NCBI RefSeq assembly: GCF_000143415.4
Contig: NW_003314309.1
Coordinates: forward strand, 489,459-553,458
Direction: 5' to 3'
Source: Selaginella moellendorffii
Taxonomy: Eukaryota > Plantae > Lycopodiophyta
DNA length: 64,000 nucleotides
Program-made: the position numbers and the translations under genes
Part shown: positions 1-64,000 of the stretch, in pieces
Numbering within the stretch: position 1 is the first letter of the stretch
Layout: each line of letters starts with the position of its first letter
The notes under the pieces: generated by a model
Database searches by the model: none
What the model saw: the letters and a program-made list of their open reading frames with translations, nothing else
Told to the model about the DNA's origin: nothing

Positions 1-179
1 TCCAACTCTTAATTGTTGGAGGATATGATCCTTATATGACATGAGGCATACCATATAGGTCCCATATCACCCTAGAGCCATGTTTGCTCAAGCATGATAT
101 GTATCATTCTTCATTCACATATAATGCAATCACAAATTATATTATGGTATTAGAGATGTTGAAGGACATAGAAAGTCAC

Positions 180-500
180 CATAGTCATGTTGTATGGTGT
201 GGAGATGTAGAGACCTAAACTTAGCACAAAAGAATGGCAAAAGCTTGAAGGGCTGAAACAAAAGTTCATCCTAATAGAATTTGGGGTCTCCTTCAAGACA
301 ACATATGCAATCATGGTCATGGAGTCCAGTTTGTTACCATTAAAGATGCATCATATATGTTCAAAAAAGCAAATTCTCCTATCTAAGTAAGTTGGTAGAT
401 GGCAATCCATGATTCAAAAGCTCTTTGATCAAGAAACTCATAAAGGATGGTGGCATGATATGAGGAAGTGGATAAAAAGATTCAACTTCGACCTAAAGAT
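180..500 (+). mobile_element. Degenerate non-LTR retrotransposon (RTE/RTEX-like) ORF2 fragment
   Basis: Translates (with stops) to LYGVEM*RPKLSTKEWQKLE...KGWWHDMRKWIKRF. This is homologous to LYGSEMWGLELSKKQWGNLE...QGWWHDIETWTHKF at 6540-6770. Confidence 0.6.
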
Positions 501-509
501 GCAAGGGGT

Positions 510-3500
510 TCCAAAAGTATAGTACAGAGAGTGTGGGGGTTGGACTCTAGTGGAGCTAGTTTGGTCAGGAAAGGCTAGTGTGACTCAGGAAAGTTATGCA
601 CACATGTTGGGTGATGATATATCCATTGAGGAGTCCAAGGCTAGAGTGAATACGGACTGATAAATGGGGTAGCTTGGTCAACTGTTCAAGAGCTGGCTCT
701 AATTCCCCCAAGAGATCAAATGGTCGATGCTCTTAATCCAAGCATGGGTGGCACTACCTACTTGGATACTTAGTGTGGCTCAACATAACCTTGCTTTAAC
801 CCCATGGTTAGAGCACCCAAAGGCGGAAGGTGAGGAGAATACCTATGAAGCTTACATAGGGCCACATTGTTCCAAAATGTTGTCCCAAAGTCTCAGACCA
901 TGGAAAGAAAGAAGAGCAATCATTTGGTGTAGTGACCAAGGATACGGTCACATGGTGAGGAAGTCCTAAAGGACAATGGGACTTAGTGGTCAGGCCTATA
1001 GGCCTTAACCAAGTGGAAGTGTTGGTGAACATGGCTATAGATAGAAAAGGATTTGGTGGGGACTGAAAAAGGGATATTGGGGAAGGCTATTCCTCATATT
1101 TGTGGGCATTCTAAGGATGTTAAGGAGTGCATTTGGGATGATCACTCATAAAGGGTATAACACACCTCAGTCCAAATGCTTCTACCAATCCTTTAGGACC
1201 ATTCTTTGACTCCACTCAAGTCATCCAGCTTTTTGGACTTTCTTAATTTAACAACTCATAATGTTTTAACCTCTTGGCTATTTTTGAGGTATCAGTTCAC
1301 TACAATACATCTTTTTGTATTCATGTCCTATTCATAAAGACCATTTTTACAAGTGTTACTTCGATATTTGATTATTTTCCGTTCTTTGTGGGTTACCTTT
1401 GCCCCTTAGAACTATCCATCCATATGATAAGAATATTAACTCATCTTTTAAATACACTCCAAATTCCTTAGGTTTGTTCCATCATGTATAAAAGGTAGCC
1501 CTGACTACCATTTCAAGGACTTGTGTCCTTATCCGTATTTGACCTCCCATGGTCATTAATTCTGGTCTCAAATTTATGAGCCCTAGCCTCAACTATATGA
1601 AAATAATCTTGTGACTCCTTTATTATTTTGGAGTCTTTATATTTTTCATGATCCAACCTAGAGTTGTTTACCATCGCTACATTAGTTAGTTTACTAAGTC
1701 AAACGCTCATTTGGATCACATCTTCAACTCTCTAAGGAAAATTTTATACTGTTCTCAAGATCCCAAAGTCATTACCAAATTAGCCCCTTTCTATCTACCA
1801 TATTGCCAATATGTTCACTTATAAACTAAGGTGGAGAGTCATGCCCCTTCAACATGCTACTCCTCGAGGATAGGCCATTCCTGAGACTTTCCAATGCCAA
1901 AACAAGTGGTGATATACTTGACCACCAATAAGAGTTAGACTAAGGAAAAACTCTAATACCAAATTATAAGGGACTAAATTTTCCATTTTACTTTAGTCAC
2001 TTAACTACACCTCCAACCACTTGGAGGAGTCTCACTCACAAACTCCATAAATCTTATTCCAGACTTAGGGCTCGCTAGCCTTAAGAATGACATCCATACC
2101 ACTTAACATTTGCACTTGGTCCAAGTGCTTTTTGTGTTTGATCCCATGATTAACACCCAAAGGTATTATTGACATATCAGCTCATTATGCTAAGGCCATG
2201 CCTATTCACCTTTATCACTCTAATGGTCCAACACCACTTGCATCACAATCCCATTTCTCAAAGATTGGGCCATCCATGGGATGGGGAGGATCATAAAATT
2301 CAAGTATGGGAACAATATGTATTTTATTGATGGCAAAGGCACCATACTAAAGTCGTAGGAAAGGTGTTCCCAGAAGAAAGTAACTTAGGTTTAGAGTTGT
2401 GGGCAAATACTATGGTGTAGTGCTAACCGATAGTTAGCATGAGAAACAATCTTGGCAAAAACTTAAACACAAGTGGAAAGTGTCATAAAGATAAGCTTGT
2501 GAAGCCAATGGTGTGAAGACACTAAATGTGCCAAAGTGTGATGCCTTAAGGTCAAGTTGACAAGTTCATGAGAACCCCTTGCCAAAGAAATCCCAATAGA
2601 AATGGGAATGTGATAACCTAAATTGAAAGGCATGCAATTAAAGTGTGGTGACCCAAATAATGATGGAGGTGTAGAAGCATCATGAATGAGTTGTAAAACT
2701 TGACAACTACAAGGTAACTAAGCAAAATGTGCAAAATAATTGATTTAATTGATACAAGTTAACTATCCAAGATTTATTATTGGGATAAAGAGGTTAGCTA
2801 TACCCCTCTAGGAAATAAATTGCTTATATAAGTCAATGTTATAAAAGAAAATGCTCATTGTCAAATAAGGTCATCATTAGGATACCAAAACACTCTAAAA
2901 CACTAGAGAGTGGTGTTTAGAATCATGAGGGCATTAGATAAGGCTCAAGAGACTAAATCTTTAGCAAATAATGGATAGAAGGTGCTATCTAACGTTCAAA
3001 ATTGCAGAGATAGGAAAAGTCCATCTATTCAAATTGGACAAAGCCAAAAAGGGATTTTGGTATGGCTAGCAATAGGCATAAAGAAGCTCATATATAATGA
3101 CATTAATCCTTATGTGTAGGATTACACGATGAGTAAGGCATAGTAGAAAGTACAAAACTACCCTCTTAAATGGGAGTAGAATAACTAAAGGGAAGGCGTA
3201 AGGCCAAAAAGTAAGTAGTAAAGGGATAGAATGGAACCATAAAAATCAAAAAATATAACCAAAGGTGGTTATGTAAGTTGGGAGTGGAGAATCAAGTGTG
3301 TGCTCAAACATGTTACTATTAGCAATCGTGATGTTATAGAGAGTTTAAAGTATGGAATTATCCATATTAAACCATATAGCAATTAAAAAACTTGCGAAAG
3401 AAAAGGCCTTACTAAACTAAGGGACAGAGTCCTTTCAAAGTTCCCAAAGACAATTTTAGGTAAATTAGTACCTAAAAAGACAAGTGTAAATGGTTCATAG

Positions 3501-5672
3501 AACGCGTGAAATCAAAGTGGTATAGCAAAAACGTGGTTTTGAAGCTTGCTATGAGCGAGGCTATCAAGGTTGGGGAAATAATCCCTAAGTGTTTAAGGAG
3601 ATGGTTTTAAATGAAAGTCGATGGTTAAAAACTTTCACACTTATGTATGAAACCATATTATACTAATCGAGTGACTTGTTAAGTGAGATTGGCAAATTGG
3701 TAGAACAAAGACCCTAGTTGAAGGTGTTGACTCCAAAAAGGGGTGGCTTATGGGGCTAAGCATGGAGGAGTCTATACATGATCACGATTTATCAAGTAAG
3801 AGGACTTGGCAGTGCGAAGGAATTAGATTCCTAAGCTGTGTTCTATAGTGCGCTTTAAATATAAATTGGTGCACTAGTGTGGGGAGTCACACCAGGCATT
3901 TTAGGTAATACTGTCCATAAATGCATATACAAAGGTTAGGTTCGAGTCCCAACCCTTTAGTGTTTGGGTTCGAATCCTAACTCACTAGAGCATGGTGGTG
4001 GGTTAGAATATGAGGATACTCATTTTTCAATGCTCATAGACTCTTAGTGAAGAAACTGGCTTGGGCACATTACCAAGTGGGGGATGCCCCGGAGTCATGA
4101 TGCATGGTTAAATTGCTTAGTGTGAAAGCTTAACATATTTAACTTGAACACTTTAGTGCAAGTGGCATTAAGGATATGGTGAATGAGATAGGGACACTCA
4201 GTCTCAATTGCTATAGACCCTTGGCCAGAAGGGCTAGCTTAGGCACGCCGCCAAGTGTGGGGGATGCCTCTACGGTCATAATTAACAAGTTAAAGGTCAG
4301 GAAGACTTAGTACCTATTGGCAAAACTATTAATGTATCAAGGTTATATCACTAAATGATCTTGTCAAAGTGACAAAGTGGGAAGGACACCTAAGGGAAAT
4401 GAACTGTGACAATACAATAATATTGTAAGTTCAAGAAAATAGTCTTCAAGGAAAGACCCATGGGTGGGTTGCAAGGTTGAACCATGGATAGAGCTTAGAG
4501 TAGTGAACACCCCCTGGACTTAGTGAAGTAGAGCCTTTACCATAAGACCAAAAGTATATTTTGAGGATGGAAGTAGTGATCCTAAGTTGCTGATACAACA
4601 ATCAAATGATAGGAGCAAAAGACTAGTGGCTAATTTTGGGCTATGGAAATCATTGAAAGAAATCCAAATAACAAAGTTGAGCATAAGACACAAATCCTTA
4701 AGCCCCAAAGTGGCGCCAAAAATGTGTCATATAGTAGTGGTCGAAGTGGAAGTCTAACGAGTATAACATGTTTGGACCAAAAGCTTTGACTTGGAAAGTC
4801 AAGAGTGTGAGTGAAACTATAAATGAAATGCTTGATGAATGAATATGAAGCGATCGATGAATGAGTTTCTAGAAAGGGTCACAAGAAAGACTGACACATG
4901 GCAAATGTTGTGACACATGGAAGTGTTAGGACCGAATCTAAGATGGAGTCCGGGAAAGAGTCTAAGATAGAATCTAAAAAAAGTCCAAGATTAAGAGGAA
5001 CTTTGAGATGGAGTCCAAGAAGAAATCCAAGATAGAGTCTAAGAAGGAGTCTAAAATGGAGCCCAAAGTTGAGTTTGAGATGGAGACTGAGATCGAGTCC
5101 AAGATCGAGGCCGAGGCCGAGACTAAATCCAAAATTGAGTCCAAGTCTAAGTCCGAATCTAAATACTAATACAAGTCAAAGGGTGAAAGCCTAAAGCAAT
5201 CGTCCCCCCAGGGGGGGAGGGGGGGGGGGGATGCAAAAGTATAGTAGGGAGAGTGTGGGGGTTTGACTTCAGTGGAATCAATTTAGCCAGGAGAGGCTAG
5301 TGTGACCAAGGAAAGTTATACTAAAGTGGTGGGTGATGATATAACTACTAAAGAGTCTAAAGTTAGAGTGAATAATGGATAAGTGAAATAACTTAATAAA
5401 GTGTTAAAAAGCTAACTATAACTCTTTTAGAAGATCAAATGGTCAATACTCCTAATCCAAGTGTGGGTTGATGTGGCTTATTGGAACCCCACTCTAGTCA
5501 CTTAGGGGGAGTCCAGTGTTTTGAAATGTCATCCCAAAGCCCTAAACTATGAAAAGGAAAAGGAGCAATCCTCTTATATAGTAATTAAGGGTATGGTCAT
5601 GTGGTGAGAAAGTTTTAGAGGTCAATAGGACTCAGTGGTCTGCCTTTCAGGTTTTAGTGGTGTTGTGGGATA
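510..5672 (+). mobile_element. Old degenerate LTR retrotransposon (probably Ty3/Gypsy); LTRs about 510-1031 and 5232-5672
   Basis: Two diverged direct repeats begin (T)xCAAAAGTATAGTA..GAGAGTGTGGGGGTT. A G-rich polypurine tract at 5210-5231 sits just before the TG of the right copy. The left copy ends in CA followed by TGG (PBS-like). No intact ORF and no clear TSD. Confidence 0.55.
4930..5175 (+). repeat. Degenerate short-unit (about 12 bp, GAGTCYAAGAT-like) tandem repeat
   Basis: Recurring gagtccaaga/gagtctaaga/gagactgaga units just upstream of the polypurine tract. Confidence 0.6.
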
Positions 5673-6339
5673 AAACCCTAGATTGGGGGGACCAAAATCA
5701 AAGACACAATAGCACAAGAAAAAGGCACCACTAGAGACTTGAGAGTAAGTGGGAGTCCATCTACCTCTGAATTGCCAGTAATCTTTAAGTTCTAAATTGC
5801 TTGTTCTTGTTTGGATTTCTAGAAAATTCATAGTGTAGCTCATTGGAACTGCCATATTACATTTCCATGTCATATGAGTTTGGGAGTGGATCTTCATGAA
5901 CATAAGTGCCACATGTCACATCTGCTCATTGGAACATGACATATATCATTCTTCATTCACATACTTTTTGTCATCATTGACATCAAGCCACCATCCCATG
6001 AGAGACATATTGTGTTTTAATATAAACAACTCCCTTCCAAGTAAAAAGCTTTGACTCAAAGCAAGATTATGGAGTAAGATACCCCTCTAGATCATAGTTC
6101 ACTTTGATATTGTAAGGAGAGCAAATTCTGGTCCTCACGCTCATCCAGTGCCACGAGCTCAATCGAATGCATCAATCTTTCCAGTTTGGAGTAGGAGGAT
6201 CGAGCTACAACCCGATCAGTGTGTTCCTCACGAAGATGTCCTCGTCAAACATCCTTTTGCAAGCCCCTGAGTGTAGATCCATTATGCTGAGTGGTAGCAG
6301 TGGAAGCACTGAAAATGGAAGTGGAAGACGAGGAATAAT

Positions 6340-7286
6340 GGTGGGTACGAAGGGAAACAGATCGCTGACGAGTACAAATATTTGGGGCACATAATCCACC
6401 ACACCAAGCCAAGTCGAAGGGGTCCGGGCTAGGAGGCTAGCACGCCTATTATGCAATGCAATCAGACTGTAGAAAAGCATGAGTAACAAGTTGGGAGGCG
6501 AAGGAGATATATTTTCTCACGAAAATAACCACAGTTGCACTCTATGGGTCAGAAATGTGGGGACTTGAACTCTCTAAAAAGCAGTGGGGAAACCTAGAAA
6601 CTATCGCAATGACCTTCATTTCAAACGAACTCAGCATCTCCACCAAAACAGCACTCCCCATACCATATGGCAAACTTGTGGATCAAGCAATTCTTGACTC
6701 TCATCTGCTGGCATGGGAACATGGACAAGGATGGTGGCACGACATAGAGACGTGGACGCACAAGTTTGGCATGGATCTCAACAACATTTTCAATGCACTT
6801 AAAGAGGATCTTGAACAATGGTTGAACAAAGCAATGCACACATGGATACATGCCAAAGAACACTGGACAAAATATCACCTTTATTGCCAGGAGATAAACC
6901 CAGATGAAATGTTCAGACTGAACATCTACAACAAACTTTCAACATGGAGCAGACACACCATCGCCTGGTACTGCACAGGAAACCACAGCCTGATCGAACC
7001 CAGATGCCGCAGACAGGGAAAACCTCCACGACATCTCCAGATCTGCCTGGTCTGCACAGAAGACACAGAGACGGTCAGGCACACACTCAAGGCTTGCCCT
7101 GCCTATGCCAAATTCTGCTCCCCAGACATCAACTGGGATGCCAAAACATACATAATCCTTGCAAACAAGGAGACAACCTCATCCCCTGCCAATTACCTGA
7201 AACGCATAGAGCTGCGATGGCAAATACATGTCACACATGCAATGGAGGCAGAGACCTTGAACGGCCGAGGAAAAAAAGACGGGTAG
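6340..7286 (+). mobile_element. 5'-truncated non-LTR retrotransposon (RTE/RTEX-like): RT thumb and C-terminal Cys/His domain
   Basis: EYKYLG motif at about 6369-6387. ORF 6555-7286 contains TGNHSL..E..R...R...C.VC..DTETVRHTL..CPAY, typical of LINE ORF2 C-termini. Confidence 0.7.
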
Positions 7287-7899
7287 GCAGGGCCAGTGAG
7301 CGGGAGCACAACGACAATGAGGATGCCACCTATGCGAAAATGATAATCCAACTTGCATTTTTGCATCCATCAGTCTCATGCTTCTAGTTGGGCATTATCA
7401 AAACAACATGTAGATAAGAAGATAGATAGATAATTCTTCCATCTGATCCCACCAGGAGTCGTTCATGCCTGGGGCCCTGGCTCCACAAGCATTTAATATA
7501 ACAACACTTGACTGCTCCAATTAGTAATTTGTGCTGCAAGGCAATCACTGCAGAGAATGATGTGCCCAAGGGGCTGCTGCTGCCTGCCATGCAATCAGTT
7601 ATATCAATTTTGGATGAATGTATGATTTGTAAGCAACAGACATGTAAAAATATATGTAAAAAGGTAAATACTGTCTGTATGGGATAGAAGATTCCCTGAA
7701 AATCAACACCAAGCATGAGATGTATCATGTATTCAAGAAGCCATTTAGGAAAGCTACCACTAGCGCGTGAGTGATTGTTGAGAGATGTAGGCATAGTGCT
7801 CCAAGCTGTGTGAAAAGAAAAGATCTCCACTCCACTCAAATGTGGGCGCTGCCTTTTTAGTGCGATTGCTGCTGAACAGACCCAAAAGCAAAGCCAAAG

Positions 7900-9812
7900 A
7901 TGAAAATGGTTCTTCCATTGCTCCTTGCAGCATGTCTAGCAGTAGCAGCATCAGCAGCAGCACCTTCTTCTTCATTCCCAAATCATGGGAAGCAAATCTT
8001 AAGATTTGCCGAAGACAGCTTTTGCTCCACGCTGGTCCTGGTTCATGGCTATCCTTGCCAGGAGTTCAAAGTAAGCGATATGAAAATCTGGTAGAGAAAG
8101 AACTTGCGAGAACAAAAAGAAAGAAAACCTCTCTATTTCTTAGGTGACAACTCCAGATGGCTACATTCTGCGAGTTCATAGAATACCACACGGTGTGGCG
8201 GGAGTTTCCTCGCCATCGCCAAAGCCAGTGTTTCTCCAGCACGGTGTTCTTCAGGTATGTGTGAAAAGTAAAAGTATAAAAAAGAGTGTGTGACTGTGGA
8301 GCAGGGAGGAGACGATTGGGTGTTTTATCCCCCGCGCAATTCTTTAGGGTTTGTTCTCGCGGACGAAGGCTTCGATGTGTGGATCGGGAATCTCCGCGGC
8401 ACGCATTGGAGTCGCCAGCATGTCTCGTACTCCTCCGGCGACAAGGTAATGCCCGGAATCTGTCGATTCCGTGATGGAGATCTGTGTTTCTTGCGATTCA
8501 TGGTATTGTTCTTGCGTTTTCTTTGCAATTCCAGGTGTTGTTCTTGTGTTTTCTTTGCGATTCATGATATTGTTCTTGAGATTTCTTTCGAAGAGTCGGC
8601 TTTTCTTTGCGATTGCTTGTTCCCGATGATTTTGTGCTTGGAGTCAAGAATGAACTTTGTGACTCGATTTTTCTTTGCTCTTTTCTGCTAGGCGTACTGG
8701 GACTGGACTTGGGACGGGCATGCGCAGTACGATCTCCCAGCCATGCTCAACTTGGTTCATGAAAACACTGGCTCGGAGCTTTACTATGTCGGCCATTCTC
8801 AGGTAGAATAGTGCTGTGGTGCTCTCGAGAGATAAGAGCTGGTGGTGATTTCTCAGGGAACGTTGATTGCTCTGGCAGCTTTCTCGGAGTCCAAGCTAAT
8901 GAATGTCGTCAGGGCGGCGGTGTTACTCAGTCCCATTGCCTACCTCAAAGGCATGACTTCCACGCTTTCCAGGCTCGCTGCTCTACTCTACATGGACCAG
9001 GTGAGATTTTTTTTCTCTCGTTTCTTTCGTTTCTTCTTTTTTTCTCGCTCGATCGAGAAATCGCGGTCACAGGTCACTCACTACTCAATGCTGCTGTGAT
9101 TTACAGATCTACGACGACGTAGGCCTGTCACAATTCACTCTTGAAAGGTAAACAAGAATTGATGGTTTCCTTTTCTTTGTTTGTTCTTTAAGTTTTGCTT
9201 GCTTTCAGTGGAATTGGTGCGTACCTTCTCAGGAATTTATGCTCGCTGGACCCCCGATGCGCAGACTTGCTGGTCCTCGTGACGGGTAATTCTTGCAACT
9301 TCATAAAAAGCTTACATGTTTTCGCTTTCTGGACAGGCCGGAATTGCTGCTTCAACGCGAGCCTCACTTCTTACTACCGCCAGTTTGAGCCTCAAGGGTC
9401 GTCCACGAAAAACTTAGTTCACCTCGCTCAAAGTAAGCTCTTTGTTTTTCCGATGCAATCTCGACGCTATTGATTTTTTTTTTTCTTTTTTTCTTTCTTG
9501 GCAGTGGTGAGAACCGGTTTGTTTGCAAAGTTCGACTATGGTAGCAGTCTCGGGAACATGCGCGCCTACTCGCAAGTGGTTCCTCCGACGTACGAGCCAG
9601 CCAACATTCCCAAGAGCTTTCCAGTTTTCCTCGTGTATGGAGGCAAGGACACATTGTCTACGCCACAGGGCGTCCAGGAACTGGCCAAGCGCCTCGTTTG
9701 CACGCAGCAAACACTATTTCTTCCAAACTACGCTCACGCGGATTTTGTTGTAGGAACCCGAGCAAGGCAAGACGTGTTTGACCCGGTGATTAAATTTATC
9801 AAGGCAAACTAA
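7900..9812 (+). CDS. Triacylglycerol lipase (plant LIP1/MPL1-like, acid-lipase family), multi-exon
   Basis: Signal peptide; GYPCQEFK|[15 protein letters not shown]; PVFLQHG; [12 protein letters not shown]; YDLPAM; nucleophile GHSQ|G split by intron 8803-8856; GGKDTLS; YAHADF; TAA at 9810-9812. Confidence 0.93.
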
Positions 9813-10148
9813 GTAAAGGTGTGGCAAATCTCTGATAAAATCAAGCTTTTTGTTTTTTTGTGATGTTCCTTCCAACAATGTAAAGCAGCGTAGACAACAT
9901 TGTGGGAGCGTGTGATTGACAGTATCAAAATTTTTAACTCCTTTCTAGATGGTGCGAAAGAATTTTTCCATGGATCTCCGTTCCTAGCCATTCAAGCACG
10001 AGAAGGCTATGTCTGATTAACGATAATCCCGAATTAATCAAACAAAAGTTAAAGATTCTCGGTGGCCAATGGGGGACCGCCTAGCTTCTTTCTCATAGGC
10101 ATGCGCACCAAAAGCTTCAAAGTCTAATATAACTGTAATTAACCAAAG

Positions 10149-10240
10149 CCGTTGGCTGGACCGTTAGCCTCTTGCCACGCCAGCCGTCGGATGCGACCTC
10201 GGTCATCCTCGAGGCCGTCGGATGTGATCTGGCCGTCCGT
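10149..10240. promoter_or_regulatory. Cluster of CCGTTR/CCGTC (MSA/MYB3R-like) motifs upstream of the SFH gene
   Basis: CCGTTGG at 10149, CCGTTAG at 10161, two GCCGTCGGATG copies, and TCCGTT at about 10236. Confidence 0.3.
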
Positions 10241-10365
10241 TCAAGTGACAGCCGTCAGGCGGGCTACAACCCAGATTAGGTTTTTCGGTGAGAGGGGAGA
10301 GGAATAAAGAAAGCGCCAGTGTTGTCTTGCCGGTCGCTGGGGGAGAGCTGGAAATTTTAGGCGCG

Positions 10366-12930
10366 ATGGAGAGTGTCGCAGACGAGCACGGCGATCGATC
10401 GCTCTCGAGCTTCTTGCATGCTGGTGAGATTTCTTTGCTGTGGCTTCCCTCCTGGTGCTCAAGATGCTGTGGCGATATTTCGTGCAGATCGGCTCGCCGC
10501 AGCTCAGGAGGAGAGTTTGGAGAAGGATTCCGAGGACGAGAGGAAAGGGAAGACCAAAATGGCGGCCTTGAAAGCGATCGCCTCCAAGAAATTTAGATCT
10601 TCTCTCAAGAGAAGGGGGAAGAGGCGGCCGGACGCGAGGAGTCAATCCCTCTCGATTGAGGACATTCGCGACGCGGAAGAGGAGACGTCGGTGGAAGCGT
10701 TTCGAGCAGCGTTGGCAGTGGAGAATCTTCTTCCGGCCGACCACGATGATTACTATACTCTTTTGAGGTAAGCCAAGCATCGCCGGCAAGTGTTGTTAAA
10801 AATCTCTCCCTGTGTAGATTTTTGAAAGCCAGGAAGTTCGATCTGGAGAAGGCCAAGCAAATGTGGGCCGATATGCTGCAATGGCGCAGGGAAAACGGTG
10901 TCGATACGATTGAAGAGGTTGGTGCCATCCATTTAAACGCTTACGGCTGGTTCTCTTTAATGTTTTTTTCTTCTTCTTTGGACTGTCTAGGATTTCCATT
11001 TTAAAGAGCTGGAGGAAGTGAGGAAATACTATCCACAGGGCCACCATGGAGTGGACAAAGAAGGAAGGCCTGTATATATTGAGAGGATCGGGAAGGTCGA
11101 ACCCAACAAGCTGATGCAAGTCACAACGCTTGAAAGATATTTGAAGTATCACGTGCTTGAGTTCGAGAGGACCATTAAGAAAAAGTTTCCTGCCTGCTCA
11201 GCGGCTGCTAAGCGGCACATCGACTCCACAACAACAATTTTGGACGTAGCTGGAGTGGTATGACGCACTTCTGTACGTACTTTTTCAAATCTTACTGCTT
11301 TGTCTGTACGTTTTTCCAGAGCTTAAAAAACTTCAGCAAGCCTGCAAGGGACCTTATTATCAATATTCAAAAGATTGACGGCGATAACTATCCCGAGGTG
11401 AGCCTGCTCGTTGAACTCTATGCCTTTCTTCCTGAGTTTATGCGTTTATTATGCAGACATTGCATCGTATGTTTATTATAAATGCTGGTCCTGGATTTAA
11501 GCTTGTGTGGAACACCATACGGGGATTTTTAGATCCGAAAACAGCTACCAAAATATCTGTAAGCAGGCTGAATGGACACTGCAGTTTCACTTCATCAGGG
11601 CTCTTTTTCAGGTACTCGGAAACAAATTTCGCAGCAAGCTTCTGGAAGTTATTGATGCTAGGTAAGAGCTTTCTTTTATCAGTTTGCTCGCATAACTTAC
11701 GCTCGTGTTAATCTCGACAGTCAGCTTCCTGACTTTTTGGGTGGAACTTGCACTTGCTCTGGGGATGGTGGATGTCTTCGTTCTGATAAAGGCCCCTGGA
11801 AGGATCCTGCCATACTGAAGGTGTGTCAAATGTTGCTGACGAAGATGACGTCTTTTTTGTGAACTGCAGGCTGTAATGGAGGGGCATGTGAAGTTCGTAA
11901 GGCACGTTGTAACTTCTCCTAAACGAAATAATTTGCCTAGGGGAAAGGTTCGTTTTGTTTTATAGTCTGAAGGTTTTGAAGTAACTTTAAATGGTTGTAG
12001 AGTCATGATCTTGATGTTTCAACAGCGGAGTCCGGATCAGATGGAGAATTAACATCCCCCACAAGAACACGCTCTTGCGATGTTCTAAAAGCGGTGTCGG
12101 AAGAGGTAGCGTGCCTATTTTCTTTACTTTTTTCCTTTTTGATTTGTTTTCTCGCAGGTGACTAGCAAGCCTGTAGACAATTCAGATTTGTTGGAGAGTT
12201 TTTCGATACTGGAGGATGGTGATGTAGTTCCGATGGTTGATAAAGTGGTTGACAACGGCTATGTGAAGGAGAGTAACCGGATCACGAAGACAGGTATCTG
12301 CTGATGATGATTTTGTCCTGTTAATAAGCCTTCTTTTGTTTGCCACGCAGAACTATCCTCAAAGAACGAAACAAGGACCTTTCTACATTTTTGGGCTGCA
12401 GTAGCGTACATTTCTTTTTTCTTTCAGTGGGTGTGGAGCTACATCTGGAGAGCGTTCTCGCGCAATAACGAAGAGCTCTATGGTTTCAACAAGACGCAAA
12501 ATCAAGAGCCTAGTATTACGGATGCTAGAGTGGTTTATGCTGTCCCTTCACCAGAGCTTGTGGACAAAATCATCTCGCCAAAACTCAAAAAACGCATGGA
12601 CAAGCTAGAAGAGAAAGTCACCGAGCTGTCGAAAAGTAAACAGCCTCCGGAAGAGATACCTGATGCTGCTGCGGAACGAATTAAGACACTTGAAGCAGAA
12701 GTAGCGGAGGCAAGAAAAGTAAGAATGATATTTCCCAGTGTTTTGACTGGACTTATTATCTCCTATTTTTTGTTTTTCCAGGCGCTCAAGGCTGTCCAGG
12801 AAGAACTCTACAATTGCTTAGAGCAGCTGAATGAATTTAGGTGGCTGGTAAGTAATATCACGGCAGCTGTGAGGCTTGAGATTGGTTTAAGTTTACCTTA
12901 TTTGTGCAGAGACGACCGAGGTGGTGTTGA
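10366..12930 (+). CDS. Sec14-like phosphatidylinositol/phosphatidylcholine transfer protein (SFH, Sec14-nodulin type), multi-exon
   Basis: HDDYYTLLR|[23 protein letters not shown]; [20 protein letters not shown]; STTTILDV; DNYPE|[11 protein letters not shown]; [20 protein letters not shown]; C-terminal coiled coil and basic RRPRWC* tail. Confidence 0.92.
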
Positions 12931-13488
12931 GCTCGTATATATTGAGCGTATATATTCTCTTGTAAGAAAGGCACACTTATGTCCATAAGAAGTAATTTAA
13001 GCTTCCTGTCCACTCTGGTACGTGTATTTTTACAGCTTGTGTCTTTAAATTTCTGCCTTCCTTTTGCACTAGCGACAGAAGCTTAAACATTCAGAAGCAG
13101 TAAAAAGCCCTGAATTAACCCCTCGAAACAGTTACTTAGGCAATGATTGGAACTACAAACCCAGCTTGAGGTACTTCAGGTACGTTCGCTCCTTTGTTTC
13201 TACTTCCAATGAGTTTGCGCTGTGTTTGTAGCTGCGTAGGCGTAATTTTATGATCCTCCACAGCGGTGCAGAAAGCCACAAGCTGACTGCATAACTACCA
13301 GGAACGCATTTAGTTTTCAAGTAGTGTTCAGGCCGTGCGCATTTACTGCCTCAAAGGTACGTCATGTATATTGTACGTCCGAGACTAACAATCCCTTTGG
13401 CAGGAATGCATTCAAACAGTAAAATGTCGCCAGACAATGAGGTCGGTGTCCATTTTCTGCTTTTATGATTTACTGGCTGGCAATGCCT

Positions 13489-15294
13489 TTACCTTTGTTT
13501 TCGTTCAACCTTCAGCCTCCTGATCGGCCAACACTCGTTACTGTTTGAGCTTTCTTCTTCCTCGTCTGTCGTCACCGCTCTGCATTGCAACTCTATGTAT
13601 TTGTTCTTGTGTGATCTTACTTCATGCACCAGATGCTCTGAGTCTCGTATGTACGATTTGAGCCTGCTTTTGTACTTGGCACCTGAGGCGTTGCGTTGCA
13701 GCTTGTCTTGTGATTCTTTTTGTAAGCTTTCCAGCGCGGCAAGTATTGCCTCGTGATGGTCTCTTGTGCCCATAGCATTCAGCTGCTTGTCCTCGTCTAA
13801 TATATCTCCAATTGGTGAGTTCAGGTAATAGCCATCTGGAACTGCATCCGGAGGATCTCCAATCGTGAGGACGTTTTTGAGCGCTATGAGGTAATTGCAT
13901 ATCTTCTTGAAAGTTGGCCGGATTTCCGGTCTGCCGTGCCAGCAACACTGCAAAAACAGAGATAGGCACCTTGGAAAGCCAGGTGGTAGAATTGGTCTGA
14001 GATTGTTGTCCTTAACCCGGAGGAAAAATCCGGCTGCCGGGTAAGAGCAGCCTTCGAATGGCACCTTGCCGGTGAAGATCTCGTAGCAAGTCATACCAAA
14101 GCTGTAAACGTCTGCCTTTTTCCTGCTTGCATTCTTTTCTTCGTTCCATATTTCTGGAGCCATGAAGTTTACTGTCCCGCCCCTCCTGACTGGGACCTTT
14201 GACTGTGCACTTTTGAGTTTCGTCTCTGATAGTCCAAAGTCACTGAGCTTGGCAGTGTAAAAGCTGCATTCGTTGCTTGGAAGATTGATAAGTATGTTGG
14301 CTGTCTTGAGATCAAGGTGGCTCACGTCGTTTGCGTGAAGAAACTCCATGCCTCTGGCAATCTGGAGAACGATATCGACAGCCACGTCCATCTCGAAGGG
14401 AGGTCCTGGTTTGCTCTGTACTATGTCCTTGATGAGATTGTGGAGGTCGCGCTTCATTCTTTCCATGAGGAGAACGTAAGGACCTTCCTTGGATCGCTGG
14501 GTATAGCCTACCATTTTCACTATGTTGGGGTGCCTCAGATAAAACAGAGCTCGTAGCTCTCTTTCCGAGCTCGGGTCCTGCACAGCATAAGCTTTGGTCG
14601 CGACCGTCCTTCCCAGCCATGTAGCCTCGTAGACGTATGCGTAGGATCCTTCTCCAATGAGCTTACCTTGAATCACTTTCTCTGGATTGCGAAACAGGTA
14701 CTTTGGCAGCGGGAGCTCCTGCGAACGCTTGTTCTCCACCTCCGCCAAGAGGTACCTCCCGAGCTCGATCTTGTTCACGTCGGTCTCTTTATCTTCCAAC
14801 TTCGCCGCTACTCTTTTCAGATCTTCCCGGTCCATGTTCGCTGCTGCCTTGAGCTCCTGCCTCTCCGACTCCGGCCACTCCCAAGCATGCGGTGCAGGCC
14901 TCAACGTACCTTTACTCACCGAGACCTTGAGCTTTAGAAAGTAGACGCACTGACTAAGCTCTTGCAGGATGATTTGGAACTTGAGCTTGTGCTCCTTCTT
15001 GAGCACGGCGTGCCAGAGCCAGTCGGGGCTGGAGCAGCGGTGGAGTAAAAACTGTGCGCGGTCCATGACTCTGTCAATCTGGGCGATGGTCGGCTTGCAG
15101 TCCTCCAGGAGCCCCGGTTCGAAGTCGATCATATCCAGCAGGTACTTGTGTAGCCTCTCCACTCTCTCAATCAGGTAGGCGCACTGCTTGGGTGCCAATT
15201 TTCTAACCTCGCTTTTACTATCGCAGATCCTCTTGGCCTTGTTTAGGACCGGAGGCAAGCTTGCGACGACCACTACTTCGCTGCCCATGTCCAC
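13489..15294 (-). CDS. Intronless TKL-group protein kinase with N-terminal helical-bundle (MLKL-N/HeLo/MCA-like) domain
   Basis: 601-aa ORF. Kinase motifs: GEGSYA, VATK, HPNIV, HLDLKTANIL, DFG, GTVNFMAPE, DVYSFG, CW..RP.F. The N-terminal about 130 aa are helical (KQCAYLIERVERL...AQFLLHRCS...F..ILQEL). Confidence 0.9.
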   Translation of the reverse strand: MDMGSEVVVVASLPPVLNKAKRICDSKSEVRKLAPKQCAYLIERVERLHKYLLDMIDFEPGLLEDCKPTIAQIDRVMDRAQFLLHRCSSPDWLWHAVLKKEHKLKFQIILQELSQCVYFLKLKVSVSKGTLRPAPHAWEWPESERQELKAAANMDREDLKRVAAKLEDKETDVNKIELGRYLLAEVENKRSQELPLPKYLFRNPEKVIQGKLIGEGSYAYVYEATWLGRTVATKAYAVQDPSSERELRALFYLRHPNIVKMVGYTQRSKEGPYVLLMERMKRDLHNLIKDIVQSKPGPPFEMDVAVDIVLQIARGMEFLHANDVSHLDLKTANILINLPSNECSFYTAKLSDFGLSETKLKSAQSKVPVRRGGTVNFMAPEIWNEEKNASRKKADVYSFGMTCYEIFTGKVPFEGCSYPAAGFFLRVKDNNLRPILPPGFPRCLSLFLQCCWHGRPEIRPTFKKICNYLIALKNVLTIGDPPDAVPDGYYLNSPIGDILDEDKQLNAMGTRDHHEAILAALESLQKESQDKLQRNASGAKYKSRLKSYIRDSEHLVHEVRSHKNKYIELQCRAVTTDEEEESSNSNECWPIRRLKVERKQR

Positions 15295-15630
15295 TCAATG
15301 CTTGGTAGACTCCCTGCTCTTTCACGTATAAATTCCCACTCGCTCGAACAAGATACAAGCTTGAAACGCGTCGAGAGGATGCGTGTGGAGCACATCTTGC
15401 GGGACGAAGTTTCTTAGTGCGCCCCTCGTCGTGGCATGGCTGAAAGTTCTTCGTCGTCTTGGATTCTTCTGAATCTTCTCCTACTAGCGTCAGAAACTTC
15501 GAAAATTCGTCCATTGTTTGTACCTTGTGTCCTAAAACTTAGCCTTTTCGAATTAAAAGAAAAAGGTGGTAAAAAATGAAAGAATTTAGCATGATGTGCA
15601 AAAAAAAAAAAGAGCCAGCGAGATTACTAG

Positions 15631-17313
15631 CTAGTTACTGTCATGACCATTGCCGTTTTCGATCTCCCCTAGCAAGCAATTAGTGGCGGCGGTCGAAATG
15701 GTGGAAGTAGAATTAGTAGTGGCAAGAATCTCGGACGAGGGCTGTGGATGTACCTTTACTCTCAAACCGAACGACGAGGACGACAAGTCCGGCTTGCTCT
15801 CGTGCTGCTGCTGATCGTCGTTGTCCCCAGCCGCGTTGAATTGCTGGAGCTGCGATCGCAGCTCGTCTTGCTGCTGGAGCACCATTTGCCTCAGCCGCTG
15901 GAGCTCCCTCGTGAGTGCCTCGTTTTGAGCTAGATCATCAAAAGCAAAAGGAAAGAGAGCTTTGAGCTCGTGACTATAAATCCGGAAAAGAAGGAACTCA
16001 CTGACCATCTTTGAAGCATTTGTCTTGTATGAGCGATGTTATCCGCTGCTTTATCGAGTTGTTGTCCACGTTTAGCAGGATCCTCTGGTGATCCAGGAAA
16101 GCGACTTGGGGCGTTAGCGCGGATACCTCCGCCTGGAAAAACAGAGACAAGGCGACATTAACAAAATGGTTAGCACACTCCAGAGCTTGACAAAACAAAG
16201 AAAACAACACCCTGCCCTGTGGAGACTAAAAGCTATTATCAATCACTGATCACTTAACTATCAAGCAGTACGTCCAAACATGTCTACTTCTGCCGCAGAG
16301 CCGCAGAGAGATATAAACTACGATGGCAAAGGAAGAGGGAAAGAGAAAAGGAAAGCAGGAAGTTCACATGCCTGCAATGCAGTCACACTCCTTTCAAGTT
16401 CAGCAATATACTGTAGTTTCCGTACGCGGGACCGCTGAGCCGATTGCCTGTTCGCCAGAATTCTGGAAGAAAACACCAAGCAAGGATTTAAGCCAATGAT
16501 CAGCTGCTTGGAACTTTGAAACTACCGTTTGGCTCGTTTGGGATCCATATTCGGGTCGATGTGTGATGACGCAGTCGGTTGCTTGGCACCCACTGTAGTG
16601 GCAATAGTCATGCTACTTGGAGCTTCGCTCGCATTCATACTTTGGACCTCGTCTGGCTCGGTTTTGGGGCAGCTCAATGGTCCCGGCCGCCCGTCTTCAG
16701 TGGACATATCGTTACCACTGTTGCTATCGGAGGGAGAGGTGGTCGCGTCCGGCGGAGCTTGCTTCTTCTCCTCCCTCGCGGCGGCGCCACTGTGGTGGTT
16801 TCCATTCCCCCCTGACGAAGAGGAACAGATGAGCATTGCCGGTCTGGATCTCTGCGATACCTCCGAGCCTCCGCCGCTGCTAAACATGGACACGATCTGC
16901 TCGGCTTCGTCGAGCCGCTCGAAGTCGGAAGCTCTCGAGGAGGACAAGTAGCTCCTGTCGGAGAACTCGTCGTCTCGCTTAAACTCGTCGGGGAGTGATC
17001 TGCTCGAGCTCGGATCGGGGAGGTCCAGGAATGCAGCAGTGTCGCTTGCGGAGCGCCGGTGGTGTATCTTCCTGGCCGAAGCTTCCGGAGAGTCGAGCAT
17101 GTCGTCGATCCAGGACTGTGGAGTGAGCTGCGGGACGAAGCCTGCCGATGGTGTTCGCTGGTGATGGATTTTACTACTGCTGCCATTGCTGCTGCGGCCG
17201 GAGGAGAATCCAGCGGCTTCCACGGCTCCGGAAGGGCTTTTCGGTGGTAGGCTGGAATTGAGAAACTGTACCCAGTTCACGAATCTCCCGTCTCCCTGAT
17301 TGGAATTCGCCAT
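15631..17313 (-). CDS. bZIP transcription factor (group E, bZIP34/61-like)
   Basis: HHQRTPS, SWIDDML, HHRRSASD; DPKRAKR|ILANRQSAQRSRVRKLQYIAELERSVTALQ|AEVSALTPQVAFLDHQR..KD|AQNEAL. The start could instead be ATG 17507 via intron 17340-17428. Confidence 0.9.
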
Positions 17314-20044
17314 GAGCTCCGCAGCGCTACGCACGAGAGCTGCATGGGAGAGGAAGAGAAAGAGTAAGCTACATTGCCGATTACGAGCGAGAAAGCGAAA
17401 GAGAAAAAAAGAAGAGAGCTTTGCTTACCTTTCAAGCAAGAAAGTTCCAAGATCTCTATGCGTCTCAACAAATCCACCCGCGCTTCCCAGCTCCTGCGTG
17501 CATGCATTCAATCAGCAACAAGGACGTCCTCCTGCAAGTTCCGTGCCGTGTCTTCGCTTCTCGGCCGATCATCAGCGTCCGAGAAAACTCTATCTACGCC
17601 GTGCACAGCCGCGGCCGGGGAGACGGAACCGAGCAACGTAATTCTTGGTGTTTCGTTTCGTGTCGAGAGCGCGGCCAAAGCTTGCAAGCACCTTCCACCA
17701 TCAATTCGTTATCAGCAACAACAAATGCTGCCGCGGCCCAGAGCTAGCATAGAGTACTGAAAGGAGCCAAACCAGCAGCTTCCCTCCATTCCATTCCATC
17801 CGCTTCCAAAACCCAGTAGCAGCAGTAGCAGCAGCAGCACCAGGAGCAGCGGCAGCAGTCGCAGTAGCAGTAGTAGCAGAACAGCGCTGCCAGTGACGAC
17901 GGAGTGCTGGAAGAACGCTACGATAAAAGATTATTTGCTGCTGCTCAGGCCGCTGGATGACCACATGTAGTTTTCAGGACCTCTGTGTGCGCAGCTAAGA
18001 AAGTTGAGGGCAGCCCAGCCACAGCACACTGCCCAGAGCTTCCTTTTTCTCCCTCCCTTCCTTTTTTTTTTCTATCGTCGTCGTCACCACTATTACTACT
18101 ACTAACTAAGCTTCCTTCTTCCACCACCTGTGCCTTGAAAACTAAAGAAGAAGACTTTGGCCGGAAGAAACCCCGTGTTCCAGAGACGTGAGACGTGAAT
18201 GAATGATCCCAGCGGCGGCCGAGAAGAAGAAGAAGAAAGTAGCGATGATCGCAGTGGTGATGGCTGGCAGAGAGGAAATGGAGGAAATTATCTGGGTGAC
18301 TTTAAACCTCTTGGAGAGCTTTCACTCGCATCGCGCCAAGGGGAGTCGGCGGCTGCTAAGCTGCGAAGATTTGATGAGCGAGCGGACTAGTTCGTCGTCG
18401 TCGTCGTCGTATCTTCGCTTTCCATTCAACATAGTAGGACAAGGAAGATCTCCTCCCTCCTCGTCGTCTTCTTCACTGTTCTTGCTTTCTTGCTCGAAAC
18501 CCTGTGCTGCTGTTCTTCGCCTTCTTTCTTGGAGATCTTTCGGCTTCACGGCGATTGATTGGAGAAGGACTGCTGCAAATCTCGCATTTACGCGGCACAT
18601 GTCTCCATTTCGATCCCTCGCCTCGCTCTACCTTTGAAGAAAGCGCCGCTCGCTCGATATTACGATGGATTTCCCGGCCGCGCTGGAAGATTCTTCCGAT
18701 TCCTGTGTGATCCTGCCCTTCCCTGCCCGATCGGATCACTGCGGGAGCTGCGCGATGCTGATTTGAGTCTCTAGACGCCGGATTTTCCAAGAACCAGGCG
18801 CGCGCCTCGGAAATTCACCGCGGCGAGGAGGAGAGACGCCATGGCAGTGGAATCTGAGCTCGACAAGGGAGAAACACCGCAAATTTCCAAGAACTTCACA
18901 CAAACCCCGGGACCAATCGATGCATTGGACACACTGCCACTCGCACCGGACAAGCGCTCGTCACCGATCCATCGCGCTATCGAGAAAGGAAGAGAAAAAG
19001 AGAGCAACATTCAAGCGCAAGCCTCCCTCCGCTCTAAGCGCTGGCCATTCCGTTGTAGAATAAAACAGTGGCCATTCCGGAGCGTAATGCAGGGATCCCA
19101 CGGCTGCGATCCTTCCACGCGTCGCCACCGGACTTGTCCCACGTATCCAGATGACCGGCCAAAAAGCCACCACGTGTCAGCATTGTCAGAAATGGCATGT
19201 GCTTCAAACGTCGCTAGTTTTCAGGCCGGACGCTGTCTGACTGCCTATATCTGGGGGCATGTTTTACCGAACAACAAACAGCCAAATCAGCCTTAGCTCT
19301 AATTGGTCATGACGTCAGCGCTGTTGACCACCGGTCGTCGGCGCGGGGTAAAAAGCGATTAAAACGACATTGCGGGTAACAGCCTGGCTGGCACGGGTGA
19401 AAACAGAATGCCCTTGTGTAACTTCTCAAACGGCCTAGATTCCCCCCCTCGCTAACAACCGACGTGCAAGATTTCACGACGGATTCTGAGACGTATAGCT
19501 ACGATTGTACTTCGTAGAGGAGCACGTTCCGGTGCATGATTCCATATGATTCGCGTTTAATCTATTTAAAAAGGTGGCAGGCTTGGCACATGATAAAAGA
19601 AGTCTTTTCTAGTCCTGTTGTCCACCTGATTTAATCAACTAACTGGATTCTATTAATCTACTGGAGGATCTAACATGGCTGTGGATTTGCAATGGTCAGG
19701 GGGATCTTTGTACTTAGAATAGTGGCTAACAAACCAGGCCATGATGTGACACAGTGGTCACTCTAAAGTCCCCTTAGCTGGTGTTGAGCTGGGGAGCAAA
19801 TGCCAGTATGCCACACTACCTCCTCAAAATTTTTTGTTCCTTTGATTAAGTAGTAGTGTAGTCAGAAGAACCTTGTGGAAAAAAAGCTATCATACTTACT
19901 TAGACTAAATGCAATGAAGAAAGTATCGCTTTTGTGCTGCTTAGTGCCTGCATTTGTGACAAAGCACGACAGGCTATCAAAATCAAAGCCAAAGATAATC
20001 AAAAGAGAATGGACTTGCTTACAATTAAGATGTGCTCTCTCATC

Positions 20045-21531
20045 TCATCCCCTGACGATGTATCTGTAGTGAACCAGCTTTTTCTTTTTCGCGGCAGAGT
20101 TGTCAATGGTGAGCAGCAGCGAACCTGGCGATTTTGTCTTGAACGTGTTGCAAATGCCATCATTTCCTACGAGCTCTCCCTCTCCCTGAAATTCTTGCGC
20201 TGAGATCTTTCTCGGCTTTTCCACAATAACCGTGTAGCCTCCTTCCGTAGAGGGGGTGAATTCCGCGCCATAGCTCACATCCCATCCTAGAACCGAGAGC
20301 TCCCAAGAGACTTCGTCGCCCTGTAGCAAAAGAAAAGGAATAAACAAAAGCATGAATACTCTACTGTCAAAGCTTCGATCCATTCACCTCGTTTATTTGG
20401 ATCTCGATTATAAGCATCGAGCCGGCTTTCACGCAGGATTCCGTGATCGTTGCCTTAGCATTCCTGAAGAGCTCATCGTTTGCTTTTCCGAGTCCTCCAT
20501 ACTGGACTGGAACATTTTCCGGAGAGATTGCCCTGGCAGTCGAGGTTTTCTTTTTATCAAAATGAATCACTGAAGCAAAGCTTACGCGAACAAAGCCTCG
20601 GGTGTTTTTCGTTTGGTTGCGACCGAGATCTTGTCCTTTGACCGTTGTGTCAAGAACGGACTGATCATGACGTATAAAGCGTTGTAGTACCACGGAACAT
20701 TGACAAGCATCTGGCAAGATAAAAATTTTGAAAACCAAAAGAATGAAAAACAGAACGAAGAAATGAATGCACTACCAGCTTTGAAACGAGCTCCGGATAG
20801 TTGTCTGAAAAAAGCTGTATAGTGTCGAGAAGCGCGGCCCTCGCCTTCTTCTTCATCGAGAAGTTCTTGAGATCGATCACCTGGACCATGCTGGAGACGC
20901 CCCGAGGATCAAAATCCAGGAGCTTGATCCCATCCTCCATGAGTTTCACTCTCCACCTCAAGAGCTTCTCAAACCCGTCCTGGCCATCCAAAAGCTCTTG
21001 ATACATCCCAGAGTCGACGATGTTGTAGCACACGGGATGGCCGCCCCTGTCACAGCCATAGTAGAAGCCTGTGCTCTTAATCCCAGCCTCAATCTCCTCT
21101 CCCAGAAAACCCCTATCGCAGCCAAAGCGCTTCCTCCAGCTCACAGTGTTCTTGAGCATTTCCACGGCCGTATCGACCTTGAACTCCCGGGCGCGCAGGA
21201 ACTTGAGCATCACGACGTCGGCGGCGCCGCTCCCATCCAAGAGAGGGATTCCCCAAAGAGTGATCCCCGAATCGGCCGAATCGATGCCCGCCGGTGCGGC
21301 GGCGGGAGGAGGATCATCGCCCTGCTCGGTGGCGCCGGCATTTCCAGCGCTAGGGATCGAAAACTCACCGGCCTTGGCCGCCGCCGCGATGGCGAGCTTG
21401 AAATCCGCGAGCGCCTGCTGCTCGGCCTCGCCGAGCTCCGCAATAATGTAGCTCTCTGACGATCTCGCCTTCTCTTCTTCCATTCGCATTCTCTCGGGCA
21501 ATGTGGCCGCTCTCTGGCATTCAAGGGCCAT
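20045..21531 (-). CDS. PATL: Patellin (CRAL-TRIO/Sec14 plus GOLD domain)
   Basis: TLWGIPLL..DVVMLKFLRAREFKV; DNYPELV; LVNVPWYY; SPFLTQRSK; ISPENVPVQYGGL; WELSVLGWDVSYGAEFTP; LTIDN..KKKK..YRY. Confidence 0.92.
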
Positions 21532-23699
21532 ATCTCACAGGACCGTTGAGCCGCAAGATTTTAGGATAAAAGGGTAATATTAAACCTAAATAAAGTTTTT
21601 GCATTATTCTAAACTTTCGTTTAAGCTTACTAATTAATATCAATCTTGGAATAAATTATAAATTCTGAATTCCTTTTACCCTTAAAAAAGTAATGTAAAA
21701 TTATACTATATACAAATTAGAAATTAAATTTTTATGTAAAATATAAAAATAAATGAAATTTATTTTTCTGTAAAATTTAGCTAAAATATTATTTCTTTAT
21801 CTACATATACATATCAAATAGGACATTTATTTTAACCATGTTAAAAAATTAATGTATAACAGTTTTTTAAAGCCAAATTTGTATGTAAAATATAATATTA
21901 AAATTTATAAATAAAATTTGCAAAAGAATTCTCAAAAATATTTAAATAATAAATAAAAATTATTAATTAATATATGTTGATTGAATTATTATACATAAAA
22001 AATGTTTTAAGTAGTCATTGTTAACATTCAAGTTTAATTGTGTAAAGGCACTAGCGTGCTAGCTCAACATTAAATATCAATTGCAAAGATATTGTAAATT
22101 CATGTTTAATTTATTACTTCTTTTTTTTTCTTAAGATGATCACAATTTTAGTACTATATTTTATCTCACTTTTAATCTCATAATGGTTTAACCTCTTTCA
22201 ATAAGTTTTTATTCACTTTTTTTTCTTCTACACTATTTCTTCCTTAATTTTTTTTCACTTTCTCCTCTTTGCCCTAATGTTGCAAACTTTGTTTTCTTCG
22301 AAGGAGGGAATAGAGGGGATAGATGGGAGTTCGGCCCTAATGATAGCATAAGGACGAATGAATACTGTAGTGAAGTGAGGATGAATGACATGGATTACGA
22401 AGTGAGGATGAGCATAATAAATTCGAATGAAATACTTAACCCTGAGTATAACAAATCTAAATGGAGAATTTTAGATTTTTTTTTCTTTCAATGAGGGGAT
22501 AAAAAGGATATAGAGGATAAATAGAGTGAGTTCAACCTCCCATGGTTTGAGTGTAGCCACTCATGTGGATTAGAGCATTTTCTTGGACATCTTTGAATGC
22601 GCAATTAGATATACTGACAATTGTGATAATGTTTACCAACAATTGCATCGTCTTCGCTAAGGGCCATCTGAATCAGTGATGCAATTTAACATTTGTTTCT
22701 GGAGCTTTTTGCTTCGTGCGGAGCCAAATATGTCAAAGTGGATTAAGTTGGGAATGTTATGGCCAGCATTTTGTTAATATCTTGCGGGACTTGTGCATAC
22801 ATTTGTTCTAACTATCTTTGACAATGCTCTTCAACTAACATAACATTAGGAGACATTGCCTTTTTCACTTTTCATTGCACATCCTTCAACTCCACTTCCT
22901 ATAAGAGATAGTCTTGTTCCAATGGAGGTTGGTGTTACTATTGTTTGTGATAAGGACAAGGATGAGGACAAGGACATCGTCGTGGTTATGATGTCCATTG
23001 TTAGATATATCATGAGATTGGCCACATGTATCAGTATTATTGGTGTTTTCTGAATTGATATCTTGGTTGGAAGCTGTAAGCTCTTGAATTTGGACTTCTC
23101 GGGAGGTCATCCAACCCGGTATTATTCAAACCTAAAAACACTTAACCACAAATATCCTAAAACCCTTAACTGATTGGAAAAGGGGTGCACTCTTATTCAT
23201 AGGCCTTTTCCTTTTATATTTGAACTTATAAATCATCTTTTCAGTCATTCTCTTTGGTTGCTTACAGAGGCTTTGCCGTCAAGAACATCTTATGGGTGCT
23301 ACTAAAGTGGAAGCTCTTAACACAAAAATTCTTCTAGGAAATATGGAATCGCGTGAGTAGTGGAAGGGTTTTACATGAATAAGTTAGTAACCCCTCTATC
23401 CTTCTTTCATTTTCATACAAATTTTCATTTTCATACAGGGTTTCATTTGGCACCAGTTCATTTCATGTTTACTTTCCAAGCTCGTTTATATAGCAGAGGA
23501 TTTCCTTATTATTCTCTTCGTGTTAGTTAATACAAGCTCAAGTTATCTTCTAATGCTTAGCCTATTCCCATAAGTTGCCATTTACAATTATATTGTATGA
23601 TAGAGTTAATTTTCATTCTTTATAGCAATAGTTGTACACATGCATATGCACAGGATAAAGTGAACCTAGCTATGCATATGGGAGATCTCGAGTTTGATT

Positions 23700-26645
23700 T
23701 TCAATAATTGAAATTCAATGATTTGAATTTTAAATCAAACTTCAAATCAAATCAAATCAAATCAAACTTTTGACCTCATCCTTGGTATAGATTGGTTGCA
23801 ATGCAATTATGTTAAATGTGACTTTGAGGTTTTTCCTTTTTATCTCATACTTCTTTATATTTCTTCCATTCCTCTCACTTTTATTCCCCTTTATCTATTT
23901 ATTTTTACCTTTGCTTCCATCACTTTTGTCTCTCTATTACTTCTAATAGTGTTTCCATTTTACTCCACTATTTCCTCTTTAGATCCCTCCGATGGTTTTT
24001 ATATTGTTGTGGTGGATCAACTAAAAAAAATATGTATTGATTTCTTCAACTTTGACCTGTTATTTGGGGTTAAAATTGCAACACGTCATCATATTCCAAT
24101 TAAAGATGCTCCTCCAATCAAAGTTCATATTTAGTGTTAGTCATCGAAGGAGATCAAAAATTTACTCGTGAACATCAAAAAGATGTTAAATAGGGGTTTT
24201 ATTTTAAAGTCTCAGAATTGTTAAGCATATGAGCCTAATAGGAGTATATGTTTTTGCATTGACTATCATCTATTAAACAATGTGACTATTCTGGATATAT
24301 ACCTTCTTCCTTACACTATTACTTTCTTGGATTGTTTAGGGAGAAGTTGTTAGTTGCTTCTAGGTATTAACAAGTGCCAATAGTTAAGGAAAAAAACTTA
24401 TATTCTTAAAATATTCTCAAAATTGCATAAGTTCTTGGTGATGCCATTTAGTTTGAACAATGCTGCAATGACTTTTTAGCAGATGATAGACGAAGTTTTT
24501 ATGATGTGATTGTTGACTTCATTGATGATGTCTTGATCTATTTAGAAGAAACTAATTTCAAGCTGAAGCAATCAAAACGCATGTTTTAGTTCAAAAATAT
24601 AACTTATTTTGGCTATTATATTTTTCATAAAAAATTTGCAAGTTTATCTTGACAAACTTGTGGCTTTTCTAAAGTTCCTTATTCTAAAGTATGTGAATGA
24701 TGTGTAGTTCTTCTTATGTAAAGTGTAATATCTTAATCATTTCACTAATCATCTTTTTAATTATACCTAGCATTGTTGAAGTCATCAACATCATCTTTCA
24801 TTTTATCTGTGGATTGTGAGTGAGCATTTATGGATCTTAAAGAGCTGTTAATAACTCCTCAAATTTTAGCATGTACAACTAACAAATATGAACTATTCCA
24901 CAATAGAGAATGAGTATTTAGTAGCAATTTGGGATTGCAAAAAGTTTTATATATATTTATATGGTTTTTGGACATTATTAGAAGTTGATTATGTTGCGGT
25001 TACTTTGTTATTGAAATAAAAGAACTAAACTAATCATATTTATCAGTGAGCTTTAAAGCTTTAAATATATGATTTAAGGTTGTTCATTGCCCAAGGAGTT
25101 CTATAATTGGTATTAACACCTTCTTTCAAGCTCTTTGCCCTTTTTTCCTTTATTCTTTTATTCCTAATGAACCTGTTGTTTTGGCATTTATAAATTTTTT
25201 GGATAAAGTTTCCATGCTAGCGGCAATTATTGTATTTAATTTTTAATGTCTACAAAGTATGGAGTAAGATCTATCTTCTCTTGATAAGGTTCATAAGGCT
25301 CAAAAGGTTAACACGTGGATCTGAAGGCTTCATGAGGGCTTTAAAAATCTTGCATCACTTGTTGATGACTTGCCGTTTCAGCATTTACATTCTTAATATC
25401 ACCTTAAGAACAACTCTATTTATTTTATTAAGATTAATCTTGATGATCATTTATAGATTGTAATATCTTTGATTTTTTATTCCACATTTTCTTCATCATT
25501 ATCATAACTCTATTATTCTATATGGGCATATGGGAAATTAGTATATGACTGAGAAGTTACATAGGTTTTTCTATTGGTTAGAGATATGATGTGATGTTAT
25601 TTGGTATATGCATAGTTGTGTTTGGTGCTAAATTTGTAATACTCCCTTTATACTACAAAAGGATGGTTAAAGTTAATTGTAGTTTCCCATCTATTTAAGT
25701 TGATAGCATTTTATTTGATGGGGCCTTTTTCATAATCGACTATTGATAATAAGTACATCATTATTGCCTCTAATTGTTTGACTCATTGAGTGGATGTTGG
25801 TTTTTTTGTTAGTGCATTTACAATTGCTATTGAATACTTCCTCCTCAATTGAGTGGTGTTCCAGTATTCTTATCTAGAATGAATTTTTGTAGATAATAGT
25901 TTCATATTTATGGCTGAGGCATTTCACGTTTTAACATCTAAGTTAGGGATATACTATACTTTCATAAATACGTTTCATCCACAAATAGATGGTTTGGTGA
26001 AATGATTTATTCAAACATTGAAAGGGATTATTGTGAAATACGTGAATTTTTAACATTTGAATTAGGATGGTTATTTTTTATTTCTTCGGCATGCGTATAT
26101 CATAAGAGTACAAACTTGTATTGGTGCTTCACTATATAAACTCCTATATGGTCATGATTTAATATTGCTAATAGAGGTGAGTTTACCTTTATTATTGCTA
26201 TAAGCTATTAATACTAAGTCTTGGGATTAATATTTGACAAACATTCTTTCACTTGTCCAAGTGAAATTCATTGAACATCTAAGGCCACGTACAAGTAGGA
26301 CAAAAATAATGTTATAACTCCTATTATTTTCCACTTGTGGAATATAAAATAGATGAATTTATGTTAATCTATTTTACTAGGGGTTCCTTGCTCAATAGAA
26401 GGGACTATATCAAGTGTTGTGGCAAGTTAAACTATAAGTTTATAAGATTTGGCATAATATTTAACAATCCGATCCTCCAGAAATTGTGCATGTATAGCAA
26501 TTGAAACATTTTGTATAAAAGAATTAGAAACAATTAACACCACTTACAGATTCATTAGTGCCTCCTCTTGATGTTCTTCTAAATCTTGGCTTATCAATCA
26601 GAGAACTTTAATTGCTTTCCATCCTTTTAAGAGAAGGATGATATA
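23700..26645 (+). mobile_element. Heavily decayed, AT-rich Ty3/Gypsy pol relic
   Basis: RT remnants IPIKDAPPIK, FCIDYHLLNNVT..DIYLLP, MPFSLNNA..TF*, FIDDVLIY. Integrase remnant HPQIDGLV. Purine tract at about 26629-26640. Many stops. Confidence 0.8.
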
Positions 26646-27627
26646 AGGTCAAGTGTATGGCTATAATATTGTATATTAATATTAGTGTAGTGAAATTTTG
26701 ATATCCGTTAGATTGGCTTTAATTTTCTTTTGTATATAAGTTAGGCTTTTTAGGTAATTAATATGCACATTTTTCTATTCTATTTCCATATTCTATACAC
26801 TTAGAAATTTAATTATATTTTGTTGTTTCTTGCTCATATTTCAAAATAATGTAATATTATTTATAAGCTAGATAATATATAGACCACCTAATTATTTATT
26901 ATCTATTTGATATCAAATATTAAAACCATTCAAGATTTTATAAATAGCTCTAACTTAAACATTAATTAACATTTGCTGCTCTTTAGAAGAGATTTTGGTG
27001 CTTAAGCAAACCTATAGGGGACTAAGATGGTAGTGGATATACCTAGAATATTCTTGGATATTCTAGGATATTCTACCATTTAACGCTTGTTATTCATTTA
27101 GATTAATCTTATATTTATAATTTATAAACATTTTTATAGTTTATAAACTTTTTTAAACACTTCTAGTATATTCATTTTTATTCTACCATGTATGTAATAA
27201 CATTAATCTTGTGTTTATAAATTACAAACATGCTTATAATTATAAATTTTTATTTGATTGATTGGATTAATAAGTAAGAATAACACTATTATTAAGCAAA
27301 CCAAGCATTGTTACATGCAATGCATAGCAAATTATTTCTTAAGTGTTCAAAAAGCTAATAATTATAAATTATCTTCATTTTTATCTTGCTAATATAAAAA
27401 GTATTTAATATATTTTTTCTTAAAATTTTTGCAATTTTGATAAAATATAGTGTAGAGTTTTTAATCTCAAGCACTCACAATAGAATATTATTATACTCCA
27501 TAAAATGATCAGAACTAATCAATTCAAAAGCTTTTTTAGCTCCAAAATATTATTGTATAAATAATGAGAAAAATGTAATTATCACTTTTAAAATACTTTA
27601 TTAATGTTACCATTTGTTAATTTATTT

Positions 27628-28950
27628 TCACTTTTTAGTAAGAACAATCTTGCAGGCTGATGGAAAACCACCTGCTTCTATGCCTTCCCGTGTCACCTGA
27701 AAGCATTGCTCTAGCTCCAAGAGTTCCAGCCTTGGGCAACACTCTGCAATCTTTACAATCCCTGCGTTGGAGATGTTTGGACAGTGATTGAGCCTCAGCT
27801 CTCTCAAAAACCCAGGATTCCGGAGGGCGTCCAGCGACAAATCCGTGATCTTGGCGCAGCTCTGAGCGTCCAGCCTCTCCAGGACGTCACAGCCGGAGAA
27901 GATCGCTACGAGCGATTCGTCGGTCACCTCGGAGCACCAGTCGAGTTGCAAGTGTTTCAGAACCTGTCCCCGTTCCTTCGCCACCACCTGGATGGAGGCG
28001 TCGGTGAGATTTCTACAGCCCCCCAGAAGCAAACTCTCGAGGCTCCAACACTGTCGGGCGAGCGAGGCGATGGATTCGTCCGTGAGCTTCGAGCAGTCGA
28101 GGAGGTTGATGCCTTTCAAAGCCGGACAGGACCCTGCGAGGCTCGCCACTCCACTGTCTCCAACTTTCACGCATTTGCCAAGGTCAAGTAGCTGGAGCTT
28201 GCAGCAGCCGCGGGCGAGCGCTCGCAAGCCTCGGTCTGTGACACCAATGCAGCCACTCACGTCGAGCACCTCCAGCTCTTTGCAGTTCCTTGACAGAGCT
28301 TCCATGGCCCTGTCCGAAACTAGCTTGCATCTGCCAACTCGAAGGCTTATCAGTCTCGAGCAAGAATTTGCGAGCACCTCGATCGCTCTATCGGTGACTT
28401 TCCTGCAGCCGGACAAGACCACGCACCGCAATCCTGGAATTCCTTTGCCCAAAACTCCAACTCCCACATCAGTGATTCCTATCCAAGAACAAACCAACGA
28501 AGAACTGTAAGAGCAACACTCCAGAAAATAAAAAAGGACAGCAAAGAAACCTTTGCATTCTTGTAAGTTGATGCGCTCCAAGTTGTCGAAGTTCTTGGCT
28601 ATGGTCTCCAGATCCGCGTCGATGACTCCAGGAAAGAAAGATCTAGAGGTACTCTGCGCGAAGTCGAGCTCTATCAAGTTCGTGAAGCGAGCAGCGATTT
28701 TTTGTAGCATGAGTGGCCCGGCTCGTGCTGCGAGGCGCCGTCTCTCCGTGCTTTGGACCATCAGCCAGCGCTTGCAAACAAGGCTATAGTTATCCCTCTC
28801 ACCCTGCGTGTCGAGCTTGGAAAGGATCGCTCGCAAGCTATCATCCGTGAGGATCGAATTGATGCAAGCGTTGTCACCAGTCTTGCACGAAACCTTTGCA
28901 GCAGCGTCTGGCTGGGTCGGCTCCAGCTCGTAGTCCCGATCGAAAGCCAT
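27628..28950 (-). CDS. F-box/LRR-repeat protein (cysteine-containing LRRs, FBL4/At5g23340-like)
   Basis: F-box CINSILTDDSLRAIL..LVCKRW; ELDFAQSTSRSFFPGV; repeated L.LS.C..VTD LRRs. One 72-nt intron at 28479-28550. ATG 28950 follows a ttttgcag acceptor (5'UTR intron). Confidence 0.9.
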   Translation of the reverse strand: MAFDRDYELEPTQPDAAAKVSCKTGDNACINSILTDDSLRAILSKLDTQGERDNYSLVCKRWLMVQSTERRRLAARAGPLMLQKIAARFTNLIELDFAQSTSRSFFPGVIDADLETIAKNFDNLERINLQECKGFFAVLFYFLECCSYSSSLVCSWIGITDVGVGVLGKGIPGLRCVVLSGCRKVTDRAIEVLANSCSRLISLRVGRCKLVSDRAMEALSRNCKELEVLDVSGCIGVTDRGLRALARGCCKLQLLDLGKCVKVGDSGVASLAGSCPALKGINLLDCSKLTDESIASLARQCWSLESLLLGGCRNLTDASIQVVAKERGQVLKHLQLDWCSEVTDESLVAIFSGCDVLERLDAQSCAKITDLSLDALRNPGFLRELRLNHCPNISNAGIVKIAECCPRLELLELEQCFQVTREGIEAGGFPSACKIVLTKK

Positions 28951-29168
28951 GCCTGCAAAACAAGCAAGGCGATGAGCAGGAGGTAATTCTCGATCGAGCG
29001 AAATTTCGAGCGACACTGATGAAATTTCGCGTTTATCGTGCGCGAGATCGAGAATGCGGGCAAGAAAAGAGCCTGGATTGCATGAACGCACCTCGCCGCC
29101 GTGCCAAGCCGCCCTCGCTCGTTGGAGCCCTAAATTTTGGGCTTGCTTACCTAGAATCCTAGAAAGCA

Positions 29169-30338
29169 ATGGCGGGTGTCTTGGCTCGGCGCAAGCGGCC
29201 GCTTCTCGCGATTCCTCTACAGATTTCGCGATTTCGAGCGCTGTGCGAGAATGCAGGTAGCCGAGCTGGCGTTTCGCTCATCCAAGGAGCATCCCGGGGG
29301 TTGGGGCTGGAATTCGTGTGCGATATTCTCATTTTCTTTGTGTTCCTGTCTTGGTTCTCGATGTTCTTGAATCTTTCGCTATCGATCGTGTGATAATCTT
29401 CGTCTTTGTCCAGGTGAGGCAGTTGCTGGAGAGGAATGCCAAGGATTTCGTGGTTGCTACTTGCCGAAATCCTGTAAAGGCCGAGAATTTGGCAGCTCTC
29501 AAAGAGAAGTATCCTGATCGACTTCAAGTTTTAGGCCTGGATGTCACGGACGAAGACACGATCAAAGTAAACTTCCTGGATTTCTTTCTTGTTCATCGTT
29601 TCCAAGTGGCTGCGTGAAACTAGGAAGCAGCTAACCAAGTATCAAAGTTTCATGGGCCATTGGAGCTACTTGTCAACACCGCGGGAATCCTTCACGTCGA
29701 AAATCTCGTCACACCGGGTACTCTTTTCTCTTTTCCATGCCCGAGTTTCTAGCTTCTGGTTTTAGAGACATCGCTGAGCAAACTGGAGAAGGATGCGCTA
29801 CTTCTCACTTTCCAGATCAATGCCGCTGGTCCAGCACTTGTCATGAAGGTTCTCCATCTTCTTCCTTCGAATTCTCGTCGTGACTTTGTGCCGTTTCGAT
29901 TTATTCCAGCATATGTCACCGCTACTCAAATCCGGAGGAAGCCGAGAAGTTCCAGTGATCGCCAACTTGAGCGCCCGAGTTGGATCGATCGGGGACAACA
30001 AGCTGGGAGGCTGGCTGTCATATCGAGCGTCCAAAACGGCACTGAATCAGTGTAAGTTCTCGCTCCATTCCTCTAGAATTCGAGCTCACAAGCTCTCTCC
30101 AGTGACGAAAACCATATCGATCGAGCTAGCTCGGAGGAGACATCCCGTTGCCTGCGTGCTGCTCCATCCCGGAACCGTGGACACCGATCTCTCCAAGCCA
30201 TACCAGCGCAACGTCGCCAAAGAGAAGCTCTTCACGAAAGAATTCTCCGTGAGCAAGCTCCTGGCGATCATAGACCGCGTTGGGATGAAAGACACTGGCA
30301 AATTCTTCGCGTGGGATGGGCAAGAGATAGCGTGGTAG
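29169..30338 (+). CDS. Short-chain dehydrogenase/reductase, C-factor (CsgA)-like
   Basis: SLIQGASRGLGLEF|VRQLL; LDVTDE; VNTAGILH; NLSARVGSIGDNKLGGW.SYRASKTALN (YxxxK); LHPGTVDTDLSKP; FFAWDGQEIAW*. Confidence 0.92.
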
Positions 30339-30390
30339 CCGCCGGGGAGGGATATTCAGCGTGAATCTTTTGAATCTCTCAGACACCGTG

Positions 30391-30462
30391 CCACGTGGCA
30401 ACCGCGCGTTCGCTGCCGGGGACCACGCGGCAGACGCCCATTGGCAGGCGACGTGGCCACGT
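30391..30462. promoter_or_regulatory. G-box/UPRE/ERSE-like motif cluster upstream of HRD1
   Basis: CCACGTGG at 30391, CCACG at 30423, ATTGG at 30440, GACGTGG at 30450, CCACGT at 30457. Confidence 0.45.
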
Positions 30463-30796
30463 AAGATCAGTGTACCCTAAATTTTAGCGTTTTTACTGCA
30501 GAAGTAGCCCAGGATGGAAGTCGCTGGCGATGGCGCTAGATCGCTCGGGTTGGAGCTCGGCGGCGCTGGATTTTGCGACGGCAGCGCGGCTCGATGCTTA
30601 AGCGCGGAGTAGTCTGGTTGTTGAATCGGGTGTGCTAGCTCCAGGGATTTTCAAGGAGGAAGGTGAGATTAGGTGGACGCCGCTGCGATTGTCACTGGAT
30701 AGATCGTCGCTGCGAGAGGCCGGGCAGATTTAGGTCTGGTTTTAGGGAAGCGCGAGGGAATAATCCTTCGATCGAGAGGGGGAGCCACAGGAAGGG

Positions 30797-32863
30797 ATGG
30801 TGAAGCTTGGAACGTATGCGGCCGCGAGTGTGATTGGCGCCGTGGCTGTGGTCTACCATGCCTTCTACAGCAGGGAGCAATTCTACCCGGCCATGGTTTA
30901 CCTCAGCACCTCCAAGATCAGCGTTTTACTGCTCCTCAACTTCGCCTTTGTGGTGCTCTACGCGGTGTGGCAGCTGATCAAGATGATCTTCCTGGGGTCG
31001 CTGCGCGAGGCCGAGGTGGAGCGGCTCAACGAGCAGCTGTGGAGGGAGCTCATGGAGGTTTTGTTCGCCATGACCATCTTCCGGGAGGAGTTTAACGTGT
31101 CCTTCATCGCCATGGTGACAGTGCTCCTGTTTGTCAAGGCCTTCCACTGGCTGGCGCAGAAGAGGGTGGAGTATATCGAGATCACGCCTACTGTCTCTCG
31201 CCTCTCCCACGCCAGGATCGCGTCCTTCATGGCGTTCCTCTTGGTTCTCGACTCAATCTTCGTGCATTCGTCCGTGTCGTATCTCCTCCGAACGAAGCAG
31301 GCATCGGTGTCGCTCTTTTTCGCTTTCGAGTGAGTTCTCCTTGTCGCCTCGAGTTGTAGACGCTCTATAAAGTTCTTTGGTTTTGTAGGTACGTGATCTT
31401 GGCAACTTCGGTCGTCTCTATGTTTCTAAAGTACTCGCTGTATATGGGTGACATGTGGATGGACGGCCAGTGGGACAATAAGGCCGTGTATATCTTTTAC
31501 TTGGAGCTCGTTCGTGATCTGCTCCACCTCTCGCTTTATCTCTTCTTTTTCCTGGTTATCTTCATGTACGTTCAAGCTTTTCAAATCCTTTTTTTTGTCT
31601 AATGTTTGCGTTTTTGGCTTGCAGAAACTATGGTCTGCCCCTGCATCTGGTTCGTGAACTCTACGAGATCTTTAGAAACTTCAAAGCCAGGGTGACCGAC
31701 TTTATACGGTATAGAAAAGTGACATCCAACATGAACGAGCGGTTTCCGGATGCCACTGCAGAAGAGCTGGGACGGTCTGTATTTGTGCTCTTCTTTGCAT
31801 TTTCTTTTATCTGAGATACGGTTTTTCTTATCGCAGTAGCGATGCGACGTGCATTATTTGTCGCGAAGAGATGAGCACAGCAAAGAAACTCCCTTGCGGC
31901 CATCTTTTCCATGTCCACTGCCTGCGTTCGTGGCTAGAGAGGCAGCAGACTTGTCCGACTTGCAGATCTCCAGTCATAGCAGCAGAGGGAGGACCGCAGG
32001 CTGCATCACAAAGGCAGCAACAGCAAGGCCAGGCACCCGAAGGTATGTGGCATTAGCAGCTCCTCAAGTGCCAGCTTATTTTACCTTCGCTTTTTCAGGA
32101 CAAGCTACCCCCGCCAACGCCGCGGAAGGCAACGTATCACCGGAGGCTGACCAAGCAAGAGCAAGGATGCAAGCTGCGGCAGCCGCGGCCGCGCAATATG
32201 GCTCGTCTTTTGTTTATCCTGCAACTGGAGCCTCTGGAACAATGAGCTGGTACTTTTTTTTTCTTCTCGTTCTCACTCTTTTTTTCTGACTTGGTTAACC
32301 AGGTATCCTATGTACCTTCCTCTAGTTCCGCAGAACCAGCAACCTCTTAAAGACGAAGCGGCATCGCCACAAGTCGAGAAGAAAGCTACCGCCGACACAG
32401 GCGGCAGCTCTAACTCCCCTGGGCAGCTCCACGCTCGACATAACTCCCCTGGGCAGCCGTCGGTGACTTTAGGTGACCGCGTCTTCTTTCTGCCAATACT
32501 ACCAGGGCCTTCTTGGCCCTCACAGTCCAAGTCTGGAGAAAGGTCTGCCGCAACTAGCAGCAGTCCCCAGCAACAGCAGCAGAGTAACGTCCAACACAAG
32601 TACCTCCAGAGCACGATCGAGGTAAGTCACCTCTTTTGCTTTTCTATGTTCTCGTTCTTTTGGTCTTGTTTTAACTCATGGAATCTCTTGTCTAGCTTCT
32701 CCGGCAACAGCTCAACGTAGCACTGGAGCTGCAAAAGAGTATGGGCGACGCGTCGTCTCAAGAGGAGGAGCAGCATCTAGGAGATAGCGACGAGGCCTTC
32801 CGGGATAGGAAAGGAAAGGCCCGTGTCGACGATGAAGGCTCGACTTCGCTCGAAAAGCAGTGA
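30797..32863 (+). CDS. HRD1: ERAD E3 ubiquitin ligase HRD1 (synoviolin), multi-exon
   Basis: R.QFYPAMVYLSTSK; FLGSLREAEVERLNEQ; FHWLAQKRVEYIE; YGLPLHL; NMNERFPDAT; RING-H2 CIICREEM..AKKLPCGHLFHVHCLRSWLERQQTCPTCR. Confidence 0.95.
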
Positions 32864-32942
32864 ATCCAGGCAAGAATTTATTGTTTTTGTTCTTCCTTAT
32901 CGACGACTCCTACAATAAGAGAGAGGTACATACATAATTTAC

Positions 32943-34895
32943 TCACTTGCGCTCGTCGTCGTCGTTAGCACCGAACTGCGTGGCATTCCCATTCCAGTAC
33001 GTGTTGCCTCGCTTGAACATATCGTTGTCCTCGTCGTGCCTCAGAGTGTGGACGTTACTTCCCCAGCTAGTGGATCTCTTCGCGGGTGGCGGCGCTTTTC
33101 TCGAGTTATCAGCGTCATTGCTGCTGGGCTTCGAAGCTGGAAGAGAAAATCATACACAATGAGAGCAAGAACAAGAACTAAGAACAAACCTGCTGGCGAT
33201 GGCGACGGAGATGGAGGAGACTTTGGCCTCTCGGAAGGAGAAGCGTTGCCACCACGAACGTAAGAAAGAGGATTAAGATACGTGAGCCATCGCCCCATAC
33301 CACCAGTTGGACTGGAAGGCTTCGAGGGGCTTGTCACAAGCTTGGCATCGCTGCTTGGTACCAGGATAAGCACAGCGCGGTAGCCGATATCAAGGTCCAC
33401 CAGAGCTTTCTCGTAATCTGGAAGACGAGATGTTAAGAGTAGAAAGAAACCATCAACTCTACCTTCGGCATTGAAGATCTTGCGAGGAAATGGAACCGCA
33501 AAGGCGTAGCTCGCGTTGCCATCCGTCCTGTTCTCGTCCACGAAGGATTTCACTGTCCAGAGAGTGTCGCTCTTCTCAAACTCGCGGCGGATCACTGCTC
33601 CATCCGTGAGCTTCACTTGCAAGTGGACCTTGTCTGGGATTCTCAAAGGTCTCGGCTCGGGTGGCGGTGGCGATGGTGGAGTGGTGGTCTTCTTCTTGGC
33701 CACCGGCACTTCGAGCACGCAGCCCTTTACTTCTTCCACAGGCTCCACGCTCTGGTCGGGTGGAGTTTGGATTTCCTCTTCCATGGCTTGCGCAGTCAAC
33801 ACAGGCATCTGGCTCGTATCTTCCGAGAGCTCCTCACCACGATCGGACTCGGTTCGTGGCACTGGTTTCGAGAGCTCGTCACCCGGATCGGACGTGGTTG
33901 CTAGTGTCTCGTTCTTTTCCTCGACTTTGCAAAGAGACGCTTCTTTTGATGCTGGCAAAGTTTGTGTCGGCTCCTCGGGTTTTGAGGATGCGGCGTTCTG
34001 CGGACTTTCAAGACTTGATGACAAAGTTTGTGTCGGCTCCTCCGGTTTTGAGGATGCGGCGTTCTGCGGAGTTTCAAGGCTTGATGACAAAGTTTGTGTC
34101 GGCTCCTCGGGTTTTGAGGATGCGGCGCTTTCCGGAGTTTCAAGGCGTGATGACGCTGTTGGCATGCCCAACAAAGCAGCCATGGCTGTTTGCACCTATA
34201 CAGAAGAAGGAAGAAGCGAAGGTAATCTATCTATCCAAAACTGAAGGAAAAGTCTACCTGGAATTGGAACGTATCCACGGCATATTGCAACCTTTTCGAG
34301 AGTTCCTCTGGAGTGATGAATCCGTCTGCAAAAACGAGTTGAGAGCAAGAGAAAAACCAGCAAAGAATCCTTACTTTGCTCCCATAACTTTACACCTTGG
34401 TAGCCAATGGCTGTAATACTAGGCACAGCTGATATAGGATCTGCATTGAGACATTGGAAACAAGCTTGATCGTTTCCAAGAAGATCAAAATTGCAAAGCA
34501 TACATAAAACCGAGAAGTGAAGCGCATCAACGCTTCCATGCACCAAACGAAGAGCAACAAACTTTTCCAGAATCAAGCTTACAACCTGCGCTTGCGAAAA
34601 TCGAAGCTCTTCCTTGAAAGTCTTGTGAATTCTCTTACCTGCGGCGCTCTCCAGGTCGCTTCTTCCAGCCTCGCCGACTCCTCGCCATCATCTAAGTCAC
34701 ACATTTTAGGAGAGAATCGAAAGGGGGAAAAGCAAGAGATTGATTACTGGCAATGTAGACAAGAAATACTTTGGAGCTCTGCTGCGCGGTAGCTACGGCG
34801 CTCGGGATGGATCCCGCGAAGAACAGCGCATCCTGAAAGCCAGCGATGAGACGATCGATCGATTGTCGAGAAGCTCTTACACTATTTTGTGACAT
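32943..34895 (-). CDS. PUX11: Plant UBX domain protein 11-like (UBXN4/erasin family CDC48 adaptor)
   Basis: N-terminal F.GSIPSAV..A...KVFLVYI; SVDALHFS; AVPSITAIGY; UBX HLQVKLTDG..IRREF..DTL..VK.FVD..FAVPFPRK.F; C-terminal NVHTLRH...GNTYWNGNATQFG. The start assumes a 48-nt first intron. Confidence 0.88.
33955..34150 (-). repeat. Three near-perfect 66-bp in-frame tandem repeats in PUX11 (LETPxxAASSKPEEPTQTLSSS)
   Basis: TTTGAGGATGCGGCG recurs at 33981, 34047 and 34113 (66-bp spacing). Confidence 0.9.
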
Positions 34896-35371
34896 AGAGT
34901 GCCCACAAACCCTAACCCTAGGTAGGACCAAGTATCGATTCCCATTATATTGTTTTAAATTGTAAGAAAATGTGATTCTTCTTCCCGATCTTGCCGGGAT
35001 CTTTCCCCGGTTCCTTCGGAACTGGAACTGTAAAATTTTCCAACTATTTCGAGAAAGATCCGGCAGCCTTAATGGAAAGTCAGTTCCAATTTCTACGACG
35101 TAGGTGGATTTTCGCCTTGCCGAACCTTGTCCTTTAGTAATTTCAAAAAAAATTGGGAGAATTTCAACACAAGATGCTGATTCACAAAAAAAAAGCCAAA
35201 AGTTTTACCATGAAAGCTTGGACAGGAAAAAGCGCGAGCCAAATTTTATCACATTGCAAGATTGATGATCAAAGCTTGGACAATGAATGATTCACAGGAA
35301 AAAATCAAGTGCCTATACATTACTAATTAGCTCTCTAGGTACAAATCAATCAGTCGAATCGTTTACTTCAT

Positions 35372-35932
35372 CTATCTTCCCGTGCTGGATTGATGTGGAA
35401 ACAGAGCTCTTTGCGGTGTAGGCATGGAGTGGCCGCCACTGCTGCCCTCCTCACTGCCGCCGGCCTCGAGATCCACCCCCGCCCAGCCTAGCTCCGCCGC
35501 TCTCGCCCTCGCCAGCGACGCCTCTCGCCGCTGCTCGATGTACTTGCGCGTCCGGCACAGATAGACCCCAAGAACCACGAACGCGATCACGAAGAACACT
35601 CCCACCGCGATCCCAGCGATCGCCTGGTGCGAGATCGTGATCGTCTCGTCGTCGTCGTCGTCGTCGTTATCATCGCTGGATCCGGATCCATCGCCGTCGC
35701 TGGAATTGGATTGCTGCAGTAGCCAGCGTCGTCCAATCGATCCAATCGCTGGCTGGATCCGGTGGATCATGGATCCAGGAACTTCAAACCCGTAGTGGGC
35801 GATCTCATATGGTGATTCCTCGGCACCGCCGCCCGGGATCCAGATCGAAAGTAGCAGGAATAGAGAAAGAAGAAGAAGCAACGCGCTCCTCTGGGTCGCC
35901 GCCACCTCTCTGCCAAATAGCGCCATTTTCAT
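35372..35932 (-). CDS. Uncharacterised single-pass type I membrane protein
   Basis: Intronless ORF: signal-like LLLLLSLFLLLSIW, RRWLL motif, poly-Asp linker, TM AIAGIAVGVFFVIAFVVLGVYL, basic juxtamembrane segment. TATA-like sequence about 40 bp upstream. Confidence 0.7.
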   Translation of the reverse strand: MKMALFGREVAATQRSALLLLLSLFLLLSIWIPGGGAEESPYEIAHYGFEVPGSMIHRIQPAIGSIGRRWLLQQSNSSDGDGSGSSDDNDDDDDDETITISHQAIAGIAVGVFFVIAFVVLGVYLCRTRKYIEQRREASLARARAAELGWAGVDLEAGGSEEGSSGGHSMPTPQRALFPHQSSTGR

Positions 35933-36595
35933 CGCTGCCAAGATATCAAGCTCGAGGAGAATGGAAGTCTTTATAGAGAGAGAGACTTGACTCTACGTAC
36001 CTTTCCACACAATACATGATGCGTGTATGCGACCAGTTCAAAGTTTAAAGGTGTCGTATTTCTTGTGAATAGCGCGTTATAAGAGGGTTGTGCTTGGCCT
36101 GGGCCCTGGACCTTGAAGTCGACAAAACTTTTTTACCTTATATCCGCCATGGTCAACCTTTTATAACACTTCTTTCCGAACATTCCGAAAGCGCGCACAG
36201 ATATAATCTAGTCAAGCACGCAGTACAGATGGCAACTCAGACATATATTGATACAAAATACCAGTGACCATTGATAATTATAATATCCACAAAGATCATA
36301 CCGTTCTCCCTGTCCTGTATTCTCTCAAAATACTGCAACCTTCAACATCCATGAAACAGAGCCAGTGAGCAAACACACCACAGCATCTGCATGATCACAC
36401 TGAAGCAGGCAGAAAAGCAAAACTTGGACAATGCACCTTGGTACCGATCCTCACAGTTTTTGTATCCTACTGTTCACCCGAGAGTCAGCCCAATCCAAAT
36501 CCAATGCTTCACAGATTCTGGCAAGCCGCGAACAAAGTAGAGCACACTCGTTTCTTCAAGAGAAAACGCCTAAGCTTCTAGAGATTTAAAAACTG

Positions 36596-36874
36596 TTAAA
36601 AGAGATTAAACCAATCTCCAGAGCCTAAGTTGTAGCCAACTCCTCCCATCAAGGAGCCCTTGCTCATGTGCTTGCTAAGAGGATCTCGATCTCTTGGATG
36701 TCCTGGACGTGGTGGTGGCAACGGGGGCAATGGTCGCAATGGTATGGTCACCGCACTGATGAGTGTATCTTTTTCCTCTGCATGGTGATGTACTGTCATT
36801 TCCCCAAACAAGATCACGAGGTATGAAGTTAGTACTAGAATCCCTCTTTGCCACATGCTCTTGACTCCCACCAT
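36596..36874 (-). CDS. Possible small secreted proline-rich peptide precursor
   Basis: Hydrophobic ILVLTSYLVILFG followed by PLRPLPPLPPPRPGH. No homology recognised. Confidence 0.3.
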   Translation of the reverse strand: MVGVKSMWQRGILVLTSYLVILFGEMTVHHHAEEKDTLISAVTIPLRPLPPLPPPRPGHPRDRDPLSKHMSKGSLMGGVGYNLGSGDWFNLF

Positions 36875-37029
36875 GAAAGGTGAGACTGTCCAGCAGCGGC
36901 AGCATTGGCACTGGCTCCGCCTGCCCATAGATTTTCTGCACTCTATCGAGGGTTGATTATGGAGGTAGTTTTGTAAAGATTTACAGGTTTCTTTAAAGTG
37001 ATAAGATTTTTAAAAGAAAGATAATGATC

Positions 37030-37600
37030 TACATTTGACTTTAGTGATTGGTACATCTAAGATCCTAAGATACATTTGACTAGAGTGATTGGTCAATAGA
37101 GTCTTCTACAATATGATTGCATCACTAATCCAATAAACCAATTAATCTTTCAAGGTAGTGAGGTGAGAATAAGTTTTGAAAGAATTTTAGCATTCATTCA
37201 AGTAAGAGTTGTAGCAAATACATGTAGAATCAGACCTTTAGAAGACAATAAAAAGTGTGAACAACAGGTTATATTCTTTAAAAAGCTTATCTTATTATTA
37301 AACTTTTCATTAGTACTTCTTCCACATAAAAACTGTTAAAGTAATTAGTTTTTATTTTCATACTGAATGACTTTCCAGAGGAGCAATCAAGCACCACCAC
37401 AACTCATTTTTGTTGGATTCATTAAACTTTGTGACCTTGAAGTGGTAGTGATGGTTATATATTAGTTGACATTCAAAATGCATTGACTTTATTAAGTAAT
37501 AATATTATTTGATTCAATGGTATGAGAGTTTATTAAGATCCAAACTCAAACAAAAATAGCAAAGGCTTTTCAACTATACTCTCTTATACATCTTTTTCAA
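37030..37600 (+). mobile_element. Possible very degenerate Ty1/Copia RT-RNase H remnant in AT-rich DNA
   Basis: Weak motifs KILRYI, RGAI.., VDIQNALTLLSN resemble KRILRYL, GGAISW, DNQSA..LA.N, in the expected order. Confidence 0.3.
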
Positions 37601-40280
37601 CCAAAGATGAAAACAAAAATAACTCTTTAACCTATATAAATAACATGATGTAACCTCTTAAATTTAGATTTCTTGAAAGGTAACTTAAGTATTATTTAAA
37701 ATCCAGAACACTTAACCCTAAGACCCTTAATAGATTGAAAAATAAAGTGCAAGTCTTTTTCCTTTACATTTGAATCATAAACTGTCTTAAAGAAAACCTA
37801 AAATTCTAGAGTAATAAAGCAATATGGACTCTAGTTATTGCCACTTAAAATACACTTTCAAAGAAAGAAAGTGTCCAAACCTATATAAGATAAAATCACT
37901 ATACACTTTCGAATCATGTTGTCTTGTTCGCTTTGTAAATTAGAGAAGCAATAAACGAGAGAAATAAACCAAAAGTAATTTTTTTTTGGTATAAAACACC
38001 ATATATTTCTTTAATAGCCTTCTCCATCACCTATATCATTACTATAACTATTGATTGTGGAGCATCTTAATCCCTTCCACTCACCTAAGGGGAGGAGTTT
38101 TGTTATAGTGGCATTAGTTTTGCTCCCCTTCCTTACTCCACATTCAGTGCTAGTGCTAGAAATTTTAACATGGTTCATATTAGCAATAAGTAAGAATATT
38201 AACATTAAACCTTGATTACAAATAAATTAGAAGCACTAGATTGAGAAATATACTATAAAATATACCTGAATATTCTAGATATATTCCTCTTCTTTTATAT
38301 GTTTTCTAAAGTAAACAAAAAAGATGGAAGAATGTTCTTTTTCAAGGATGTATCTAATTTGTAAACTCTTTTATTTTTATTACCATCTTCAATTGGATTA
38401 CAAACTTTTACTAACTTTTGATAACTTTCTGACTCAATTATTATTTTGGGTAAAGACATAATATTTTTGACTTAAATCTGATGATTGAACTAGCTAAATT
38501 ATTTACTTGAGATGTTTTATTTTTACATACTTAACTATGATAGCTACTTAACTACTGTCAATGTGCTTTGAGGATACTAGTTTCAAAGTACATATTTGAT
38601 CTAAATTACAACCATAGAGCAATGTCACTAAATTCACTTTTCCATGATCATCCCATGTGAATAGAGAGTTCATCACAATACCATTCAAAAATAGCAAATT
38701 AATTATAATTAAGCTCAAAATTATTTTAAGTAAGCACTCCACTAGGAACTCTCAACTTGCAAGGATCTTACAAAGGAAAAATAAAGTAAATTTATAATGC
38801 GATATTTTTGTTTTTTGCTACTAAAATAACATTTCCCAGATGGTAAATCTTACAAAACAATGGGAGAAAATTGCCATTGAAAAGTAGAAAAAAGGCATAA
38901 AATTTTAAAGCATACTTTACTAATGGCAAAGGGGGAGATATTTTAGGATAATGGATAATCTATGTAAAAGTTTACAAAATACTAGGTAGAGGATCTTTAT
39001 TTTTAAATCTTTTGGTCTCATGCCTGTAAGACTATGTGTATATGAATAAATTAATGAATAACATTGCCACCTCCCTTAAATTCATATTACATGATAGATG
39101 TCTAGACACACTTTCAAACAATGAAAAAGCTTCAAAACTATATAGATACACAACTAGATAAAAACATCTTAAATATTAATGGATAAAAAATCAAGGGCCC
39201 TGTAACTTCTTCATGAACAAGTTGGGACAAGTACATTTAGGTTTTTGGCCAAATCCCAAGATAGTGAGATTAGGTGTTTTATATATTATATTTGTGTGTA
39301 CATGGTAATGAGAGCAATGTTATATATTATTGATAAATTGCAAACCAAGGCACCCGCCTGCATGTGGGGTGCAGGGCGGGGCAGGCCTATTTGGTATAGT
39401 ACTAAATCAATGTATTTTACAACTAGAATTTAAATGGTTGAAGGCAATGCTCTTCTAAATTTATGATACTTTATTTTATAAAATTAATTTCAGAATAAAA
39501 GCTTGGTATTCATTTATATTGTAATTATGATTTACCATATATTTAAACTGAGTGTTCCTCCAGCCAGATAATCCTGGTTGTGAAGGGCTCTGACACCACA
39601 GGATCTGCCACACGTGATCTTTCTCTGTCTCAATATCAAACCCCTTGCACTTGCAACCGTGATCCCAAATCCTGCACGATCCACTACCTAGCAGCTAGAG
39701 CCCATGGAGTGATTCTTCCAGCCGATTCGGGTAATCATCTTTTCGGCTGTCCAAGAATCCTTTGAAGTGCGCTAAGTGACGTGGCACACATGATCCCACG
39801 TCACTTCAGAGGGGTGCCACCTAAGCGCTAACATGCTGAAACAGAACACCATAATTTCTCTCAAATCCCCACAATAGCATATTGTAGCACTGACTGTGAT
39901 TTGGATTTTAATTCGATCAATCCACGGGCATAATTGACAATATAAGAGTGAAAAGATTTAAAGGGCACTTATTATTAGTTCACACATTGAACCTGCCAAC
40001 AGGGCATTTTAAAAATTTCCCTTTCCCTTTGTTTTTAAAACGTAGTTTTAGCGCCATTAAGTTGAGAGGGGCATGCCAGATAGATCCCGGAATCGCAAGC
40101 CCCAATTTGGTGCTGTGTCCATCTCGTCGTCCACATAATCCTTTATTTAATTCTTTTTTAATTTATTATAATATCGCCGCAATTTTTAGGCAGATTAGGG
40201 ATATTTGAGGGTAATTGCGTGGTACATTCACCAGAAATTTCTCAAAGCTGTATAGACACATTTTGTAAAGAGCCACGCTC

Positions 40281-40961
40281 TCAAATCTGTGCGTCCGCAG
40301 CATCGGCAACGAATGGCAGCCTCGGAGTTCTTCCCAACACGCACGAAATCACTCCATACGCGAAGCAAGCGACCAAGAACAAGAACACGGTGTTGTAGAA
40401 GGAGACGAGGAGGCTGTAGCCCAATCCTCTGGCGGGGCCAAATGTCCGCTCCACCAGATTCGGGACAATCGTGAGAACGTCCAGCACCACCGCTTGCATC
40501 GCGTTGAATCTCACGTAGCGGCTGAAGCTCTGGTTCCTCACCACTGTCAGGTAGAGCACGAAGAAGGCCACAAAGCTCGCGTAGGGGAAGCTCTTGTAAG
40601 CCCGCAGCAGTGGAAACAGAGGCTCCAATGCCTGCTCCAACACGGGGAATTGCATGAAGAGGTAGCGCCCGTATTGGATCCCATCGAAGAGCGGCAGCAA
40701 GTAGCTCACGGCGGCGACGAGCCTGTCCACTGCGTCCACTGAGCCGCCGCCTCTCGCCTCCACCACTGTCAAGCTCCTCCTGGATCTAGGGTGTGGAATC
40801 CCGGGCCGCAGAGAAATCCTTCCCGGCAAGAAGGATGATAGCACTGCTGATCTGCTGCTGCTATGCCTAATGCTAGAACTAAGGGGCGTGGATTGGATGT
40901 CCCTAGCGATTCCTAGCGGCGGAGAATACCTGGGCAGCGATACTGCCATCGCCATCGCCAT
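40281..40961 (-). CDS. TIC20: Chloroplast inner-envelope translocon protein TIC20, group 2 (TIC20-II/V type), intronless
   Basis: Ser/Arg-rich transit peptide; DRLVAAVSYLLPLFDGIQYG; VVRNQSFSRYVRFNAMQAVVLD; G.TPRLPFVADAAD.Q. Confidence 0.93.
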   Translation of the reverse strand: MAMAMAVSLPRYSPPLGIARDIQSTPLSSSIRHSSSRSAVLSSFLPGRISLRPGIPHPRSRRSLTVVEARGGGSVDAVDRLVAAVSYLLPLFDGIQYGRYLFMQFPVLEQALEPLFPLLRAYKSFPYASFVAFFVLYLTVVRNQSFSRYVRFNAMQAVVLDVLTIVPNLVERTFGPARGLGYSLLVSFYNTVFLFLVACFAYGVISCVLGRTPRLPFVADAADAQI

Positions 40962-41202
40962 TTTAGGGCAGAAGAGTGCTCCTAGGAATGGAACAGTGCA
41001 CCTTCGCTTTCTAAAAAGGTAAGCTTTGCAAACGATAAAGTTAGGTTACTCTAAACAAAGCTAATAAAATAGAACCTAGGAATATGCCTTTTTTATTTGA
41101 CAACAGGATTCGATCCCGAGCCCGGTTACAAGGGTATAAAGTGTGGCGAGCGGGGATTTTAGGCTATTCGAAATGCGGTGTCCCAAGTGGGCGAGGAAGG
41201 AA

Positions 41203-43353
41203 ATGAGCGCCTCCGAGAAGCTCCAATCCCTCGGCTACGTTGTCAACAAGGATCTCAAGCTTGAAGACGCTCGATCAGGTGATCTTCGCTCCCATCCCGT
41301 GAGATTCCTGCGCGCGATCGATGTTATTGTGTTTGCTTTCTCGGATCGCTTCTCTTTCTTGCGAGCGCGATCGATATTTCGTGCCGGCAATCGTTCTTTC
41401 TTGATGATCTGTGTGCGCGATTGATAATCTAGTGACTCTTCCGCCGTGGATCTTTCTGTGCCGGATTTGAGAGCGCGATCGATATTTCGATTCGTGCCGG
41501 CAATCGTTCTTTCTTGGTGATCTGTGTGCGCAACTGATAACCTCGACTCTTCCGCCATGGATCTTCTTTCTTTCTTGCATCGAGCTTGCATTGCATGCGC
41601 GCCGGGGCATTTCCTGATGTCTTGAGCCTGCATTTCAAGCCTTCTCTTGACGGTTTTCTTCTTACGCAGGCGAACCTTACAGCTTTGTGAAGGTGAACGC
41701 ACCGGTTCGAGAGAAGTGTCGATGAATCTTTATTTTTTCAGGAAAGTTACGATGAGGTCGCAGACGCAGTCGCGGAGGTGATCCACGAGAAGATGCAAGG
41801 GGTTTGTTTGCTCTAATGCTTATTGCTATCACTAACATGTTTTTCCTTCTATAGGCTCCATACCACATGGAAAAGGTGAATCTACCTTCGCAATCGATCC
41901 TGAAGAAAGAGGTCAGCTTCCATCCCTGGATTTCCATGTTATCTATGTTTACTTTCAGGTGCGAGCCCCGGTTTACCTGTCACCAAATGCCTATGAAGCT
42001 ACAACGCTGCTCGTCCTTCTGTGTGGCTCTGGAAGTGTCTCGTAAGTGATTCTCTTATATTCACTCTTTCTAAAGCTGTTAATAATCGTCTACAGTGCGG
42101 GACAATGGTCAAGAAGACTCTGTATCAACGTACTTTCCTCTTGCTAACTAGCCTAGAACTTTTGTCGAGCCTGCTAATGCTATTTACTTCTGCAGGATTC
42201 CTTTCGCTCTGGAAGCGTCTTGCCTTTTCTCGGTAAACTGTGTAACTTCGTTTCGAGGTCTTAAGCATTGATATATATGCAGATTGGGCACACACTCAGA
42301 ACATGGCCGTGCTCGTTCTCAATCCAAACACCTATCGCCAGAAGGTAGAGCGCAGCAAACGCAAATCAAAGGGCAAGAGGAAGGTACATTTCTCGCAACT
42401 CTTGGTATTGCATCCAGGTCGATTGTTTCGTAGGTTCCGGCGCATCCGGATGCGCATGTCAGGCATGCATGGGACTTCATTCGCACGAAAATGTCAAACA
42501 TACAGAAGATTGCCATGGTTGCTCACTCTTACGGTGGCGTACAGACATGCCTTCTCTTGGAATACGGAGGTAGCCCGCTGGCTCATTAGAAAGATTTGCT
42601 ATCTATTCGCTGCTATCTTACAGGACAAGGCCTGCTGCAGCGATTACAATGTGTCGCGTTTACTGATTCCGTTCATTCGTCAGATCACATCGAGGTGCGT
42701 ATTTCCTTAATCCAGGATGTGATTGTGATCCAAAATGCTTGTACACGCAGAGCCTCCCGGTTCACGCACAGCACTTCCTCACACACAAGTGCATCAACTG
42801 GGCAACAAGCTCGAAAAACCTGAACACTCCTCTGGAAAGTCCGTTTCCTCCGATATCCCACTTCAAACCAGAAAAAGCCGCACAGAGTCTTTTGGTGAAG
42901 AAGGGAGGAGGCAGCTCGGCAGCGGGACCTGAGGAAGAAGCTGCACCACCTACTTGGTTTGCTGCTATGGGAGAAGGTGAAATCGTCGAAGTGAGTCGTG
43001 GCGGCAAAACACAGCTCTTCGAGGTCTGGCACGACAATACTGCCAAGAACAACGAAGCCATCGTTGACAAGGAAGAACAGGACAGATCCAGGAAAGGGAA
43101 AGCGATTATGGTGGAATCTCCCTCTTCTGACCACGACGAAGAAGTTGACGAGCTGCCCCCAATGAAACCGCAGCCGCCCATGGAACAGCAACCATCCACC
43201 AACGAAAGCTATCGATGCTTCGTACTGTCAGCTGGGACAACGGTGCACGAGCGGACGACGATGTCAGCCTTCAGGCCCATCTGCGAGTTCATCGAATACG
43301 TCATGAAGCGACTCGAGCACTGCAGCACATACGACACAATCGTGCCGGTTTGA
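41203..43353 (+). CDS. FAM172A/ARB2A-like (Arb2-domain alpha/beta-hydrolase fold) protein, multi-exon
   Basis: Spliced exons give LLVLLCGSGSVS|AGQWSRRLCIN, SGSVLPF, VLVLNPN, H..HAWD, VAHSYGG, VAFTDSVH, NW.TSS..L.T and LSAGT..HE.T, matching the FAM172A motif order. An alternative last exon could end at 43440. Confidence 0.85.
41363..41567 (+). repeat. About 108-bp tandem duplication in intron 1 of the FAM172A-like gene
   Basis: GAGCGCGATCGATATTTCG..TGCCGGCAATCGTTCTTTCTTG..GACTCTTCCGCC.TGGATCTT occurs at 41363 and 41471. Confidence 0.8.
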
Positions 43354-43703
43354 AAGGTCCGTTTTCGAATGGAAATGCCTGTGTTTTGAAGTGCCGGCCT
43401 GCAGGTTTCATCCAGCTCGTCCCTGGAACGTAAGAGTTAGGAAACTCGTCATGCAGAACACGCATCAAATACTCTCTATACTGAATCTCTCCAGGAAGCG
43501 GTAAATTTCATTGACGGTTCCATTTGATCTGAAGAGCACAACAATCCTTTTTCTTGTATGCAGATAATAAAAAACTTACCGTAGGTAATGATCATTGGAT
43601 GTACCTAGCAACGATCTCTGACTCGTAGGAAGCCACACTGTCATTTTCTCATGTTAGTTCCGGATCCATCGAAAAGGTAAATACGAAAACTTACGCAGCA
43701 TTT

Positions 43704-46057
43704 TCAGTTCTTCTTTTTGCCACCTCGTTCCCTGAGGAGTAAGGTAAGGCTCTCGCCAGGTGCAATGTTGTAGAAGGCAAGAGACTGCGTATCTCGCAAG
43801 AACCCAATGCGTCCGCTCAGCTTCTGCTTGTTGGCCGGTAGACCGATCTCTGCAGCAATCTTCTCCTTGAGGCTAGCAATCGTCTCCGACACCGACGGCA
43901 TTGTCAGTTGCAGCACCTGGCCCTTGAGACTGCCTTCACCTTCGACTGTAGGTACAGCCACCGAGACAGGAATTGGTCCCTGGCAGGAAAACAAGAGTTA
44001 GACAGGAAGGAAGAAGCAGAGAGTAAACGCACCGGGTACTGGAAGGCAAACTGGTGCTCTGGGATGAGAAGCGAATCTTCCAGCCTCAGTCTCTTGGGCT
44101 CGGGCTCCTCCGGAGGTGGCGGCATCAACATGTCATCGTCGGGTAGCGGAGGCATCGCTTGATAAGCTGGTGGAGGCGGCTGCATTTGCATAAGTGGTGG
44201 TGGAGGCATCCCAGGAACAAACTGATAGTGAGGCATTGCCATCGTCGGTAGCGTCATGGGTCTGTTTCCAAGCTGAGGGACCGCAGGCATGGGAGTTGGA
44301 AAGAGAGGCTGCCTCGGAGGAACAGGAGGAGCCTGGATAGTCGCCTGTACCCGAGGGATGTTAACAGCAAGTCCAGCAGGTGGTGGAAGTGGCTTCAAAG
44401 GTGGCGTTGGTTTGGCCGCTCCGGTAGCTGCGTCCCACTCCTCAGCGTTTTGAGCAAGCGCCTGGTTGGCTGTCCTGCTGATGCTCCCACTGTGGCCGTC
44501 CCAGATCACCTGCTTCGGCTCCTCCTTCTTCTTCTCGATCTCGGCCTTGACGGCATTGGAGACTTCCTCCTCGGTGGTGCCGAAGATGTCGGGCCTCAGC
44601 CGAGCCAGCCCCATGAGGTTCCGCGAGATCTCGTCGTCGGTAGCGAGCGTGCTCTCCCGCAGCTTGGCCATCATCCGCTCCTTCTGCTCCTTGAACTTGG
44701 GGTCGATGAGCGAGATCCGCATGTGTTCCGCCATCTCGCTGATGGGGATCACCTCCGAAGTTATGGGAGAGATGACCATCCTGGTGGGGTCCTTCTCGGT
44801 CGCCATCCTCTCCTCCGGCCTCTTCCAGTTCCTCACGATCCTCATCGGCGGCTCGTCCTCGTCCACCGGGACAATCACCTGGACAACCTCCTTGGCGTTG
44901 GCGGCCTCCTGCTGCCGGGCGGCGGCCTTGCGACTTTCCTCCACCAGGTGCATCTCCTCCTCGTCCATCTCCATCTCCACCTCCTTGACCGCCCCCGCCC
45001 CCGTCTCCGCCGCCACCTCCTCGTCCGTCAGCGCCTTGCTCCTGCGGATCACCTCCTCCTGCGTCACCGGCGCCGGCAACGCGTCGTCCTCCTCCTCCAC
45101 GAAGTGGATCGTCTCCACCACCACGAAGTCGTGCCAGTCGATGCTGCTCATCATCATCCGCTCCTGCTCCTCCTCGTCCTCGGCCTTCTGCCGCGCCTTC
45201 TCCTGCGATCTCTCCCACTCGAGCCGGTGGAGGCAGCGCTCCAGGATGGACATCTTGTCCGACAGGTCGCGCTTGAGCTTGTCCAGGAGGCCCTTGGGCG
45301 GCAGCAGCACCTTGGAGTAGGAGTCCGTGAGGCCCGTGAAGGTGGTGAAGAGGCTGTGCTGCGGCTTGAGGAAGCTGAACTGGACGCTGTTGTGCTCCCG
45401 GCTCGTCAGCCCGGTAAGAAACGCCTTGCCATTCCTTGCCACGAACTGAGCCGTGAGTTTGATGATGTCCAGGTCCTGGCCCGTCAGCCCCTCGGGGAGC
45501 TTGAGGAGGAACTGCTCGGCCTCCGGCGGCTCCACCACCTTGGACGGCTGTATGAACTGCGAGATATCGAACTTCTGGGCCGCGGCGGTGGCGGTGGCGG
45601 TGGCGGCGGCGGCGGCAGTGGCGGAGAGCGGTGGCTTGGATGGATCGGTGGCGGAAGAGGGCGGCGGCGGCGGAGGGGGGCCGTTGCCGCTCTTCTCCTC
45701 CGAGATCCGGTGCTGGTAGTAGGCGTGGTATGGGTCGGAGGAGTTGAGGAAGTTGAACTTGACGTTCTTCTGCTCGTTGGTCATGATCTTGCGCTCGAAA
45801 TCCACGCCATTCTTGGCGACGAAGTGGGCGGTCTTGTCGATGATGCTCCTGATGTCTGGGGGGGGATGGATCATACCTATGTTGCGGGTCTGCGAGGCCA
45901 CTGTGGCGGGCTTGGCGCCGGTGATAACATCCGCCGCCGCCGCCGCATCCTCCATCTCCGTGTCCTCCGCCTTGACGAGCTGCGCGGGCGGGAGGGGGCC
46001 ATCGATGTCGCCGGGCTTGGGCGCCGGAAGGGCGAGCACTTCGCCAATCCCCGGCAT
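43704..46057 (-). CDS. SF3A1: Splicing factor 3A subunit 1 (SF3a120/PRP21)
   Basis: Two SURP domains (IIDKTAHFVAKNG, IIKLTAQFVARNG), IDWHDFVVVETI, M.EHMRISLIDP, Pro-rich region. Intron at about 43980-44031, then a ubiquitin-like domain ending LRERGGKKKN*. Confidence 0.95.
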
Positions 46058-46282
46058 ACCTGCTTGGAAGAACCCTAATCTGGGGCTTCGAGTGTTTAAA
46101 ATGGTTAACGCTAAACGAAAGGAGTTTATAGGAGACGTTAAGAACTAAGACGTGTCGGCTTAGACGGTTAGAGCATAAGGCTGGCAAGGACGAGGTCGCG
46201 TATTCGAAACCTTGCATGCGTCGGAAATCGACATGATTTTCCAGCGTACTCGTACCCACTCTTCAGAAGAAAGTTTGGGGAT

Positions 46283-47743
46283 ATGACCAATCACTACGAC
46301 GAGGAGCACTCTACAGTGCCCCTTTTGCAGCATGGGAAACAAGTAAGCCTAGATTTCTATGGAAATCGCGCGCTGCCTTTGCGAACAGGGGGTTCTCGCT
46401 CCACTTTCCCAGTGCTTCTTTTCAATTGCCTCGCAGTTCTCTCGCTCTATGGCGTCTCTTACAACTTGGTCCTGTTCATGGTCTCCAAGCTCGGCCTTTC
46501 CAACGCGGCCGCGTCGAGCCAAGTTAGCATCTGGACGGGCGTTCATGATTTCTCCCCGCTGCTCGTCGCGTACATCTCCGATTCCTACCTGGGGACATTC
46601 GTGACAACTCTGGCCGGTTCTTTCGTTTTCTTTGGCGGACTAGCTCTGCTCTCACTCGCGGTCCTGTTCCTCGAGCACCAGGACTCGCCAAGTCTCGCCG
46701 TAACTTGGCTCTTCTTCGTGGCGCTCTACGTGGTTGCTCTGTCCAAGGGATTCGTAGCGTCGCTGCTGGCATTTGGAGCCGGGCAATTCGATGAGGAGGA
46801 TCCGGTCGAGGCCGCGTCCAAGAGCTCCTACTTCAGCTGGTACTACTTTTGCTCCTCCATGGGTCTTCTCCTGGCGGTGCTGGGGGTGGTGTATATCGAA
46901 GATCGGATGGGATTTAGCACCGCTCTCTTCGTTTGCGGGGGTGCCATCCTCCTCGGGATTGCGGTCTTTTGCGGAGCTGCCAAGCTCTATAGATACGATT
47001 GCATCTTGACCGGAAACCCCTTTGCCAAGCTCTTGCACAAGGACTCCAGATCCAGCTTGGCGGGAATTCTCTGGGTGTGGCTGGGATCGGTGGTGTACGA
47101 GACCATGAAAGCTCAAACGTTCTCGCTCTTCGTCGAGCAGGCCGCGCTCATGGACACCAAAGTTGGCGGCTTTCGTATCCCGCCAGCTTCGCTCAACTCG
47201 TTTGATCCAATCAGCTTCCTGGTGTGGATGCTTGTCTATGATCGAGTCTTGGTCCCAGTGATGCGTCGAGCGACTGGGAATTCGCGGGGTTTCACGTTCT
47301 TCCAGAGGATGGGAGCTGGGCTTGTGGCGATGACCGCGGGCATGGCGTGCGCGGCTGTGCTGGAAACAGAGCGTCTCGCGAATTTCCATCGCCAGCGAGG
47401 GACCATCGTTTTGTGGCAAATCCCCCAGTTTGTGCTCATCGGCGGCTCCAAGGTGTTCTACTACGTGGGATTGGTGGAGTTTATCTATGAGCGAGCTCCC
47501 GAGAATCTGAGAACCCTGGGCGTGGGCATGGTGTTCTTCGCATCGTCAGTGGGGTGTTTTCTCTCGGGATTTCTCGTGAGCATCACGTCGAGAATCACTG
47601 GCGAGCGAGGATGGATCCCGCGGAACCTCAATGATGGGCATTTGGATTACTTCTTTTGGTTGCTTGCCGCTCTGGGCAGCGCAAACTGGCTCTTCTTCTT
47701 GGCCTATACAAACTTGAACGACTGGTCCAAAAGGAAACTATAG
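46283..47743 (+). CDS. NRT1/PTR (NPF) transporter, NPF7-like, intronless
   Basis: NLVLFM..L..SNAAA...VS.WTG; AYISDSYLG; AFGAGQFDEED; SYFSWYY; FVEQAALMD; IPPASL; QRMGAGL; WQIPQF; EFIY..APE; WIP.NLNDGHLDYFFWLLA. Confidence 0.9.
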   Translation: MTNHYDEEHSTVPLLQHGKQVSLDFYGNRALPLRTGGSRSTFPVLLFNCLAVLSLYGVSYNLVLFMVSKLGLSNAAASSQVSIWTGVHDFSPLLVAYISDSYLGTFVTTLAGSFVFFGGLALLSLAVLFLEHQDSPSLAVTWLFFVALYVVALSKGFVASLLAFGAGQFDEEDPVEAASKSSYFSWYYFCSSMGLLLAVLGVVYIEDRMGFSTALFVCGGAILLGIAVFCGAAKLYRYDCILTGNPFAKLLHKDSRSSLAGILWVWLGSVVYETMKAQTFSLFVEQAALMDTKVGGFRIPPASLNSFDPISFLVWMLVYDRVLVPVMRRATGNSRGFTFFQRMGAGLVAMTAGMACAAVLETERLANFHRQRGTIVLWQIPQFVLIGGSKVFYYVGLVEFIYERAPENLRTLGVGMVFFASSVGCFLSGFLVSITSRITGERGWIPRNLNDGHLDYFFWLLAALGSANWLFFLAYTNLNDWSKRKL

Positions 47744-48599
47744 AGACTCCTGGAATATCCAAATGCCAAAATAATAATATGCCTTGTGGCAAGATCCTCT
47801 TATATGTCAGTATTTGTGATGAATCAAACTTTTAATTTGTTATGTTTTTTGGACTTTGTGTGCCATGTTGGGATTCACTAGGCATTCATCATCATCAGGT
47901 AGAACAGGCAATGTTCGACTAGAAGAAAGAATATGGACATTGTGAGCAGTGATTGGGTTATTGCAAATAAGATGCATGCACATCAAACTTCTAAGAGTTC
48001 AAAGTTGATGTGTAAAGTAAAAGTGACTGTGGTCTATTTAAATTTATCAGGTGGTTAAAATGTTTACACTAGCAAGAGAGATGTGAGTGTGACATATAAA
48101 TTTATATGCAATCGAATGCAAATTTTGTAAGGCAGGTCCCACTATGATGCATTTCGCCAACTTTTGACCCTTCTAGTGATCTTGAGCATGAAGGATAAAC
48201 ATCCCTCTGGCCCTTGAAGGTCTTTATCTGGTGGCCTCTAGTTGTTGTTCTAGTTTTGAAAGCTAGAATTGCTACCTCTTTGCTAAGTGGTTAAGTGGTG
48301 GTAATGTGGGGTTTAAAGCATAATCCATGGCCATTCAAGTGTTCAAAGATCAATGTAACCAATTCCATTGTTAACTCAGACCTCATCTTGGAAGCACAGA
48401 ATGACATTGAAGGAGTCATACCACCCTCTTACTAGCAATATCCCTTTTCAAAGTGAAGATAGATAGATAGATATATGTTTTTATGGTCATTGTAGCACCT
48501 ATTTGAGCATGGACCAGTTTTGAAGAGCCATGCAAGCAGCTATGATCCTAAAGGAAGAACAAACCTCACATAAAGCAGGTAGTCTTTTATTGGATCTAG

Positions 48600-50683
48600 T
48601 CTCACTCTTTGCCGATGCGACGCTCGAGTTCGAGGACCGGGTTTCGGCTGAGTTTCAAGATAGTACGAGGCTGGTCACCTCAGATGTGGCTGAGGCGACT
48701 GAGTCTGCTCGGACACAGTGAGTCTGCCAAGGTCAGAACGAAACACCTTGGTCATTCTGTAACTTGACAGATAATCTATGCAAGAGAGTGGCTGAAAGAT
48801 GCGACCATAGGCAGAGAGCAGACGAAGTATCTTGTTATGGAAGCTATGCGTGGTGGCTGCCAGGTAATGTTTCTTACGTTTAGCTAGCTGAGATTTGTTT
48901 TTTGCTTTCCAGGGCCACCGTGCTGAGCTTAGTGCTGTTAGAGTCGCTAAAGCATTGGCTGCCATGGATGGTCGTGATGAAGCTGGTGTTGACGACCTGA
49001 AGAAGGCGGTAGGCTTGCGATGTACATGTTGAACGTGAGTGAAACCGTTGTGTTTGTTGTTCAGGTGGAGCTTGCGATTCTACCTCCGCTCTACACTGCA
49101 AGATGCGCCTGAACAGCAAGATAACCAGAGACCGCCACCACCTCCACCACCTCAGAATCAGCAAGAAGAGCAGGAGAAGGACGATGAAGTACGTCAGTAT
49201 CGAAACTTTGTATTCCACTAAACAATTTCTATCCAACACAGGAAGATGACGAGGATGAAAGAGGAGTTTATTTTCGACGCTGAAGGAGGACTTGTAGACG
49301 CTCAGCTGCTCTCCTCTGCACAGCAAGCCCAGCGGCGGAAGGGGAAAGCTGGACGAGCGAAGAATGTGATGTTCTCAGGAGATAGAGGACGATATATCAA
49401 ACCGATGCTTCCGAAGGTGATCTGAGAAGCTACTCCGTCTGAAGGTTGACAATCATCGCTACTGTTGCAGGTCCAGTTAAACGGCTAGCTGTGGATGCTA
49501 CACTCAGAGCCCGCGGCCCCGTATCAAAAGCTCCGGAGACAACGAGCCATTGAGCAAGGTCAATCCAGAAAGGTGTACGTCGAGCAGTCGGACCTGCGGG
49601 CCAAAAGAATGGCTCGTAAAGCTGGAGCTTTGGTATGTTTTCTAGTGTATCTTTCAACATGTCGTTGCTTGATGTTGGAAATATTATGCAGGTGATTTTT
49701 GTGGTTGATGCGAGTGGAAGCATGGCACTTAGTCGTATGAACAATGCAAAAGGTGCAGCCATGCAACTTCTTGCTGATAGCTACACGAGCCGTGATCAGG
49801 TGAACATCCGGTTCAAGCTCTCTGAAAGAGTATCTTAGTGATGTGGTTCTGCAGGTTTCCATCATCCCTTTCAGAGGTGATTCGGCTGAAGTTCTTCTGC
49901 CACCATCTCGGTCCATTGCAATGGCCAGAAAGAGATTGGAACGATTACCTTGTGGTGGTGGCTCCCCGTTGGCTCATGGTCTTACCACGGTACGTGTTGT
50001 TGTCAACTTACGTCCACTGTAGGCTGTACGAGTGGGGCTTAATGCTGAGAAAAGCAGTGATGTCGGACGGGTTATGATCGTTGCCATCACCGATGGTCGA
50101 GCTGATGGATCGCTCAAGAAATCCCAGATGCTCCCAGACCTTCGCAACAGGAATTGAAGGTGCAACTTGAGTTCATCTACATCTTGATTTTTTACTGTCT
50201 GAGAACAGGAGGAGATCAGAGAAATTGCTGGGAAGGTTTACAAAACGAAGTTTATTTCCACCGGATTTGCCACGTCCACTGTAGGCTGTACGAGTGGGGC
50301 TTAATGCTGAGAAAAGCGGTGATGTCGGACGAGTTATGATCGTTGCCATCACCGATGGTCGAGCTGATGGATCGCTCAAGAAATCCACTGGGGACCCCCA
50401 GATGCTCCCAGACCTTCGCAACAGGAATTGAAGGTACAACTTCAGTTTATCTACATCTTGATTTTTTACTGTCTGAGAACAGGGGGAGATCAGAGAAATT
50501 GCTGGGAAGATTTACAAAACGAAGTTTATTTCCACCGGATTTGCCAAAGAAATTGCTAAACTTGAGCTGCATCTTTGAAAAAAACCTGTGGTTTCAGGAA
50601 AATACTACTATCTTCCAAATGCTTCTGACGCGGTCGTGTCAGCTGCTACGAAGGAAGCTCTCACGGATTTGAAAGCCAAGTAA
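48600..50683 (+). pseudogene. CHLD: 5'-truncated, intron-containing Mg-chelatase subunit D pseudogene
   Basis: GCQ|GHRAEL, Pro/acidic linker, [29 protein letters not shown], v[36 protein letters not shown]. No N-terminal AAA exons. Frameshifts at about 49260 and 49511, in-exon deletions and an internal duplication. Confidence 0.88.
50011..50546 (+). repeat. About 262-274 bp tandem duplication of CHLD exon-intron-exon segment
   Basis: CGTCCACTGTAGGCTGTACGAGTGGGG starts at 50011 and 50273; both units end CCGGATTTGCCA. Confidence 0.9.
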
Positions 50684-50829
50684 GAACGGATGACGAAGAA
50701 GAAGACTCAGATTTTGAGAGCTTTAAGCTGCTGAGCTTCTCAGCTTTTGTTGCCATTACACCAGATCATTCAACTTTTATAACTCCTGGAAGGGACGGCT
50801 TTTGTAGCGCCAAAGTTGCCCTAGAAGCT

Positions 50830-52664
50830 ATGCCGGCAGTGGTCACGCAGTGGGAGAATCTGTGGGAGCTGAGCAGGAGGCTCCTGCAACCTCCGCCCAG
50901 TCGCGCCTATGCATCCACCCTGGGCGATCTGCAGGATGCTTCCGCCCTGCTGCTGTTCATGGACCAGACATGCGACTTCCGGGAGGAGCAGGTTCTGGGC
51001 GCAGTGATTGGCCTCCTCTACACCACCGAGCTCTTCTCCGCCTCGCCCCAGGCCAAGTCCGATTGCGCGTGCCACCTCTCGGCCTCCGGAGTGCAGGTCT
51101 TCCAGCTCGACTGCTTCGTTGCATACGGTGAGCATCTGCTCGCCAACGGGTTCCAGAGCACCGGAGGAGGAGACAGGGACAACATGACGGAGGGGATTGA
51201 GGACGCCTGGTTGGACTTTTGCACGGCGAGGGGCGTTCAGGGTGAGCCGAGCTGACGACGGTCATTTTTGAGTTGACGTGTGTGTATTTTATTTGATTCA
51301 GTGGTGCGCAGCGAAGTCGAGGACAAGTATCCTGTTTTCCCAGCTGAGGATGAGGCGGAACTGTTTTCAAGCCCATTTCGCAGAAAAAGGAGCAAGAAGA
51401 AGAAGAAGAAGACTAAGAAGCGTAAGCTTGTGGTGTCAACTTTAGTGCTCAGTTTTGTTGGTTTCTTTTTCCCAGGTGAAAGCGATGCTAGCAGCAGCAG
51501 CAGCAGCAGCAGCAGCGGCAGCGGCAGCAGCAGCATGAACCCTAGAGGTAAGTTCTTGTTTCGTTTGTTACTTCAAACACTTGTTGCACTGATTATTTGG
51601 CTTTCCAGCTCCTACCTGGCCGCTTGGATTCTCTGGTGACAGCGTTCCCACGTTTTTCGAGCTTGCTCATCGGATTCTTCACTCTAAGTTTTTCCTGAGC
51701 CTACCTCTGGAGAACTTGGTACGTTGTTTTTGTGAGATGTTTGTGACAACCAAGCCTTGCCTGATCCTCTCATCTTGTTCAGGGCCACAACTACCAGCGC
51801 TTCTGCAAAGAAACCAAGGATCCGGATGGCTGGGTCAAGGCCTACGCGGAGATGGCTCGCACGGAGCCGGTTCTACCGGTTGATTCGTTTCGTAGCCCGG
51901 AAGAGAGTAGTTATCCCCTCCTCCGTTCGCAGCTCAGGAAGCTCTTGGAAGGGTTGAGGTCCCACGGCAGAGGTACGCTGCTCCGAGCTCTTTTCACCTC
52001 GAGGCCCCCCTTGTCAATGCTTCCACACATCCATGCAATGGTGGATTGCACCGTCCATGCAAGGCTCTGGCTCTTGGGCATTGATCACACCATCTACATG
52101 GAGTCTGAGCTAAGTTGTCTGTGTTTTTCTTATCTTTCTTATTTTTTTGGTGTGGATTTTGAGCATTTTATTGCTTCTGATAATCAGACGCTGATCTGGG
52201 TTGTCGAGGCGCCGCAAAGGAGCAGCAGGAGGTGTATACTTCCATCTATCTGCAGGAGCGAGTGCCTTCATGCGTGGAGTTGCTGCAGCGTCTACAGTGT
52301 CATTCTTGTCTTTGTGGCAGCTGGGGCGGGTAAGCTTTTGATAACTGCTTTTCGGTTTTTCATTCATATGTATGCATGCAGAGTTTTGGAGGTGCTGGTT
52401 CTCACTCCACAGGATTATGATACCCTCGGAGCTCCGGACAACGAGATGTGGAGAGCAGTAAGGAAGCACATCCGCTACTCCATGTTCTACGCTGAGGGGA
52501 AAAAGGTTGATCCAGAGCTTGTCCTCCCGGAGGTTGTTCGCAAATATCGGCCTTTTATTCATGTGGATCGTAAATGGGCTAGGCTCCATCCTTCCCTTGT
52601 ACATGCCGAGCTGCTGCAAGTCCCACCCATGGCTCCTAACTCATCGGTTGTATTCCTAAGGTAG
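50830..52664 (+). CDS. Orphan/lineage-specific multi-exon hypothetical protein
   Basis: GC-rich open exons separated by short T-rich GT-AG introns. Contains an NLS-like RRKRSKKKKKKTKK and an (AGC)n poly-Ser stretch. No family recognised; exon structure approximate. Confidence 0.55.
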
Positions 52665-52753
52665 TCTAGCAATAATACTTTTTTCTAAGCTGATAAATAT
52701 TCGCTCCAACAATCTTTTAGATTTGTATGGCGATCAAAAACAAAATCACTCTT

Positions 52754-52781
52754 CCCTAAACCCTAAACCCTAAACCCTAAA
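52754..52781 (+). repeat. Interstitial telomeric repeat (CCCTAAA)4
   Basis: ccctaaaccctaaaccctaaaccctaaa at the gene/retroelement boundary. Confidence 0.9.
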
Positions 52782-53465
52782 ACCGGAGTTCGGTTGGAAA
52801 TGCACTATGATGCTTCGCAATGGTGGGGAATTGCGAAAGGGTGATTTTTGGAACTGGTGGCAGGGATGTACTGTCACACAGGTGGTAGGTGGCTGCAGCG
52901 ACATCGTAGCACTTCCACGCCATTTGACGTTGAGGATGGTGGGTGGATTCTGTGGTGGTTGACGCGAGGTCATGCGAGGTCTCTTTGGAGACTTCCTCTT
53001 TGTGGTGCTTCACGAGGGGGTTTGTGCGGACAGCCCAAGTTCTTTCGAAGATGGGGCCCATTTCGAAGTGTTCTCGAGCACCTCTTTGCTTCACGGTGGA
53101 GGGATGCAAGCTCCAGCTAGACGAGTCGGACGAAGTTCACGCCCCGAAGGTAGAGTTGCAACTGCGGACTACACTTTGTGGATGCAACGACGGGATTCAC
53201 TTGGCATCTTCAGGTTCGAGTGGAGGAGTGCCTCGGGACAAGCTTCGAGTGTCTCGGGGCATAGCAGGTCCTGGGAGGCGAGACGAGTGGTCCACGAGCG
53301 ACGCCGGATCATTGTGCTTAAGTGAGTGAGCTTCGCTAGAGAGTTTCTCGAGAGTCCGCTCTCACCCTCACTGACACCGTATGGGTTAAGTGAGGGATCT
53401 ATCTTTGTACTTTTGCCACACATGGTGGTCCCTTGGGGACGATGGGGAAATGGATATACCAGTTA
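52782..53465 (+). mobile_element. Non-autonomous LINE-tailed element, copy 1 (5'-truncated)
   Basis: Homologous to 54490-54975 joined to 55911-56028. Ends ..GGGGACGATGGGGA..CCAGTTA, followed by CTCGAACCGGGGACCTC. Confidence 0.7.
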
Positions 53466-53482
53466 CTCGAACCGGGGACCTC

Positions 53483-56028
53483 CTCATTCTCGCCCTAAGT
53501 TTTTGAGGAGAGAGCTCGAAGGCGCTAGAGAGAGAGTGTGGGAAAGAGGGAGGGAGCGAGCGTCCAGCGCGGCACAAGCATCGCAGACCGCAGCAGCAAC
53601 ACACGGAGCTCGTCTCCCTCCTCTTTCTCCTCTTTTCCCTCGCTCTCGGTCGGTTTTTTCAATTTCTCCCAAACGGCTGGGAGAAAATTCGATTCCTTCG
53701 ACAGGGGGCTTCTAGGAGTGGAGCTCCACATCCTCCTAGAAGGCCGCAGCGAGATCTGCCACGGATCTGGAGATCTCGCTGGCCCTAGGTCGTCACTGAT
53801 TTTTAGGGTTCTTCGGCGGCAGCTAGGGTTTTTCGGGGCTTGGAAGATCTGGAGGAGTGGAGAGGGCCGTCAGCAACACCACAGCTGCAACAGCAACACG
53901 CAGATCACTCAGCTCTCCTCTCCTCCTCTTCTTTTCGCTTCTCTTGGTTCACAGTTTTTTGGGAGCTCATAACTCCTAAACGGCTGGGAATTTTTTCACC
54001 AAAATTCACAGGTGGATAGTTGGGATGAGATTCACATCCTCCCAAAAGCGCAGCTCCAAATTCTTCGCGGTTTCAGAGATCTCGCCTGCCCTAACTCGCG
54101 GCTAGGGTTAGGGTTCTTGGCTGGCGGCTAGGGCTTCTGTCCTAACTGCGGTTAGGGCAGGACTTAGGGTGGCGGCGGGATCTTCGATCTGGCCACTCTA
54201 AGTGTCAAGGATCTTCGTCACATGTGGTTGGTACGGCAGCAACATGGTGGAAACGCGGCCGTTGCTGGTCTCGCAGCTTCGAGCGGGATTTCTCGCCTTA
54301 GGTCTGGCCATGCAAGGTGGTGGCTAAGGTATGGAGAGCGTGGGGCTGCATGCGTCGAAGGTTCTTGGCGACTTGTGTCATGGAAACATGACCAAGTCAT
54401 GAGAACTTTGTCACTGGTGGAGGATAATCTGGGACGACGTCTCGGCATAGCGAAGAATCCACAGTGGATGGACGTGGAAGAAATGACGGGCGGATTTTTG
54501 GAACTAGTGGCAGGGATGTGCTGCCACACGTTGGACCGCTTGGCTGCGACGAGGTTGGGCTGGATTGACGTGGAGTCATCCAAGAATTTCCCACGGGATC
54601 TTCTCTCCGTGGTGCTTTTCGAGGGGGTTCGCGCGGACAGCCTTGGTTCCTTCGAAGATCGTGTCTTCTTGGACCGGGCACATTTCGAAGTGCTCTATAG
54701 CACCTTTTGCCTCACGGTGGAGGGATGCACGCTCCAACTGCGCGTTGGAGGAAGATCACGCCCCACAGGTAGAGCTGCACGACAGAGTGGCTTCATGGAA
54801 ACCAGAGATGGGACCGGCTTGGCATTTTCGCGTCCGAGTGGAGGAGTGCCTCGAGGCAGGCTTCGAGTGTCTCGGGGCGTAGCAGGTGGCTCTAGTCACG
54901 CGGTGGAGTCACCTGGGAGGCGAGGGGAGTGATCCACGAGCGGCGCCGGATCATCGTGCTCGAGTGAGTGAGTTTTGTCAAGACTACCTCTTGGCTTGCA
55001 GCGCAGGGGGGCCTCCCGGTGGGAACTCGCTTCGCAAAGACGACAGCCAGACAATGCTCGGAGTGTAGAGGGGAAGAGACAGTGGGCCATCTCCTCTGGG
55101 AGTGCAGAGTTGCTCGGGCCTTCTGGCACCAAGTCGTGAGGATCGCTGGATCCTTCAACACCTCGGACGTCTTCAAAGTCCGCGCGGGGGATGTTGCACA
55201 GTGGTTCGCAGAGGCACGAGGAGTTCCAGGTGGCTCAGCCTGGAGGCGATTGGTGTGTGTGGGCCGTCACGGGAAGGGCTTCCGCGCCCAATGGGAAGAG
55301 TTCAGCGACACGGCAGACCTGACAGTGTGGCAGGTGCTCGGACACACCAGGTGGGCAGCCATGAGGGCTGTAGGAGTGCAGACCCTTTGGGAGGCCCGAA
55401 ACAAACATCGGTTCGAGAGTGTTACAGCTAGAGTTTGCGCGCTTATGGCAAACTGGTGGCGGATGCTGCTAGCCTCTATACGGATGGGGCTCACCCTGCG
55501 ACAAAAGAGTGACAACGCTTCTCAGGCTCTGGTTGCTAGGGATGGGTATGGACTCGGACCAAGGTATACGATGGAAGTGGCGTCTTCCAGCCCGCTTTGC
55601 AGCCTCAGCACGGAGAGGCGATGTACAGCTGGATCAAGTGAGGCGCACTCAGGGGAACGAGGCTCCGGTGCTTCTCCTTCACGCCCTGCCAGGCCCACAG
55701 CCAGAAGGCGGAAGCCACGTCAGTTCCACCAGCAGCTCCGCTCCAGAAGTTCACGCATGAGTAGCTACCACTTGCGCAGTTAGGAGGCTTCACTAGATAG
55801 AGCACCCCCCCCACCGACCCGATGAGGTGTCAGGGGGGGAACATTTTTTGTACCAAGTGTTGGTCCCTATGAGGAAAATAAAACCCAGAGTTACTCGAGT
55901 GAGTGAGTTTCGTAGAGAGTTTCTCGAGAGTGCGCTATCACCCTCACTGACACTGTATGGGTTAGGTGAGGGATCCATCTTTGTACCTTTGCAAAGGGGA
56001 CGATGGGGATAATAAAACATACACGTTA
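53483..56028 (+). mobile_element. Non-autonomous LINE-tailed element, copy 2 (about 1.6 kb, interrupted by a LINE fragment)
   Basis: Flanked by a 17-bp TSD YTCGAACCGGGGACCTC (53466-53482 and 56029-56045). Ends in GTTA. The 5' part has two diverged about 300-bp subrepeats. Confidence 0.75.
54976..55893 (+). mobile_element. L1/Tx1-like LINE 3' fragment (zf-RVT region plus 3'UTR)
   Basis: TSWLAAQGGLPVG..C.EC..EETV.HLLWEC, LWEARNK.RF. Perfect 17-bp TSD CTCGAGTGAGTGAGTTT at 54959-54975 and 55894-55910. Confidence 0.9.
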
Positions 56029-56097
56029 TTCGAACCGGGGACCTCTCGGCTAGGGGGTTCTCTTAAGTTTGTGTGCTAGCCAAGTGGCCTCAACCCA
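56029..56097 (-). other. Degenerate tRNA-like (Pol III A/B-box, SINE-head-like) sequence; apparent insertion target
   Basis: Minus strand reads GGGTTGAGGCCACTTGGCTAGCAC...GAGAGGTCCCCGGTTCGAA: weak A-box, variable loop/T-stem and GGTTCGA T-loop, cut off by the inserted element. Confidence 0.5.
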
Positions 56098-56919
56098 CAT
56101 CCTTGAAATTTATCTATCTCCACTTAGACTTATTGGAGAAATGGCCCGTGGGATTAGTGCCGATTAGCAATGTGATTAGGAGGGGAGTTAAGCCTCTTCG
56201 CACAGCAATCCTTCCCCATCATTCGCCACTAGGGCTAGGGTTTCGGGCACTGTTTTTGGGGCGCTGAGCGTGGAGGGGATATTGGATTGTCGTGGGAGTT
56301 ACACCGTTGGAAAGCCCTCGTCAAGCCACCCACTTCCACAGAGACGGATCTCGATTCCGACTCACGCTGCGCTCGTGCCATCCGGTGGGGACGGGAACAC
56401 GGTTTCCCTTGCACCTCGAGATCCGTGAGGGCACTGGAGCCGTGCTTCGCGCCGCAGTGGCAGGGCACAGTCTCAGACGTGGCGGTGCAGACGGATTGGG
56501 ATTTCGTTGCATGGCTAGTGTGCTGGGGTGGCATGTGTGTGCAGGGGAATTGGGCGGTAGATGCTGGTGGGGCTTTGGGAATGCAACGTGTTATGTACCG
56601 TTAGAAAGCCCGCATCAAGGGGACCATGCCGGTGTAGTCACCTTGCCCGTGTGCTGCCGCCCCATCTCAATGCCCTGTCGAAAACGGCACACGCTATTAT
56701 CCACTGGACGATGGATGCCACACTTTGTGTGAAATTGTTTTCGGCTGTACCGGGGCCTGGGGGCGTCGAGGGGAACGCGGCGGTGTGCCCCGTGCGGGAA
56801 GCTCGCGCACGGTTTGCGAGGAAACGGCCCGAGAGCGTCTCTACGAAGCATATTCCCATTATTCCTTAATAAATTAAGTGGAAAATAAAAAAATAGCAAA
56901 AGGCAATGGGCTCCGGTTT

Positions 56920-59900
56920 GGTCAGGCCAGATTGCACTCATCCCGAAGCGAGGGGACCTGCAGGAGTTGAGGAATTGGCGACCGATCACGATGTTGAACA
57001 CGGTCTATAAGATCTTCGCAAAAGCCCTGGTGCTTCGGCTGCAAGAGGTCATGCCCAGCATCATCCGGGAACAGCAGACAGGATTTGTACCAGGCAGGCA
57101 GATTGCGGAGAACATATGGACGTACCTTCTGGCCCAGCGATGGTTCAAGGAGACAGAGCAACAGATAGTAGCGTGGCTGCTGGACTTCGAGAAGGCTTAT
57201 GACCGCGTCGATTGGGAGTTCCTCGAGGAATGCCTGCAGAAGATTGGTTTCCCCTCGGCGCTTGTCGCGTGAATAGCTCTACTATACCGGGGATCGACAA
57301 GCACAGTCGTGATCAATGGAGAAGTTGGCCCCAGCTTCACGCTGGGAAGATCAGTCCGCCAGGGGTGTCCCCTCGCCCCATACCTCTTCTTGGTGGTCGC
57401 TGAAGCATTGGGGACGTTCCTTCATGAGGGCGGAGTTCGAGGAGTTGCTCTACCGACCAGCAGGACTCAGATGATGGATCTGAGGGGAGGGCCCAGAGAG
57501 TTGCTGGATGGAGCTTTCGCGGATGACACTACCCTTTTCCTGCTAGCAACAAGAGAGAACTTGGATCTGGCGCGTCAACTCCTGGAGACGTACAACCTGG
57601 CCTCGGGAGCAGCAATCAACTGGAATAAGTCCGTGGGGTGAACTGGAGCAACGCAAACGTGGAAGCCTGGGGACGTGAGGTTGGGTTTCAATGGCTGCCG
57701 CCTCAGGAGAGTACACACTATCTCAGCCTTCAGGTGGGACAAGTCTTCAAGGCCTCCATGCAGGATGACTACTTGCTCGCACGAGTCCGAGCAACGATCC
57801 AGCGCTGGACCCCACGCAAACTCGGGCTCCCGGCGAGGGTGGTGGTAGCCCGAAGTATAATCCTGCCAGGCATATGGTATCACGTTGCCATATGGCCAGT
57901 GCTAGAGGCCACTTTAAGGAAAATCCGCAGCATGGTAAGAGTGTATTTGTGAGGTGAACCAGACCAGAACAATGTCTAAGGTAGCGTGGCGGTACACAAC
58001 GCGACCTAGGGACTTCGGTGGACTGGGTTTAATTGATCCCAGCGACATGGCGAAAGCACTCAGGTACAAAGTCATCTTGTTGGCTCTGCAGCCAGGTGCC
58101 CAGCCATGGAAACTCCTGATGAGAGAAGGGCTCTTGGCTATAAGGCCCAAACATCACCCTGGGAACCAGACTCGAGATGGATGTTCGCAGAAGGTGCAAC
58201 GCAGGTGGTTGGAGGAGGTCCATTGATGCAGGGCATCCACAGACTGTGGCGAGCGTTTCCCCTCCAACGTGTGATCCCAGCAAGGGCAGAAGAGTGGCTG
58301 CAACAGCCTCTCTTCTTCAACCCCCTCTTTACCAGCGGCAACACTACGTTAGGAAGGGAGAACCACTTCACCATATGGAGACGACTTCACCGAAACGGGC
58401 TGCGAACGGTTAAGGATCTCCTAAAGGTGGTGGATCGGATTGAACAGGTGACACTGGTGAACCTACGGAGTTATGATCCCGGGCAACGACCGCGCCTCAG
58501 AGAGGATGCGCTCCGACTCATGAGAGCAGTCACAGCAGCGCGAGGAGAGAAGTGGCCTCGACGCCGCATCTTGGCAGGGGACTTTATCCTGGTCCAACCA
58601 GGGAACGTGGAGGGTCAGAAGCTCATGGATCTGGGAGAGTGGACACAAGACTGCACAGAGCCGATAGTGCCGTGGGACCCGCAGAAAGAGCTCGACGTCT
58701 GGTTCGTGGACTCCCCGACAGGCAACATGGGATGGAGATATAAGATAGAGCAGGGGGGCATATTAGAGCCGTCAGGCGACTTGCAGCTCATGCCCAGGGT
58801 AACGAGAAGCGAAGTCAAAGGCCGCATTAGAGTGATGCGACACTCCACTAAGGCGCTACACATAGTTGACACTGTTCGACAGCGTGAGGGCCCGGTGGTG
58901 TTGCTTTGGTGGCGGCAGGCTCTGGTGGAGGACTTAGACTGGGATCTGGCAATGTGGCGACGAGAGGGGAACGACTTCTTCTCGTACGAAGTCCAGGAAG
59001 CTTGCAGCAGCATCAGGACGACAAGAGAGCTGGCGCTGGGCGAAATTCCGAAGCTATGGCGAACCTGGATCGCGCAAGGAGTTGGGCCAGAGAGAGTGAT
59101 CGAGAACACACTGGAACTGTGGAAGCTCACCATCCCAGAGAAAGCAAAAGCGACGTCCTGGCTGGCAGCGCAAAGGGGCCTCCCAGTTGGCTGTAGATTC
59201 GCGGAGCCAGTAGCCAGACAATGCACGGAATGCGGAGTGGTCGAGACGGTGGCGCATGTCCTGTGGGAGTGCGACGTGGCAAAGGAACTCTGGATGCAGG
59301 TTATCAGGATGTCTCACTCTTTCGACACGAGGGAAGATTTCGAGGTTCGCCTAGAGGACGTGACCCAATGGTTTGAAGAGGCGAGGGGCATCCCGAGCGG
59401 AGCAACGTGGAGACGAGTCATGTGCTTTGGACGGCATGGCCGGGGCATGCATACCGGATGGGACGAAGTTGGAGCTGAGAGAGGTTCCCCTGTTTGGCAA
59501 GTGCTGGGAAAGGACAGGTGGGGGATACTGCGCGCAGCGGGCGTCCAGGTGTTGTGGGAGGCTCGCAACAAGATGCGCTTCGATGGGACAGAGGCCCGTG
59601 TATCAGCCATGGTAGCAAACTGGTGGAGGATGACTCTGGCGGCAGTGAGAGTAAAGTACGCCCTGCTTCGGACAGGAGGGAAGGAACAACGGCTCAAATC
59701 GTTTATTCAACACTGGACCCCCGGGCTGGGAACATTGGAAGATGCCGGAGTCAAGTGGAAGTGGTGTATGCCCGATCGGTTCGCAGCATCAGCCCGTAGA
59801 GGAGACATCAGATTGGACCGCCTCCGGCTGAATCGAAGGAACGCTGCCTCGTTGCTCCTACTGCCTGCAGCGAGTAACCAAGTCGGACATGGACACTCTC

Positions 59901-60016
59901 TTTAGAGTTAGTCTCGCTCACACCTTTATGTGGCCGTTTGCGGCACAAAGAGGGAGTTTTGACTTGTAATTATTGCACGTATAGGTGGGACGATGGGGAA
60001 TAAAACATAACAGTTA
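56920..60016 (+). mobile_element. 5'-truncated L1/Tx1-like LINE (RT plus zf-RVT), disrupted by stops and frameshifts
   Basis: LIPK..D...LRNWRPITMLN..YKIFAK; QTGFVPGR.I; LDFEKAYDRVDW; SVRQGCPLAPYLF; FADDT; INWNKS; GGLGLID; C.EC..ETV.H.LWEC. 3'UTR ends GGGACGATGGGGAATAAAACATAACAGTTA. Confidence 0.93.
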
Positions 60017-61129
60017 GGGCTTTTTGCCCTAACTGAATGCTAGGGCTCTGCCAGCCAACGGTTAGGGCAGGACTTAGGGTGGTGGCGGGAGCTTCGATCC
60101 AGCCACTCTAAGGGTTAGGGATCTTTGGTGTGAGTAGCTCGGCACGGCAGCAACACGGTGGAAACGCGACGGTTGCTGGTCTCGCAGCTTCGAGCGGGAC
60201 TTCTCGCCTTAGGTCGGGCCATGCAAAGTGGTGACTAAGGTACGGAGAGCGTGGGGCTGCATGTGCTGAAGATTCCTAGTGACTTGCGTTGTGGAAACAC
60301 GACCAAGTCAGGGTAACTTTGTTTCCGGTGGAGGATAGCTCGGGACGGCATCCCGACAGAGCGAAGTGTCCACAGTGGATGGACAGGGAAGAGACTATGG
60401 GCACATTTTTGGATCTAGTGACACGGAAGTGCTGTCACAAAGGGGGGCCAGTGGCGGATGGCCGAGTTGGTTCGCTCGCGGAGGGGATCCCACATGGTTC
60501 TTGCTTCAGGGCTAGTCCTTTGAGGAGGTTTGTGGAGGCTTGCAAGTCTTGTGATTGTCGCGAGGCTGGCAACGGGGGCTCGTATATCTTTGAAGGGGGG
60601 CCAGCGCACTTGTCTAGTGTGGGAGGCAAGGTAGCACGCTCAAGCTTAGAGCTGGAGGAGGCTCACACCTTGCTTGTTCTACGCCTTGGAGTTTGTTCGC
60701 AATGGGCACCGACTTCGTGCTGGAAGTACACTAGGGAGGTAGGCACTCCAAGACATGACCACACGTCTTGGGGCGTAACAGGTGGCTTCAGCTTGCGCAA
60801 TGGAGTCACCTTGGAGGCAAGTGACCCATGAGCTACGCCGGGTCATCGTGCTCGAGTTGGACCACTTGGCTGCGACGACGTCGAGCTAGATCGACATGGT
60901 GTTCGTCTGGCTTGACATCTTTGTTACCAAGTGGAGGAGTGGCGAGGCGAGTGATCCATATGCGGCGCCGGATCATCGTGCTCGAGTGAGTGAGTTTCGC
61001 ATAGAGTCTCTCAAGAGTGCGCTCTTACCCTCACTGACACCGTATGGGTTAAGTGAGGGATCTATCTCTTGTACTTTTGCCACACGTGGTGGTCCCTTGG
61101 GGACGATGGGGAAATGGATATACCAGTTA
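60017..61129 (+). mobile_element. Non-autonomous LINE-tailed element, copy 3
   Basis: Homologous to 54130-54975 and 55911-56028. Contains the empty site GCTCGAGTGAGTGAGTTTCG at about 60980. Ends CCAGTTA. Confidence 0.75.
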
Positions 61130-61146
61130 CTCGAACCAGGGACCTG

Positions 61147-62451
61147 TCCCCTACCAAGAACCAGGGGTGGAGGTATCGCATAGGCCCGGATGGAACACTG
61201 GCACAGGTTGACGACCTACAGTCCATGCCTTGGCTCCAGAGCGATGAAGTCATCGGGCGCATTCGGGTGGTGAGACACACCACCAAAAGCGTCCAGGTTG
61301 TGAGCACGACAGCGCAGAGGAAAGGACCAGGGGACCTCGTGTGGTGGCGGCAACAACTCATAGAGGACCTGGATTGGGACCCAGCCATGTGGAGCAGGGA
61401 GAGTGGCGACTTCTTTGACTACGAGGTTAGAGAGGCTCAAACGGGCCTTATGATGACGTGGGAACTGGCGAGAGGGGAGCTCCCCAAGCTGTGGAGGATC
61501 TGGATCGCCAGAGGAGTGGAACCGGAGCGCGTCATTGAGAGCACCGACGACTTCTGGAAGCTTACGATCCCGGAGAAGGTGAAGGCGACGTCTTGGCTTG
61601 CGGCACAAGGTGGGCTGCCGGTAGGTAGCCGCTTCCAGGAGGAACCGCAGCATAAGTGCAGGGAGTGTGGCGGCCTGGAAACCACTGCACACATGCTGTG
61701 GGAGTGCGGGGTGGCCAAGGAAGTGTGGAGGCAGGTTACTCGGGTCACCACATCCTTCAGCGCACAGGGCGAGTTTGAAGTGCGCCAGGGAGACGTACTT
61801 CAATGGTTCGAGGACGCATGAGGGGCTCCTACGGGACCTGCATGGAGAAGGATAGTCTGCTTCAGTAGACAAGGGAAAGGGCTACGAACCCGGTGGGATG
61901 AAGGGGGCGCGGAGATTGGCTGCTCGGTATGGCAGGCCCTGGGTCACGAGCGATGGGCGATCATGAGGGCGTCTGGAGTACAGGCTATATGGGAGGCACG
62001 CAACAAGCACCGGTTCGACGGCGTGCCAGCTAGCGTCTCAGCGATCATGGCAGGATGGTGGAGGCTGAGTCTGGCCGCAGTCAGGCTGAAGGATACACTT
62101 CTCAGAGAGAAAGGAAAGGCCCCGCAGATAGCAGCTTGGCGACGACTATGGCTGCCTGGCATGGGCATAGAGGGAAGCAAGGAGGTGTGCTGGTACTGGA
62201 GACTACCAGCCCGCTACGAAGCAGCAGCTCGTGTAGGAGATGCGCGACTGAACCGGTGGAGGGGCCAACGATCCAGTACGCCGCAAGACCCGCCACCCAG
62301 GTTGAGGATCGGGATCGCATCGGATCTAAATAGTAGTGAGTCTTAGAGGGTCAGCCCAGCTCCCGGAAAGACTGTATAAGGGACTTGGGCTCCCCTCCAT
62401 GTAACACGTGGTGGTCCCTTGGGGACGATGGAGAAATGGAAAAGCTAGTTA
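61147..62451 (+). mobile_element. L1/Tx1-like LINE 3' fragment (third subfamily)
   Basis: SPT.N.GWRY..., EDLDWD..MW, TSWLAAQGGLPVG, zf-RVT, IWEARNKHRF. 17-bp TSD CTCGAACCRGGGACCTG at 61130-61146 and 62452-62468. Confidence 0.9.
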
Positions 62452-62468
62452 CTCGAACCGGGGACCTG

Positions 62469-62657
62469 GGGCGGATTTTTGGAACTAGTGGCAAGGATGT
62501 GCTGCCACATGGTTGGGCCGCTTGGCTGCGACGAGGTCGGGCTGGATTGACGTGGAGTCATCCAAGAATTTCCCACAGGATCTTCTCTCCGTGGTGCTTT
62601 TTGAGGGGGTTCGCGCGGACAGCCTTGGTTCCTTCGAAGATCGGGTCTTCTAGGACC
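62469..62657 (+). mobile_element. Fragment of non-autonomous element, copy 4
   Basis: Near-identical to 54489-54677; starts immediately after the target motif. Confidence 0.75.
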
Positions 62658-62999
62658 GATGAAAGTAATTGGGGCATTAGCAATAGTGAATGGGCAGCAC
62701 CTTTGGAAGTGACTGAATGGTGAATGTATAAAAGGGAATGGATCAAAATGTAGCTATAGATGTGTAGAAAAGGGTGATGTAAAAGGAAATTCAGAACCTT
62801 GAGAAAGACTTAGAGAAAACACAAGCTTTGATGATCAGCAGGATCAATATAACCTTGAGGCCAGAAACCTAGGTGAATGTCAACTGAAACGAGACCATAC
62901 AACCTAGAAAAGTACAGAGAAAAGTGAAAGAACAAAGTAGAAAAAGAAAACAAAGAAAAGGAAAGGTAAGAAAAAAAGAAGATTCATTGTAAAGTAAAT

Positions 63000-63900
63000 G
63001 ATGTGGCATATGTGGACCATCTGCTCTGATGTACCTGTGCTAGAACACATCTCAAGAGGCCAAAGAGAGTCCTAAAGAATGTCTGGGATGCTATTGAAGT
63101 TGACAGAGTTGGCTCAAGAGCTGGATCACATTACAAATGCCTGAGGTGGTGAACAGGGTTACTACAAGGAAATTGTGAAGCCTGTTGCTGTCTATAAGAA
63201 TGGAAGCCTTTTCAAGGTGGTGGTAACTGTCTCCCACTTCATTTGGCATTGCACCTTGAGACCAAGAACAAAGGCTCTAGCCCTCATTTGTCTCAAGTTC
63301 AAGAAGTATAACATTGGAATCTCACCTTCTTTACTTGCAAGTCTCAATCCAGTCAAAAGATCTTGGCATATTCATTTAGGCATACATATAATATTTGAAG
63401 TGTATGGAATATAGAAATGTGCATATTCAATTAACCCAAAAATTTAATTTATAAATAAGAGTGAATGGTTTAGATTGAAATCAATTCGACAATTATCAAA
63501 ATCCCACTATACTAATAATAATATACAACATTATAGCTATACTTTTTGACCTCACATCATCCCCTAAGTTTTTGTGTTGATCAACTGGGATCTAAAGGAA
63601 TATTAAGAGTAGGCACTAGTGTATCCATAAATAATTGTAGCGCATTTTAATTTGGAGTTAAACTCCAAGCCCATTGCATTATGAAATGAAGGTTTGGTAC
63701 ACTCTCAATTCTATGAGCACTAGTTCCCCATATCTAACACTTATATGCAAAATGGTGTTAGACGGTATCTGGCACAATTTCGGCATACTAGTGCCCTAAT
63801 GCAAGGAAGTGGGTACCCCAATGTCATTTTTTGTTCTATATTTGGCTTAGGTCTAAGCCCCAACTCTATATTATGCTAGCGTAATGAAAGCTAAACTAAT
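63000..63900 (-). mobile_element. Possible decayed L1-like relic
   Basis: Weak minus-strand remnants resembling IGVP, GLG and C..C..ETV motifs in the expected order; no ORF. Confidence 0.25.
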
Positions 63901-64000
63901 GTCTCAAATGGTCAACTATATAATTTAGCCATTATCCCTATTATATGTTTAAACCCCTTACACCCCCCCCTTAAACCCACCCCCCCCCCCCCCCCCCCCC

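Follow-up and report, generated by a model that had tools for sequence, protein, structure and literature searches.

An array of L1-type and non-coding inserts at a tRNA-like target motif in Selaginella moellendorffii

Poly(A) ends have been reported for 224 of 233 flowering-plant L1 families (PMC3472496), and target-specific APE LINEs have been assigned to the Tx1 and R1 clades (PMC4640811), the former of which is considered a clade of animals (PMC4494074). The targeting of rDNA in plants was first reported for Penelope-like elements (PMC8557442). An array of inserts in the lycophyte Selaginella moellendorffii raises the question of whether a plant L1 lineage may also insert at a fixed nucleotide. 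The array is located in a stretch of 64,000 nucleotides, here called the window, for which a sequence-only reading had proposed LINEs that insert at YTCGA in a tRNA T-loop and build nested arrays.

The array consists of seven inserts in the same orientation, namely three fragments of L1-type ORF2 (C, D, and E) and four copies of a non-coding partner (A, B, B', and B''), which are arranged as follows:

52754..52781, + strand: (CCCTAAA)4 telomere-type tract, adjoining the 5' end of insert A
52782..53465, + strand: insert A, non-coding partner, 5'-truncated, 76% identity to B, tail terminus GTTA
53466..53482, + strand: target copy 1, left duplication of B
53483..54958, + strand: insert B, 5' part, non-coding partner with two ~300-bp 5' monomers
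54959..54975, + strand: secondary CTCGAG site within B, left copy of a perfect 17-bp duplication
54976..55893, + strand: insert C, 3' fragment of L1-type ORF2 (zf-RVT) and tail, nested in B
55894..55910, + strand: right copy of the 17-bp duplication around C
55911..56028, + strand: insert B, 3' part, a hairpin and then the GGGACGATG...GTTA tail
56029..56045, + strand: target copy 2, right duplication of B; the minus strand reads the box-B/T-arm motif
56046..56930, strand unassigned: single-copy stretch between target copy 2 and insert E
56931..60016, + strand: insert E, L1-type ORF2 from the RT start through zf-RVT and tail
60017..61129, + strand: insert B', partner, 5'-truncated, internally rearranged, 82% identity to B
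60981-60997: empty secondary site carried by B'
61130..61146, + strand: target copy 3, left duplication of D
61147..62451, + strand: insert D, 3' fragment of L1-type ORF2 (zf-RVT) and tail
62452..62468, + strand: target copy 4, right duplication of D
62469..62658, + strand: insert B'', 190-bp internal partner piece, 95% identity to B

All of the inserts were 5'-truncated and antisense to the tRNA-like motif, and the truncation points differed in every insert. The 5' truncation of insert B'' lies at the target, and its 3' side is broken off. At 52754..52781, directly 5' of insert A, neither a copy of the target nor its upstream flank has survived. The proposed nesting stood for a single insertion, that of C within partner B, whereas the arrangement was otherwise mostly tandem.

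The six surviving 3' ends, at positions 53465, 55893, 56028, 60016, 61129, and 62451, all terminated in GTTA without poly(A), as had been claimed, and shared a tail composed of a hairpin followed by GGGACGATG...GTTA. Some compensatory pairs were seen in the tail hairpin, but the covariation term of the consensus fold was net unfavorable. The assumption that every tail belonged to a LINE did not hold, as the tails at 53465, 56028, and 61129 terminate the non-coding element, which contains no ORF2. Five of the six ends were directly followed by YTCGA, and GTTAYTCGA occurred 5 times in the window, compared with 0.68 expected. The motif proposed to be common to four junctions was recovered as well: TCGAACCRGGGACCT occurred 4 times in the window, always on the + strand, against an expectation of 0.01, and YTCGAACCRGGGACCT, the reverse complement of the canonical tRNA variable-loop/T-arm, adjoined four of the six tail ends. 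YTCGA by itself is too short to be the suggested target: the window has 92 YTCGAR sites on its + strand, and insertions were seen in just two sequence contexts. With six GTTA tails and fixed sites, the elements lack the poly(A) tail and unspecific insertion of canonical plant L1s; 5' truncation and target-site duplications are present and LTRs are absent, as in L1-group non-LTR retrotransposons.

Three target-site duplications of 17 bp were confirmed, of which the one at 54959/55894 was perfect while those at 53466/56029 and 61130/62452 contained one transition mismatch each. Duplications of the 16-17-bp motif flank the inserts and restore the target site, as proposed; each insertion thus provides two fresh targets, so that later copies stack head to tail. 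Insert C ended at GTTA and was bracketed by the perfect 17-bp duplication, which derives from a secondary CTCGAG site in the partner. The empty form of this site, which had been placed near position 60980, was located at 60981-60997 and was also found in contigs from other sequencing runs. The sixth end, that of E at 60016, has probably lost its target through a small deletion, put at 47 nt, and no 5' duplication was found in a search upstream of E.

The protein signatures agree with the proposed L1-type identity. RVT_1 was detected in both pieces of E and zf-RVT in C, D, and E, in searches where stops were read as X and the pieces were searched apart, which corresponds to an L1-type RT with a C-terminal zinc finger. 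The best solved-structure match of the RT was human L1 ORF2 (E 5e-24, versus 1e-7 for R2). Insert E carries in-frame stops and frameshifts and has no endonuclease part; a search for a copy with the endonuclease of this LINE family found none, all copies being truncated before the APE region. At the locus of the closest protein (L089), the tail has been lost. The three ORF2 subfamilies are indeed divergent, with amino acid identities of 53-56%, but their shared behavior was seen only in part: of the three, D alone borders directly on the 16-mer, C occupies the secondary site, and the tail of E is followed by no target in the examined haplotype. Differences among C, D, and E amounted to ~0.62 at third and ~0.26 at second codon positions, a pattern of purifying selection.

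The partner is a non-coding, multicopy element of 1.6 kb, with a contig depth 10-40 times that of the flank. Its copies A, B', and B'' are 76-95% identical to B, and it has only the tail in common with the ORF2 elements of the array. No protein homolog was found for its longest ORF (236 aa), and a search for a hammerhead core in the partner found none. A tRNA-derived SINE was ruled out by the length of 1.6 kb, the head of 300-bp monomers, and the lack of a tRNA or Rfam match. In one contig a B-type tail end was followed by a sequence other than the 16-mer, and partner heads elsewhere in the contigs were preceded by CTCGCCGGATT instead of the 16-mer, so the partner is not confined to the 16-mer target.

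The identification of the motif as the complement of a tRNA variable-loop/T-arm was upheld by tRNA calls in phage contigs, where 32 of 51 matches to the 16-mer coincided with the variable loop/T-arm of a tRNA called by ARAGORN; the other matches mostly resembled tRNA 3' halves. The tRNA-like head that had been read at 56046-56097 was not recovered, as it gave no ARAGORN or Rfam call and folded into one long hairpin with no cloverleaf. Rfam searches of the array flank and partner returned only chance hairpin matches, and ARAGORN with lowered thresholds only noise. The minus strand at ~56029-56091 contains a weak A-box, a hairpin, and then box B. The stretch at 56046..56930, in which neither ARAGORN nor Rfam called a tRNA, is probably the original target flank, or else sequence that E captured at its 5' end. 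At best, this flank represents a cassette derived from a tRNA, and such a cassette is more likely to have been the original target than a functional tRNA gene. The window did not contain an uninterrupted target bordered by both of its flanks. A search of metagenome contigs for the tail-plus-target pattern gave 88 matches, which we regard as chance, since none of the 80 fetched loci resembled the array.

The nearest RT relatives of the array LINEs were L1s of Selaginella, fern, and metagenome origin. In an RT tree restricted to such rows and drawn with midpoint rooting, a sister lineage was recovered with support values of 98/96, the RT identity between the two being ~46-49%. Its members are inserted antisense in 25S rDNA at a single 16-17-bp site (five junctions at two loci), have non-poly(A) tails, and contain the APE domain (L091/L092). 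The one off-target copy in the sister lineage retains the first six target bases; C retains five. The two non-Selaginella relatives with readable ends, L151 and L155, both had poly(A), and no tRNA target was seen among the metagenome relatives L144-L151 and L154-L155.

We consider it likely that a sequence-specific L1-type LINE lineage (APE-RT-zinc finger) in Selaginella recognizes the tRNA variable-loop/T-arm (box B). The specificity is seen locally, with four junctions at one nucleotide of the 16-mer, all in one array, whose target copies may derive from one or two original sites. The endonuclease would nick the tRNA-sense strand immediately after GGTTCGAR, and the RT would bind the structured 3' tail and begin copying at ...GTTA without poly(A), possibly assisted in priming by the pairing of read-through RNA with the nicked strand; a second nick would follow 16-17 nt away. 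The partner, which has only the tail in common with these LINEs, reaches the same nucleotide, and the five-base match CTCGA within the partner was used once as a secondary site.

Alternatively, the elements could have acquired the 16-mer from a tRNA in a single event, so that it forms their own 3' end, with insertion at the ends of earlier copies as in Zepp and no independent host target. All 16-mer copies are indeed located directly 3' of a tail, the window contains neither an empty 16-mer target nor a true tRNA, and read-through RNA would blur the border between end and target. This is nevertheless unlikely, given that C finishes at GTTA within a perfect duplication of a different sequence, that one contig has a B-type tail end lacking the 16-mer, that the 17th target base agrees within each flanking pair (C/C around B, G/G around D), and that the equivalent 16-17-mer of the sister lineage is plainly host rDNA. 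A short YTCGAR preference, with the array formed in a few events by local re-insertion or RT template jumping, would account for the site of C, which has just five bases in common, for the single locus and orientation, and for the internal mosaic of B', with its jump at CTCGAG. We regard it as very unlikely, as only two contexts were used among so many YTCGAR sites, the inserts vary widely in sequence and decay, and whole target copies are present at four junctions, which template jumping would not write.

An origin of the array by segmental duplication, or as an artifact of assembly, is extremely improbable and already largely refuted, in line with the initial interpretation. B and B' share a long block, and the other haplotype, from which no empty target site was obtained, diverges ahead of the array and lacks the region from window position 48610 onward. 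However, the C, D, and E proteins are only 53-56% identical, every truncation point is different, contigs from independent runs cross three junctions (B-tail/target/flank, C 5', and target/B''), and the window is identical to the public S. moellendorffii scaffold GL377613.1 across 21,461 bases.

We found no literature on the 16-mer or on target specificity in Selaginella, and no description of a plant LINE with such targeting, consistent with the suggestion that it is undescribed, although an unpublished Repbase annotation may exist. From the literature found, fixed-nucleotide tRNA-like targeting by such elements appears to have been described only in animals. Specificity for 16-17 bp in a lineage of plant L1s would add a further origin of this trait. 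On a broader reading, to which we give an even chance, Selaginella is home to a separate land-plant radiation of APE LINEs with sequence specificity that parallels animal Tx1 and R1. Sister lineages there would have exchanged 25S rDNA and Pol III box B as targets, and a non-coding passenger would swap tails to ride different lineages to different targets. Two sister lineages with unrelated targets in one small genome would allow a direct test of target change in the APE domain, and the common tail would define a short signal that acts in cis on cargo, which makes it interesting for efforts to place genes at specific sites in plants.

The L1-type TRE5 and TRE3 elements of Dictyostelium are likewise tied to tRNA genes, but insert at a distance beside the gene via protein contact, with no fixed T-loop nucleotide. 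A Zepp-like self-nesting L1 was ruled out, because only C is nested, in the partner, and poly(A) is absent. Zepp and ZeppL of green algae are also green-lineage L1s that form arrays of 5'-truncated 3' ends by insertion into existing copies (PMC8226300). However, Zepp targets its own copies and has a poly(A) end (PMC3472496, table 1), whereas the Selaginella units are separated by the tRNA-like 16-mer and their tails lack poly(A).

The Tx1-clade LINEs Tx1L, Keno, Kibi, Koshi, and Tx1-Mar, the last with SINEU passengers, resemble the array LINEs in the L1-group RT with a C-terminal zinc finger and in the fixed target within a multicopy sequence, with related families that differ in target and with non-autonomous passengers at the same site, like the partner (PMC4494074). 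The array LINEs differ in the lycophyte host, the box-B/T-arm target, and the nearest RT relatives, which are plant-type L1s in a comparison of Selaginella, fern, and metagenome sequences. The R1-clade elements R1Bm, SART1, and TRAS1 are similar in APE-type specificity and a fixed target-site duplication, and R1 shares large-subunit rDNA as target with the Selaginella sister lineage (PMC1919474), but R1 elements are insect elements of another clade with other targets, and the Selaginella inserts are antisense to theirs. The use of tRNA genes as a multicopy niche is shared with NeSL-1_TV, LIN15_SM, and LIN25_SM, which are restriction-like endonuclease LINEs (PMC4640811), and with Dada DNA transposons, whose insertions are concentrated around the anticodon and A box rather than at box B (PMC8869645). 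A stringent monocot L1 and ZmSINE2/3 also represent an L1 and passenger with a common structured 3' end, but no target specificity is reported there (PMC3472496). Finally, the PLE-X Penelope-like elements, which also occur in Selaginella, are precisely targeted to a multicopy RNA gene, and differ in having a Penelope-type RT without an identified endonuclease and a 28S rDNA target (PMC8557442).

All parts of the array were located on the + strand, in the order given below, where C, D, and E are inserts of L1-type ORF2 sequence truncated at their 5' ends, and A, B, B', and B'' are copies of a non-coding partner element.

Array order, all on the + strand
52754-52781, +, (CCCTAAA)4
52782-53465, +, partner copy A
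from 53466, +, target
53483-56028, +, partner copy B, with insert C (54976-55893) nested within it
from 56029, +, target
885-bp stretch, +, single-copy sequence
56931-60016, +, insert E
60017-61129, +, partner copy B'
from 61130, +, target
61147-62451, +, insert D
from 62452, +, target
62469-62658, +, partner copy B''

The sequence-only reading had proposed six GTTA ends, all of which were recovered (53465, 55893, 56028, 60016, 61129, and 62451), five of them continuing into YTCGA as predicted. The three proposed duplications were likewise present, with a perfect pair for C (54959/55894) and one transition each in the pairs for B (53466/56029) and D (61130/62452). GTTAYTCGA occurred 5 times in the window versus 0.68 expected and the longer target motif 4 times versus 0.01 expected; these counts, which are non-independent draws in that the target copies derive from one or two original sites, show that the same nucleotide was chosen again by each new insertion. 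Contrary to the earlier suggestion, YTCGA alone is not the target, because YTCGAR is too common, with 92 sites on the + strand of the window, and only two contexts were used.

A sequence comparison showed the window to be identical to Selaginella moellendorffii scaffold GL377613.1 (GCA_000143415.2) over 21,461 bases. No empty site was found in the other haplotype (GL377578.1), where the locus follows the window only up to 48610. The segment at 48610-52750, missing from that locus, lies under a broken, magnesium chelatase D-like gene model that has AAA-lid and VWA domains and a 274-bp tandem duplication at 50010-50546. The four telomere repeats at 52754-52781 stand at an internal position, directly before the 5'-truncated insert A, and may represent either a break that was healed or a telo tract of the promoter type.

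On the minus strand, the target motif reads GAGGTCCCCGGTTCGAR. Its proposed identity as the complement of a tRNA variable loop and T-arm gained support from phage contigs, in which 32 of the 51 exact matches fell inside ARAGORN tRNA calls at these parts, and most of the remaining matches resembled tRNA 3' halves; the motif is thus a standard piece of a tRNA and at the same time a Pol III box B. The adjoining flank at 56046-56097, previously taken for the rest of a tRNA-like head, is not a tRNA: neither ARAGORN nor Rfam identified one, and the predicted fold was a single hairpin. A weak A-box-like run is located 55 nt ahead of box B, and a contig from independent runs covered 56004-56381 at single-copy depth. 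We consider a tRNA-derived cassette a somewhat probable origin of the flank, whereas capture of the sequence by E at its 5' end is an unlikely source and a decayed tRNA gene a rather doubtful one.

The 16-mer could instead have been part of the element, but three observations favour a host target: C ends at GTTA within a perfect duplication of a different sequence, a run X4 contig passes from the final 11 bases of the B tail into unrelated sequence and from there into a partner head, and the 17th base matches within each flanking pair of target copies. The secondary site used by C, a CTCGAG inside the partner, does stand in its empty form at 60981, as well as in other contigs. The sixth end differs, in that the E tail joins B' directly with no target between them. 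In run X2, a 3,403-nt contig (depth 101) begins in the stretch before E and finishes with 55 bases of tail and the target, while a second contig of similar depth (94) links the target to partner position 54101. The simplest reading would be that an allele exists in which the target is intact and that the window haplotype lost about 47 nt here through a deletion at a TA microhomology.

Each of the L1-type ORF2 fragments C, D, and E has a zf-RVT, and E also has an RT; for their nearest relative, the closest solved structure is human L1 ORF2. The pairwise protein identities of the three were only 53% to 56%, and divergence at third codon positions was over twice that at second positions, which rules out that they are duplicates of one another and agrees with the earlier suggestion of three divergent subfamilies; they are therefore separate, once-active subfamilies. 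An old, unrelated LINE fragment at 6555-7286, with a weak zf-RVT match, lacks the GGGACGATG tail.

The partner copies were 76% to 95% identical to each other, with a length of 1,611 bp once C is removed, a head of two 300-bp monomers, and no homologue in the protein search; contig depth was roughly 10 to 40 times that of the flank. The LINEs and the partner have only the last ~120 bases in common, in which a hairpin and the GGGACGATG motif are followed by an A-rich segment and the final GTTA. The motif is missing from C in the window, and contigs with eight extra bases at 55868 restore it. The last 70 nt of A (53396-53465) and B' (61059-61129) were nearly identical, while the preceding 120 nt differed at about 13 positions, and the last 64 nt of D were 90% identical to these tails, a pattern that points to exchange of tails or to strong constraint. 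At other places in the genome, partner heads were preceded by CAGCGATCTCGCCGGATT (compare 53483-53508 and contigs), once right after a B-type tail end; this sequence may be where the partner really starts at its 5' side, or it may be a second target of 17 bp. At 60851-60902, the sequence of B' returns from CTCGAG to a partner segment that lies further upstream; contigs of other copies have this joint too, so the rearrangement at the secondary site was inherited.

Protein searches identified one close relative in Selaginella, which has lost the tail at its locus, and several more distant ones. Two loci of the latter (L091 and L092) contained L1s inserted into 25S rDNA at ACAAAGTCGGACTAGAG, a single site of 16 to 17 bp, with five junctions in all.

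Junctions of the rDNA lineage
L091:9955, antisense in 25S rDNA
L092:8793, 9007, 11274, and 13348, antisense in 25S rDNA

These inserts are stacked head to tail in L092, and their tails end without poly(A). L091 keeps an APE domain, among remnants of an ORF1-like region, APE, RT, and zinc finger. An RT tree with no true root was built from a subsample of 51 rows among the hits, from Selaginella, ferns, and metagenomes, with no Tx1 or Zepp references; in it, the window family was sister to the rDNA family (support 98/96), and L1s from ferns and metagenomes formed an adjacent group. The two metagenome relatives with readable ends terminated in poly(A), and no tRNA target was seen at either. The flank of an off-target rDNA-family copy at L090:9249 starts with the first six target bases, compared to five kept by C, and no upstream duplicate of it was found.

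Orientation, truncation, duplication length, and the tail held in common were all observed directly, as was a sister lineage that has an APE and inserts with the same geometry. By analogy with established target-primed reverse transcription, the tRNA-sense strand would be nicked first, 3' of GGTTCGAR, the second nick would fall 16 to 17 nt away, and the RT would recognise the tail. Two features, the precise ends lacking poly(A) and the matches of 5 to 6 bases at secondary sites, are compatible both with a core site of the endonuclease and with read-through RNA that pairs with the primer. Pairing of this kind raises efficiency in R2Ol (PMC6530143), and specificity is carried by the endonuclease domains in R1Bm, TRAS1, and Tx1L (PMC1919474).

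The APE LINEs listed as target-specific belong to the Tx1 and R1 clades (PMC4640811), and Tx1 has been described as an animal clade (PMC4494074). The window family works like a Tx1-type element, a likeness in behaviour. Nearly all flowering-plant L1s have a poly(A) end (PMC3472496), and Zepp forms nested arrays in algae (PMC8226300). In Selaginella, Penelope-like elements target rDNA (PMC8557442), and no other target specificity was found for this genus in the literature searched.

Elsewhere in the window, a single-ORF kinase with a weak match to the MLKL N-terminal domain is encoded at 13489-15294 on the minus strand, and a single-exon transporter gene has an exact match on record.
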